From contig NC_045731.1 in NCBI RefSeq assembly GCF_009834535.1, forward strand, positions 14,384,001-14,448,000: 64,000 nucleotides of DNA, given 5' to 3'. Under the pieces are notes generated by a model. The model saw only the letters and a program-made list of their open reading frames with translations, did no database searches and was not told where the DNA came from. Source of the DNA: Camelus ferus (lineage: Eukaryota). Shown piece by piece: positions 1-64,000 of the stretch (position 1 is its first letter; the number at the start of each line of letters is the position of its first letter). The translations under genes and the position numbers were made by a program.

Positions 1-54
1 CAGGCAGCCCCCCGCGCCTGCCCACCACCACCTTCCTGGGCAGGGGCCTTATAA

Positions 55-235
55 TAAAGAGCAGGAGCTCTGGGATCAGATGCCCTGAGTTAAACACCGG
101 CTTCACTTCCTGGTGGCTGCGTGATGCTCACCGGATTCCCAACCTCTCTTTCCCTCCTCTGTAACGTGGTGATGATGGCAGCCCCTGTCTCAAGAAGATC
201 AAGTAAGAAAATGCAGGTAAAGCACTGACCCACCT
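55..235 (+). mobile_element. MIR SINE relic
   Basis: Degenerate MIR core ('gccctgagttaaacaccggcttcacttcc...ctctgtaacgtggtgatgatg...gtaaagcactg'), recognised by eye; boundaries approximate. Confidence 0.65.
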
Positions 236-484
236 GGCTGGCCTATAAAAAATGCACAGTAGATACTGCTACCAGTAGTCTCATCTTCTCCTTTGTCACA
301 GCTATCCCTGACTTGCTCACGACCATCCACCCTTCCAAAATCCACAGGTCCTTTGAGGACCAGTCCCTTTCTCCACTAAGCTACTCTAGACTTTCCGATC
401 ACTTATGGCATGCACCCCATACAGTCAGCACTGAATTATCCTGTCTTACTATTTCCTAGTGACAAAGTCTGCAAGGAATATTAG

Positions 485-745
485 TCCTATGAAATGCTCC
501 TCCAAAAAGGTCACTATATTCAGAAAAGTTTGGAAGGATTGCACATTTTCTCTCTCCTCTTGGAGATCACAAAACACTTAAGCATAGTAAAGGCTCTGAA
601 AAGTCCTGCAGTTTAAAAAAATATCTTTCAAACATTTTAAATCTCAATTTTCTCACCATTTTTAAGAAAAGAAACCTAGTTTAGTGTAAAATATATTGAG
701 TCCAAAGAACTAATGTTTCATATCACACTTTGGCAAGTTCTGCCC
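485..745. mobile_element. Ancient hAT-Charlie-type DNA transposon fragment (MER103-like)
   Basis: Motif 'aaaggctctgaaaagtcctgcagt' and end 'cacactttggcaagttctg' resemble hAT-Charlie MERs; family assignment uncertain. Confidence 0.4.
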
Positions 746-2561
746 TATTTTTGAATCCAGGGGAGCTGCTGGGTTCTTGGGGGTGGAGAGAGGGGTGATG
801 TCCGAGTCTCACACTCTCATCCTTCCCCGGTTTTCCCAAAGCTGCCTTCCAGGGGCTCCCATGGAAGCTTAGGGACCTACTGAGCGCAGTTAGGAACCCA
901 TCAACACACCTTCTCTCACTGGAGCCCGGAAGGCATGAGGAGTTCTATCATCTTTATTTTACAGGTAAGAAAACTGCAGCTTCTGTGGTCGGGACTAAAT
1001 AACCATACACCGACTGCAGTGTGGGCGGAAGCATTTCCAAATGCAGCGCTTCTCTGAGTCGCGCAGAATTCTTAAAATGTGCGATAAACACGGAATTCTA
1101 CCTACCCTCTCGTCCTGGGTGACAGCTACAAGGTGAGAAAAGATGCAAAATGGAATCATGGCTTCAGCTTTTCTCTCTGCTGATAGAAAGGATGCCCTGA
1201 TTATGGCCCCACATTTTCAAGGCACGGTGCCTAGTCCTTAGGTCCAAGGGAACCTGGGTGCCAGGCGAGGCTATGTTCTTGAATGGATTTGAGTGGAGTC
1301 TTCAAGAGTGGCATTGATTCTGGCATCCAGTGTCTCGGCAGGTGTTTCTCTTTGCCCCTGACAGCTCACAGAGGTCCGTCCCAGCTTCAAGATCAGGAAT
1401 GGAATTGAGGAAAGGCAAGCGTGATTGTGTGGTTACGAGACAGTGAGATAAAGTGAAACCGACAAGACAAAGACGACTCTCCCTGAAAGGCCAGCACAGC
1501 TCTGCGCTTAGAGTCAACCCCAGCATGGCGTCTTCAAGACACACCTGAGCTGGTGGCATCGGGGGCAAGACAGCGATGGTGACAAGACTTCTCTTCACAC
1601 AGACACGGCCGTCCCTGGTGGCACCAACACACTGATCACCACTAATCACCAGGAGATTTAAAACATGCTTCACCATGTAGCCCGAAGGAGTGGAGAACGT
1701 CTAACCAATGTGGAAACATTACTGATGAGGGAAACGCTGCCACTTGGGGACAAGCACCCCAGCGTGTGCAAAGAGACGCAGGCAGAAGGGGCAGTTAGCC
1801 CTGTGTGGTTAGATGCAGAAGTACAGGGAAAGGAGGCCAAACGGGGGTACGCACCGGTCTGACGGGGCCTGACAGCCTCCTACAGGTAGAGGCACTGCAG
1901 GAGGAGGGTGGGGGCACAGCCCTGCAGAGACTGAGGCCAGGAGCACACACGGGGGCAGAGGAGCAGAGCTGGGATTAAACGGATACAGCGCAGCTCACTG
2001 GTCTGAGCATCCAAGCAAGAGCCCGGCTTTCCCTGTTTCTAGTGCAGAATTCTCCCCACTAAAGCCTCTACCCCTAACCCTAACCTGTCCATCCCTCTGT
2101 TCCTTGCTCCCCCCCCCACCCCCACCGCTTCTGATTGCACAGCCTGAGGTTCGGAATTAAGTGCTTCTGTGAAATCACCTCCCAGGGTTTCATGAAGAGT
2201 AATCATGTACGTGTTTGACCTAGAGGCCGGGGAAATACTACAGACAATGATTCACAGCATCCATTTTCCACGTGGCCAAACTCACTTTGACGGAGCTTCC
2301 CTGAGACCTGACTAGGCCTGAGTCTCCCGTGACTCGGGCCAGGGCTTTAGTGGAATCGAAACTCCCACGGCTCTCAGCTTCAGACCACTCCCGGGGGCAC
2401 CGCGCCCCGTACTCCCCAGACCAATGCCTAGGCACTGAAAGGTAGCTCTCAAGAGCGTTCCAGCTAGACAACTAGGGAGGTGATCCTAGGTGGGGAGACC
2501 TCAAATGCAAAGGATCAACCCACGGACTTCCCCACAAACACACACTACAAAGTCTGCCTGA

Positions 2562-2790
2562 TGTAAAACAGACGAACAACAAGGTCCTACTGTACAGCAC
2601 AGGGAGCTATGTTCAGTATCTTGTAATAGCCTATAATAAATAATAATATGAAATATATATATATATATATGTGTGTGCGTACGTGTGCATAACTGAATCA
2701 CTGTGCTGTACACCAGAAATTAACACAACATTGTAAACCACCTATACTTCAATTTAAAAATGATTAATTAATTAATTAATTAATTAATTA
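2562..2790 (+). mobile_element. 5'-truncated L1 3' end (cetartiodactyl type) with (TAAT)n tail
   Basis: Diagnostic 'aacaaggtcctactgtacagcacagggagctatgttcagtatcttgtaatagcc...cctatacttcaatttaaaaa'. Flanked by a 13-bp TSD aaagtctg(c/t)ctga at 2549-2561 and 2791-2803. Confidence 0.9.
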
Positions 2791-4849
2791 AAAGTCTGTC
2801 TGAACCATGAAGCCACTTTGGAACAGGTTAGGGTTGTCACGAAGCACATTCAAAACCAACATCGTTCAAAGCCTTAACATTTCTGTGTGGGGTCAACAGC
2901 TTAGAAGTAAAGAGAGAAATGTTCACAAATGAGTAAATGCTGAGTTATTTAATGATGGAGAATCAGATGCTCAAAGCTTTAGAAGGTAAAAAAAACGAAC
3001 AGTATCCTAAAATACAGTGGTTTTTAAACTAAAGCTGTAACAGTACGTTTTAGGTTTTTTTTCCAAATGAAATTGTATGTGGAGTCACAATATATAAGGC
3101 AGATGGCTGCAGAGACCAGAGCTGCCCTGGTATCACTGGGGAAGGACACTGAGGCTGTGTCCACCCGGCCTCTTCCGCATCCTTCATCCTCAAGGCACTT
3201 TCCCTTCACATCAGCGACCTGTGCAACTCAGACGGCAAACGGCTGGGCTCGTCCACCTCTCTCCCTTTACCATGGGCTGGAAAGTTAAGCATGCGATGCC
3301 CTGGCCTTCCACCCTGTCTCTGCCAGTTACTAGCCTGATCCCCAACAGAAAAATCACCTAAATCACCAGCTTCCATTTCTTCGCCTATAAAACATAGAGA
3401 AATAAAAATATATATATTTTTTACACTCCAAAGATTTGTTCAGAATCAAAGTAGATTTTTAAATGCCATTTTTTTTACACTCTAACATTGAGATAAATGT
3501 ACAACGTTGTTGGCCACACAGTTAATTCAGAGCAACCTTCAAAGGGAAATAACAGAATGGTAAGCCTGAGTATTAGCATAGAAAGGGAGAGAGGAAGAAA
3601 AACTATCCTGAGGTTGGGCCACAACCTCAGAGGGGTACTTCATTTAGGGAACCTTCACTGAGTACTTGGCCGGCTGGAGGGGCAGTGATGACTAATGCCG
3701 AGGTCCACGGTGTGATGCAGACTCTGGGGACGAAGCACCACCACCGACTGACCGTCGACATCCTCTCTACACATAAACACACACGCAAAAGGAAGCTGTG
3801 TAAACAGGAAAAAGCTCAGACCAAGACAAGGAGCTCAGGCCAGGTGCAAAGGCAGGGCTTTGGCTACGGTCTTCTGGAATACGACATTTAGGTCCTCTCC
3901 GGAAGCGCCGTTCCCTTTCCGGCTGGAAGCACGCACCGTGAGCCCGGGTGGCAGCTGCCCACGTGTGGATGGGAGCATTGCGGGGACCTGCCGGAACCTC
4001 AGCTGGCACACCTACGTTAGCGGCCTACTCACCGCCTCTCCCCACCGCACACCCCTTCTCCCTTCAAGCTCTGCCGAGGTTCTCTTTCCACAATTTGCCA
4101 CAAATGCCTCAGCAGGAAGGGAGCTGCAGTCAAGAGGGTCCCCACTGAGAATGAGCACTGCTCGTTTTCTTGGAGAACTCAAGCTCACCCGTCAGCCTCC
4201 CCTCACCCCCTGCCCATCCCCCCCAACCACCCCCACCCCACGGATTTGTGACCTTGAGCTTTGGGGAAACAGAAAGGCTTGTCTCTTTATCCCTATCTAT
4301 TGCATTGATAATACAGTAATTATCACTCTGAAGGGAATGTTAATTGGGATGAAGTGGCTTGCGGCGGAGGCCAAACAGAACAAGGCAAAAACTATCAGAA
4401 ACTGCAAACAGAAAGAGCTTTTTAAAATGCTGTCCCTAAATATTAAAAGAGTTAGCTCTATTAATTCTAGATTTCTGCAGTGATCGCTGTTTTGTTTGCT
4501 CGTTTGTTCTTCATCATCTCCCACCACCCCCAGCAGATATGAATTCACCTTTGCATCAAAGGCTCTTTGCATTGTCAGAAACAGCAAACACTCATTTAAT
4601 GCCTTCAAACAGCGCTACAGACCAGTGTGCCGTGATACAGCTGTGTCTTGCTAATTATGTGATGCTTGTACATCAATATGACTGCAGAGAAATCATCTTT
4701 TTTGCCATTTCCCACAGTTCTCCAAAATATGTTCTTAAAGGAACTTCGGACACCCAGTTCTCTAAACTTAAAACTGCAGAGTCACTGCTGAGTTCCCTCC
4801 AGTTTTGCTCCCCACATCCACACCAGTGGCCACGAACCAAGGATTCTCC

Positions 4850-5200
4850 ATCCATAAATATTCTAATATCCATCCTTATAATTTCCCCAGCCTTGGCCTT
4901 CTCCAGGCCCATGTCACCTCTCGCCTGGGTTACAGCAGTGCCCTACCTGCCTTGTGTCCCCAGCGCACTCTACTCTAGACACTCTGCTGAGTTGAAATTT
5001 CTTAAGCTCCACTGTGAGCACGTTAGTGCATGAGGGACAAATGTCCTGTGGTCCCTTTGCCCTCAGGAGACTTACATGACAAGCTGCAGATAACAAGATT
5101 GGTTTAACGAAAGTAAGCTACCCGAGAGCAGGGGCTTTGATTATGAACTGTGCTGGTCATGGTGCTAAAAGTATTTGTTGAAAGAATAAGTAAGTGAAAA
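4850..5200 (+). mobile_element. L2 LINE 3' relic
   Basis: Degenerate L2 3' motifs ('catgtcacctctcgcctgggttacagcagtg', 'gagagcagggg...aagtatttgttgaaagaataagt'). Confidence 0.55.
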
Positions 5201-5319
5201 TGGATGAATAGTTGGATGTATAGATAGATGGATGGATGGATGGATGGATGTGAGACAGAAGGAAATGGATGAATAGTTGGATGTATAGATGGATGGATGG
5301 ATGGATGTGAGACAGGAGG
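5198..5319. repeat. Tandem duplication (65 bp + 57 bp units) containing (GGAT)n microsatellite
   Basis: Unit 'aaatggatgaatagttggatgtatagat(agat)(ggat)n gtgagacag(a/g)agg' occurs at 5198-5262 and 5263-5319. Confidence 0.9.
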
Positions 5320-5738
5320 GGAGGGGGCAGGGCACAACCACTGAAGGAGAGTAATTGAGGACAAAACAAACTGGTGAGAACCAAGATGGCAGAAAGTTCA
5401 ACTTCCAGTGGACCTTGAGCCTCATGGCACACCCACAGGTGCCATGACAGGTGCTAGACCGACCATAAAAGGTCAAAAAGTGGGGAGGGGACCAATGCCT
5501 GGAAATCCCTGCCTCTTCCTCAAGTAGTTAGAATAACCCTCCTACTTGTTAGCATATGCAGTTACCGAGCCCATGAAAGCTGACAGCCCTGTACCCTGTG
5601 GGCACCCTCTTGCCTTCTGAGATGGCCCGCCCTCTGTCCATGGAACGGGTATCTCTCTAAATAAACTTGCTTTCACTTTACCGTGCCTAGCTCTTGAATT
5701 CTTTCCTGCACGGGGCAAGAACCTGTTCTCCAGCAGCA
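5308..5738 (+). mobile_element. ERV1-type solo LTR
   Basis: TG...CA ends (tgagacagg...ccagcagca), aataaa followed by an ERV1-like U5 ('ctcttgaattctttcctgc'). Inserted in a degenerate GGAT tract with near-TSD gatg/ggtg. Confidence 0.75.
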
Positions 5739-5966
5739 GGTGGATGGTTGGGTTGGATCTGGATGAATAATATCCCCTTAAATGGCTTGTTCGCAGTATG
5801 AACTAGAGTAGCACACCTGAAAAAGCCAAGCACACGGCAAGCTTCATTCCATGTTCATCCCCTTCCCTTTTTTCTCTGTTGGTCTCCTTGTGCTAGTCCG
5901 TCCTCATCTCCCAACCATGAAAGGTCAGGGCAAGCCATGGAAAGCTCACGTATGCCCCCGGGGAAA

Positions 5967-6151
5967 TCCAGCTACCTTTCAAAACCCCAGGCAAAGCCTT
6001 TGCCACACCACTGCCTTGGAGCCCGGGCTCCCGCAGACAGAGGCTTTTACACAGATTTGCGACTGTGAAAGATCAAATCTTCCCAAAGTTTAAAATTCTG
6101 CAATGTTTCCAAAGAGGCAGCCACTGCACTTTTGGAGGAATTTTAATTGAA
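5967..6151 (+). repeat. Inverted repeat IR1, left arm
   Basis: Manual alignment to the reverse complement of 6892-7077: 14 mismatches + 1 gap in ~185 bp, including a 51-bp perfect run. Confidence 0.97.
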
Positions 6152-6891
6152 ACTGTAGGCAAGGGGGGAATACTCCACTCTGAGTCTTGTTTGGGAGAGA
6201 CGCCCGTGGCTGACCAGTTAGGTATCGACTGTGGTGGGAAGACCCTGGAGCAGAAGAGGCTGCCTGCAGGTGTCAGACGGGCGGGGGTGGGGCTCACAAC
6301 AGGACAGGTGAGGCTACCCTGGGCATGCACCAGGATGACGTAGGGAAGGGATGAGTTTAAGACAGAATTCCCAGGCGGAACTGGTGGGCTGACGGGGAAG
6401 TGACACCATCCCTTAGACTCAGCCTCTCAGATTCTGCCAAAGGCCAAGACTCAGATGTCCTTCGTGTCTTTTGTCCTTTTTTTTTTTTTTTTTTAATAAC
6501 ATTGAAGGTAGAAATAATTTGACTCTTGACAGCTGAAAGCTAGCAAGAACACATCCTGGCTCAGCACGCTCCTGCTGCCGTTAGTCACTAGTGTCCCGGT
6601 GACTGTGTGCCCTATGGAGAAGGCAGAAGTGCCAAGGAGGAGAGCCCCCTACAAGAAGAGTGCTTTAAAAGGCACTTAAAAAAAAAAAGCCCATTTTGTG
6701 GAAGATACCAGCTGTCTCTTAATTGCTATCCGCGCTGTGGTTTCTCCCGGGGGTTGGCAAGGGGAGTGGATTAAAGAAAAGGTTTTGATGGCCATAGGCG
6801 TGAATATCCAAATGATATGAATTTTAATATATACTTTTAAAAGGGTCAGGCAATGATGGAAAGATATGACTGCTTTCCTTTTATTTCTCTG

Positions 6892-7077
6892 TTCAATTAA
6901 AATTTCCTACAAAAGTGCAGTGGCTACCTCTTTGGAAATGTTGCAGAATTTTAAACTTTGGGAAGATCTGATCTTTCACTGTCACAAATCTATGCAAAAG
7001 CCTCTGGCTGCGGGAGCCCGGGCTCCAAGGCAGTGGTGTGGCAAAGGCTTTGCCTGGGTTTCTGGAAGGCAGCTGGA
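6892..7077 (-). repeat. Inverted repeat IR1, right arm
   Basis: Reverse complement of 5967-6151 at ~92% identity. Confidence 0.97.
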
Positions 7078-10000
7078 CTGGAATGAGCCCCTTCCAGTTC
7101 TGAGCGAAGCCACCCAGTTATCTAGATGAAACGAACAGATGCATGAAATATCCCCCTCTCCCCTACCAGAGGAGAAGGCTGAGCTCTCAAAACGCTATTC
7201 ACAGCCCATCATTTAAGACTTTTCAGATAATTAACTAGAGCGTTTCCCTCCCCCCCAAAAAGTGGTTCCAAATACCACTGTGAATCTCATTCCCTGCCCA
7301 ATCCATGCTTCTGAACAGAGCAGGCGACAGGCATGCGTTTAAACAGAGTGTCAAAGAGATGAATCCACAGTTTATCGCTACTATTCATCTTGGCTGGTAA
7401 GTGGCCGCCATACTGTTCTTCATTCATTAAAAATGGCTCATTTCCTTTGGCCTTTATTCATTGCCTGATCTTCCTAATGAACTTAATGTAGCAAGTGATG
7501 TAATCAGACAAAAGAACTGTAAGGACCTTTTTTCTGCCACTATAAGCAGAATTAAATCATATTTAATTAGGAATTTAGTGCTCACTGAAAGTCTCGATTT
7601 AACTGTTCATCACCCGCGCTGCTGTCTACTTGCAGCTTTGCCCCCACCTCTCACTGAGGCGGGGGACCAGGACTAGCTCTTAGGCTCAGCGCTCTAGGTC
7701 GGACACGGCCACCCAGCAGGGAGGTGCCTAACAAGTCCCAGACATGGGGTAATCACCGCATTAGATGTCCCTTAATCCTCCACAGCCAACAGCGCCCGAC
7801 GTGGTCAACATGAAAAGGGACCCAGGCCACGTCAATGGTACCTGCTTTATAACCAGCACAGAGAAGAGTCCAGCAAAGCTGGGAAGAGTTGAGAGGCAAT
7901 GTCTTCTGTATTTTGACCCAAAACAGCTGCCACCCTATGGTGAGGATGAGAGAATTCTATTTCCAGAAAAGGAAACTAAGAACACAAAAAGGTGGGGAGT
8001 GAAAAATCTGTGCCGAAGAAGCTTCGAGGACACCAAGAGGAGCAGACCACAGCTGGAGTGCCCGCCTGCAAGGCGTGCCAGGCCCCGGAGGAGCAGGGAA
8101 GGCCTGCAGGGCTGTTTTCTTTTTTTTTTTTTGGTTTTGCTTCCTTAGCAGAAATAAGCAGGTTGGAGAAGGTGTTTTGAGAAACACGATTTGGTACTCA
8201 ACAGTGCAGCTGGAGAAAGGATGATGGCTTTGGCGCTGTCCAATCAGGAGGCAGTAAGGTCTCGGACCAAGGTGATGGCAGTGAGGTACCAACAGGGGGA
8301 TTTTGCAAGGGGCCCTGTGAGCAAAGAATTGGTGATGCACTGGACAGTCATGGAGACGGAAAGGAGAAAGACGGGTAAAAGCTGTTGGATGCATTTTGGT
8401 CCCATTCTTACTCTGACCCCCATCACGTCTGTCCTTCCTTCCCGTCTACCAGGGTTCAGGTCCTCACCACCTACCCTGCACAATCATCTCAAAGCCACTC
8501 CGGTGAGTGTGACTCTCGCCCCGCCGAGCTCAGGCAGCACATACGGGCAGAGCAGGCCACAGGTCAGCCCTCCGCGGACAGTCTCCGAGCAGGTGTCCTG
8601 TTGCTCTAAGCACCTCGGGGCAGCAAGTTCTCGGCAGCGTTTCTACAATCGCCACGCCCTATGCCTGGTACCCACGGCACTGTAGGTGCCAGGTGAGTAC
8701 TGGTGGAGAGAACAGTGAGGATTTAGAACCATCATGGTCTTCAAGGACTTTCAATAAAGGCTAAAGCCATGGCTAAGTGAGTAAAATCTCTCCTTTAGAT
8801 CAGAGTTCTACAGTGACTCGAAATGATCGCTTTCTGCACAGAGCTGCTTTCTGCTAAAGGCCAAACAAGCTTGAAACAAGACAAACAAAGAACCCTTCTA
8901 TTTGATTCAACATTTCTAAAGAGAGCTGAGAATCTTGATCGACGGTCACCTCCACTTGCCATATCCTGCACCATCATCAGACCTCCAGGCAGGTACAGGA
9001 CTTCTCACGGCTTTCAAATATGCCTTATTTTTTTTTTTTTTTACAAATATGCATTATGTTGAGTCTTCTCATTTAGTCATTAGTGAAGGTAATTCATAGG
9101 GAAGAGGTCAAATATCAACTATCAATTTGCATAAAGGACAAACTCACTAGGATGCTACGTATGCTCTGGGTCCAATAATACAATCTGTCTCATGTCTGAA
9201 GGGCACGTTTAGAGAAATTACTTTACACGGAGCTCACATACCAATGAGCCAGGGGGAGCTCAGTATACAGTAAATTCTTTCGACTTTAGCAAATAATATT
9301 GTGAGGCTTATTAAGGGACAATGGGAACTTGACAATTGGGGCATAAGAGTCTCACGTATTTAGTTGACATCTCAATATTCTCCATGTATCTTAGAAGCCA
9401 AGAGACCTTAAGATTTCAAAAACACTGCTCAGTGCCCACTCCAGAATAAGCCTGAAAAAGAGGAATCTTGAACTGGTAGCAAAGGGGTTGAGCATGAGAA
9501 ATTAATAGTAAAAACTGGCAGCTTCCTGGACAGTCTTCACCACAGAGCTTTACCTCTAGGTGATGTGAATTCATCTAATCGAATCGTGGCTGCTCCTGTA
9601 TTTGAATACAGGACACATTCCAAAGCAAGACAGTTTTGTAAAATATTCTGAATCACACTGGATTACCCGTGTGTTGGGTTTCACTCCTCTGGGCAGACCA
9701 CCTGGATGTGACCATCACAGAGGGAAGCGATTCTAGAATATGGATGTTAGATGACTGCACAGGGCTAGTGTCCTTCCTCACAGACGCCAAAGCCTAGGAG
9801 GGGATGCAGAAAGAATCGAGCCCCAAGGAGCTGGTTAATGCGCACGCCTTCCAGAGCGATTCATCCACCAGCCCTGCCGCTGTGACCATTATGGATTTAT
9901 TAACATTAAAGCAATACGATTCAAACAGGTATCAGAATATTTTAATGTGACGGAACGCTGGTTGAAATATTGTTGCAGCCTCTCAGCTGACTGAAGCAAG

Positions 10001-10439
10001 CTGAGATAATTGTGCTGCCGAGACGAACAGACTCTGCCTCCAGATGCCACTCGGGGCCCTGAGCTTTGTCCTCTAAACCTGCATTATTTGATGTAATAAT
10101 GGCCTCAAGTTATGCTGAGAATCAGCCCCCCCCCATATTGTGGTGCCCAATGGACACGGCTGACCACATCCCCTCTGCTCCAGTACATCTTCTGAGGCTT
10201 CTCTGCAGAATCAGTGAGGAAGCCCAGGCTGAGGAGCTGCTGTCATGTCCTGGGGGCTTCCTGGTACAGCTCTGGTTCACTGAGGACGGGGTCGGGGTGG
10301 GGCTGGGGGGTGGAGAGCAATGGAGTGGAGACCAGGGCCCTGTGTCTCCAGAGTCAAGAGCTGGAACAAGAAAATCATCTGAGAAAAGCAATTAAGCACA
10401 AGAGCAACAAGCACAGACTGCAAATAAGAGCGAATCCAG

Positions 10440-10804
10440 ACTGTATGATGTCACTTACAGTGGAATCTTAAAAAAAAAAAAAAAGACACAAATGAACTTA
10501 TGTACAAAACAGAGAGAGACTCACAGACATAGAGAACACACTGATGCGTACCGGGGGGAAAGCGGGAGGGAAGGGGTACACAGGGAGTTTGAGATTTGCA
10601 GACACTAACTACTAAATATAAAACAGATAAACAACAACCTTCTACTGTAGAGCACGGGGAACCATATTCACTATCTTGTAGTGACCTACAACTTAAAAGA
10701 ATATGAAAAGGAACACATGCATGTGTACGTATGACTGGAGCACCGTGCTGCACACCAGAAACTGACACAACATTGTAAACGGACTCTACTTCAGTAAAAA
10801 AAAA
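10440..10804 (+). mobile_element. L1 3' end fragment (cetartiodactyl type)
   Basis: 'tggaatctt(a)n gacacaaatgaacttatgtacaaaacagagagagactcacagacatagagaac...ctacttcagt(a)n'. Confidence 0.9.
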
Positions 10805-11989
10805 TAGTGAAGTCATGTCTGGAAAACACACCAAAGCCCTTCTTTTGCATTTTTCTTTGGAGCTGCTCTCATTTCTGGAAATAAAGGTTAATTCCCTACT
10901 TTCTGAATTTAGTCATCTTTTCCTTCTATGCTACCTCCCACTCCCTGTAAGCCTTCTCATCTCTTTCTAATGGACAGAAAGAGACTGGAAGCAGTGCCTG
11001 CCTGCAGTGCGCGGCCACGCCGGGGCTCCCACCGCCGCGCGGGCGAGAGGCAAGCCGGCCACCCGAGGCAGTGCGGGGCCGCCACAAAGTCGCTTCCAGA
11101 AAGCCCCTCTCTGAGGGTGACAGTGTGTGTACGAGTGTCTGTGACCAGGGGAACAAGAGGAAGGGAGCGACAGAGTCCAGCAGGTAAACTGAGAACGTTG
11201 CATTTGAATAGCGTCACCTCGGTTTCACCATGTTCAACAGCAAGGCTGTCTACTGACTGCTCCCGAGGACAGACCTGTGCCCTCGAGAAGGGCGCTGGGT
11301 TACTGTTAAGCCATGGTAGCCTCTCTCCTTGTGCTTATTTAACTCTGTAGGTTGTAATTCTAGTGGGTGGCAGAGGTCTTATACCACGTTTTTGGGGTTT
11401 TTTTATTTGTTTGTTTTATTCTAACCATGCTAACCATGCCCCTCGATCTCCCGAATTTCTGGGTATTTTGACTCTCAAATCTTCCTTTTCTCAGTCTGTC
11501 TGTTCCCTCCTTAAAGACACTGCCTGGTCTGGAGGCTCCCGTGCAGGCTCCCACTCCCAGCCAGTGGCACTGCCTTCCTATTTCGGTTTCCTGAGACATT
11601 CGTCATCTCGTCACCCAATCCTTTACTACCTTTGTTGTTATTCCATTTCTTCATGTGACTGTGCGCTGCATCTCTGCTGAGACCGGACGGCGCCCGAGGA
11701 CAGCGAATGGAAGATTCCTGAGCCAGTTTCAGCTCTTGGTAATGAACCAACCAAAGTCTGGAGACCTACCAAGAGCTGTGGCTCAGCCTGGAGCATGTGG
11801 TATGTGGGGCCCCAAGGAACAGGGACAATGAGATGGACAGAGGACAGGCCAATGGGCAGCGCAGTGACTTCAGGGCCAGCACTGTGCCTTGGAAAGTCAC
11901 TGGAGTTCCAGGACAGCTTCAAAGACAACTTAACCACGATGCTAACTACCGTATGTTTCTAGGGGACAGGGAATTCATTTAAGGGTAAG

Positions 11990-12110
11990 TTTCTCTCTTT
12001 TGGGGGGAGGTAATTAGGTTTATTTATTTCTTCTTTTTTTTTTTTAATGGAGGCACTGGGGATTGAACCTCATGCATGCTAAGCGCACACTCCACCACTG
12101 AGCTATTCCC
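11990..12110 (-). mobile_element. tRNA-derived SINE, camelid Vic-1-like
   Basis: Reverse complement reads 'gggaatagctcagtggtggagtgtgcgcttagcatgcatgaggttcaatccccagtgcctcc...aaataaataaacctaattacctcccccc'. Confidence 0.88.
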
Positions 12111-13689
12111 ATCCTTTCCAAGCACATTTCTTAAACGAAATGCATCGACCTCTGGGGATCTAAAGCTGCAGACGTAGCAGCCAGAAGGTAACCACTGTGC
12201 TACTTATACACAAGTTTAATACTTTCTTCCTGACCGTCTCCTCTAATAAACTGCAAAAAAGGCTTGAGTGTCTGTTCTACACAAGTGGGGAGAAGCAAAG
12301 AACCCAGAAGGAGGGGCCGGGGGGAGACGCTGTGACATTACGTCTTGCCAATTTCACCATTTGGCTGGGACCCTCGTCCATGTCACCAGACCCCCTTGGA
12401 GGGGAAGGACCGCAAGACACTATTCAGTTCTGGTCACACGTTCCCTCTTCAACAGACCCAAATCCAAAGAGCTTTGTCAACAGTTCAAGCTAGCTGAGTG
12501 ATGTCCACGAGCCCAGTGCTGTGGATCTCTGTGACATGCATAAATGTGAGAAGAAAGCAAGTCACAAACACAGAAGCTCTAAGCATAAAGTAAAGCAAAG
12601 ACCCACCAGCAATCACCACGGCAGTAAAACGCTAACAAGAGGGAATCCTAGCAGAAACCCTATTCAGCCCCAAACCTTCTCCACATCTTACCCCAGCGAC
12701 GACCCTAGCAGATCACACAAAACTGAGACAGGAGGTTAGATTCAGACATTTTAGAAAGATTCTCGTACCTCTCATTGTAAATCCACCATCTGCTTAGATA
12801 CAACCACCCCAAAATTCAATTAACCAGAATATCTCATTCCTCACAGATTTCGACCCCTTGGGGTTTTACTGCCTCCATTTCACCGTACGCAACATTAAGT
12901 ATGTCTAACTCCCAAAGCAGAACATACAATTATTCCTTTTGTCAATGAAAATCTCGGGTGGAAATCATCACCAGTGTGAACCCTGCCATTTCAGGTTGTT
13001 AAATTCAAATGAATATAAATGCTATTCCCTGTAAATTATCTTTCTAATTTGAGGCATAAATGGGCTTTTTGCCCTCTCCTTCAAGGCTTGCCTTTAATAC
13101 TCTGTGAAAGATAAATTACATTATTATCTTAGGAAAGTCTGCTGAAAATTACTGAGTTTTTAGTTCTAGAAGCTGAAGATATTTCTTGTTTGACAAAGTA
13201 TATCAATACTTGTCACTGACATAGAGATTGGACTTTTAAGGCATTGATGGAGAGGAAGAAACAAAACAAATTTTACCCTGGCATTCATTCTAAAGACAAA
13301 CATCTAAATAAATCAGGTCTGGCTAAGAACATACCTGAGGCCTTGGCAGGATTTAATTACACACGGAGTTGGCAAATCTACAGTTGTCATCCACAAGCAG
13401 ACGGCAGGACTCCTCAAATCATCCTGATACTGACAAGTCACAGGCAGTTGACTTTCAAACACACTGAAGGCTTCCAGCCAGAGCTGATCAACAGCATGGC
13501 GGCCGCCAGAGGAGTCCACTGATCACGATCGCTTAAGGCAACTTTCCCTGTTTTAGATTTGGTCTTCTAATTGTTGCCAGTTTTTAACGGCAAAATAGGA
13601 ATTAAGCTGACCCCTGACGATGACAACACAAACACACAAGCACGACGCTCGCTGCTGCATATGTGTTATGTGGGTGCATCTGTTTAGAA

Positions 13690-13810
13690 CTCACAACCCT
13701 TCGAGTTTTGCTCAGCTGTCCATTTCACAGAGGAGGAAACTGAGTCCTGGAGGAATTATACCACTTGCCCAAGGTTTTAAGGACAGTCCACACGACAAAA
13801 GAAGCACTTG
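13690..13810 (-). mobile_element. MIR relic
   Basis: 'catttcacagaggaggaaactgag...cttgcccaaggt' is the reverse MIR core. Confidence 0.65.
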
Positions 13811-14084
13811 AATCAGTAAATGAAGAAAGGCTCATAAGAAAACAAGGGGCCCGGGGCTGGAGGGCGCGGATCTAATGACACTGAGTGCAACACTTAAATT
13901 CCACTGACTGTAATTCCTTTTTATCCTTCAAGTTTGAGTATCAGGAGACTCTAGGTTCTAGTCTCCCATCCCCAAACAGGTGCCTGAAAAAAATGCACTT
14001 TTCTTTCTTCTTATACAACTCAATGGTAACAATAATAGCAAATACTCACGAAGCACTCATTCTTGGCTGGGCTTTCTTCTTCTT

Positions 14085-14775
14085 CTTTTTTAATTAAAGT
14101 ATGGTTGATTTACACTGTTGTGTTGGTCTCTGGAGCACACCACAGTGATTCTGATGAGAGGTTTTTCATCTAGGTTGTTAGAGGATACTGAATGCTACTA
14201 TATGGTAGCACCTTATTGTTCGCCTACTTTATATACAGTGTTTGCATCTGCTAGTGCTAACCTCCTAACTTATCCTCCCCTGCCACCTTCTCCTTTGGTA
14301 ACCGTAAGTTTGTTTTCTATGTCTGTGAGTCTGTTGCTATTTTGTAAATAAGTTCATTTGTATCATTTTTTAGATTCCACATATAAGTGATGTCATATGG
14401 TGTTTGTCTTTCTCTGTCTGACTTACTTCACNNNNNNNNNNNNNNNNNNNNNNNNNNNNNNNNNNNNNNNNNNNNNNNNNNNNNNNNNNNNNNNNNNNNN
14501 NNNNNNNNNNNNNNNNNNNNNNNNNNNNNNNNNNNNNNNNNNNNNNNNNNNNNNNNNNNNNNNNNNNNNNNNNNNNNNNNNNNNNNNNNNNNNNNNNNNC
14601 TTCTGTGAACATTGGGGTGCAGGTGTCTTTTCAAATTAAGAGTTTTCTCTGGATATACGCCCAGGAGTGGGACTGCTGGATCATATGGTAAGTCCACTTT
14701 TACTTTTTTAAGGAGTCTCCATACTGTTTTCCATAGTGGCTGCACTAAACTACATTCCCATCGACAGTGTTAGGT
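14085..14775 (-). mobile_element. L1 3' end including ORF2 C-terminal remnant, interrupted by assembly gap
   Basis: The minus-strand ORF 14428-14745 translates as '[28 protein letters not shown]', the conserved L1 ORF2 C-terminal motif. L1 3'UTR lies on the other side of the gap. Confidence 0.92.
14432..14599. other. Assembly gap (168 N)
   Basis: Run of n characters. Confidence 1.
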
Positions 14776-14789
14776 TCCATTCTTAACAC

Positions 14790-14930
14790 TTTATTATTTT
14801 CTCCCCACTTCACAGGGGAGGAGACTGAGGCACAGAGAGGCTGATTTGCCCACTGCTATGCAGGGTCGTAAGTGGAGGAGTGGGGTTCTGAGCAGCAATA
14901 ATCTGGCCCCAATGTCTGTTTTCTTAATCA
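14790..14930 (-). mobile_element. MIR relic
   Basis: 'cccacttcacaggggaggagactgaggcacagagaggctgatttgccc...gtaagtggaggagtgggg'. Confidence 0.7.
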
Positions 14931-15429
14931 CCAGCATATCAGCACAATTCCCTTGATCCAACTTTCTCTAACATCTGCATTTACTGCATTCTTCCTTGTC
15001 TCAATAGGGCCACAGAAAACCCGGTGTGGCTCTCTAGGATCCTGGCCACTTCCATCCTACGCTTGCGTGCACACAAGTCATTATATCCCCTTGCACTTTA
15101 TGGACACGGGAGCTCTGGAAGGCTGCCTCAGGCACACCTTGATGGCATACCTGAAGTCACCATTCCCTGAAGTCTCCCTAAAGAATGAGCCACGTGTCCT
15201 GCCAAATCTACCCAAGATCCTGCTACTCCATTCCCAGTCCTCAGCCTGCATGCACCAAGGGCACAGAGCTTCTTCTCAGGAGCACACCAGCATCCAGTCT
15301 TGCTCTGTGTCTGCCCACATCTAGGACGATCCTACTCTTGGGGGCTATCCTTCATGAATTCAACCTCCAAGTTCAAGTCCCTGTCAGAGGCTGGGGACAC
15401 GAACAGTGCTGGGGAATAAGGCAGGCCCA

Positions 15430-15720
15430 TGCATAGGCAGAAAAAGAGCTACCAGAGACAAAGAGAAGTTTAAGAGACAAGGCAAAAGTTTACCGGGTAC
15501 GCTGCTCTAGGCAACAGGGGCCACACAGACAGGAGGGGCCTGTGTGAGTGCTGGAGGGAGCACCCAGGGTCTTTTACTGGGAAGGGTTTGGTGAACACAG
15601 GGGCTACATGATCAGCACGTGCACGAGTTTTCGACTGGCTGTGGGTGAAGTCAGAGGGTCTGTGAGGGGCACTGGGATTTATGACTCTGGGAAGATGGAG
15701 ACATGGGGTTGAGGTAGACC
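15430..15720 (-). mobile_element. Possible old ERVL-type LTR
   Basis: Reverse strand has a TATA-like 'ccagtaaaag', a polyA-like 'gtaaac' and a ...CA end; no TSD seen. Confidence 0.4.
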
Positions 15721-16864
15721 AGCTGGTCTGGAACTTCTCATTGAGCGTTTAGACATCACCCAGGGCTACTGATTCTGCCAGGGCAAACACACATCAGAAA
15801 AGGATGCACTTCATTTTCTAAAGAGGCAGGCAGAGATGTCCAAGGGCTAGAAGTTTGGGGAGGGGGTTACGGAGCCTTGGCAGGCACCCATTGGCACCAC
15901 AAACAGGAAGATAAAACTTGAGATTTTGCCTTGCCCTCATTAACATTTCAACCAAGGCAGATCGGTCCCTGCTTCCACCCAACTTAGGGAGCTATCGAAT
16001 CACCAGGAGATGAGGTTCGGTGTCACTGGTGTCATGGTGTCACCAACACATCTCCTGGACACCCTCCACGCTGTCCAGGACAGAACTTTGATTTGACTCC
16101 AGCTTCCACAGCAAACTGAGAGGAAACCAAGCCCAGAGGGGTTAATGGCTCAAAAACTCTCAGACAGAGGCACTCCTCAGTCACTAACACTTCAGTTTTG
16201 AAGTGTTTTCCACGGAACAGGGAGCAGGACTCCCATCTCCAAGCCAGGAGCAGGCTGAGTCTAGAAACGTGCGTGGAGAATAAACCCAACAAGACTGTCC
16301 TCCTCTGAAATGTTCCTATGTTGTTGGTGGTGGTGTTGTTTTGTGCATTTGGACTACAAAACCCTCAGTGTTCAAGGGTTTCTTTGAAGAATATTTCACC
16401 ATCATCGCATAGCTGGATTGACAGGCATCCCAGACACTTCCAGCAGGCTGGCTTCTTTGGCCCAAATTAGTAAGGAAGTACTAGGTTTGTGCAACATGCT
16501 GGGAAATGTCAGTCCACTAGACATTTGCCAAACACCGACCCACAGTCAGAGGCAAAAGCGTTCCCATGATTAAATCCTCAGCACAAGTCCCGCAGCGAGG
16601 AGAACATGAACATTCAGCACAATGCAGCTCAACAACAGACACTTCTCTGCAATGTGTAGTTAGGGTTTTACTTTCTCATCTTGACTCACGAGCTCCAGAT
16701 ATGCAATGTTTTACACTGAGAAACTTTCTTGGATGTACGACTTTGTCCTAGGCTTAGGCTCATGAACCAATCTGCATTCCTTAGAGTCACTGAAATGAGC
16801 AGACCAATTACATATACCTTTTCTTTTTTTTAGTTTGCTAGATGCATGGACATTAGAATCCCAC

Positions 16865-17005
16865 TTCTGTGGGAAAGTTACTTTCCTCAGTGAGCCTTAG
16901 CATCTTCCTTTCTGAAATGAGCTACAAAAGGACCCCAGATTCTCACAGGATGATTCAGGTGAAATAAAAACACAGGCGCAGGGCTCTTAGCGTAGGGCCC
17001 AGCAT
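16865..17005 (+). mobile_element. MIR relic
   Basis: 'aaagttactttcctcagtgagccttagcatcttcctttctgaaatgagct...cttagcgtagggccc'. Confidence 0.6.
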
Positions 17006-17172
17006 GGAGGACGGCTCTCCAAACGGACAGCTGATGTGCATACATGAACATATATAATTCATATAGAGCAGTAATACAAAGAAAGCTAAATCTTTTTTTT
17101 TTCTGATGTGGCCACTTAATGATCTGTGATTGATCAAAGGGCATGTAGAGCTTAAAAGTCAGCTGCTATAAA

Positions 17173-17382
17173 GGCTCACCACTATATATAAACATAGATT
17201 AAAAAAAACAAATTTCTTCTGTGTAGCACAGGAAACTATATTCAGTATCTTGTAATAACCTTTAATGGAAAAGAATATGAAAATGAATATACGTATATAT
17301 GTGTGTATAGATGCATGACAGGGACCTTACGCTGTACATGAGAAACTGACACATTGTAACCGACTGTACTTCAATTAGGAAA
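17173..17382 (+). mobile_element. L1 3' end fragment
   Basis: L1 3'UTR motifs. Imperfect TSD aaa(g/c)tca(g/a)ctgctataaa at ~17154-17172 and ~17383-17401. Confidence 0.88.
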
Positions 17383-18214
17383 AAAACTCAACTGCTATAA
17401 ATTCAGAGATAGTACACAGGATTCTGGCTGCCATAGCGCTGCTGATGATGCTGGCACGATTCTCAGCGCTTGCCTGTACCCTGTGATAGAAGGACCGACA
17501 TCGCCCAACTTTACAGATGAGAACATGGACGCCTGGATTGTTCAGATGACCTGCCGTGGTCGCACAGCTGGTGTTTGGGGCTGGACCCCAGGGAGTCTGA
17601 CTCCACAGCTCACACTCTCAACCTTCACAAAATGAAATGCTCCTCTGACCTGCCCATAGTCCAGTCGTCCAGGTGACAGAGGCCCGGGGGGACTCAAACG
17701 AAAACCAAGGAAGTCCACCTTTTGTCATCTCTCAGGTGTCAGAGTGGTGAGCCCCGCTCAGCATGGGTGACTGGACATCCTTCAAAGCAGGGTTGTTTTG
17801 AGAACCAAACCATATGCTCTAAGAACACGTATTTTAGGCACCCAGGAATTGCTGCCTCTGAATCTGAACCAATTTTAAAAACAGCATAAGAAGGACTGGC
17901 GTCACGGCGTGCTCTCCGTTCTGCACTCAGAGCCACTCATCCCCGAGTGCTTCCCGGTGGGCACCCCCGGCTCCCCGCCTTTGACGTGGCTGTGGTAGAA
18001 GTACTCTCTTCAAAAACACTAAGGAGAGTGCACGTTGAAATAAGTACCTTCCAGCATCCCCACTGTCACAAGCACGGAGGAGGACACTGACAGCTGGTTC
18101 GTCTATTTACTTGTACCACGAATGGTCTTGAGTCAGACAAGTCAGTGAGGCTCTCAGTACCTGTGATTTGCAGCTTTCACTTATGGAGGTCCTACTGTGT
18201 GTCCGAGTTACCTT

Positions 18215-18400
18215 TAACCCTGAGGGCAAAGTTACTTTTAGTCCTTACAGCCACTGGATGAGTTAAATACTATTACCTTCCCTTTTACAGATGAATGAAA
18301 TAGAGGCTGCAGAAGATTAAGTAACTTTCCCAAGGTCACGGTGAGAAGCAGAGGTGGGATTTGCACCCAGTTCCGCCTGAATTCAAAACCTCCACACAGT
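18215..18400 (-). mobile_element. MIR relic
   Basis: 'cccttttacagatgaatgaaatagaggctgcagaagattaagtaactttcccaaggtcac...gggatttgcacccag'. Confidence 0.8.
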
Positions 18401-18405
18401 CCTTC

Positions 18406-18882
18406 TGTAACCAAGCAGGGCCCCAGGGGGCCTTCCCAGGAAAGACCCCTCCCCCGTGTCCTCTGCGGCAGCTCCTCTCTGAAGCACCCAGATAGCTCAT
18501 GCATCTGTCCTGAGTTTTTCAGATGCTAAAAACCACCACCAAAGGGAAGACATTAACTACTTGATGATGGAGAGCACATGGCCCCCAGACCTTCTGGCGC
18601 CTGGCGGGGTTGAGGGTCTTGACCACCGTGTTCCCTCAACATCAACCAGTCAGAGATTGTGCACGAGCTGATCACATGCTCTGCGACCCACCTCCCCTCC
18701 CTCACCTGGCCTTTAAATACGCTTTGCTGAAACCCTTCGGGGAGTCTGGGGTTTTCTTGGGCACAAGCCACCCCGTCCTCCTTGCTCGGCCCTGCAATAA
18801 ACCTTTCTCTGCTCTGAACTCCGATGTTACAGCCTGTTTGGCCTTGCGGTGCATCGGGCACACGGACTTGCCTTTAGCACCA
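18406..18882 (+). mobile_element. ERV1-type solo LTR (same family as 61614-62082)
   Basis: tgtaacc...agcacca with 5-bp TSD ccttc (18401-18405, 18883-18887). TATA-like tttaaata and aataaa present; collinear with 61614-62082. Confidence 0.9.
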
Positions 18883-19310
18883 CCTTCTATCACATCCAGC
18901 TGCTTCAGCAAGATGCCAGGAAATCAAGACAGAGAGGAAGACGGAGACAAACGGGGATCTGAATAGAAACAGAACGTCTGATTGTCATGGTGGACTCTGA
19001 AGGTTTCCGAGCACTTCACCCCAGGATGCGGTGCGCACCCTGAGAACAGAGTTGGGGGGGTCTCAGAGCTCACGCCCTGACAAGCAGAGGCTGGTGCTAG
19101 TCTTGATTTTTGGGGGGGAAATCACGGACTTGAGTTTTGGAAGAGTGACAGCCTACAGGGGAGAAAGAAGTGGGTTCCCGGAGACACGAAACACCACATA
19201 ACTCTGGGCCTGGAGCCAACATTCAGGGCAGCACCCACGGCCCGACCCCACCCCTCACAGCTTGCACCTGGAGGCAACAGGACTGAATCCTGTGTTTAGT
19301 ACCAGAAACG

Positions 19311-19597
19311 GAAGCAGCAGGCAGCGGGCGCAGCACCAGGGAGGCCTGAGCAAGGCCTTGTCTGGTCTCTAGAGAGCGAACAGCCTGCCTCCAACCTCCT
19401 GAGCATCTCCCGGAAGACCTCAAACCGAGAGAGTGGGGAACAACTTCCAGGCCACAGGCCAGGCCAGGTGCACACACACGTGTGAGTCCCAGGTGCCCGC
19501 CAGAAACCGAACAGCTGCCCGTCTTCTCTCTTGGGGGCCCCTTGCTCACGGCTCCAGAGGGAGTGGGAGTGGCCCTTGGCTTTCCGGTTCTGCCTGC
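19311..19597 (+). repeat. Inverted repeat IR2, left arm
   Basis: Manual alignment to the reverse complement of 20517-20802: 47 mismatches + 1 gap in 287 bp, with a 33-bp perfect core. Confidence 0.96.
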
Positions 19598-20516
19598 GGA
19601 TTCAGGGCAGCCCAGGGCACCTGCTATGTTTGAAATGAAATAAATCCTTGAAGACAGAATGTGGACAGAAGCCGGAGGAAGCTTCTTTCCGGAGCAGATT
19701 GGGTTACCTCCCTGCCTCCTTGCGCAAATGGGTGCTGAGACCCCTGCCACGTCTCATCCAGCTCACCTCCTCTTCCTTTAATTCTTCTCCATCTTCTTCT
19801 CCCCCTCTCAGCCTTTCTGGGAAAGGGCCTGGGGGAAGAGGCGAATGGAACAGCGGAATGCAAGTTTTCAGTGAGCAGGACTGTCATCAGGCCTGGGTGG
19901 AGGGACAGCAGCAGCGGGCTTTCCCCACCCCAAACCCGCCTGCACGTTGTTCCCAGAAAAGTAATGTCTGCGGCACCCATAAGGGCAGAGCGGGTGGGGG
20001 ACGCAGGATTATTTGATCCCATGAAACGAATTCTTTATGAAGCTCATTACAACCATGGAAATTCACCGAGAGACTGTCAGTGGTCCCACCCCCCAGCTCG
20101 GCAGAGGCCAGAATAAAAGTACGACGAGGTAATAACAATGGGGGTGCGGGGAACAAGGCTCGCAGCAGAGGTGGGCGGCAAGCGGTGGTTACACGGGGGG
20201 AGGAAGACCCTCCAGGCAGCTGCTGGGGACTCCGTGTTCTCAGAGGAAGAAGCCAAGGCAACACTCCCGCCCCTGCACAGCGAGCGCGCAGAAGGCACCG
20301 CGGCCGCCCGGTGTCTGAGCGGGCGCTGGCCTTCGCTGAGTGTTTAAGGAGGTCTTGACGGCTTTTACCATCATGTACCGTGATACGTTAAAGTTAGACG
20401 TGAATATTTTGGCAAAAGGCTTTGGTACCAATGGAGTCAAAATGCGTCCTTTAAAGAAGATCCCCTCCAACCCATGTACCTCCAGAGACGTGTTAAAACA
20501 GAGGCGGGGCTCTGGG

Positions 20517-20802
20517 GCAGGCTCAACCAGAAAGCCAAGGTCCACTCCTGCGCTCTCTGGAGGTGCGGGCAAAGGGCCCCCAGGAGAGACGGAGGGCAGC
20601 TGTTCGGTTTCTGACAGACACCTGGAACTCACACGTGTGTGTGCACCTGGCCTGGCCTGCAACCTGGAACTTGCTCCCGCCCTCTTGGTTCCGGGTCTTC
20701 CAGGAGATGCTCAAGAAGCTGGAGGCTGGCTGTCAGCTCTCTAGAGGCCAGGGAAGTCTATGCTCGGGCCTCCCTGGTGCTGAGCCCGCTGCCTGCTGCT
20801 TC
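20517..20802 (-). repeat. Inverted repeat IR2, right arm
   Basis: Reverse complement of 19311-19597 at ~83% identity. Confidence 0.96.
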
Positions 20803-20959
20803 TGTTTAATACTTTCTGTCTCCCCTGAAGTTAACATACAGAGTAGACAGCTTGCTTCACGAGTAGCGTTAATACATGGATGAATGTGACGCCTGGACAA
20901 CGTACTTGCTTTACCCCAACACGTCCTTTGTTCTACTTACGTGCAGGAGGGCGCTTCAC

Positions 20960-21250
20960 TTCTTTACTATCAATTAAACACCTACTTACTGAGCACCTAC
21001 TGTGTGCTGAGGTCTGAACTCGACTCCGGGGAAGGTGTGCAAGCCACTCAAGGGGGCTTCTGCTCTGACCGTGGAGGCAGGGTTCGCCCCCAGGGGAAAC
21101 AGGCAAGGGAGGATGTCTGGAGGCAGGTGGCCCGAGCAACGCTAAAGGGCTGGGACAGAAGCGCAGGAGGGTGAGGCGTCCGTGGGAAGGAGGACGCTTG
21201 AGAGTCGCTGGGGCTGAGGAGGTGCTGTTAGGAACCCCAGACAGTCCAGA
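20960..21250 (-). mobile_element. L2 relic
   Basis: 'caattaaacacctacttactgagcacctactgtgtgc' is the reverse of the L2 3' terminus. Confidence 0.55.
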
Positions 21251-23689
21251 CCGCGAGCGCAGAGGTGTGGGATACGCAGCATCTGAACAGGAACAGTGAG
21301 TCACCGCAATGGCTCAGGGCGAGGGGGCCCTGGAGGAGCTGGGTACAGACGAGCCTGCAGGACAAGCAAAGCGGCCTGGGAAGGGCTGCACTGGGGTCTG
21401 AACTTGACCATGCAGGCTGGGGGTCAACGAGCAGGTCCCGCACAGAAGCAGGAGCAAGTATTTCCAGCCACGCCATCTCTGCAGCACCTACCCCACCCCG
21501 CCCTTACAGGGCGAAAGCGGCCCGGGCCGCATGTCATGAGTGGGCGTGGCTGCGCTCCGGCCAGACTTCAGCGACAGAACCAGGCAGGGGGATGCACTGA
21601 CCCACACTGAGCTTGCTGCTTTCTGCTGCAGGCGATGGGAAGCCCCGTAAGGGTTAAGCAAGAACTGACCTGACAATGAGGATGTTACATAGGTCACGGT
21701 GCTACTGCTTGGAGTATACACTGGAGGGAAAGGTGAGAGGCAGAGGGGCTGATTGGGAGACGATGAGGACAGGCCTTTGTGCTTCTGACAGACGATGCTC
21801 TGTGGGTCTAAGGCCCTGGTACACGTCATTTGCACAGTGCCCTCTCCTCTCAGGGCATCGACTCATAGCCACGCTCCAGCCTCAAGTTATACAACCAAAG
21901 GCATCATTCTGAACCCAGACGCGTTTCCTAAGGTGCACGCTGACAACGATGCCTGCTAAATTAAGGATGGACCAGCACAAAGATAACTTGCAAATCGGAC
22001 GGTGGGTAGGAGATGTAAAGGACGGCTTGCAAAGGAAAATGAGGAAAATCAGGGTTTGATGAAGGCAGCACAGGGGCTGCCATGATAAATGAGCACCATC
22101 AGCCTTTTTTTCTTGTAATACTGAAGTGAGACGGAGGACTTGGACCAATGCCCTCATCAGTGACTGAGTCCTCTCTCTTTTCAGGATAAAACCAATTTGC
22201 TAAGTGAGGAGATAAGAAAGAACAATAACAGAAACAACAAAACCAACCCTCCTTGCGCATCCTTCTGAAGAGGGTTTCCAAACAGGCTCTGCCAGTCCTG
22301 CTTTCATGAACACACACATCCTGTGGTCATTAACAACACCCACCTGCAGTAATACGTTGAAGTTTCCACAAACCGGAATTCAACTGAATGTGCCAACTCT
22401 AAATCTTTGTTACAGGGACTCCTGCACTAAGTCTTCATAATGGGACAAACATAATCCTCAGGGCAGCCCAAGTAGAAACCACGGTTTTGGAGTCATGAGG
22501 TTCTTTGATAAAATGAGGACCTGCTTTAAGACCCTCCAATGCAGGATGTCCCCATTTTTTAAAAGAACCGTGTTCCAAGTTTCTCTGTGCAATCTGAATA
22601 ACACTTTCCCCCAGAAACATGGCAAAAATGTGGGTTAGTTCCCAGGCTAACCCTTCAAAAGCTTATTTAAAACAAAAGAAAAATGAAAACAGTAGGAGGC
22701 AATGGCTTTGCAGTCTTAGTAACTAAGCAAATCAAAAGAAATTAAGATTAGAAAATGATTTTTTTTTTTTATTTTCTCTTAAAAACAGGGAGTTGAAGAA
22801 AATAAAAGAGAGGATTCATTTTGAGATTTCCTTTAGTTACACTCTCCCCTGTTCCCCGGTCATTCATTAGATCCCAGATGCATCAGCCTTCTTGCTTTAT
22901 TCTATGAAGACTACAAGCTTGTCCTTGCCACCAGGCCTTGATACCTGCTGATCTATCAGTCAGGAACACATTTCCAAGAGATTTTTAAGTGTCTAAATCT
23001 TTATCATCAAGGCCCCTTAGGGCCCTCCATGAATATGTAGCGGAGACCCTTCCTGCCCCAGTCAGCATCTGGAACCTCACCCTGGGCCCCTTATCCTGGT
23101 AAGTTGTTCAATTAAATATTCTACTGTTGAATGGACCCTCCAAAGTTTCTTTATTTCATTATTTTTAAGATTTCTTTCTTTTCTCTAATATAATTTCTAA
23201 TTTTCTCCAATTGTTTCATTCCAAAACCCACTACCCACCCATGATTTGATAGACACCCAGGCTAAGAACCATTTTCTCATGACTCACAAAAAAAAGAGCA
23301 TGACTCACAAAAAAAAAAAAAAAAGAACCATTTTCTTAATGTTTATTGATCAACACAAATAACTCGGTCCCTCAGTAACAGAATAATGGTCAAGGGCGGG
23401 GAGAGAGAAGTAGAGGGAAGTAGGTTTTACATAAAGCGTATGCATGTATCGACGAAAGAGAGAGTATAATGCTGGCTCAATGGACTGGATGTCTATTAAA
23501 AGCATAAAAATGGGGCAAATGATGGGCGGAAGCAAAACCTCCCAAAGAGGGAAAAGGGAAGCTCTGAAAAAGACCAAAATATTGTCATTGGCCTCTAGGG
23601 GGCACCACTGGCACAGTGCAGGGTTGTGATTCAATGTGTATTTTGTGCTGAGCAGAGAAAACCATGCTAACAGGAAGCAAAGAACAATG

Positions 23690-23880
23690 AGAATGACATT
23701 TATTGAAAATGTCCCGAGAGCAAGAGACTTTGCCAAGTGTTCCTATATTTAATTCTTACAACAATCTTTCGAGGCTCATATTATATTATCCTTATTTTTC
23801 CAACAGAGGAAACTGAAATTCAAAGTTCAATAATTTAAAGCAAAGAACATTCTGAATTATGGATCCAGATTTGAATCAAA
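23690..23880 (-). mobile_element. MIR relic
   Basis: 'acatttattgaaaatgtcc...ttaattcttacaacaatc...attattatccttatttttccaacagaggaaactgaa'. Confidence 0.7.
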
Positions 23881-25259
23881 GGATTTTTTTCTGACATTTC
23901 TCCAGGAAGGAAATATATCAGATGTGTTTACTTATAAACATCAACATCAAAATTTACAGAATAAGCAATGAGCAAGTTTGACTGGATAATTTTCTTTTTA
24001 AAAAAGTAAACTTTTGCTTAATAAAAACTGCTTTTAATTATAATACTATCCAGTTATTCTAGGGTCTGCGAGAGTAATTTTAACTACAAAACAACTTTGC
24101 ACAGTGGTATGTCCTCACCAGGGCTGGCATACTGCCCTCTTGTAGATGGAGCCTGAAGGAATCAATGAACAAAGGAAGCAGCTTCTGTTTCCACATCCCT
24201 GTCCACAAGAATTGTGGTATCGGGTGTCACAGAATGCAAGCAGGTGATAGATCAAACCAGAAAAGGTAGCTCTGGGCATGTTGTTTGATCTCTAAAAATG
24301 TGTACTTAAAAATGAAGCCCCCTGGATTTTAGGTTTCTGAGCGCTGTGTTTTTTTCTTTTTTTCTCTGTTTACTTAGTTTTGTATCATTTATTCTCATGC
24401 TTTCACTCTACAAAATAAGTGCAACTCAAGCTCTTTCAAAGAAACCAGGACGTAAACGAACGCATCATTTTGACAGTGGAAAATGACAAAACATCCTTCA
24501 GAATCTCTCCATACTTGGCTGATAAATGAGCCACACCAAATGCAAATTCTAATACCAAGCCAAGACCAGTGATCGCAAGTGAGCCCATTCAGAACAGAAC
24601 GAGGAAGACAGCACGGGTGCTTGACGGTTAGTAAAAGGGAAGGACTGATTCTTTGTTGATTTGTAAAAAATGAGCAAGATGGAAAATGAGTTACATTGCA
24701 ACTTACAGCTCTCAGTTAATTACTTACTTACCCAAGCACCACTACAAAACGATGATTATGCAGCCTTTATTTCTAAATTAATTTCTAATTGCTTATTTTT
24801 TTCTAAAACAGGCAGTGTGAAAACTTTAAATCTACAGAAATTAGCGAAGTGTGTGTGTATATATATATACACACACACACATAAATATATAATGTGCATA
24901 AGACAAATTCAGACTTACCCCCTCTTTGCTTAACGTTATATTTTACCTAAAAATATTTAAAATAACTTAAGGATGTTTACCTAATTATAATGCTGTTTAT
25001 ATACATAAATGTGAATGATTACTATAAATGAGTCCTTAAAGCTTAATTTTAAAATTGATAAAAATGATCAGAAATCTCAGTAAAAGCCCCTACAATTTCA
25101 GAGAGAATGAGTCATTAGAAGCCTAACTTGTGCTATTACAGAGCTTTGGGGCTAAAAACATTTAGATCAATGAGGGAGGCATTGCTAGTTCTAGTAAGTA
25201 TAATACTCCCCTAGCTTTTCTGAGGAATCAAAACAAAACAAACAAACAAACCAGACAAG

Positions 25260-25535
25260 GTCATGTGACCCGTTCTGGTCTATGAAAAATGAACGAAGAT
25301 AACGATGTCACTTCAGGACCAAGGCAGTGTGAAGCCCTGTCCTGCAGGGGAATGTGGAAGCCCTGTTTTGAGACGGTGGAGCCACCACACTGAATCAGCC
25401 GGGTAAACAGCTATCTAGACAGTCTCCTCCCAGGACCTGCAGAAAAAATTCGTCAGGAAGAAATAAACTTCGTCGATGAATCCATCAAGATTTCAGCTGT
25501 GCCTGCAGCACAACCTCTCCTACTGACTCTAACAC
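25260..25535 (+). mobile_element. MaLR LTR relic (MLT1J/K-like)
   Basis: 'gagacggtggagccacc...aggaagaaataaacttc...ctactgactctaaca' resembles an MLT1 3' half. Confidence 0.55.
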
Positions 25536-26644
25536 CTCCTGCACATTCACAGCTCTGCTATCAATGTCTTCAGACATGGGGACCTACCTCTGAGCGATAG
25601 CTAGACTTCCAAAAGTTGCAAACTAAGTCTGAGTAGACTGTATAAAAATGCGCTATTCATTCCTTTATCATATCTGAGGTGCTTTATCCTGATTTCTGAT
25701 AGATCTTTACTGCATAATGAAACAAATGAACCCAAAGATTTTTTTTCTTACTCCAGGAAGGACATTTCACTTCATTATTTTTGTAATATGAATTCTTTAT
25801 TGGGTCTAATGACCAAAAACAGACAGTTTTCTCAATCATAGAGCAACAAGATTTACTTGTTCTAAGAGGTCAGGGAATTCGGAAGGGAAAAAAAAATACA
25901 AATCTAAGAAAACACAAGTAATTTTCCCATTAAAAATTGGAAGGTGTGCATTAAGTACGAGTGAGGCGTAGGTCCCTGGACACTCAGGAGATGGAGAAGA
26001 ATTCAGAGATCAACAAATGTTGCACCTCTAGCTGTGGAGGACGACACAAAGGCTGAAGTCAAGTTCTGAGACTTCTTCAGCTTCCTAGTTTAGTTCCTAT
26101 TGGGCCAAGGGGGTTGCTTCCATGTTGTTAACCAGCATTCATCCAAGCTCCCTTCTTTGCCTTGGTTGCCAGTAATCAATCTTTAAATAAGTGACCTAGA
26201 GTTTGTAGATGTGCAGGACCTTAAAGCATCATGTATTTGGCTCTACCTTAGTTTTTATTCAAATGCTTATGTCCCTTTCCTGAGCTTTCTCACTTCTTTT
26301 TTGTCTTATTCTTCCGTTTCATTATAAACCACTTCAAACGTTGCCTATAATTGGGTAGTTGTTAATAAATTAACAAATGAAATTACATACTTTCAAAGGC
26401 CCCTTTCAATTTTGACACTCTAGGGAATGTTTTTCCAGGCAATAAGAAGACTAAACATTTTAGGTATCAAGGTTGACTGCAAAATAACTTGCTCCTACGT
26501 ATGAGTCGCTGTAAAGCAATCAATCAGACAGAGCTCAGTCCTGTATCAGGACATCGTGATGATGAGCTACCAGCTTATAACTCACATACCCACTTTTTCA
26601 GAGTTTTTCTAGAGACACTGCTTTCATCCAAGACACATCCCTCA

Positions 26645-27159
26645 TGAGGCGGGAAGCCCCATAAAAAGACGGGCAGGACCAGGCAGGGCCACTACTCTCC
26701 TGCCAGCACCATCCGGTTCCCTGGCCCAGAGGCTCTATCTCACTTTTTGCCTCTAAAATGGCTTACTTATCCCTAAAGTTCTATTGGTTCCCTGAGCTCA
26801 CTCCTGATTGGTCATTTCTCTCACTCCTGATTGGCCCATTTCCCTCACTCTTGATCGGTTATTTCTCTCCTGATTGGTCCATTTCTACAAAGCTTCTTCC
26901 TAATTAGTCAACTTTTGTTATACCTTATTTGCATATGATGTTGCAAAGTGTAAACTGGCAGCCTGTAAAAGCCTGTGTAAACCTACAGATGGGGTCCAGA
27001 GCTCGGAGTGTTAACACCTCTGGGCCCGCCAGCGTAATAAACCTGAGTTCTCCAACTCTCGGAGTGCTGCTTGGTCTCTTGCCTGGATCCAGGTTGCTGT
27101 CACACTGAGCTGTAACACGGAATTATAACACTGAGCTGTAACACATTTTTTCTGCAACA
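26645..27159 (+). mobile_element. Gammaretrovirus-like (ERV1) solo LTR with tandem NF-Y boxes
   Basis: tgaggcgg...ctgcaaca with perfect 4-bp TSD ctca (26641-26644, 27160-27163). ATTGG repeats at 26783-26877, aataaa at 27036, duplicated 'acactgagctgtaacac' in U5. Confidence 0.9.
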
Positions 27160-27214
27160 CTCAGGGATGTAACATAAAATAATCAATAAGCAAGAAGTGA
27201 GAAGAATCTAGAGA

Positions 27215-27410
27215 TGGATTCCCTAGCTTCAAACTGGTAAATCAAACCATTTACAGAATCCTTGACCTTGAGCAAATTAATTGAACTTCACGTGTCAAAT
27301 GAGCATAATGACAAATGGAGAGTTCTTATTTGGGGAATATTACATGAGATAATAGAACAAAGTATGTAAAATGGTGCCTGGCACTGCTCAATAAATGTTA
27401 GCTCCCACTG
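27215..27410 (+). mobile_element. MIR relic
   Basis: 'gaccttgagcaaattaattgaacttc...aaatgagcataatgac...gtatgtaaaatggtgcctggcactgctcaataaatgttagct'. Confidence 0.7.
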
Positions 27411-27429
27411 TCAGTAGATTATGTCTCGG

Positions 27430-28430
27430 GTCTTTCTCTTTCATCCTGCATCTACCAGCAGCCTCCAGCAACTCACTCATGTGCCTTCAGTTGGTATTTG
27501 TAGAGAGACGCTCTAGCCCAGACATCCCTCCTGAGTCTGGACCTTAACATCAAGCCACCCACTAACCCACCTCCACTGGGCACCTGACCCCTAGGCACTC
27601 CGCCTCGCCATGTTCAGAACTGATTTCACCATCTCTATCAGTGTTGGCTTCTGTCTATTTTCTCTGTCTCAGTGAATGGTAACAACACCCCACCCACTCG
27701 GCTGCCCCGTGGGAAACCTGGGAGTCACTCCTGCCTCTTCCTCTTCCTCCCCTGCCCATGATATGCGACAGCCACTCATCAAAGCCTTGACAAGAGTCTC
27801 TCCTTGACCAAACTCCAGCCAGGCTCCTCTGAGCCCTCTCCTCGCCGAGGCTTCCACCTTGGCTGATAGAGACTTGAACAAACACTCATGTAGACTCAGA
27901 AGAGTTGAAGGCTGCCGAAAGAACTGACTGTCCCAGGCTACATCTGGACACAGGGCCCAGTCTCCCAGCCTCCGTAGGAGGGTAAAAGACTAACTTTGAC
28001 AAGCCCCAGTTAGCAAATCCAGATGGTTTCACATGGACCAATGCCCTCTTCGCACCTTGCATAATTTTCTGCTTCCCTGACTCCACTCCAGTCCCCGCCA
28101 TTTCCCCTCCTTGCTCCCTCATTTAAACACCAGTCACCTCTGCACAAGTCAGAATGAGGCTCAGTGCTTTCCCCACTGTCAGTCACTGAATCAAATCTGT
28201 TTTCACCACTTTAGCTAAGGTCCAGCTGTGTTTCTTTGATACCCTCTTGAGTCCAGCATCGAAGCTAAACACCACTCAGTTCCACCCGTGTCCTCCAGTC
28301 CTTGCTGCAGTTCTGGCCACCACTGACTCTCACCTGGATTCCTGCAGCAGCCCCTAGTCCTGCCTTCCTCCAACCCACTTTCTACACAGTGAAGACTGAT
28401 CGGTGCCCCCTGCACCCCTGTCTCAAAAGC
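27430..28430 (+). mobile_element. L2 relic split by a nested LTR (27788-28241)
   Basis: L2 motifs on both sides of the LTR ('ctccactgggcacctgacc...catgttcagaactga', 'ccaccactgactctcacctggattcctgcagcagcc'). Confidence 0.65.
27788..28241 (+). mobile_element. ERV1 (MER4-group-like) solo LTR
   Basis: Start 'tgacaagagtctctccttgaccaaactccagccaggctcctctgagccc' is typical of MER4-group LTRs. End 'gtgtttctttgata'; near-TSD gcct/ccct. Confidence 0.75.
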
Positions 28431-29274
28431 CCTCAGAAATAGCTTGCCCTTGCTCTCAGGATACTCTCTAAACTCTCTAAAGTAGTCCTGTGGGGAGAGA
28501 CGGAGAGAGAGAGAAAGAGAGAGACAAAAGATAATGAGACATCATGAAAAGATGAAGAATGGGAGACACCAAAATTAGTAGCACTTTTCTATAGGACCCA
28601 GCGGCATTTCCCCAACTGCTCCCCTACAGTAACTGCTCCACCAGCATCTGTGATCTGCTGGGCAGGCAAGACCCGGAAGCAAATGCCCAGATTTGAAACC
28701 AAATTTTGTCTTCCCTAATGTCCCACATAAGCCCTACTAGACTGGTAACAGATTGATACCTATTGCACCCGAGCCAAAAAAAAAAAATATATATATATAT
28801 ACAGGTACCTAGTTATTAAGGCTTTGGATGGCTTGAGCCTCAGGAGGACTGATGAGGGTAGGGGCAGTGTCCCCTGATGAGAGTCATTGCTCTACAGGAT
28901 TCACGGCCAGAGAACAATCCAGTCCTCCCAACACAGCTCAGATGCAAACCTCTGACCATCAAAGGTGACAGATAAAATTGGCTCAACCCTCAAGTCGCTA
29001 ACAAATCCCCAAAAAAGGAAGTGGGAAGGGTCGCAGATACCGGGAAGTCCAGGGCACCCTGATAAATAGCTGTGGTGGGGCTCCTCCCACCCAACTCTGA
29101 CTCAAGAAATCTATGCAGGACAAATATACAATCAAAATGTATGGTCTGGTTACCTGAGTCTCACTGTTAAGAAATGAATACAAATAAACTCCCTGCAATG
29201 AAAACAGTCCTTCTCTTCCAGAAGGACAAACAAAATGAGTCTCGGTGGTGCACTTCTTTCTGGAAGAGAAGGAC

Positions 29275-29570
29275 TGTTTTCACTGCAGGGGATTTATCTG
29301 TGTGGTTACCAAAGGGGAAAGGGCGTGGGAGGGATAAATCAGGGGTCTCGGATTAACAGATACACATTATTATATAAAAAGTAGGTAAATAACATGGACC
29401 TACTGTATAGCACAACAACTATATTCAATTTCTTGTGGTAGACTATAATGGAAAAGAATCTGAAAACATGTATGTATGTGTATAACTGAATCCCTCTGGT
29501 GTACACCTGAAACTAACATTGTAAATCAACTACACGTCGTTAAAAAATAAAAATTAAAAAATAAAAATAA
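29275..29570 (+). mobile_element. L1 3' end fragment
   Basis: 'ggttaccaaaggggaaagg...gggataaatcagggg...cctactgtatagcaca...tgtaaatcaactacac' plus an A-rich tail. Confidence 0.88.
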
Positions 29571-30139
29571 ATAGTCTCAGTGGTATAATCGTTAACCTGA
29601 TATGAACTTCAATGAGGACTTGTTCACATGGAACAAGGAATCAGAGGGGACTTGACATTCTTTAGTTTGGGCCTGAGTCACCTCCTGCCGTGTTTCATTG
29701 TACTGTCAGCTGGGGACTCCTTGTATGCACCCCTTCCCTCCCCTGCACTCACCCAGGGCTGAGCACTTGGCAGGTGCCTGGTAAAGACCTGTAGATAAGC
29801 TGAATCAGGGCTGAATGGACACAACTCCTTCTGACCAGATAGTTTTTCACAGGCTGGCAAAGCTAACTGAGTCTGAAAGCACAGAAAAGTATAAAGAGAA
29901 ATCAAAAGAAAAGAAAAATAACCTAGGAAGACACAAAGAATTTTAACATTTTTAAAAAGGGCTATATTTTAGGTTTCCAACAGAGAAAAACCTACACTTA
30001 TTTCCCCAACAGGTGTGAGTCTCCTTGTATTATTACTAGCGATAATGCATATAGTTTAAAAAATTATTGATGTTAGAACAAAATTATTTTCTCTAAGGAA
30101 AGAATGATCCCAAATCCAGTTTTATAGTATATATATGGT

Positions 30140-30682
30140 AATGCTAAAAACAGACACATCTAATGGAAGCAACCTGTGTCCACTGACAGATGAATGGATA
30201 AAGAAGCAGTGGCATATATATATACAGTGGAATACTACTCAGCCATAAAAAAGAATGGAATAATGCCATTGCAGCAACACAGATGGATCTGGAGGTTGTC
30301 ATACGAAGTGAAGTAAGCCAGAAAGAGAGAGGAAAATACCATATGATATCAATTATATGTGGAATCAAAAAAACTGACACAAATGAACTTATTTATAAAA
30401 CACAGACAGACTCACAGACACAGAAAACAAACTTATGGTTACAAAGAGGAAAGGGGAGGGTTGAGGGATAAATTGGGAATTCGGGATTTGCAGAAACTAA
30501 CCAGTATATATAAAACAGATAAAACAAGAAAATCCTACTGTAGAGCACAGGGAACTGTATTTAGTATCTTGTAATAGCCCATAATGAAAAAGAATATATA
30601 TACATGTAGAGCTGAGTCACTATGCTGTACCCCAGAAACTAACACGACATTGCAAACCTACTATATTGCAATTAAAAAAACA
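30140..30682 (+). mobile_element. L1 3' end (ORF2 tail/3'UTR)
   Basis: 'cagatgaatggataaagaag...ggaatactactcagccataaaaaagaatgg...gaagtaagccag...' is a canonical L1 3' region. Confidence 0.93.
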
Positions 30683-30699
30683 GACACAACTAGATGCGG

Positions 30700-30875
30700 C
30701 CTGTTGATACTGTGGCCCGTTGTGGGGCTCTCACACTCTGTGGGGTGCTCAGCAGCATCCCTCGTCTCTGTCCACGAGGCGCCAGAAGTGCTCCTCCCCC
30801 CTCCATCTGGAACCAAATCTACCTCCCGACATCGCCAGACGTCCCCTGAGATGCCCAGCTGCCCCCGGGTCTACA
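30700..30875 (-). mobile_element. MER20 (hAT-Charlie) relic
   Basis: 'tgtggggctctcacactctgtggggtgctcagcagcatccct...gacatcgccagacgtcccctga' matches the reverse of the MER20 body. Confidence 0.75.
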
Positions 30876-31039
30876 TGACAATTCCATCACTCACATCAAA
30901 GGAGGGCAGGAAGCGGAGCGTGTCTGTGTGTGCGTGACGGCGTGCTCACCGCTCATGCGTTTATAGAGTTAAATAAATTAGCGGATAAGTTATCCCCAAT
31001 TATTTAATCAGTGCCTTCTAGTAATAAAGTTCCGGAAAA

Positions 31040-32000
31040 CATTGCTTTAAACGCACCGAGAGCACCGAAAGGCCACGCACTTCTACTGTGCGCATCAGAA
31101 CGCCAAAACCACAGGGCGGAGCAAAACTCTGGTTCCTCCACAGCGGACCAGCAGAGGAGCCGGTGTGTAACCAAGGGAACCATGGCGTGTGTAAGCAGCA
31201 GTCTGGTCCCAGCGCAAGGCAGGAAGCCACAGTGCCCAGTGCAGCACTGGCCGGGAAGCCTTTGCCTTTTTTCCTTCAAGAGGACAAGCGAGGCTGACCT
31301 CTGCGGCGCGCTGCCGTCGCCCGAGGGGCGCGCGCGCTGACCGCACACTCTGCGCCTACAAGCGAGCGCCCTCCCCGCCCCCCGGGGGTTGTCGGCTCTT
31401 CCGTGGCGCATTTCACCTTCGGAAATAATCTGCTAGACCTTCAGAGCTTTACTCTCTGCGAACTGGGGTAAGATTCTTCTCAGGGTCAGTGTTAGGTTAA
31501 CATGTCCTGACCCTGGACCTGTGCCTGATACAGAACACTCAGTAAATGCTTATGACGTTGAAAATGCATGGACGGGACAAAAGAATACAAGAAAGTGCTC
31601 ATCCACCGGCCAACTAGTTCTTGAACTTGTGCTGATGAAGAGACCTGAAGCGGCACGTCTGTCGTCCGACAGAGCAAGAGGGGGCTCTCCTGAACGCAGA
31701 CACGCCTACTCTCAGCTCAGCAACCACGACGGCGCCCTCCGCGGCGCCGGGCGGTGCGCGCTCGGTCCTGACTCAGTTCCCAGGGTGCAGGCGTCTGCGG
31801 TTTAAGTCCTGTTCACTCACCGTCCATCTCTCGCGCAGCTGGCCGGACTTTCTTCTCCAGCTTTAGTGAGGAGCAGCGAGCAAAAAGCCTTGTTACACCA
31901 GAGATAACGCATTCATCATACGTACCCGGAATGATGAAAGAAACACGCTCACAGCCGAGTAAGCCTTACACAGTTTCCCCTCGCGCATCGGAAGGGCGAA
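31040..32000. promoter_or_regulatory. CpG-rich region / candidate orphan CpG island
   Basis: Dense CpGs at 31281-31420 and 31720-31860 (e.g. 'ggcgcgctgccgtcgcccgaggggcgcgcgc', 'ccgcggcgccgggcggtgcgcgc'). No associated gene recognised. Confidence 0.55.
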
Positions 32001-32029
32001 CAGCAACACTCGGAATGACTCAGTGGTGA

Positions 32030-32190
32030 AGAACTGCTTAGAACCCGGCTCCAGGGGAATGAAGCCGGGGCGGAGGCCCCCGTCTGGGTCAAACTCAGAC
32101 TCAGTTTGTTCCCTTAGGGAAGTGACTTCTTACTTATTGCAGACGATTCACATGTGTGCTCTGTATCTCCTGCGGGGTGCTCTAAGGATA
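32030..32190 (+). mobile_element. MIR relic
   Basis: 'gggaagtgacttct...ctcagtttg...gctctaaggatagaaaataa'; degenerate. Confidence 0.5.
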
Positions 32191-32194
32191 GAAA

Positions 32195-32635
32195 ATAAGG
32201 CATCGCCCACACCCTCCTCTTCACTCACTCTGCTGCAGCCTCACCGGACTTCCTGCTGCTCCTGAGCACCCTGGGCCTCAGGGCCTTGGCACCTGCCGTC
32301 CCCTCTGCCTGCCCTGACGCCCCCCCGCCCAGACATCTGCATGCAAGGTCGCCCCAGCGCTGCCTTTCGGAGCTACGGGACCTGAATCGCAGCTTCAGTC
32401 CTGACGCCCTGTGTGCTCAGTGTGGCTCCTTTCCGGCTTTGTTTCTCCTTAGTCATTTTACTATATGACACTACAGGTGTCGCACTTCTTTGTATTTTTC
32501 CTCATTCGTTTCCCACACTGAAACAGAAGCTCCCGACAATAGGAATTTTTGTCCATTTTGTTCAGCTTCTGCCTGAAAGAGTGCTTGACACAGAGTAGGC
32601 CTTCAATTACCATCTGTTCAAAAACACAAGTGAAT
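32195..32635 (+). mobile_element. L2 3' relic
   Basis: 'cactctgctgcagcctcaccggacttcctgctgctcctgagcac...gccttggcacctgccgtcccctctgcctg...gtgcttgacacagagtaggccttcaat'. Confidence 0.75.
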
Positions 32636-34540
32636 TAAGTCTGATAAATAACATTACTCAGAAAAAAATAACTCCTTCCAACTTCCAACTCTCCTTTGGC
32701 TGTGAATTAATTGTGTAGAGGAATAAGAATTTAATTTAAGCGTGGCCAGTCTGAGATTTGGTTAGAGACAAGAAATCATTTTGGTAGCAGAAGTAGGCAT
32801 GCCAAGGGCCAGCATTATGGTCAAGTTCTATGTCTTAAGGCACAAAGAAAGTGGTACCCGAAATAAGAATGTGTTGATCCCTCTGTACTTGGAAAGTCCA
32901 CAGAAATCTATTTGCAGCTACGGGGCAACCAGCATGTGGTCTTCTTCATGCAAGGACTGGGCTCTATCTTTAGTCAGTTCTTCTAGTTCACCTTCACAGG
33001 CAGGTTTCTATCATTATCCCCATTTACAGATTGGTAAACTGAGGGCGTGATAAAGAAACCAGCTTAAATAAATTTCCCAAAGTGATAAAGCTTTATAATT
33101 TTTACTTATTTTCATCTGAGTATAGAACGACTCTTGTTAACAAGCTCAGATTTAAAAAAATAAAAAAATAAATAAATCTCGGTTCTGCCACTTTCTCACC
33201 ATCTGGCCTCAAGCAACTTATTTCATCTTCGTGACCCTTTTGTCTGCGCCTCAACATGGAAGGCCCAGCAGCAACTACAGCTTGGAAACACCCGAAAGAT
33301 AGCAGCTCTTAGTACCTGCTGGTGTCTCTGCAGCTCTCAGCGCTTCCTCAAGGCCACCTTCACTTCAGGAGACACCTGCCCCTTCCAGAGCACAGGCAAC
33401 AGCCTCATGCCTGCCCCCCTTTGCATATGCAGCCTAAAGCGAGGGCTAGCTTCCACCCCGGATTTCAATCAGAACAGGGAAAATACATTTAAAAAGAGAA
33501 AGGGAGATGAAAATATCTGAATTTGAAAGAAAGTGCCAAAAACATAAGAAGGACAGTAATCTTTTAGCATTTACATGAAAAGGAAAATAGAGACTTTATT
33601 TTAGGGCAATTAAAAAAAAAAGATTTTTTTTTCTCTTTTGAATTAAGCTGCCACGTGGCCTCTCATTCGTTCTCTCTCTCTTTCTCTCAATGGAAATTTG
33701 AAATGGGAAAGTTTCCCAAATAATTTTAGATCAATCATGAGTTCATGTGGCTTTGACATCATAAATCCTGTCATGTTACCATGCCAACAGGCAGTGAGGA
33801 GCTCAAAGCTTTCCAAAGATATGGAAATGATGGGCTTAGATGTGATTCAGTTCTCCGCGGGGTGAACACTAACAGCATCACGGGCTATAGATAGCAAAGG
33901 CGACCATTGCACCCTCTCACCCACTCTCCCTTGTTTCTTTCAGTGGGCACTGAAAATACACGATCTATTTTGGAAACAAAACCTGAAGATCCACTTTCCT
34001 AAGTGGACGCCCTGCATGTAATAAAAAGGTACATGACTCTTTTTCACATGCCTCTCGGAATGAACTCCCGTGTTAACCTAGACAGCCCCAGCTCTCACTC
34101 CACGTGTAACCTAACCCCCCATATCCAATTTCTACTCCTTCATTAGCACCCAAAGGTAAGGATGTGTGTGTGTGTGAGCACCCTCTCCCTATGCTGCGGA
34201 AAGCATGTAAGTCAAAGTGCCTAAAATAAAGAAGTGTGCATCCCAGAAATTAGAAAGGAGTGTACTTTGGTCATGGAAGCTCTTAAAAATACCCACAGCG
34301 TGAACAGCCAACTCGCCCAATGTGTGGTGTGTTTCTGTCCACCACTCTCGCCGGTCAGCTTGGCTTTGTTTTTATGTTTGTTTCTGTCTGAACTTCGGGG
34401 GAAACAGGTGCCACTGCAGAGCAGAAGCAGGAGCTGTATCTTCTCCGTCTCGACTACACTGCTGAAGAGATGGTGACATGTACACTTCATCTACTCTTTG
34501 ACGATTGTAAAACACATTAAAAAATGTTTTGCTGTCTTTT

Positions 34541-34985
34541 TGTGGTAGATTCTTAACTTCAAATCATCCCTGCGAACCGTGCCTGCTAGCATTCCCACCC
34601 ACAGGCGGTCCCCTCCCTTGACTCTGGCCAGTCCCGTCACCTGCTTTAACCAAAGGACAATTTGGAAGTCGTGCTGCGCCAGTTTGGAGCCTCCACCTTA
34701 AGAAGTCCTGGTGTCCCCTGCCTTTATGCTTTAAGAAGCCCAGACTAGCCCTGGGGAGAGGCTACGTAGGGAGCACTGAGGCCACCAACCAACAGCCCCA
34801 GGTGAGAACTAAGCCAGCGGCCACAGCCACCTTCCAGCCATGGAGGCAAGGTCACCTTGGATGGGGACCCTGGGCCCAGCAGTGCTGCCCTGACTGACAC
34901 ACAGATGAACTGTCCCCGCCAACCGCTCTCCAAACTGCAGAGCTGTGGTTATTTTAAGTTTGGGGAAAGTGTGTTTCATGAAACG
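34541..34985 (+). mobile_element. MaLR LTR (MLT1F/G/H-like)
   Basis: 'tgtggtagattc...cccctcccttgactctggcc...agaagcccagactagcc...aaactgcagagctgtggttattttaagtttgggg'. Confidence 0.75.
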
Positions 34986-35029
34986 ACGGGACCAGGAGTA
35001 TCACGCATTTATTAGTGAGGAAGACGTGC

Positions 35030-35210
35030 AGGAAGACAAACCTGGGTTCAGAGCCCTCCTGCCTTCCTTCGGTGTGATGTAGGGCAGAATATTAAAGCCC
35101 CATCTCCCACGCCGGAAAAGGAGGGGAACAGTAGCACCGAATTCCTTGGCGGCGGAGGGGGAGGGGTCATCGAGGGCACTCGTGTGAAGTCCTAGACACG
35201 CTCCTACCCA
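35030..35210 (+). mobile_element. MIR relic
   Basis: 'aagacaaacctgggttcagagccctcctgcc...gtgatgtagggcag...ccccatctcccacg'. Confidence 0.55.
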
Positions 35211-35477
35211 AGGCTAACCGTGCAGCGGACACGGACTAGCACGAACCCTGTTCTCCTAGGCATTATGGACCTAACAGAAGTGCACTTTCGAGTAAAATGC
35301 CACTGAATCCAGGAAGCAAGGCATATATGTGCAAAACAAAGAATATTATAAGAGAGGATTATCACATTCATGGTGATACAATTTTACACGTGTGCCTTGT
35401 GGAAGGGACAAGATGAGGTCCAAGAAAGCCTATTTCCAAGTGGAAGGGGAGGGGAGGACCATACCTATGCACTTCTT

Positions 35478-35612
35478 TTTTTTTTTTTTTTTTTTTCCTT
35501 TTTTTAATTGAAGACTAGTCAGTTGACAATTTTGTGTCAATTTCTGGTGAACAGCATAATGCTTCAGTCATCTGTACATATACCTATGATTCTTTTTCAT
35601 TATAAGTTACTG
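35478..35612 (-). mobile_element. Short L1 3' end, reverse orientation
   Basis: poly(T) followed by 'ttaattgaagactagtcagttgacaat...gtgtcaatttctggtg...gattctttttcattataagttac'. Confidence 0.8.
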
Positions 35613-37044
35613 CATTTCTTTTTGAATTTAGCAAAAAATGCTCATCAAAGGCACAGAGGAGTAAAAGTCACATCTGTCATTCTTATTAGTCAGTCTTCAA
35701 CCAACGGATAATAACACGTGAAGGAACTCCACGTGGGGCGGCCTAAAGTCCCCAGCATCTCACACGTTTTCAAACAGAAGAAACTTGAAATATTGGGCCA
35801 GTGCTCCCAGCCCAGTATCAGTCAGACCCCAGAAGCCACATGTGCAAATGTCCTTGCTAAATTGATAGAATCCAGGAAGAAGTCCAAGAACGACCACAGA
35901 TGCATTAGCCTCGGGGAGAAATCGCACTGTTAAATCACACAACCACCTCGAGTCTTCCCCTCGCCGAGGGGCAATTCCTGCCACACTCCCAGGCACCCCC
36001 CCCCCATGTGTGACTTTCAGTTTTTTTAGATGTTGACACTTACATTTCACATTTAGCTTTCATCAAAGGATGAAAGGATGTCAAATTGCTTTGCTCACAG
36101 TAATTTACCGGAACCCTCAATTCTCCAGCATGGCCTGCCACTTATTATTTTTGCATCTAATACCTAACAGAATAGAATTCCTAGGGAAACTCTCCCAGTT
36201 GCAAATAGAAGGTGATGATATACTTAACTTAGATGTTGTGAATCCAGGAATAATTTTCCTTTTCTCTATAAGCAGCAAAACATCCAGCCCTGCAGGCAGC
36301 AGTGATGGCCACCTTGGTCCATTCAGGGTAGAGAAGAGGAGACTAAGAGGCCGAGTGTTTACTGACTACATTACAACATGCACCCTAGAAGACCAGGTAT
36401 GTTTGGAATTGTGTTCCAGAAGAAAGACAGGTACTCGAATACAGTAAGCATGGATAGAATTTCTTCCCCAAAGCATTTCTGAAAAGAGGTCTCCAGCAGC
36501 CTCATGTCAATAGAATGGAAGTTCACCCATGGTCCGGCAAGATGCTGGCATGGCTGTGAAGCCCACTGGTTGTTGGGGGAGCCTTTCCACCTTGCCTCCC
36601 CTCACCGCCTTCCTCCTGTTCCTGGCAGTCCCCTCTCTCACCCGAATTCTTTCTCTGGGCTGCTTTTACTAGAAGCATCATTCATTCACCAAGCCCCATG
36701 AAGGGACTTCGTTCAGGAGGGCCTAAACTCTTGCCACTTTGAGGAGCATTCATATTTGCTGTAGAAACCCAAACCTTTCACAAACTCAGACAAAGTCGCA
36801 GCAGAATACCAGTCACTTTCCAGTTAGTAAGTTATTTCCACCTACTCTGAGGCTAATTCTTGCTCATGCCAAATAAATGTACGCACCTGTCAGTAAAACC
36901 ACAATTTGGCATGGTGTGTAATCTTGGAAACCGTAAAGCCAGGACAATACCTTGCGCTGATTTTTAAACCTTGAACATCTGTCACATTTTAGTTGACTGG
37001 AAACAGAGATGAATACCGTGTTTTCAATAATCACTAGACACGAG

Positions 37045-37481
37045 TGATAGACGACCGACTCCGCTTTGGCGATCCGCCACTATTTCGGGACAAGCCGGGC
37101 TGACGTCAAGGAACAACTTCCACTTTCCGCCTGTAAAACCCTCCCTGGACCAGAGTGGGAACTACTGGTGGGAAAGTTCACCGACACGCCCCGCTCCTTT
37201 TCAGGCACGCCCCTTTCAAAACCCACCAATCAGCATTTATCCTTCAGCATGTCTTATCTACATAAAAACCCACCAATCAGAACTTACCGCTCAGCACCCC
37301 CCCCTCATTTGCATACGAACCCACCAATCAGCTCCTACCCTCAGGCGTAAAATAACCAAGTCGGTACCCAGAGAGTGGGCCCCAGTCTGATTGCAGACCC
37401 TTCTGCGGGTTTTTCCAAATAAAACTTGACTCTGCTGTTGAGCTGCATCTGATCTTTCCTGTCTCTCCCATTCTAATAACA
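37045..37481 (+). mobile_element. ERV solo LTR, CpG-rich
   Basis: tgatagac...ctaataaca; three 'acccaccaatcag' boxes and aataaa at 37418. TSD not clear. Confidence 0.8.
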
Positions 37482-38094
37482 AGTGAAAGGGGAAGAAACA
37501 GGAAGGCAGGCAGGCAGGGTGAGAGCACAGAAGAGGCAGGTTCCTGGGAGCCTCGGGAAACCTGTACCAAGATGTCGAGGCTCCAGGCTAGCAAATCAAC
37601 TGAAGTGCCTTTACCTGCCTCTCTGTGGTCTCCTTAAACGTCCACCTCTGAGTAATTTACTTACAGTCGTCTCTCAATTTATTTGGAAGCATTTCTTTGT
37701 CTGGAATAAAGATTTGAGAAGGAGGATAAAAGAAACCTATAATTTCTTTATTTCTGACATCTTTCTTTTGACATCTCTATTGAAATGGAGTGGATAGAGG
37801 GACAGTCCTCTCCTTAGCCACTTTTTTTTATGCCAAGTGGTTAATTAGTTTAATCAAGAAAAAATGGATATAATTTGCTGTCCTCGAATTTCAAAAGAGT
37901 TATCTTTAGAGCATGCAGCTCATAGAAGAAGCTTGAGAGACGGTTGTTTAGTTTGCTGTTCCTTAAAATACCCAGCTCCATTCATAGCCAGATGCCCAAT
38001 AAATGTGTGCCCTTCTTCACATCAGAATTCTGGGTTTTGTTCATTTAGTGGGTTAAACTGGATTTAACATTTGTTGTCTTTGATGTACAAGGAA

Positions 38095-38260
38095 AGCCAG
38101 GATAATGCAGTCATTAGACTTGGTTCCTGAAGTCAACAGTCTGAATTCCACACCCAGTTCTGTCACTTAATAGTGTGACCGTGGACAAACTACTTAACCT
38201 CCCTGAGCCTACTTCATCATCAGCAAAATGAGGATAATCACAGAACCTGTCTCTGAGGGC
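38095..38260 (+). mobile_element. MIR relic
   Basis: 'cagtctgaattccacacccagttctgtcacttaatagtgtgaccgtggacaaactacttaacctccctgagcct...aaaatgaggataat'. Confidence 0.8.
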
Positions 38261-39630
38261 TTAATTTGACTAGGCAACCCTTTCTTTAATACATTGAAAG
38301 CACCTAAAAAATCAGAAGAGTGTTCTTTTTAGAAGGAGTTTGTAACTCAAAAAGATTTTTTTAAAGCAACATTACCATCTGTTGTTTAATAAGGAATCTG
38401 TTTCAAAAAGACAAAGGAAGTGTATATACGTTACAAAAAGGGAAAACACCAAATACCCAGATTAAAAGCAAAAATAAAACACATGTCCTTCTGAACATGT
38501 CCCCAAATCTGAATGAGTGATTTGAAAATAACTATAGCAAAGTTAGTAACTTACTAATGCCTGTCTTGGATGTGAACAGCTACAAATAGTAATGTGCCTA
38601 GAATTCCACAGGCAAGAAGAAATATATATATAAGCATATATGATCTCATTACCTATTTCCACTAATTCTTTTATTTTTAGATGCTTCAAGATACTAATAG
38701 CTTCATTATTAAAACCATTGTAAGTCGGTTTCAATATTCAGCATGTATTAGGAACATGCACCATAGATGGCTCTCCTCAATAGTTAAAGCATTACCTAAG
38801 ACTATAAAGTCATGTTCAATATGTCACATCCATATGGTAGAGTTCACATAAAATAATGATTTGAAATTGTGGGAAATGTTTCAGGTTTTTAAACTAATCG
38901 TGAGAGAATTCTGAGCCACATATTCCATGTAACAATTCCCAAGGCAATTCTGATCATTTCAAAATTTTGTAGCTTAGCATATGTCAAGGCATGCTAAAGA
39001 TCACACAGCCTGGCAGAAAAAGGTCGCATTTCACATCCAATGTCATTCAGCTGGAGCTCTCTTTTAGCGGGTGCCCTCCCACATCGTGGTACAGAAAGTG
39101 CCTGTCACTTACATGCCATAAAATCGTGAACAGACAGGCAAATGAAAATGACTCCTCAAAGAGTGACTTGAACAGAGGGCTTGGGGACGTCTTGAAATTA
39201 ACAATGCTTCGAAATGTCATTCAAGCTCAGGGATTTGGTTCTGCCAGTTTCTAAAAAGTCACACTTAAAGGGACAGTCAAGTGTCCCCTGCCACCTAATG
39301 TGGCTTGCTGAGGTCAAATATTGGCACCCCTCCCATATGTAGGGTAAGTCAGATCAGGTCATTTATTTTAGATTAGACAGACTGGGAGGAAGAGCCCCTC
39401 TGGTCATCATGTAGGTTTCATGCATCTGATTCTCACCTTTTTCTGAGAATGGTCAGGTGAAATGAAGAGGAGAGATGAGCTTAGTGGGGATAGGAGGGAT
39501 GAGGGATGGCCCTGTTGTGATAGGGAAGAAAAAAATCTGACTCCATACTAGATCCGTTCCTTTAGTGCTAACCCTGTGCTCCCTGGTTCCTGTGCTGAGT
39601 CATGCTGGTTCTGCAACTTTTATGAAAGAA

Positions 39631-40032
39631 TGTTGCCTATAGCCTGAAATACACAGGGTAGCCCATTCTTAAGGCTCTGATCTTTAAGGGTATAACACTT
39701 TTCCATTCATACAGAGATAAAATGTTGCAGAACAGAGAACAGCATTTGCCTTGTTGGAGGTTTGCAGGAGCATCATGACCTGACCTACACGCACAGCTGC
39801 AAGAACAAAGGATTTCAACACCAAGAAGTTTGCAACAACCAATCACACACCCTCTTCTTTTAAAAGGAGCCTGAATTCTGACTTGCGGAAGATGGCTCTC
39901 CAGGACATTAGTCTGCCATCTTCTCAGTCTGCTGACTTTCCAAATAAAGTCGTTATTCTTTGCCCCAATGCCTCATCTCCCGATTTACTGACCTGACATA
40001 TGGTGAGCAGAACGAGTTTGGACTCGGTGACA
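39631..40032 (+). mobile_element. ERV1-type solo LTR
   Basis: tgttgcc...ctcggtgaca. Contains 'gacattagtctgccatcttctcagtctgctgactttccaaataaagtcgttattc' R/U5 motifs; no clear TSD. Confidence 0.75.
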
Positions 40033-40359
40033 TCGCGTGAACAGGATGACGTTGCCCCAAGTCAGTCTGCACAACAATGCTGTTTGTTAACATCTGCATG
40101 TTTCCCCAGTAACCTCCAGTTTGTCTGACTGCATCATGCAGAGAATGACCTTAACTCTCTCCAATGCATTCTTCAGCAGAAAGTCATGGAGCAAGTCACA
40201 TGTTCTTTCATAAATCAGAACCCATGGACGTTTGGGCTGTTAGAGCAAAAGATTTTGATAACATTTTTCAAAGAAAAACTTAATAATTTTCTTTTGTCCT
40301 CATGAGTTGTTAAAAGAGGAAAAGTAATATACCTTGCTTTTCAAACGTAATTTTTTTTC

Positions 40360-40510
40360 AAACCTCAATCTGAATGTTGGCTCTGCCATTAATAAATCTG
40401 AGTGGTAATGTGAAGATCATGGGTAAATGCCTTAAACCCAATGAGCCTTAGTTGCCTCATCTGAAAAATGAGCTAATAATGTCTGTGTCTCAGGCTCATT
40501 GTATTGATTA
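40360..40510 (+). mobile_element. MIR relic
   Basis: 'ggctctgccatt...gggtaaatgccttaaacccaatgagccttagttgcctcatctgaaaaatgagctaataat'. Confidence 0.75.
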
Positions 40511-42563
40511 GAAGATCCTGACATGTGGCAGAGGGTTCATTCCTCTTGTTAATTTCCCCTTCTCTTTCCATAAAATCAACTTAATTTGAGGGAGAAAAGA
40601 ACAGAAGATAAGGGAAAATCCAGACAGAGGTGGGACTTCTGGATGAATCCACTTGCCATGCAAGTGTTCTGGGTCATTTTCTGTCTGCAGAGTGAACAGA
40701 CTCACAGCTGACGGCCCCAGGGACACCCAGGGGTATTTCTCACCAGCTTGACGCTACCTTCTACTGCATTCAAAGGCTGATTCCCACCTCCCTGGAATCA
40801 CCGGCAATAACAAAGGTTTAGACAGGCACCGCTCTAGACGGATACAGAAATAGAAACATGGCTAGACATCAGTCAGGAAGATAAGTGATCACATTTCCAG
40901 CAGTCCTCCTGGCAGGGGTTGTCTGTGCGCCACTGTATCATTTAGGTCATTTCTATGAGGGAAGGCAAGATGCATTTAGCCCTGATTCAGTCACAGGGGA
41001 AATGGGCATCTTGTGGCAAGGGAGTTACTTAGCCCACTGTTTTGGGGGCATAACATGGCAGGGCTCGCGTGTGTGGTGTGTGTCCTGTGGCCCACATGAC
41101 AGCCATGGCTATTTCTCTTGGCAGCAAAGACACGTCTGTCCAACGGCCATTGCAGTGACCTTCTGGGGTAAGGGTGACAAAAAGCAGCTGGGTTCCTACT
41201 CGCATGACAGCGATGAGTGACTGACGGTGGCTGTCTGGAATTTGGTGCTGAGCTGTATTCTGTGGTTTGACTGAAAAAGCTGTAATCAATTAGTGATGTC
41301 TGGCAGGGCTGCTGAAACGGGAAGGGACAGCATGAGCACACCACATCTGTCCCCCCCTGGTTTAGGGCCCCTACTGTGCAAGGCTGACCTGGACAGTGGT
41401 CCTGGAATTGGCCCTCCGTCAGCAGCGCCCCAGCCTGGTGCGAGGATGGACCGCACAGGCGTTGGATGTGGACACAGACACGTATCCACCACACTTACAT
41501 CAGGGTGGCGGTCACACAACAGAAACGAGCACACACATGCTTTAGGAGACGGGGGGCTGCGGGGTGTTTTATTTCCAAATGTAAATCAGACGCTGTCAGG
41601 TATTCACTTAGAGCACAAGCTTCCAGGCACTGTGTGAAATATAAAACCCTTGCCAACGCTTACTGCAAGAGCAGCCGGCGCCCTGCAGCTGGGGCCGCGT
41701 GCTCCAGACGGCGTGAGGGGCCTGCCCACTGCCACTCTGCCACTGCGGCCCACCTCCTCGCCAGCACAGCTGCCTTTCATCTGCGCTGGGGGTCATGAAG
41801 CATTTAATAAGCAACACGAAAGCCCTAAAACAAAACAGAACAGAACAACTGAGTCTGGGTACTGACCAATGAGTGCAACTTGGTTTTTGATGAACAGGGA
41901 AAAACGACAGAAAATGTAGACAGCTCCAACCCAGACTCCAAAAAATAAATGACTGAAGATGCACCTTTGTTAAAAAAATTTTTTTAACAAAGAATAAAAA
42001 ATAATTTAAAAATACAAATAAATTAAAATAAAAAAAATTTAAGATGCACTTTTGGAAGAAAGCTGTTTGTCTAGGATGTGGCTCTGATCTATCGAGGCCT
42101 CAGTGGCTTCAGCACTGCCCACTTTCTGACAGAAACAGACCGAAAGCGCACTACTGTGAGCTCACCCCCACCCAAGCCCCCCAGGTGCGAGAGCACGCTC
42201 ACAGGTACCTTTAAATTACAGCCGCTGAGACTCCAGGTCAGATGGCGGGGCTAATCAAACAGCTTTCTAGCTGATCAGGGACCTTCCAGTCTAATCCCGT
42301 CCATGTCAACCCCCAAGAAAGGCAGCAGGGCAGCTCTCAGGTAGACCCTGTCCACCTGCCCCCTGATTTGCATCTTGTTCTCAAGCCCTTGCCACTGAAA
42401 TCAGAAACCTCACTCGGCGTGGGGTCACGGAGCTCTTTCCCAGGACAGCCCTCTACGATGCTTGACTGGGGACGGGGAGCCTCGCCTCAGGCCATGAGGG
42501 AACAGTGCCTGGAGCTGCAAGGGGCAAGGCTGGGGCCAGAGAGAGACAAAGGTAGCATGAACT

Positions 42564-43150
42564 TGTAACCGAGCAGGACCCTGTGGGGCCTCCCCGGGCC
42601 AGACCCTCCCCCAAATCCCCCGCTGTAGCTCCTCTCTGAAGCTCCCAGATAAAAGTAACCAAAAATGGCTTCCCTCATGCTAAAGCAAATTCTAGCCTGA
42701 CTCTATATGGCACGTGTTTCTCTCTTCCTCAGAGCACTCACCCTCCCGCTTAAGCGCCCTTTGTTCCAGGCACAGAAATGTCCAGAGACGGGACTGTTAA
42801 CCTCCTGTGCAGAAGCCAAACACCAGACCGAGGCCCACCGGAGGGGGAGGACACGGTCTGACAACCACAGAAACGGAGGCCCCACCGACAGCCGATGCAG
42901 CTGCGTCAGGGAGGAAAGAACGCAGCCCCTGCACGTTCTCAGATGTTTATCAGAAGCTCTACCCCTTGGACTCGCATCATAAAACTCCCTGCTGCCCCTC
43001 CCCAAATCCGGCTCGCAGTCCTGAGGCATCAGCCCCAAGTGTCCCCCTCTGCCTAGGCAAGAAATAAAGCTGTTCTTTTCTGTTTCACCCAAAATCCTGT
43101 CTCCAGGTTCCAATTCAGTGTCAGGGCACAGAGGCCGGGATTCGGCAACT
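42564..43150 (+). mobile_element. ERV1-type solo LTR
   Basis: tgtaaccgagcagg...ttcggcaact with 4-bp TSD aact (42560-42563, 43151-43154). TATA-like cataaaa and aataaa present; first ~50 bp shared with the 18406 and 61614 LTRs. Confidence 0.87.
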
Positions 43151-45439
43151 AACTGATAGTTCACATGTCAAGAGTTTGCACAGGTAAGTGCCCGGCACAG
43201 AACAGACGCTGAGAAAATTCCAGTCCAGCACAGCACACATAGTGCAGTGCACTATGATGAGCCTACAGCTCCTCATCATTTTTTTAAAAGCTCCCTATTT
43301 TAGAGATAACGTACCTTGAGATCTGCAAATAGAATTTCTCATTTTCTATTCTACTTTTTACTCCAGAATCAAATATCTTATATCCACAACTTAATTCAAA
43401 CAAGGGAAAATCTAAGTTCTATCAAAAAGGACTGGTGTTGATTTTCCATTTCTAAAGATCCTCCTTCTGAGGCCACGATGGCTGTGTAAAGGTCACCGCG
43501 TCACCCGGCGAGTACTGAATCGGGAGCCCCTGCAAACACACGCTTGTCCCTTAGCGCGCAGCAGGCTGTCATTCACCCGCAGGCCACGGAACGACCTATC
43601 CTGCTCAGGGTTCAAAGCCGGGTCCTTGCTGATCGCGCCAGTCGAACAATTTCATTTCTATCAGTTGGTGGTTGTACTTCAGATTTTATGGATCCAGTGG
43701 GTCTAGTGAAATTTTATTACCCTGCAATAAAACAAGAAGGAAAAAAAGCTCTGGGGAAAAAAAAATTGATGTAATGTTTAAGGTCTTTGTTACCTTTATA
43801 AGCTCCAGTGTCCTTTTACATATAAACTAATAAATCAACCTTTTAAGGGAAGATGCATTCCTCAGTGCGAGCTCGATACGAGGTGCTAAGTCCAATCATA
43901 AAAACTATCAAGAAGTTGCTAATGGTTTTCCTACCTGAACAAGCACAGCCAAAGGAGAATCAATTGCAGGACAAGGATATAGTTTGCAAGTGTTTTCTCC
44001 TCATTAGCACATGGTAGTCAGTTGTTACCAGACGAAGGCAGCAACTTGAAAAAAAGTGGAGGGCTTTTATTATGAGCTATATTGCATTTGCCTGAATTTG
44101 CACATGTGTGTGAATTAGATTAAACAGTTCAACCATCAAATCCCTTACTACTAGCCACTCCTCATGTGCATGAGTTGTACTCATTGTAACTTTGCAGTTG
44201 AGTCAGCAGAACTGCAAGACAATCTTTCCCACAACCTTCAGGAGAATGGCTTTTTCTTACGTCAGGATCTTGGAAATATGACTTTAGTAGATTTCCTCCA
44301 GTGGATTTTAAGAAGTAACTATGAAGATACTAAATATTAGAATTAAACTAAAATTAAGTTCTTCAACTTATTTCACTGATGAATGTATCTTTTCTCATAA
44401 ACCTCTCTGTCCTGTTATACACTGAGGGCTGGTCACCGAAACTCAAAACCTTTTCAACATGAATTAGCATCACCATGTAGCCAATCTGAATATTCTGCAT
44501 TGAATTCAGTTACGCAAGAAAGAGGTTTGAGAAGGTGGTTCACCTACTTACTATGAACAGAACTTAATGGCTCCTGGGCTAGCGTGGTAAGTACCGCTCA
44601 GCAGCTGAGACAAATTAACAAGGGTCCCATTCCAGCCAAGTGCCTAGAAGAAAATCCTGCCAGGCTTTCTCTGCAAGGAGAAATACAATCCAGCAAAGAG
44701 CAAATGTCGCCACTCCTGCTCGTGAAAATGGCTTAGAAGGGGCACAAGCCCACTCTTGTCCGAAGCGAAGGAGCACAGGGGAGAGTCAAGGGTTTCCCCC
44801 ACAGCACTGGTAACAAGGCAGCGAGCTGTTTCCTGGATGGCCATGAGTACACGGAGTTCTTTCTGCAAGTTCCCAGAGGCCTGACCCTTTCAGGAGTCCT
44901 GCATCTCCGCGAGGCCAGGCAGCAAAAGCGGCCTAAGACAGTCCACGGCAGCCACCGAAACGGAGGATGTAAAAGAACAATGAAGTCATGACACTCATTC
45001 ATCTTCTTTACATGAATTATCAACATGGTCATGACAATGGGATTGGGATGTTTGATTACTTAACCTCTCTCAATTGCATTCCACATTTCTCAGCAGCTTA
45101 TTCTATTACCAATTTTTGATCGAATTAGTGAAGTGGTAGACGTGGGGGGCTTGGGGGGGTGTAAATTTCTCTAAGTGTGCTTCCGATTCTTTCAAAAAGG
45201 CTACTCAGCAACTCTGTCCTGATTGTTTAGTAGGTCAGACAGACAGATGAGCCATAGCCAGATAATGACACAGCTGGGGAGGGTCACCAGTGGTGCTGAT
45301 TATCTATGTGTTAAGTGGGGGAAAAGCATTAAATGTCACATCTCTGGACTTTCATGGGATCCTGACGTGGCCAAATCTACATTAGCAATGTGGTTACCAT
45401 GCTGAACAATTTTTTTAGGAGTTACATGCCTGTATATAT

Positions 45440-45612
45440 ATATTTTTTGTTAACCATTTTTTTTATTGAAGTATAGTTAATTTACCATGTGAAATGTCCC
45501 ATGATTTGGTTACATATATATTCTTTTTCAGAGTCTTTTCCATTACAGGGTATTACAGGATACGGAGTATATAGTTCCCTGTGCTGGATGGTAGGTCCTT
45601 GTTGGGTGAAGG
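45440..45612 (-). mobile_element. L1 3' end, reverse orientation
   Basis: 'ttttattgaagtatagttaatttac...ttccctgtgctggatggtaggtccttgttgg'. Confidence 0.8.
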
Positions 45613-45749
45613 AATTTAGGAGTGAATGAACCTTACACGGAAAGCTAACACCCTAGATGATGCAAACGTGACTGACGATTTTCTCAACGTCCTGGAATGA
45701 TGAGACAAGTCTGAAAAGAGAAGGAAAAACGAGACCAGCGTTCCACACA

Positions 45750-46204
45750 AACTGCACTCATGTCCTCGTGCACTGACACAAATTACCATGAACTCAGCGG
45801 CTTGAAAAAAACAAAAGTTTATTATCCGTCTGTAGGTCAAAAGTTGACAGACGCCTTGCTAGACCAAAGCTCAGGTGTCCGCAGGCCATCATTCCCTTCT
45901 GGAGGCTGCAGGGGAAAATCTGCTTCTTTGCCTTCTGTAGCTCCGAGAAGCCTTCCCCATCCCTTGGGTCTTGGCCCCTTCTCCCCTCTTCACAGTCAGT
46001 GACAGCAAGTCTGGCTCTGCCCGCCTCTTCTGCTGCCCTCACCCACTTTTGAGGCCCATCATGATCACACTGAGCCCATCTGGACAAGGTCCTTAATTAA
46101 ATCATATCTGGAAAGTCCCTTGAAACACGTAAGGTAACACATTCCCAGGTCCCAGGGACGAGCATGTGGACATCTTCAGGGAAGTCATTATTCTGCCTAA
46201 CACA
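45750..46204 (-). mobile_element. MaLR LTR (MLT1B/C/D-like)
   Basis: 'acaaattaccatgaactcagcggcttgaaa...ccttctggaggctgcagggga...gtaaggtaacacattcccaggt...cattattctgcctaacaca'. Confidence 0.85.
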
Positions 46205-46225
46205 CAAGTTTAAGAGAGAAAAGAA

Positions 46226-46338
46226 GGGAGAGGGTACAGCTCAGCGGTAGAGCACATGCTCAGCAGGCACGAGGTCCTGGGTTCAATCCCCAGTGTCTCC
46301 ATCAAAATAAATAAATAAACCTAATTACCCACCCCTCT
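46226..46338 (+). mobile_element. tRNA-derived SINE, camelid Vic-1-like
   Basis: A box 'tacagctcagcggtagagc', B box 'gggttcaatccc', tail 'aaaataaataaataaacctaattacc...' plus poly(A). Confidence 0.92.
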
Positions 46339-49300
46339 CCCCCACAAAAAAAAAAAATCTGCAGAAGAGAAAAGGAGAAAAAGCTAGTGGAAGACAAAGA
46401 AAGAAACAAACAAGGTTAACTTTGGTCTGGTGAAATGAAACCTGGAATACTGAGTTAAGTTCTGAATTTACAGTCAAAGAGGAACAATCTTGACTAGGAA
46501 TCTGTTCAAAAGTGTGATCAGGATGGAGGAGAAACTTACTCCCAAGTCACGTGAATAACATTTGAAACAATTCAGACTGATCAACTCAGAGAAGAAAAGG
46601 CCTGCGTGCAAACGAACCCCCTTCAAGGATATGAAGAGCTGTCAGGGATTGTATTTCCTCCTTAACGTGACGGGGGGACAGGTCATCATTAAAGGAATTA
46701 AGAAACAAACACCTTTTAGCTGAAGATAGTAACAATTAGAGCCAAGTGAAAAAGGAATGGGTAGTTTGGGGCAGTAAAGCTGAGAACAAACTTGGCATCA
46801 CCCCGTAGAATGAATAAAATGCTTTAATTTCGTGCATTGTTGCATATGAACGTCTCAGCACATCTGAGATCCACCACAGGTACTGGGCAGAAAGACAAAA
46901 TCCAGTGCAGGTGGTACAAGACACGGTGGTAAAGGGACGGCTCACAGAGGGGCAAGGGCAGGGTTAAGGGAACTAACAGGGGACACTGAGACTCACGGAG
47001 ACTGCCACAGCAGGAAGCGGAAGTCTCAAGTAACAGCCCTCGAGTGCATGGAGCAGGGCGAGAACTGCACGGGCCAGCGAGAGACAGAGTGGACCGGGAG
47101 GGGTGCAGTCAGAACAGGCAGCCCAGAGCAGTCAGAGAGCAGGGAGGAGGTACCTGCCCGCTCTCCCCTCGCCCGCCTCCATCTCCTGCTGGTGCCCCTC
47201 TCACTGGTCCAGCCCCGTAGCATGCTGGTAGGAAAGAGGGCAGGGAAGATGCTTTCTGAAGGGTCCGCCTTCCAGGGCACAGAGTAGGATGGAAAACGGT
47301 GAAGAATGGATAGAGCAGGAGGGGGAAAGGAGAATGACCACCACAGCACTACTCCGTTTCTTTTACAAACGAAGACCATCATCAGGACGTGGAGAGGCTA
47401 ACTAGTTCCCTCAGGGTCTCGCAGGGCCAGGACACAGACCCGGCCTCGGAATCACCCAGCGCTCAGCATGTCCCACGACAGTGCACGGCCCGTCTCTGTC
47501 ACTGGGGTTTTGTAGGAGGAGCTGGAGATGCTGAAAGGGGAGTCGTATTTGTGAAGAGGGTTCGGATGAGACTTTGCCACTTTTCTCACATTCTGGAACG
47601 TTCCGACTCTGTGATTCCACACTCGCCCTCTTCCGCTAGATCCACCTGATTTTTCCATTTCCGTTCAGATCTAACTACCTTAAACAGCTTTAAACCCTGC
47701 AGAAAGTACAGGGACTCCAGGTGGATGAAAACCAGTCAAGATTCTGCAGACTCTCTGGATAAGGCAGGGCATTACTCATTCTGTCTCTGCAACACCGGTT
47801 CTTGTCCGTCTGTCCTTCCATCCATGAGAGGGGTCGGGGAGTATTCCGAGATATGCATTGAAATTGGATGAACTGAGACTTCCAAGGAAGCTGGTTCTGA
47901 CAGTTGGGGGAAAAAAAGTTTGGCAAGTGCTTTACCGTTTTAAAAATTACACTGTTCAAAAATTTTATGGTCATTAATAAACCCTAGAGATTGGAAATAA
48001 TTACAAAGTAGCCTTCCCTGTTTCTTTTGCCTAAATCTTCAAATAAATAAAGGAGTACTTTATATTACATACGGTATGGCTCTTGAAAACAGCATGAAAG
48101 TACTTTTTCCTTCTCCAAGTCCATTTTCCCATCACTTTCAATATACAATTACAGCGTGTTGTCTTTAAACATAAATATAGCCCCAAGGTATCAGAGGGTC
48201 ACTTTTATAATAGCACAGACTCTTAGGTATTCTGCCAAAGGAAAACATTTTGCGGGAGGCTAAAACACGAGTCATGAAATATCAATGTAAACTAACTGAT
48301 TAGAGCAGAAGCAACATTTTGAGCAAAATTTTCTGGAGCCTCAGTGTACAAAAGGGATACAAGCCAACCCCTCTGGATGTGCAGGCATGGAGTGGGCAGA
48401 GGGGCATCCATGCCGCCTCTCACAGCCTCCCTCCCTGACAGCCCCTGGGCGCTTCTGCTTCACGGATTGAAACCATTATGCCCTGGTTTTATATTCAGTC
48501 ACTAGCCTGAAGCTACGTAGCAGTTTGAGTGTGATTAGGAATTACACATGTCCTCTTATTTTGGCAAACTGGTGAGAGGGTCTCTCTGAGGATATAATCC
48601 GGGGGGGGCGAGAGCATCCCCTCTCACCTCCCAGAAGGAGGCTGGTGTGCAGGCATCGTCCCAAGACCGCCGCTCTCGCAGGTGCCTGGCACGAGATGAC
48701 GACGGACGGCTGGTGTGCTCAGCAACTCCTAGCAGAGGGGAGGTGACTCCTGCAAGAGCTGCACTGCCGGTGAGCTCGTGACCGTCCCCTGGGGCCTCCC
48801 GAAATGTCTGCAGGCATACTGCAGGGGGTGGAAGCCCTGAGTGAGCAGGTGAGGGCCAGAATCAGCTGCATTTCCATCGCTCCTAGAACTGCGGTCCTCC
48901 CTATCCCGATGGGTGCAATCAGGACACGGGTCTCACCAAGCACGATGGACCAAGAGGTCATCTCCTCCCACTCTTTCCAGATCTTTCCTGGAGCACCGCA
49001 GAAGCAAAGCACAGGCACGCTCCTTGGCTGCTCTGACTTTACCTGGGTTCTAAAGTTTATCACATTAAATTACATGAAGGGGAAAAAGATCTTGACTCAC
49101 AAGAGAGGGAAGGGAGCAAGTTCTTAGAATCTCTCTCTCAACTGAATCCCGAAACCCAGGCATGTTTTAGAAATTTCAAACTTTGGACCCACGCATGACA
49201 CTGCCTGCTCTGAGTCGTGCGCGCCGCACCACCCAAACACCTGTACACGCTGGGTAAATGTTAATGTATTCTGTCAACAACAGATTACCTTACGCAGCTA

Positions 49301-50829
49301 AATCACTCAGTGCCATTATCTGTCCCGGCCATCTGCAAACCTGATCCCCCTCCGTGTTCTAAAATCCCAAGCGCCCACTACACTATTTTTATTTTACATT
49401 CCTGCATAAATCTGTTAAGCTCAATATGTTACCACAAATTCTCAAAAATCAAAAGCAATCTGCCGGCCTATAAAACACTGGTTACTGAGACTCGAAGGGT
49501 GTGAGATGGAAGCAGCTCAAGGAGTCAGCAAACACTCTTCACAGGGGTGGGCCTGGACCCCATGGCGGAGGCTCGCCGTAAGATCAGCTACGTTCTTTCC
49601 ATACACAGCGCGGGCTCGAACCCACTCATGTATTTCATACCTAATAACAATCTGAACAGTTGGCCTGATTGGATTCTAAGTGTGCAAATTTGAAAATCAA
49701 ATAGGCGCACTCCCTTTAGGCTTCATTTATTTAGCCCGTAATTGTAAAGAACGACAAATGACATACACCACACTATAGCACTCCCCAGAGGGTCAATGTG
49801 AAATTTACAGAAAGGAACACATACTTGCAGGTGTGTTTCTTGTTCATAATGAGCGCATTTTTTTTCCCTCACACAGAACGCCTTCTCCTCATGTCGCTAC
49901 AGTTTCCTTGAAACGACCACTAAATCATGTTTTCTTTCACAAAATCTTTATTGATCTTAAGTAATAATGCCAGTGCTTACATGTGGTGCCAAGTTATATT
50001 TTAGCTGAGTCTAAATATTCCTTCGCTCGGTAATTATGAAGCACACGCTTGCTTTTTTACTTACGTTTTCAGTCATATAACTAAGTCATTTTAAGAGGCA
50101 CCTAAGACTCTATCTTCTGAAAATATTTCTGTAGAAGTTTAGAAAAATCAATCATCCTACCGTTATAGTTAATATATTTTTAAAAAACCATCTGGCCTAT
50201 AATGTTCAAATAAGCACATAGAACCCGGGGAAAATGGAAAACTCAGCATCTGGAAGTCTTACTTTGTTTTTCACATTATCAGATATTTTAAAAGTTAGCG
50301 GATCTTTTCTTTTTTTAATAAACCCTATTATCCTGAACTCTGAATAAATAACCAGTTCTGAAAGTTAAAACGGTCTTCCATATAACACATGCACAGGATT
50401 CACATTTTCCACATAAAGCAGTCGGTCTGGAACTTTCCAATTTCATCTAAAGTATTTTCAAATACGAAAGAAGTTTACACAATTATAGTCAATAAACCCA
50501 CCCTTATCATCCCCTTATAAAATCTAAACGAGGCCTTGGGGGCGTAATATACTCGCAGCTTAGAATATGAATAGAATATGAAGCGTGCATGGTGTCCTAC
50601 TGCGGCTTCCAATGCCAAGCAAAGATTCTTTAATTGTGTTTACTGTTTCCTTCAAAGGTATCTGCATTTTAACATTTGCATGACACCTTCTCGTGCAGAT
50701 AAAAATCTCCAAACTTCTACAGCTCATATTTAAAATCAACTTGATAGGGATGATCAGACCGATAGGTTAAATTAAAAGTGTTTATTGGTCATTCAGTATT
50801 TTCTGGAAACAGACACACACAAAAAATAG

Positions 50830-50990
50830 TAACACCGTGTGCCAGGCACTGTTGGCTGCGAAGTCCTTGGATTAATTCATTTCACTGTCACAACTGCAAA
50901 GTTATGTAATAGCACTGTGTCCACTTTACAGAGGAATAAACCCAGACTGGCCGCTCACACCCGGTGAGGCTGAGGCTGAAGCCAAGCAAC
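50830..50990 (-). mobile_element. MIR relic
   Basis: 'gtgtgccaggcactg...attaattcattt...tccactttacagaggaataaa'. Confidence 0.65.
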
Positions 50991-53149
50991 CCCACCCTGG
51001 AGCATCGCTTATGAGCCAGGAGGTTACACTGCCCTGTTAATCCCGCGGCGTTCCTCTTCCTCGCAGGGCAACACAAGACAGAGCCATTTCACTAGTTAGA
51101 TGAACTTGGTGGGGGACAGGGAGCCCCGGCAGCTGGCAGACCAGACTGTATGGCAGGACCCCGCCCGTACAGTGGGGGAGGATGAACGAAATGCAGGGCG
51201 GGTCGCTGGTTTGATTACGGACCTCCCTTCATTTATCTAACACATATTTACCGAGCCTTTACTGCGGAGAAGGAACGGTGCTGTGGGATGAAGATGCCGT
51301 GGGGACCGCTGCAGGAGCCAGGCACGCCCTTCCCACAGGTAAGGGGTGGGGACCACGGGTGCTTCAGTCATCCCAGCTCCTCCCCAAGTCCCTCACTGCT
51401 GCCTTCCTTTCAAATGCCCTCCTGTTCGCCGCCTTCCCTCCGGACAGCCTTATCACACTGCCTCCTCGTGTCCTCAGCAAACTTTGCTTCCATCATGAAG
51501 TCCTTCTGGGCCCTTTTACCTGTTTTTCCTTTTTCCCTCTGTCAGGACACTTACACCACCTCGTCACACGGCCTTCGTGTGCTAGTCTGATAGACACGCC
51601 AGCAGAGCCTGGGTCCTGAAAGGCTTTTGCGCCTCTCCTTCCCCAGCACTCCCCACGTACCTAACACCCAAGAAATACTAACCGTGTTAACTTCTGGCTG
51701 AAAGAAACGCACCTACACTGAAACCAGCCAAGTGACCTGGGAGTTCCGCAACGAAGCAAAACCTAAATCTGTTTTCCTCCTGAGGCCACTGTGTTACAAG
51801 GGAGACAGTGCTTTATAAAAACGTCTGTGACATCAGTGCTTCTCTGCATCACGGCAATGGTAGGGTGTTGTTTCTAAATCCTTAGAAAAAACAAATGAGA
51901 ACTCCAAGCCTCCAATTCCAGGGAAAAAAAACAGGAAAATAAATCCTAGACCAAGCTGGATACTCAATCTCTTAAAACTTAACTAGGACGAAATGTTACC
52001 CATCTTGTGTAAGAGAAGCCTTCCCAATCACCGTTAGTGAAGGACTTCAGTGAAAAACAGGAAACCCTCATTAAGGAGTCAGTTCTCCATTGGAACTGAT
52101 GATAAACCTTTCCATGAATGACTGCAATTTATTTTAACAAACCAAATATTACCCCAGAAATCTGAAAGGGGCCTCTGCTTATGCAGGATCTAAAACATAA
52201 CAAGGATGGTATATTAAGCCTTGGATAATATAACCAGTGTGAAAATACAATTTACACATGTTAGAAAATCCACACTTTAGAATTCTTAGGTCATGGGGAC
52301 CTGGTTATTTGATTATTTATAGCTCGATTCTCCCCTTTCCCTCCAGGTCAGCAAAACATAGTCTATCTGCCTCCGAAGGTATGTTCCCTCCGCGAGGTCC
52401 ATGGCTGCAAATGCTCTTCCTGGTCTTTCCGCCCAACCACAGAAGTCTCAGCTCGTCGTGCACTGGCCCTGGAAGTGCTTTCTGAAACAAATCTCTCTTG
52501 GTTCACTTCAACTACAAGCTCCCAAAGGGCGCCCTTCTTACTGAAGGTAACAGAGCTCTCAACAGTGGGGAGCCCACCGTGGGGGTTCAGAACGCAGCGT
52601 CTGAATTGTCTCACAATTTCCTCTCTGAAAGCAAAGGCAAGATCACATTACAGTGGAGGGCGGTGGGGCCCCGGCTAACGGAAGTTTTCGCTGTATTTAA
52701 TACTGGACTGTGCCAGGCATTTATCTTGATGACACTGAGATACGTATTTTGATATGCGAATTTAAGAAAAATACTGCTTGAAAAAAAAAAACTCTTTTAT
52801 TGGCCTAGGTTTTATTAGAGTCGGTTTTTAATTCAAAGTCATAGACTCTAAGGTCAGACAGACGTTGGTATAATTAACACAGTGAGCCGAAGGATCCCCA
52901 AATACCTGTATCACTGTGAAGTGTCCTTGGTCATTCCTGTCATCTGGTGTTGAAGACGAACCGCAGTGGGGAGGCTCACCTGAGCTTTCATTTCTGGCCA
53001 CAGCACACGCTCGGATGTGGCGGAGCTCAGAGGCGTGGCTCTGGCTGCCACTGGGCTTCCGCTGGTTGTGTGAACTTCAGTCCATTACCCTCTCTGCACC
53101 TCAGTTCCCATCTGGGAGGGGAGGGAGTAGACTGGATGGGTGCAGAAGG

Positions 53150-53495
53150 CTCCGCCCATTCTGATGATGCCTGATTTTTATGTCCTTTCTTTGCCACGGA
53201 CTTCCGTCTGCCTAGAATATCCTTTCCTCCCTTTTCATCAAACTCCTTTAAAAACCAGCCCAAACATCACCTGTCCTTGAACCGTTTTACCCCTAATTCC
53301 CCAGGTTTAATTGAGGAGTCCCGTCCTGCTTCCAGAGCAGCCTGTGCGCAGCTCCGTCCCAGGTCCAGCACACAGCAGAGGCATCCCTGGATCACTGGGG
53401 AGTCTGCCCTAACAGACTGTCTGGACCACTGGATCTGTGGTGCCCAGCACTGCGTGCGGACATAGTGGGCACTCAACTACATATCTCCTGAATAA
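53150..53495 (+). mobile_element. L2 3' relic
   Basis: 'ctgcctagaatatcctttcctcc...tcaaactccttt...gcccagcactgcgtgcggacatagtgggcactcaa...tgaataaatgaat'. Confidence 0.7.
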
Positions 53496-56400
53496 ATGAA
53501 TTACTCTACAATCCCAAGGGTCAGAGCTGATGACTTATTTAGCTCTTCGTCTCCAGGGTACTTGGCACATACCAGTTACTCAAAGAAATAAACTGATATA
53601 ACTCAAACAAGTTAAAACATCTCACGCTCGCTGATTTGACGTGGAAAGCTAAACTGTCACGTAAAAAAAATAGATAGAAAACTGACCACATTGAACACAC
53701 AAGATGCTAACGACACAAAAAGAACATGAAAGCCTTCAAATGGAAAAATACTGGCAAGATTGACATGAAATGGTAAAAGTAATTGTGTTGGGTGATGAAA
53801 CAATATAGCATGTTTTTTTCTTTTTCCTGCCCTGATTTATTTTGTATTTTCCAATACAAGAAATATGTGTTACTTTTAAGAATCAAATGATTTTTTAAAA
53901 AAACCAATGCATTTATTTTTGAGAAAAAGTAAAAGCACTGAGTGACGTCATTTGCCCTCTGCTCTTCTGAGAATGGTGATATACATGCTTACGAGCAAAT
54001 CTGGTACATAAAGCGCACTGCCCTGAATAAAGCATGTGCTGCAGACTGTCTTTAATGAATCCTTACTAGGCTGAGTGAAATGGTTAAAACAAACGCTGTC
54101 ACCATGTGTGAGCCCTTCTCCTTCTATGTTCATTGAACATGACAGCTTCTTACGACGAATGCATATAATTTGAAGTGGTTTTCTCTTCTCCTCTAGAATT
54201 TTCTTCACACACTGACGACACTGGCATATTTCAAAGGTGGGCTCCTGGATTGTCCATGCTGGGCCCTCTGTTGCAAACCACAAGCTTAAGTTTTCAGGTT
54301 TCCCCTCGACTGTTCTTTGTAGGCTCTGATTTCTGTGCCGTGACCCAGTGTCGGGAGTGTGGCACCACACCGCAGTGACCCGGCGGTCTGTCACCAGCTG
54401 CCCGCTCCGGGGCCCGTAAGCGGGAAGGGCAGACGTCCTGTCGGGGTCAGCGCCAGTAAGCCCAGACCCCGCTCTGAGCATACGCCGGGTACTTACGTCT
54501 TGCTGACTACATGATCCGAGTATCCAGTTCCCTGGCTTTGCACCGTAAATGAAGTACAGCATCTTCGTGCAGGAATGCTGGCTAGGTCCGGTGGGCCATT
54601 TCCAGGTGTCAGGATGAGGTCTGTCAGCTAAGTGACTGAACCAGGCAGAGTTGACGGGTAAGGTCTGTGTTCGCCTTGTTCCCAGGGGCCCCTCCTGCGC
54701 AGCCCTGTGCCTGGCAACTAAAGGGGTTTCAATAAATACTGACTGGAGATGGGAGAATGTTGACATCCCTATGAATTGTTCCCTCTGTTTTAAGCCATTT
54801 CAGGCTATAGCATTCTAATTTAGAAACAGATATATGGAAAGAAAATTGGTATATTATTAGTTAATCAGTGAATCAATTCTCAAAAATCTCTAATCATCAA
54901 GGATTTTACATCAGAATTAACATAAGCTATGTATTATATTATAACATGTTATCACTTATTGTAAGCATATTATATAGTAATTATGCCAGAATTATCCATT
55001 TTTAGTTATTTTAATTTTTGAACACCTTTTTTAGAAGCTCCATGCTTCTAAAACATCCATTCCAGGCCCTTCTTCATCTATAAAGCCTCTAAATTGTTTG
55101 CAGGAGGCAGGTGCCCAGATCAAAAATTACACCTATTATTTTCAGCTTTCTTTACAGAAAGAAACAGCCAGTGTGTGGCAAAGGCACCTCACGGTGCTGT
55201 GGGCAAACTCTGCAGGGCGGGGCCAGAGCTGGCTGGCACTCTCTCGCCTCTCCTGCCTGGAAGGGGGCTGAGACGGCTGGAGCTGGTCTATGAGACCACC
55301 TAGAACACTGAAGTCGGAGCAAAAAAGTCAGAGCTGAGAGACAGGAGGAGCCTGGGACACCACTGACGTCACAGAATGCCCGCGGCTGGACATCTGTTTT
55401 ACATGAAATACAGATAAACACCTGACCGTCTGAAGCCACTGTCATTTGTGCCTGTAGTCCCTAACAGATGCTTGTCTTCTGGGGTGATTTTGCTGGAGAA
55501 TCGTCTTTTTTTTTTTTTTTTTTTTAATTCCTCCTCTAAAAAGCTGTTGCGTGAGCTCTGTGTTCTGAACGGCTTCCCCAAAGCCAAGCTTCAGTGAGGC
55601 CTTAGGTCCATAAAGAGAACGTCATGTTTTCAGCACATGAAGTTTTTTTCACGTCCACACTGCATTTTGTATGATTTTCCTCCACGCAAGGACAGAATGT
55701 GAACACAAGCAGGAATCGCAGACCGACAGAGAGACAGCCTGATTAATCCTGACCCCACCACTTCCTGGGGACAATAACCTGAACAGCAGTCCCGGGGCTG
55801 GGGACTCCACGTGTGGGAACAGGCAGCGGCAGCCGTGATCAGGTGCGTTGCTGCCAGGACCCCTCGCCCGGCCTTCCGTTCCCACCAGCAGGGTGCCTGG
55901 CCTGGCAGAATCCGTCCATTTTAGGGTTCAGGGCTCACTGTATTTCTGCTCCTTTCAGTAATACCTTCTACATTCATGCTGTCCCTTTGTTTTTCTTTGT
56001 GAAAACTGAGAACCACCCCTTCACAAAACGAACTCTGGAATTTCACTGGGGTAGGCTTGCTGGACGGCCGTGCCCTTGACTTGGAGTCCCTGGGCCTGAT
56101 GACTTGGAGCAGGGCGGCCCCGGACTAGACAGATGTGTGACCTCTGGGCAAAGCACCGCCTTTCTGGGTCTAGGTTGCCTGGTCTGTCAGAATCTGGAGT
56201 CAGTCTTCCTGGGTCTGGATCCTGGCACTTGCCGGCCTCGGGACACTGGGCAGGGCAAGGACCATCTCTCCTGCTCAGCGTCCACCCACGTGGGATTCCA
56301 TAATAACGGCCCCTCCTCCCTTCGTTGAGGTGACAATGACATGAGATCACTGATACAAAGAACTTACGCCGAGAACATAAGCACTAAGTAAGGATGCTAA

Positions 56401-58829
56401 GGTTGTCGTCATGAACTGTTTTCTTATTAATTCCAACATGAGAGGTTGGACTGTAGGATCTCTAAGAACCTCTGCAGGTCTTTTTAGAAAGTACTTTCCC
56501 CTCCTTGTACTACGTAAAGGTGGTTTAAAACCAGACACCATCCAGCTCTCGCCACCCGTACACCCATTCCCACTCCGTGGGAGTCCTGTTACCTGTGGAT
56601 CAGTGCCGTTTGTGAGATTTATGCGTCATTTATTATAAAGCAGCAGTCAGGTGTCTCAGAGCGCAGTCCACCATCCAGAAGAGGAGTCATGACTTCTGTT
56701 GTGCTGGACGGTTCTGCCAAGCCAGAGCGAAACAGGAAAAGCAGAGAGAGAACCAGAAGCAGGGACGATGCAGCCTATTCTGGGATGGTGCTGACGAGAA
56801 CAGGGCGACTGAGATAACGGAGTGGACTACCACGCTGAAAGGCCAACTTTCAGACACAAGCCCCGGGGAAATGGAAGCTGTTGCTGAGAAACAGGCTAAC
56901 CAAATCGACGTTAATTTTTGAATACCACTGCACACACACACACAAAACATGCACGGGTCTAAACGTCAAGCCTGAGAACAATGCTGAGATCTACTGGACC
57001 CTTGCAAAGTGCACCCGGCAGCTGCCCTGCTGGTTACAAACACAGACGCTCAAGGCTGCCGGTCCAAAACATGCGTCCCTTGTGAGGGCTTGCTGTGGCT
57101 TCTCAGAGTCTTCCTATAAAGATCACTCCTTTGGGATACAGCACTTCCAAAACCCTTTTTAAAATGCAAATGTGTAGCTTAAGAGGACTACCCACTAACA
57201 GGCCAAATTAACACACATTTGTTTATCTCCTCACTGAATGGGAGAGTTCTGAGAGTCGAGCAGGGAAACCGAGATTCTGAACAAACGGCAGAAGAGCCTA
57301 AGGTCATGGTGAGAGGACAGGACAGGTGTGGGCGGCACAGAGGATGCTTAAACAGGCAGGTGACAGCGAGAGGGTTCCAAGTCGCCATGTGAATATCGTG
57401 GAGATAGTTAAAAATCCACTCAAGGTGCGCGTGACCTGCACATTTATATGCAGCACTGAGTGTGACTGTTTCAATTCTTCTTAGTCCGTGGGATGGGGAA
57501 CAATGGGGCTGAGGAGGGGCCAAGGCCCCTGCTCCTCCCAAAGGTAATGGGTCAAAGATGGAGTCGGCACCACTGGCCAGAAAGGCAGAGGCCCCCAAGG
57601 GCCTGAGAAGGCCTGGTGTTCCCATCAAGTCCTCATCGTCCCAAGTGGCCAGTAAGAAGGCAGAAGCTGAGAGCTAGAGGCGGATGAGAGAGACTAAGAT
57701 TCTGCATTTTTATCCCCCTAAAAACCATCACTCTATCTATTTCACTGTAATCTATTCACCAATAAAGACTCCCCTCCCCGCCAAAAGTACATGGAACCCC
57801 ATACAAAGGTTACAATGGGAATTCTGTCAAAGGTTGGGGATTGGACCATTGAAAACCGTCATTGCTACTGGAGAGGAAAAATAAATTAAACATTACATCG
57901 CCAGTCGGATGGTAACATTAACACGATTAAAAGTCTGCATATTAAGATCTTTGTGCAGCCATAACGATGCTTCCACTCTTTGCAAAGTGCACACATCCCT
58001 GAGTTTCAAGGCTTTCAGGCATACCTGTTCGGGGGAGCAGCTCAAATAAAAGAGTCCTTTAAATTTTGTCACTTAACGATCTTACTTTCTTTGCTAAGTA
58101 ATTTGCCTGAAGATCAGAGTTGCACAGATGAGATGAGACGAGTTCAGGCTTATCTGTCCGGCTTGGTGGCTCGTAAGTAAAGAAGTAAACCCTCTGCATG
58201 AAGCACCACTGTGTCACCTCAAGTTAATAAGCCTTCCCTGTACACTGTCCATCGACTACTGCGTGGGTGTGAGTTTCTTATCAGCCTACACGTTTTGTAG
58301 GAAAATAACAGGGTGTTGATTTGGGGCCGGGGCCTCAGATATAATGAATATTTATCATGCTGCTAAGATTAGTAAGAGTTACCATATGCACGGAGTGAGA
58401 TATTCTTGCACGCAGAAGACGTGTGTGTTGGACACTGGCAATGTGGAGAGAACCCCCTAGGTTGGAAATTATTTTTCTCTTCTTTCAAATACATAAGTGC
58501 CTTATCTTCACTTCTCCAATAGCAGGGTTTTATCAACTATCTCTTCTCTCCTCTAATAGACTGCAAGCAGCTTGGGGACCGATCTTTGGATATCCTGCAA
58601 AAAGTAGGGGCTCAATAAATGAGTGAGTGCAAGAGACTCACCTAACATTTGGCTGACCTGGGCCACCGCATGTTTCTTCAGAACTGGAGATGGATTTTCT
58701 TGCTTTGTTTCCAGAACTGGAGCCTGGGACGGGGGCACAGCCGAGAGAGTCATTCACTGAGCCAAACTGGGATTAACCCTGGAACCTTGGCCCAGACGGT
58801 AAGGTGCTCTAATGAAACACACTTAAACA

Positions 58830-59400
58830 TGTGAGAGGAAGTCAGAGGGAAAGACATTTTCCTCTACCCTTCTAGGTTCTTCTGGCTGCTCTAGGAATTA
58901 AACTGACGTGGAACAATAAATAAGAACAAATCAAACCAAAGTTTAATCACATGTACACACAGGAGAGACCGAGGAAGCCTGAGCAACTCACCAAAACGGC
59001 CAAACCCCTCACTTTAAATACCATCTTCCACTAACAATAAAAAGGACGTTGGGGGTAGTGGTTTGAGACTTCAAAGGGGGAGAAATGCAACTCACAGGGG
59101 GATGGAACAGCAAATGTCCAATAAACAAACGTTTGCCGGGTCGTGCAGAGACAGCGGCACACAGAGTGGACTCTGATCTCTACGCCTCCATTTCCTCCCT
59201 GCACACCTGGCCCATATTCTTTGCTGATACCTCAGTGAGAGCTCTATTCTGGGAACAGGTCTCCTATCTAAAATCTTTTGGGCAGTTAAGGGCAAGGACA
59301 AAGTTTCTTCTTGAGTCTTTTGGGCAGTGACCGTTTTCAGCTCAAATAACCTGCATTGCCAAAGAGACATTCTGGGGGTGGCAAATTTTGCTCCCCTACA
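58830..59400 (-). mobile_element. ERV1-type LTR (MER34/MER39-like), reverse orientation
   Basis: Reverse strand starts 'tgtaggggagcaaaatttgccacccc', with internal 'aaactttggtttgatttgttc' R/U5-like sequence; no clear TSD. Confidence 0.7.
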
Positions 59401-61613
59401 TAGAAGTGTCTCAGAGGAACGAAGCAGGATGCTGGAGACACGGAGAATCCCGACAGGTCCACATACACCAGGAATGCTGCTGCCCTGACACTCAGGGTTC
59501 TCACGGCAAGCTTCACCTGCTGCCTGCCGTCACTCCAGAGGTGGCTGGCTGACTGCCACCCTTTTTCAGACTGCCAGGCTAAGGAAGAACTTGACAGAAG
59601 AAGTGGGGATGGCGTGCTGGATTACAGCAGTAATAATGACAATTTCGAAGCAAGTTAGTTCCACAGGATCAAAGGGGAACTTATCTGCGCTTTTACATTT
59701 GTAGTGAGCACTTCTCAATTATCTTTAAAAAAAAAAAAAAAAAACACTTGTCAGAAGGCTCCAGAAATATTCCAAAACATGTCTAGAAAGGCTATTACTT
59801 TCATTAGAAATTTTGAAAAAAAAAACTAAAAAAGATTCTTAGATTCTTCAAGCTCATACTCCTGAATACTTAAAACATGATGCAATTTCTAACTCAAGGA
59901 GGAGAAAAAGGCCTAATATTTACCTTTGTTGAAATGTGTTGCACCAACCAGTACGCACGTGTGTCTGCACGAAACTCATGGCTTTAAAGTTCTGTAAATG
60001 GAAATGATCTCTCTTTATATTTTGTAACTGATCGTGGCTCATATATAATCATCCATTTCTTTACACCTCTACCTGGACGTGCTACTAAATTTTTCACTCC
60101 AATAGTTTCGAATTGAATTTGTTGACAAACGGCCAATCCTAAAATAGATAATTAAGAGATCTAAAAACAAGCAAAAGAAAAATGAAACTCCCAAAGCAAA
60201 CAGCGTATTTAAGGGGAAAAGTAATGAAAGCATTTAAAAGAAGACTCTATAAATATTAAGAGGGTATATTTTTAAATGATTTCAGCGTTGTATTTTATAA
60301 CCGTATTACGAAAACCACCGTTTCAGTCTATTCATCCCAACGTAAATGGAGAGGGGAAGAGAGAGGGGCTGAAGGTGACCGAGCTTACCTCCAAAGGTAG
60401 CTGGACGTAAGCCTAGGTTTGGAGTCAGAGGCTGTAAGGATTTGCACTGTCTAGACTCTCCACAGTCAGGCACCCAACACACTCAGACGCAAACGGCTTT
60501 TGGTGCTGGGCCTTCGATTTTTGTTTCAAAAATTACTAACAAAAATAATAAATTCTACGTTTGAAAAGTCTTATCTGCTTGGTGAGACTGCATTTCCTGT
60601 TCAGAATTCCGCAGCACAACTAAGGGCTGAGGCCAGGCTTCTGGTTTTCCGCTGCTCCAGGCAATAGGGTCACGCCGGGCCCCTGCGCCCCCCGCCATCG
60701 ACGTCAGCGTCCCTGGGGCCGCTCCATGATATCACCTGTCAGTGAGAGCTGCTGCTGGCCTTCAATGCGAGAGCCGTGCGGAACCAAAGGCGTCATTACA
60801 TTAGAAGGTTTCTGACTCATTCTACCTTATCTACTTAACTCACCTTAGCTTTAAAACCCAATTAAAATCCAATATATCTGATCTTTGGACTCTGAACGCT
60901 CTTTGGCAATGAGTCTAACAGCCTGGCAGTAACTACATTACTACACATTGTGCCTTAAGGTGTTCTAGACTATACTTGCAAAAATTGGCAAGTGCCACTT
61001 AAAGCCACAGCAAGCTCTTTGAGGCTGCGTCCGTCTTATCTGAAGAACAAATGCTTTGTCCTTATGCAAAAAGTACATACTACAGTTTCACACTTGTGAT
61101 TTTAGTTATAATTTATGTGCATAAATCGACTAGATTGTTGCTTTTCTTAAATTTGGATTCATTTTTTTAAAACATCAGATAATAAAATCTGACAGCTACA
61201 CATTCCTCCAACACATACAAGCACAACACACACATGCAGAGAAATCTTTTAAAATCTTCCAAATTGTGGATATATGTATATATATATATATATGAATGTT
61301 ACACTGAGAAAACATTTTGTTTAGAACGTCAGCCCCCCAAAAATCCATACTGCTGTGTTTCGCATACTCTATTTTCTTGGGCTGAGAAAAAAAAAAATCA
61401 TGTAATGTTGACACTAATTCAGTTCCTTAAAATCCAGCTCTAAAATGTTTACTTCTATTCATATCATTACACATGGATAAAAACAGAGGGCTCCTGTTAG
61501 TTCAGCACAACACACAGTGAAATAGATGAGATTTATACACAGAGAAATACACGACATACACAGTGACTATTCGCTGTGAAAAAGACGACACACAGGTCGT
61601 GAACAGGTACAGC

Positions 61614-62082
61614 TGTAACCGAGCAGGACCCTGGGGGCCTTCCAGGCTCAGACCCCTCCCCCATGTCCTCTGCGGCAGCTCCTCTCTGAAGCACCCCCAT
61701 AACAGTATCTCATGCTTATTTCCTGAGTTTTTCAGATGCCAAAAACCACCACCAAAGGGAAGGAATGAACTACTTGATGATGGAGAGCATGTGGCCCCCA
61801 GACCTTCTGGCGCGTGGGGGTTGATGGTGTTGAACCCCACCCTGTTCTCTCCACATCAGCCAGAGACTGTGCACGAGCTGATCACATGCTCTGCGACCCC
61901 CCTCCCTCACCTGCCTTTAAATACGCTTTGCTGAAACCCTTCAGGGAGTTCGGGGTTTTCTTGGACGTGAGCCACCCCGTCCTCCTAGCTCTGCCTGGAA
62001 ATAAACCTTTTTCTGCTCCAAACTCCAACGTTTCAGTTTGGCCTCGCGGTGTGTCGGGCGCATGAACTGGCCTCGGGTAACA
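61614..62082 (+). mobile_element. ERV1-type solo LTR (same family as 18406-18882)
   Basis: tgtaaccgagc...ctcgggtaaca with near-TSD cagc/cagt; collinear with 18406-18882. Confidence 0.9.
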
Positions 62083-64000
62083 CAGTGACTCCGCACAGTG
62101 AAACAGAGGGCAGTGCGCGGATACCCGCCCCCTCTTACTTGCCAGCTCCTTCCTCCTTGGTTGGAAGAGGGAACAGAATAGAGGGCACTGCCATTCTTGA
62201 AGGCCAGGCATGAATTGTCACATACGTGGATCTTATTTAACACAATAATCCTGGCAGGCAGGTAAAAAGTTTAAAAAAAAAAAGTAAAAATATGACTTAA
62301 AAATAGGGCAGAAACATGGAGCGTGCTCAATGCCTTTATGACATACAGTTCCATCCAGCAACAGGCTTTCGGAACGCACGTCCCAGGACGTGAGGAGCGC
62401 GCACAGAAGTGAACGCCAGGCGATCTCACGCAGAACCCGGAGAGTCACGAAGCGCCCCTGAATCACTCAGAGGGAAACGCAGTCCCCTTTTAATTCTCCT
62501 TGGAGCCTTCTGACTGGGTCTAGAATAAAGTCTTCATTTCTGACTGGTCGCGTCCAGCCTCTCCAGCGTTTTCTAACCGTTCTTGTCACAGAGCGAGCAG
62601 GCCGCAGGCCAGCTTCAGAAATCTGCTCAGCACTTAATTCCACCGTGTTTATCTTTGTGCTTACCTTGCGCTTGGTGACAAACGACACGGATGTTCTTTT
62701 GAAAGCTCTGTAATATACCATTAACCTTGTGATTTACGTATGATTTTTAAAGCGACGAATTTTAGAGAAATATCAAGTAACGGTGGGGGGCGGTGTGCAG
62801 ATGGGGCAAGACATAACTGGAGTGAAGACCAGCGCCCGGAGGCTGGGACGGCCCACCGAGAGCGCAGAGGGAGACCCCAGATTGCCTCCCAGGTCAGGCA
62901 CACGGCCGAGCTTACAAGCGGCTTGTTTCCTCCAGTCCCGGTTCTCAGCTCCTTACTGGGAACTCCTTTCCACCCGTGCTTTACGTGGTGCTTAGTTTTC
63001 GCCGTCAGGCCCAGAAAGCCCTCGCAGAGACAGCGGAACTGGCATGTATTTGAAAGGAAAATCGTGCACCCTAACACTGCTACATAATGCTGGTAAGCAG
63101 GCAGAGCCGACAGCAAACTGAACGAAAGAAAAACCCTCATCCTCATTCTGCACGTGTGTTCGTGGGGAGGGGGTCCGATTTAACCGAGAGCGAGAGAGAG
63201 ATCGTGGGAACACCGCTGCGGTCAGTGGCGTGGTTTGCTGTATCTCATTTCAGCAGCACCGTTTAGTGCACATCTAAGTCCATCTCAAAACGCCACAGAA
63301 TTCTTTCAGGCCAAGGCTTAGCAACCAGAATAACCAGGGTGTCTTTTCAGTGGCTACTTTTTAGCTCATGTAAGGAACAAATGGGTTCCTAATGCGACAG
63401 AAGGAAAACAGGTGAGTGCAGTGGGGGTAAGAAAGAGAGAATAAAAGCTAATGGATTTTTTTTTTTTTTTGTAAATCAACTATACTTCAATAAACAAATT
63501 TTAAAATGGAGGAAAAAGCTAATGGGTTTTAAGCTTCAGGGCTCCTTACCTGCACCCCCCCCCCCCCGCAAAGCCTAATATTTATTCATATTGTCGTGTT
63601 CCTTTTGCACTTGTTTGTATTCTTCTTTGAACAACGACCCCTGACAAAGTTAATTCCACAAGTGGAGGCTGCCCCTGTGACCCGGCCCACATCCCAAATC
63701 CAGACCGAGGTCAGCCTGTGCTTGGGGGGGACACCTAACACAGCCCAGCCACAGTCCTCCAAGTCCACTTCCTCCAGCCCACCGTCCCCAGCAAGCGGGG
63801 CCCCCTCACCTTCTCAGGGACCCTCGACCCCCCAGCCAGCATGCCCGGCTGCCAAGTGGCCTCTTCTAGCCTCTTAGAACTCACTGTGGCCCCAAATCTG
63901 CTTATAAGGCACCGTTCTCCCCTAATCCATGGGCTGTTCCCCCCTTAAATAAAGGACATCAAACTGGTCACTAAATTGCTTTGGTTCTGTTATTTGATGC

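Follow-up and report, generated by a model that had tools for sequence, protein, structure and literature searches.

A long inverted repeat of unique sequence probably formed by a local, lineage-specific inverted duplication

The inverted repeat IR1, in the first part of the window (the whole 64-kb stretch of DNA analyzed here), is very probably a lineage-specific local inverted duplication, likely made in one step as a templated insertion and drifting neutrally ever since. A segment of ~189 bp of ordinary non-coding DNA, now at positions 6890–7079, would have been copied as its reverse complement ~740 bp upstream. Judged from comparison with orthologous sequences, the left arm appears to be neither a transposon, nor a copy of a dispersed repeat, nor a conserved RNA stem, and IR1 is most likely an ordinary, neutral copying accident. 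A first-pass annotation had offered three readings of the repeat, namely a recent fold-back duplication, a selected RNA duplex or a pair of arms homogenized by gene conversion. The fold-back duplication is retained here, the selected duplex is not, and homogenization by conversion proved unneeded.

RESULTS

Geometry and identity of the arms

Global alignment of the arms (5967–6151 and 6892–7077) showed that they are reverse complements with 14 mismatches and one gap, separated by a spacer of ~740 bp, and that the longest perfect run between them is 51 bp. The first-pass description of a ~185-bp inverted repeat with 14 mismatches, one gap and a 51-bp run is thus reproduced. A repeat search placed the arms at 5967–6153 and 6891–7077 (187 nt, 90% complementary, 737 nt apart), and blastn of arm against arm gave 91.9% identity over 186 columns (E = 2e-72). 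No third copy of the arm was found in the 64-kb window by blastn. The alignment with outgroup sequences described below shifts the true ends of the copies 2–3 nt outward, to 5965–6153 for the left arm and 6890–7079 for the right arm.

Some details that had been put forward as suggestive carry no statistical weight. A perfect run of at least 51 among 15 differences in 186 columns has a chance probability of 0.10, so the 51-bp run is not significant. The 7-versus-3 split of G-U wobbles between the strands, which arises because the 10 transitions fall on either strand, is not significant either (two-sided binomial P ∼0.34); when the strands are folded, IR1 contains three G-U pairs on the plus strand and eight on the minus strand. 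The view that the arms are not a SINE, LINE or LTR pair was borne out. They appear to be unique sequence, no dispersed copies having been found in the 64-kb window or in the protein collections searched.

Outgroup orthologues

Orthologues were retrieved with the 87-aa open reading frame over the right arm (6866–7126) as a protein query, after which the encoding contigs were fetched. The reading frame matched two predicted ‘proteins’ on contigs of other animals, and cluster members together with an HMM search covering 1.8 billion representatives gave more. In the word-index and HMM protein searches with the arm reading frame, six clusters were recovered, and the five with DNA all map to one orthologous locus; the sixth, P0020, is the only more distant match; it has no relatives, and its contig is too short to reach the left-arm site. 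One ruminant protein sits on 33 contigs, and the sampling of ruminant host DNA is deep. From these searches, the arm segment does not appear to be a dispersed family in the well-sampled outgroup lineages.

The contigs fall into three mammalian lineages. Lineage alpha (L001, L015 and L016) is 79–80% identical to the window. Lineage beta is about 75% identical and comprises two sub-lineages, L012–L014 differing by 8–9% from L002 and L008–L011; its contigs carry a SINE that we take to be of the ruminant Bov-tA type. Lineage gamma (L017–L025) is 75.3–78.7% identical to the window across its contigs. A quartet analysis over ∼2 kb was near-star, the three alternative groupings being supported by 27, 24 and 17 informative sites, and is compatible with alpha, beta and gamma forming one clade. 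The window has the longest terminal branch in this quartet (188 singleton sites versus 139, 131 and 67), and a basal artiodactyl position of its lineage would fit the quartet distances.

One of the contigs, L016, a Logan contig of lineage alpha, diverges from L001 within the arm. Its segment 781–1142 was considered as an arm variant, a splice or a rearrangement and was rejected, since the junction GATCGATC lies inside the arm and is followed by unrelated sequence, as in a Hi-C ligation chimera. Contigs fetched via protein matches can mislead.

Assembly support

The contigs of 14 DNA-type sequencing runs, from four studies and under two organism labels, contain 0.95–0.99 of the 31-mers sampled from positions 5800–7300. 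With 8% divergence between the arms, most words within them are specific to one arm. IR1 is not an artefact of one assembly. Chimeric reads are known to produce inverted repeats, and L016, fetched from another species, is indeed such a chimera, so that a fold-back chimera could be invoked for IR1 as well. However, the independent short-read contig sets contain the region with its junctions included, and the arms have come to differ at 14 sites, which fits a duplication of some age but not a chimera. We regard an assembly artefact as hardly conceivable.

The left arm is absent from the orthologous site in three lineages

The right arm and the spacer are present, collinear and at the orthologous position in every outgroup contig of alpha, beta and gamma, indicating that the 1.1-kb unit was not inserted whole. 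For the right arm (6890–7079, plus strand), the putative ancestral source segment, orthologous position and collinear flanks are seen in all three lineages (L001/L015, L002/L008–L014 and L017–L025). The left arm (5965–6153, minus strand), putatively copied from the right arm as its reverse complement, is missing in all outgroup contigs that extend to its site, namely L001 and L015 (alpha), L008, L010 and L012 (beta) and L017 (gamma), and the same break at the left-arm site appears for L009 and L011 in the local alignment table. That all outgroup contigs reaching the site, from three lineages, lack the left arm and are otherwise collinear supports the recent fold-back duplication that had been proposed.

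The boundaries of the gain can be followed in the individual alignments. Outgroup sequences run through the left flank of the repeat (5740–5959, plus strand), which is orthologous up to the breakpoint in the alignments of L001, L015 and L017, as far as window positions 5956–5959; they resume at 6149–6160, with 17–28 nt between these points instead of ∼190 nt. In the left flank, residues 36–175 of L001, 29–236 of L015 and 38–236 of L017 align to the window from 5751, 5760 and 5820, respectively, through 5956–5959. On the other side, the spacer alignments start at 6149 for alpha (∼79% identity), at 6160 for beta (∼75%) and at 6157 for gamma (∼76%), all in plus orientation. The spacer (6154–6889, plus strand) is accordingly ancestral, collinear with the outgroups and unflipped; it contains a T18 run (6478–6495) and an A11 run (6680–6690).

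At the empty site, alpha and gamma have ∼20 nt in common, roughly CT(T/G)TTGAATTTGTACC and then a few more bases, for which the window has no counterpart. In place of this ancestral stretch of ∼20 nt, the window has GGGGA followed by the 189-nt reverse complement of 6890–7079. The five filler nucleotides at the outer junction (5960–5964) find no match in the outgroup empty site or in the sequence that continues the right arm, and together with the preceding C-run they form a small CCCC/GGGG palindrome.

The beta contigs L008, L010 and L012 have a 24-nt deletion of their own exactly at the site of the window's left-arm gain. With this deletion and the window's insertion at one spot, the spot was hit by indels twice independently. 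Farther upstream, positions 4310–4873 are the block best conserved against the ruminant contigs (about 84%), compared with 67–77% on either side.

Direction and age of the copy

Changes in the arms were polarized over 189 aligned sites with four outgroup sequences, two from alpha and two from beta; gamma lies outside that alignment. At nine sites, both arms share a state that is absent from the four alpha and beta sequences. Private changes number six in the left arm and six in the right arm, with six more being ambiguous (another alignment gave seven and six). The K2P distance from arm to arm is 0.097; the distances of each arm to the four sequences from alpha and beta are 0.19–0.22. The absence of the left arm in the outgroups, the nine shared states and the low distance between the arms together lead us to read the left arm as an inverted copy made on the window's branch.

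Neither arm stands out in its rate of change. Among sites at which all four outgroup sequences have the same base, derived states on the window's branch make up 9.7% in the right arm, 12.1% in the spacer and 13.9% in the right flank. The 15 changes observed in the right arm, against about 20 expected, are not significantly low by a rough binomial estimate, and both arms appear to drift at about the local background rate with no marked constraint. The figures are self-consistent, suggesting ∼6% change on the window's branch before the copy and about 3–5% per arm afterwards, which would place the event roughly a quarter to half of the way back along that branch. The basal artiodactyl split dates to about 60–65 Myr. 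If the window is camelid, and with this date, the copy would have been made on the order of 15–30 Myr ago.

In both arms (7011–7056 and 5988–6033), a perfect 14-nt palindrome, GGAGCCCGGGCTCC, is accompanied by a 7+1+7 palindrome, GGCAAAGGCTTTGCC. Both palindromes are imperfect in the alpha and beta orthologues, and several of the nine shared-derived sites are those that perfect them. Earlier short template switches might have produced the palindromes, or the DNA might have been prone to form hairpins and so have favored the later event.

Alternative origins

If alpha, beta and gamma form one clade that excludes the window, the absence of the left arm from all three counts as one event that could have either polarity, and the direction of change then rests on the low divergence between the arms and on there being no need for gene conversion. 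An ancient inverted repeat, lost in a single event in the ancestry common to the other three lineages and kept similar here by arm-to-arm conversion, would draw on this topology, since with the near-star quartet the absence could be one deletion; moreover, the 51-bp perfect run sits in a part of the arm that is variable among the outgroups. Yet such a history needs two processes where one suffices, as well as a deletion that left ∼20 unrelated nucleotides common to alpha and gamma, and distant relatives would be expected to have both arms, whereas alpha, beta and gamma all lack the left one. The run itself (P = 0.10) does not call for conversion, and the differences are otherwise evenly spread. 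Private changes are symmetric between the arms, inverted similarity stops sharply at the arm ends, and shared-derived and private changes sum to about the background rate of the branch. No positive sign of gene conversion was found in the arm ends, the spread of differences or the perfect run. We consider an ancient repeat to be quite unlikely; the proposal that the arms were homogenized survives only within this less parsimonious account, as the pattern of differences does not demand it.

Long terminal inverted arms around a core of ∼740 bp resemble some MULE- or foldback-type elements, raising the question of whether IR1 is a non-autonomous DNA transposon whose terminal inverted repeats measure ∼189 bp or, alternatively, two inverted copies of a dispersed repeat. 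However, in the outgroups the orthologous site contains the core together with one arm, which means that the unit did not arrive as one piece, and there is no target-site duplication, the outer flanking bases at 5965 and 7079 not being repeats of one another. Neither kind of element agrees with the lack of a further copy in the 64-kb window. A dispersed repeat is also opposed by the finding of only orthologous-locus clusters in two very large protein collections, and by the nine lineage-specific states that the left arm shares with the neighboring right arm. An origin of either kind is extremely improbable.

Predicted RNA duplex and transcription

Whatever its origin, IR1 might now be a selected RNA element, serving as an ADAR or Dicer hairpin, as a source of endo-siRNAs or as a loop in splicing or back-splicing. 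The predicted duplex is very stable: the fold of 5965–7079 has 174–178 arm-arm pairs on either strand, and the arms alone fold with −311 kcal/mol (plus strand) and −333 kcal/mol (minus strand). According to these predictions, a transcript crossing both arms could fold into a duplex of ∼175 bp. The contigs of RNA runs, from two studies of reproductive-tract samples, also contain much of the region, with 0.39–0.75 of 5800–7300 and 0.69–0.84 of 4460–10460. These runs carry 0.6–1.0 billion contig letters (the DNA runs about 2 billion); since their contigs amount to a large share of a genome, the presence of a given stretch in them is weak evidence of expression, and any transcription is broad and not specific to the repeat.

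All four RNA runs for which both figures are available contain the IR1 region less completely than its surroundings, and the DNA runs show no such dip. In X15, 0.75 of 5800–7300 was present, against ∼0.83 of the rest of 4460–10460 (0.81 of the whole); the corresponding values were 0.69 and ∼0.85 (0.81) in X16, 0.61 and ∼0.87 (0.81) in X17, and 0.39 and ∼0.79 (0.69) in X18. A dip over IR1 is what A-to-I editing could cause and in this respect would suit a selected RNA. Other possible causes are structure-dependent library loss, the low-complexity runs in the spacer and assembly noise.

The evolutionary evidence points the other way. The repeat is lineage-specific, with one arm missing in the outgroups, and in both arms unpaired changes have built up about as fast as under neutrality, conservation showing no excess; all 12 polarized private changes in the arms break pairs or make wobbles. 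Lineage-specific origin, symmetric decay of pairing and a background rate of change thus argue against a selected duplex, and at the level of sequence nothing indicates that the predicted duplex was selected. The selected long-range RNA duplex of the first-pass annotation is therefore not upheld, related species having only one arm and drift being symmetric at about the background rate, and we judge any present selected role in RNA to be very unlikely.

A search of IR1 against Rfam gave only a 14-bit match to KCNQ1OT1_1 (E = 0.04, gathering score 70). An identity of IR1 with KCNQ1OT1_1 was rejected, as the match is at chance level and nothing in the rest of the window supports it. A coding reading was likewise set aside: the open reading frames over the arms and the long ones at 7.7–8.7 kb belong to no Pfam family, and their frame is not kept between species. 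The ruminant ‘genes’ that correspond to the frames at 7.7–8.7 kb look like translated SINEs. In a metagenome pattern scan with a 19-nt core conserved in all arm orthologues, five hits were obtained, which were taken as chance matches because none aligned to the window, and scans of this DNA for bacterial-type promoters and terminators and with ARAGORN gave nothing relevant.

DISCUSSION

The outgroup comparison establishes that a copying event took place at IR1. As for the enzymology, we infer that a DNA end or a nascent strand at a stalled fork or break would have switched to the nearby opposite strand, copied ∼190 nt and then returned, by template switching, MMBIR-type synthesis or break-repair synthesis. 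The copy would have replaced ∼20 nt of the original sequence and left the 5-nt filler, after which both arms would have drifted neutrally, with ∼6 private changes each. It may be speculated that the CCCC/GGGG palindrome at the filler would fit a brief snap-back. Microhomology, which some template-switch models predict, amounts to at most 2–3 nt at the inner junction, with the filler at the outer one; this would speak somewhat against such a switch, but later substitutions blur both junctions. Homeology at the junctions was also considered, CTTTTG and ATTT occurring both at the ancestral site and at the arm's inner end, and was rejected because it is no better than 48% of random windows.

Template-switch mutations are known to create reverse-complement repeats and hairpins (Loytynoja and Goldman 2017, PMC5453318; Walker et al. 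2021, PMC7954356), and the same class of mutation has been described further by Monttinen and Loytynoja (PMC8794818) and Monttinen et al. 2023 (PMC10710096). As in those cases, one event at IR1 would have written a nearby reverse complement into a site without a prior repeat, giving an initially perfect stem with later point changes, and the history is read from outgroups that lack one arm. The cases in the cited papers are short, of hairpin or miRNA size, whereas IR1 is far longer, with ∼189 nt copied from ∼740 nt away. Unlike them, IR1 also has ∼20 nt replaced, a 5-nt filler and no clear junction homology. Replication-based inverted rearrangements of the FoSTeS/MMBIR and ODIRA kinds are known at larger scale (PMC10766183, PMC4689423). 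They resemble IR1 in that a switch between leading and lagging or between nascent strands yields inverted copies, but the models concern inverted triplications and amplifications of kilobases to megabases, often primed at pre-existing short inverted repeats, whereas IR1 has a single small extra copy and an unchanged copy number of the spacer.

With an empty site and shared derived states both found, IR1 appears to work like a large template-switch mutation, and it does not show the features of a transposon, a dispersed-repeat pair or a conserved structured RNA. IR1 is real but ordinary, a mutation of a known kind. By itself it matters little. Its interest lies in being a clean, datable case in which one copying accident would have turned unique sequence into a perfect stem of ∼180 bp and in which three other lineages still show the empty site. 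It also cautions against assuming selection whenever a long, non-repeat inverted repeat of high identity is met in transcribed DNA.

Inverted SINE pairs, such as inverted Alu elements, form long dsRNA and are ADAR substrates. As with these pairs, a long intramolecular duplex is predicted if both arms of IR1 lie in one transcript; unlike them, IR1 has arms of unique sequence and not of a dispersed repeat. If its arms were edited or diced in RNA, IR1 would be a natural young long-dsRNA locus of known age.

It is unlikely, though of broader interest, that mutations of one restricted size class, with ∼130–240 nt copied 0.25–1.2 kb away, recur in this genome and that IR1 is one of them; IR1 would be one data point for such a possible class of short-range inverted duplications. 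Were the class real, a copy length near the size of a nucleosome or an Okazaki fragment would suggest one particular replication error, for example the copying of a nascent strand or a lagging-strand fragment across the fork. Long hairpin-forming sequences would then arise continuously in transcribed DNA, and some could become ADAR or Dicer substrates.

Other features of the window

A second, unrelated inverted repeat, IR2, lies at 19306–19597 and 20517–20807, with 292-nt arms that are 83% identical with one gap and a spacer of 919 bp (GC 0.55, CpG o/e 0.58). Its arms have diverged roughly twice as far as those of IR1 (K about 0.19), and its age may equal that of the entire branch leading to the window. 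In a contig of a different run (L026; 99.1% identity over 1811 bp), the left arm of IR2 and its spacer are present together with the initial 87 nt of the right arm; a protein search gave no distant orthologue of IR2, only this close relative at 99.1% identity.

Beside the left arm of IR2 lies one of three direct copies (18407–18832, 42564–42657 and 61614–62036) that are 78–90% alike and 24–43 kb apart; they are probably members of a dispersed element. At 46230–46301, Rfam gives a tRNA score of 37 bits (gathering score 29) and ARAGORN finds no tRNA, so that this segment is probably the head of a tRNA-derived SINE or a tRNA pseudogene. Copies of a tRNA-SINE-like family, 61–82% alike and in both orientations, occur at 2574–2760, 10476–10802, 17203–17296, 29330–29553 and 30367–30680. 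The arms of IR1 behave differently from these dispersed copies.
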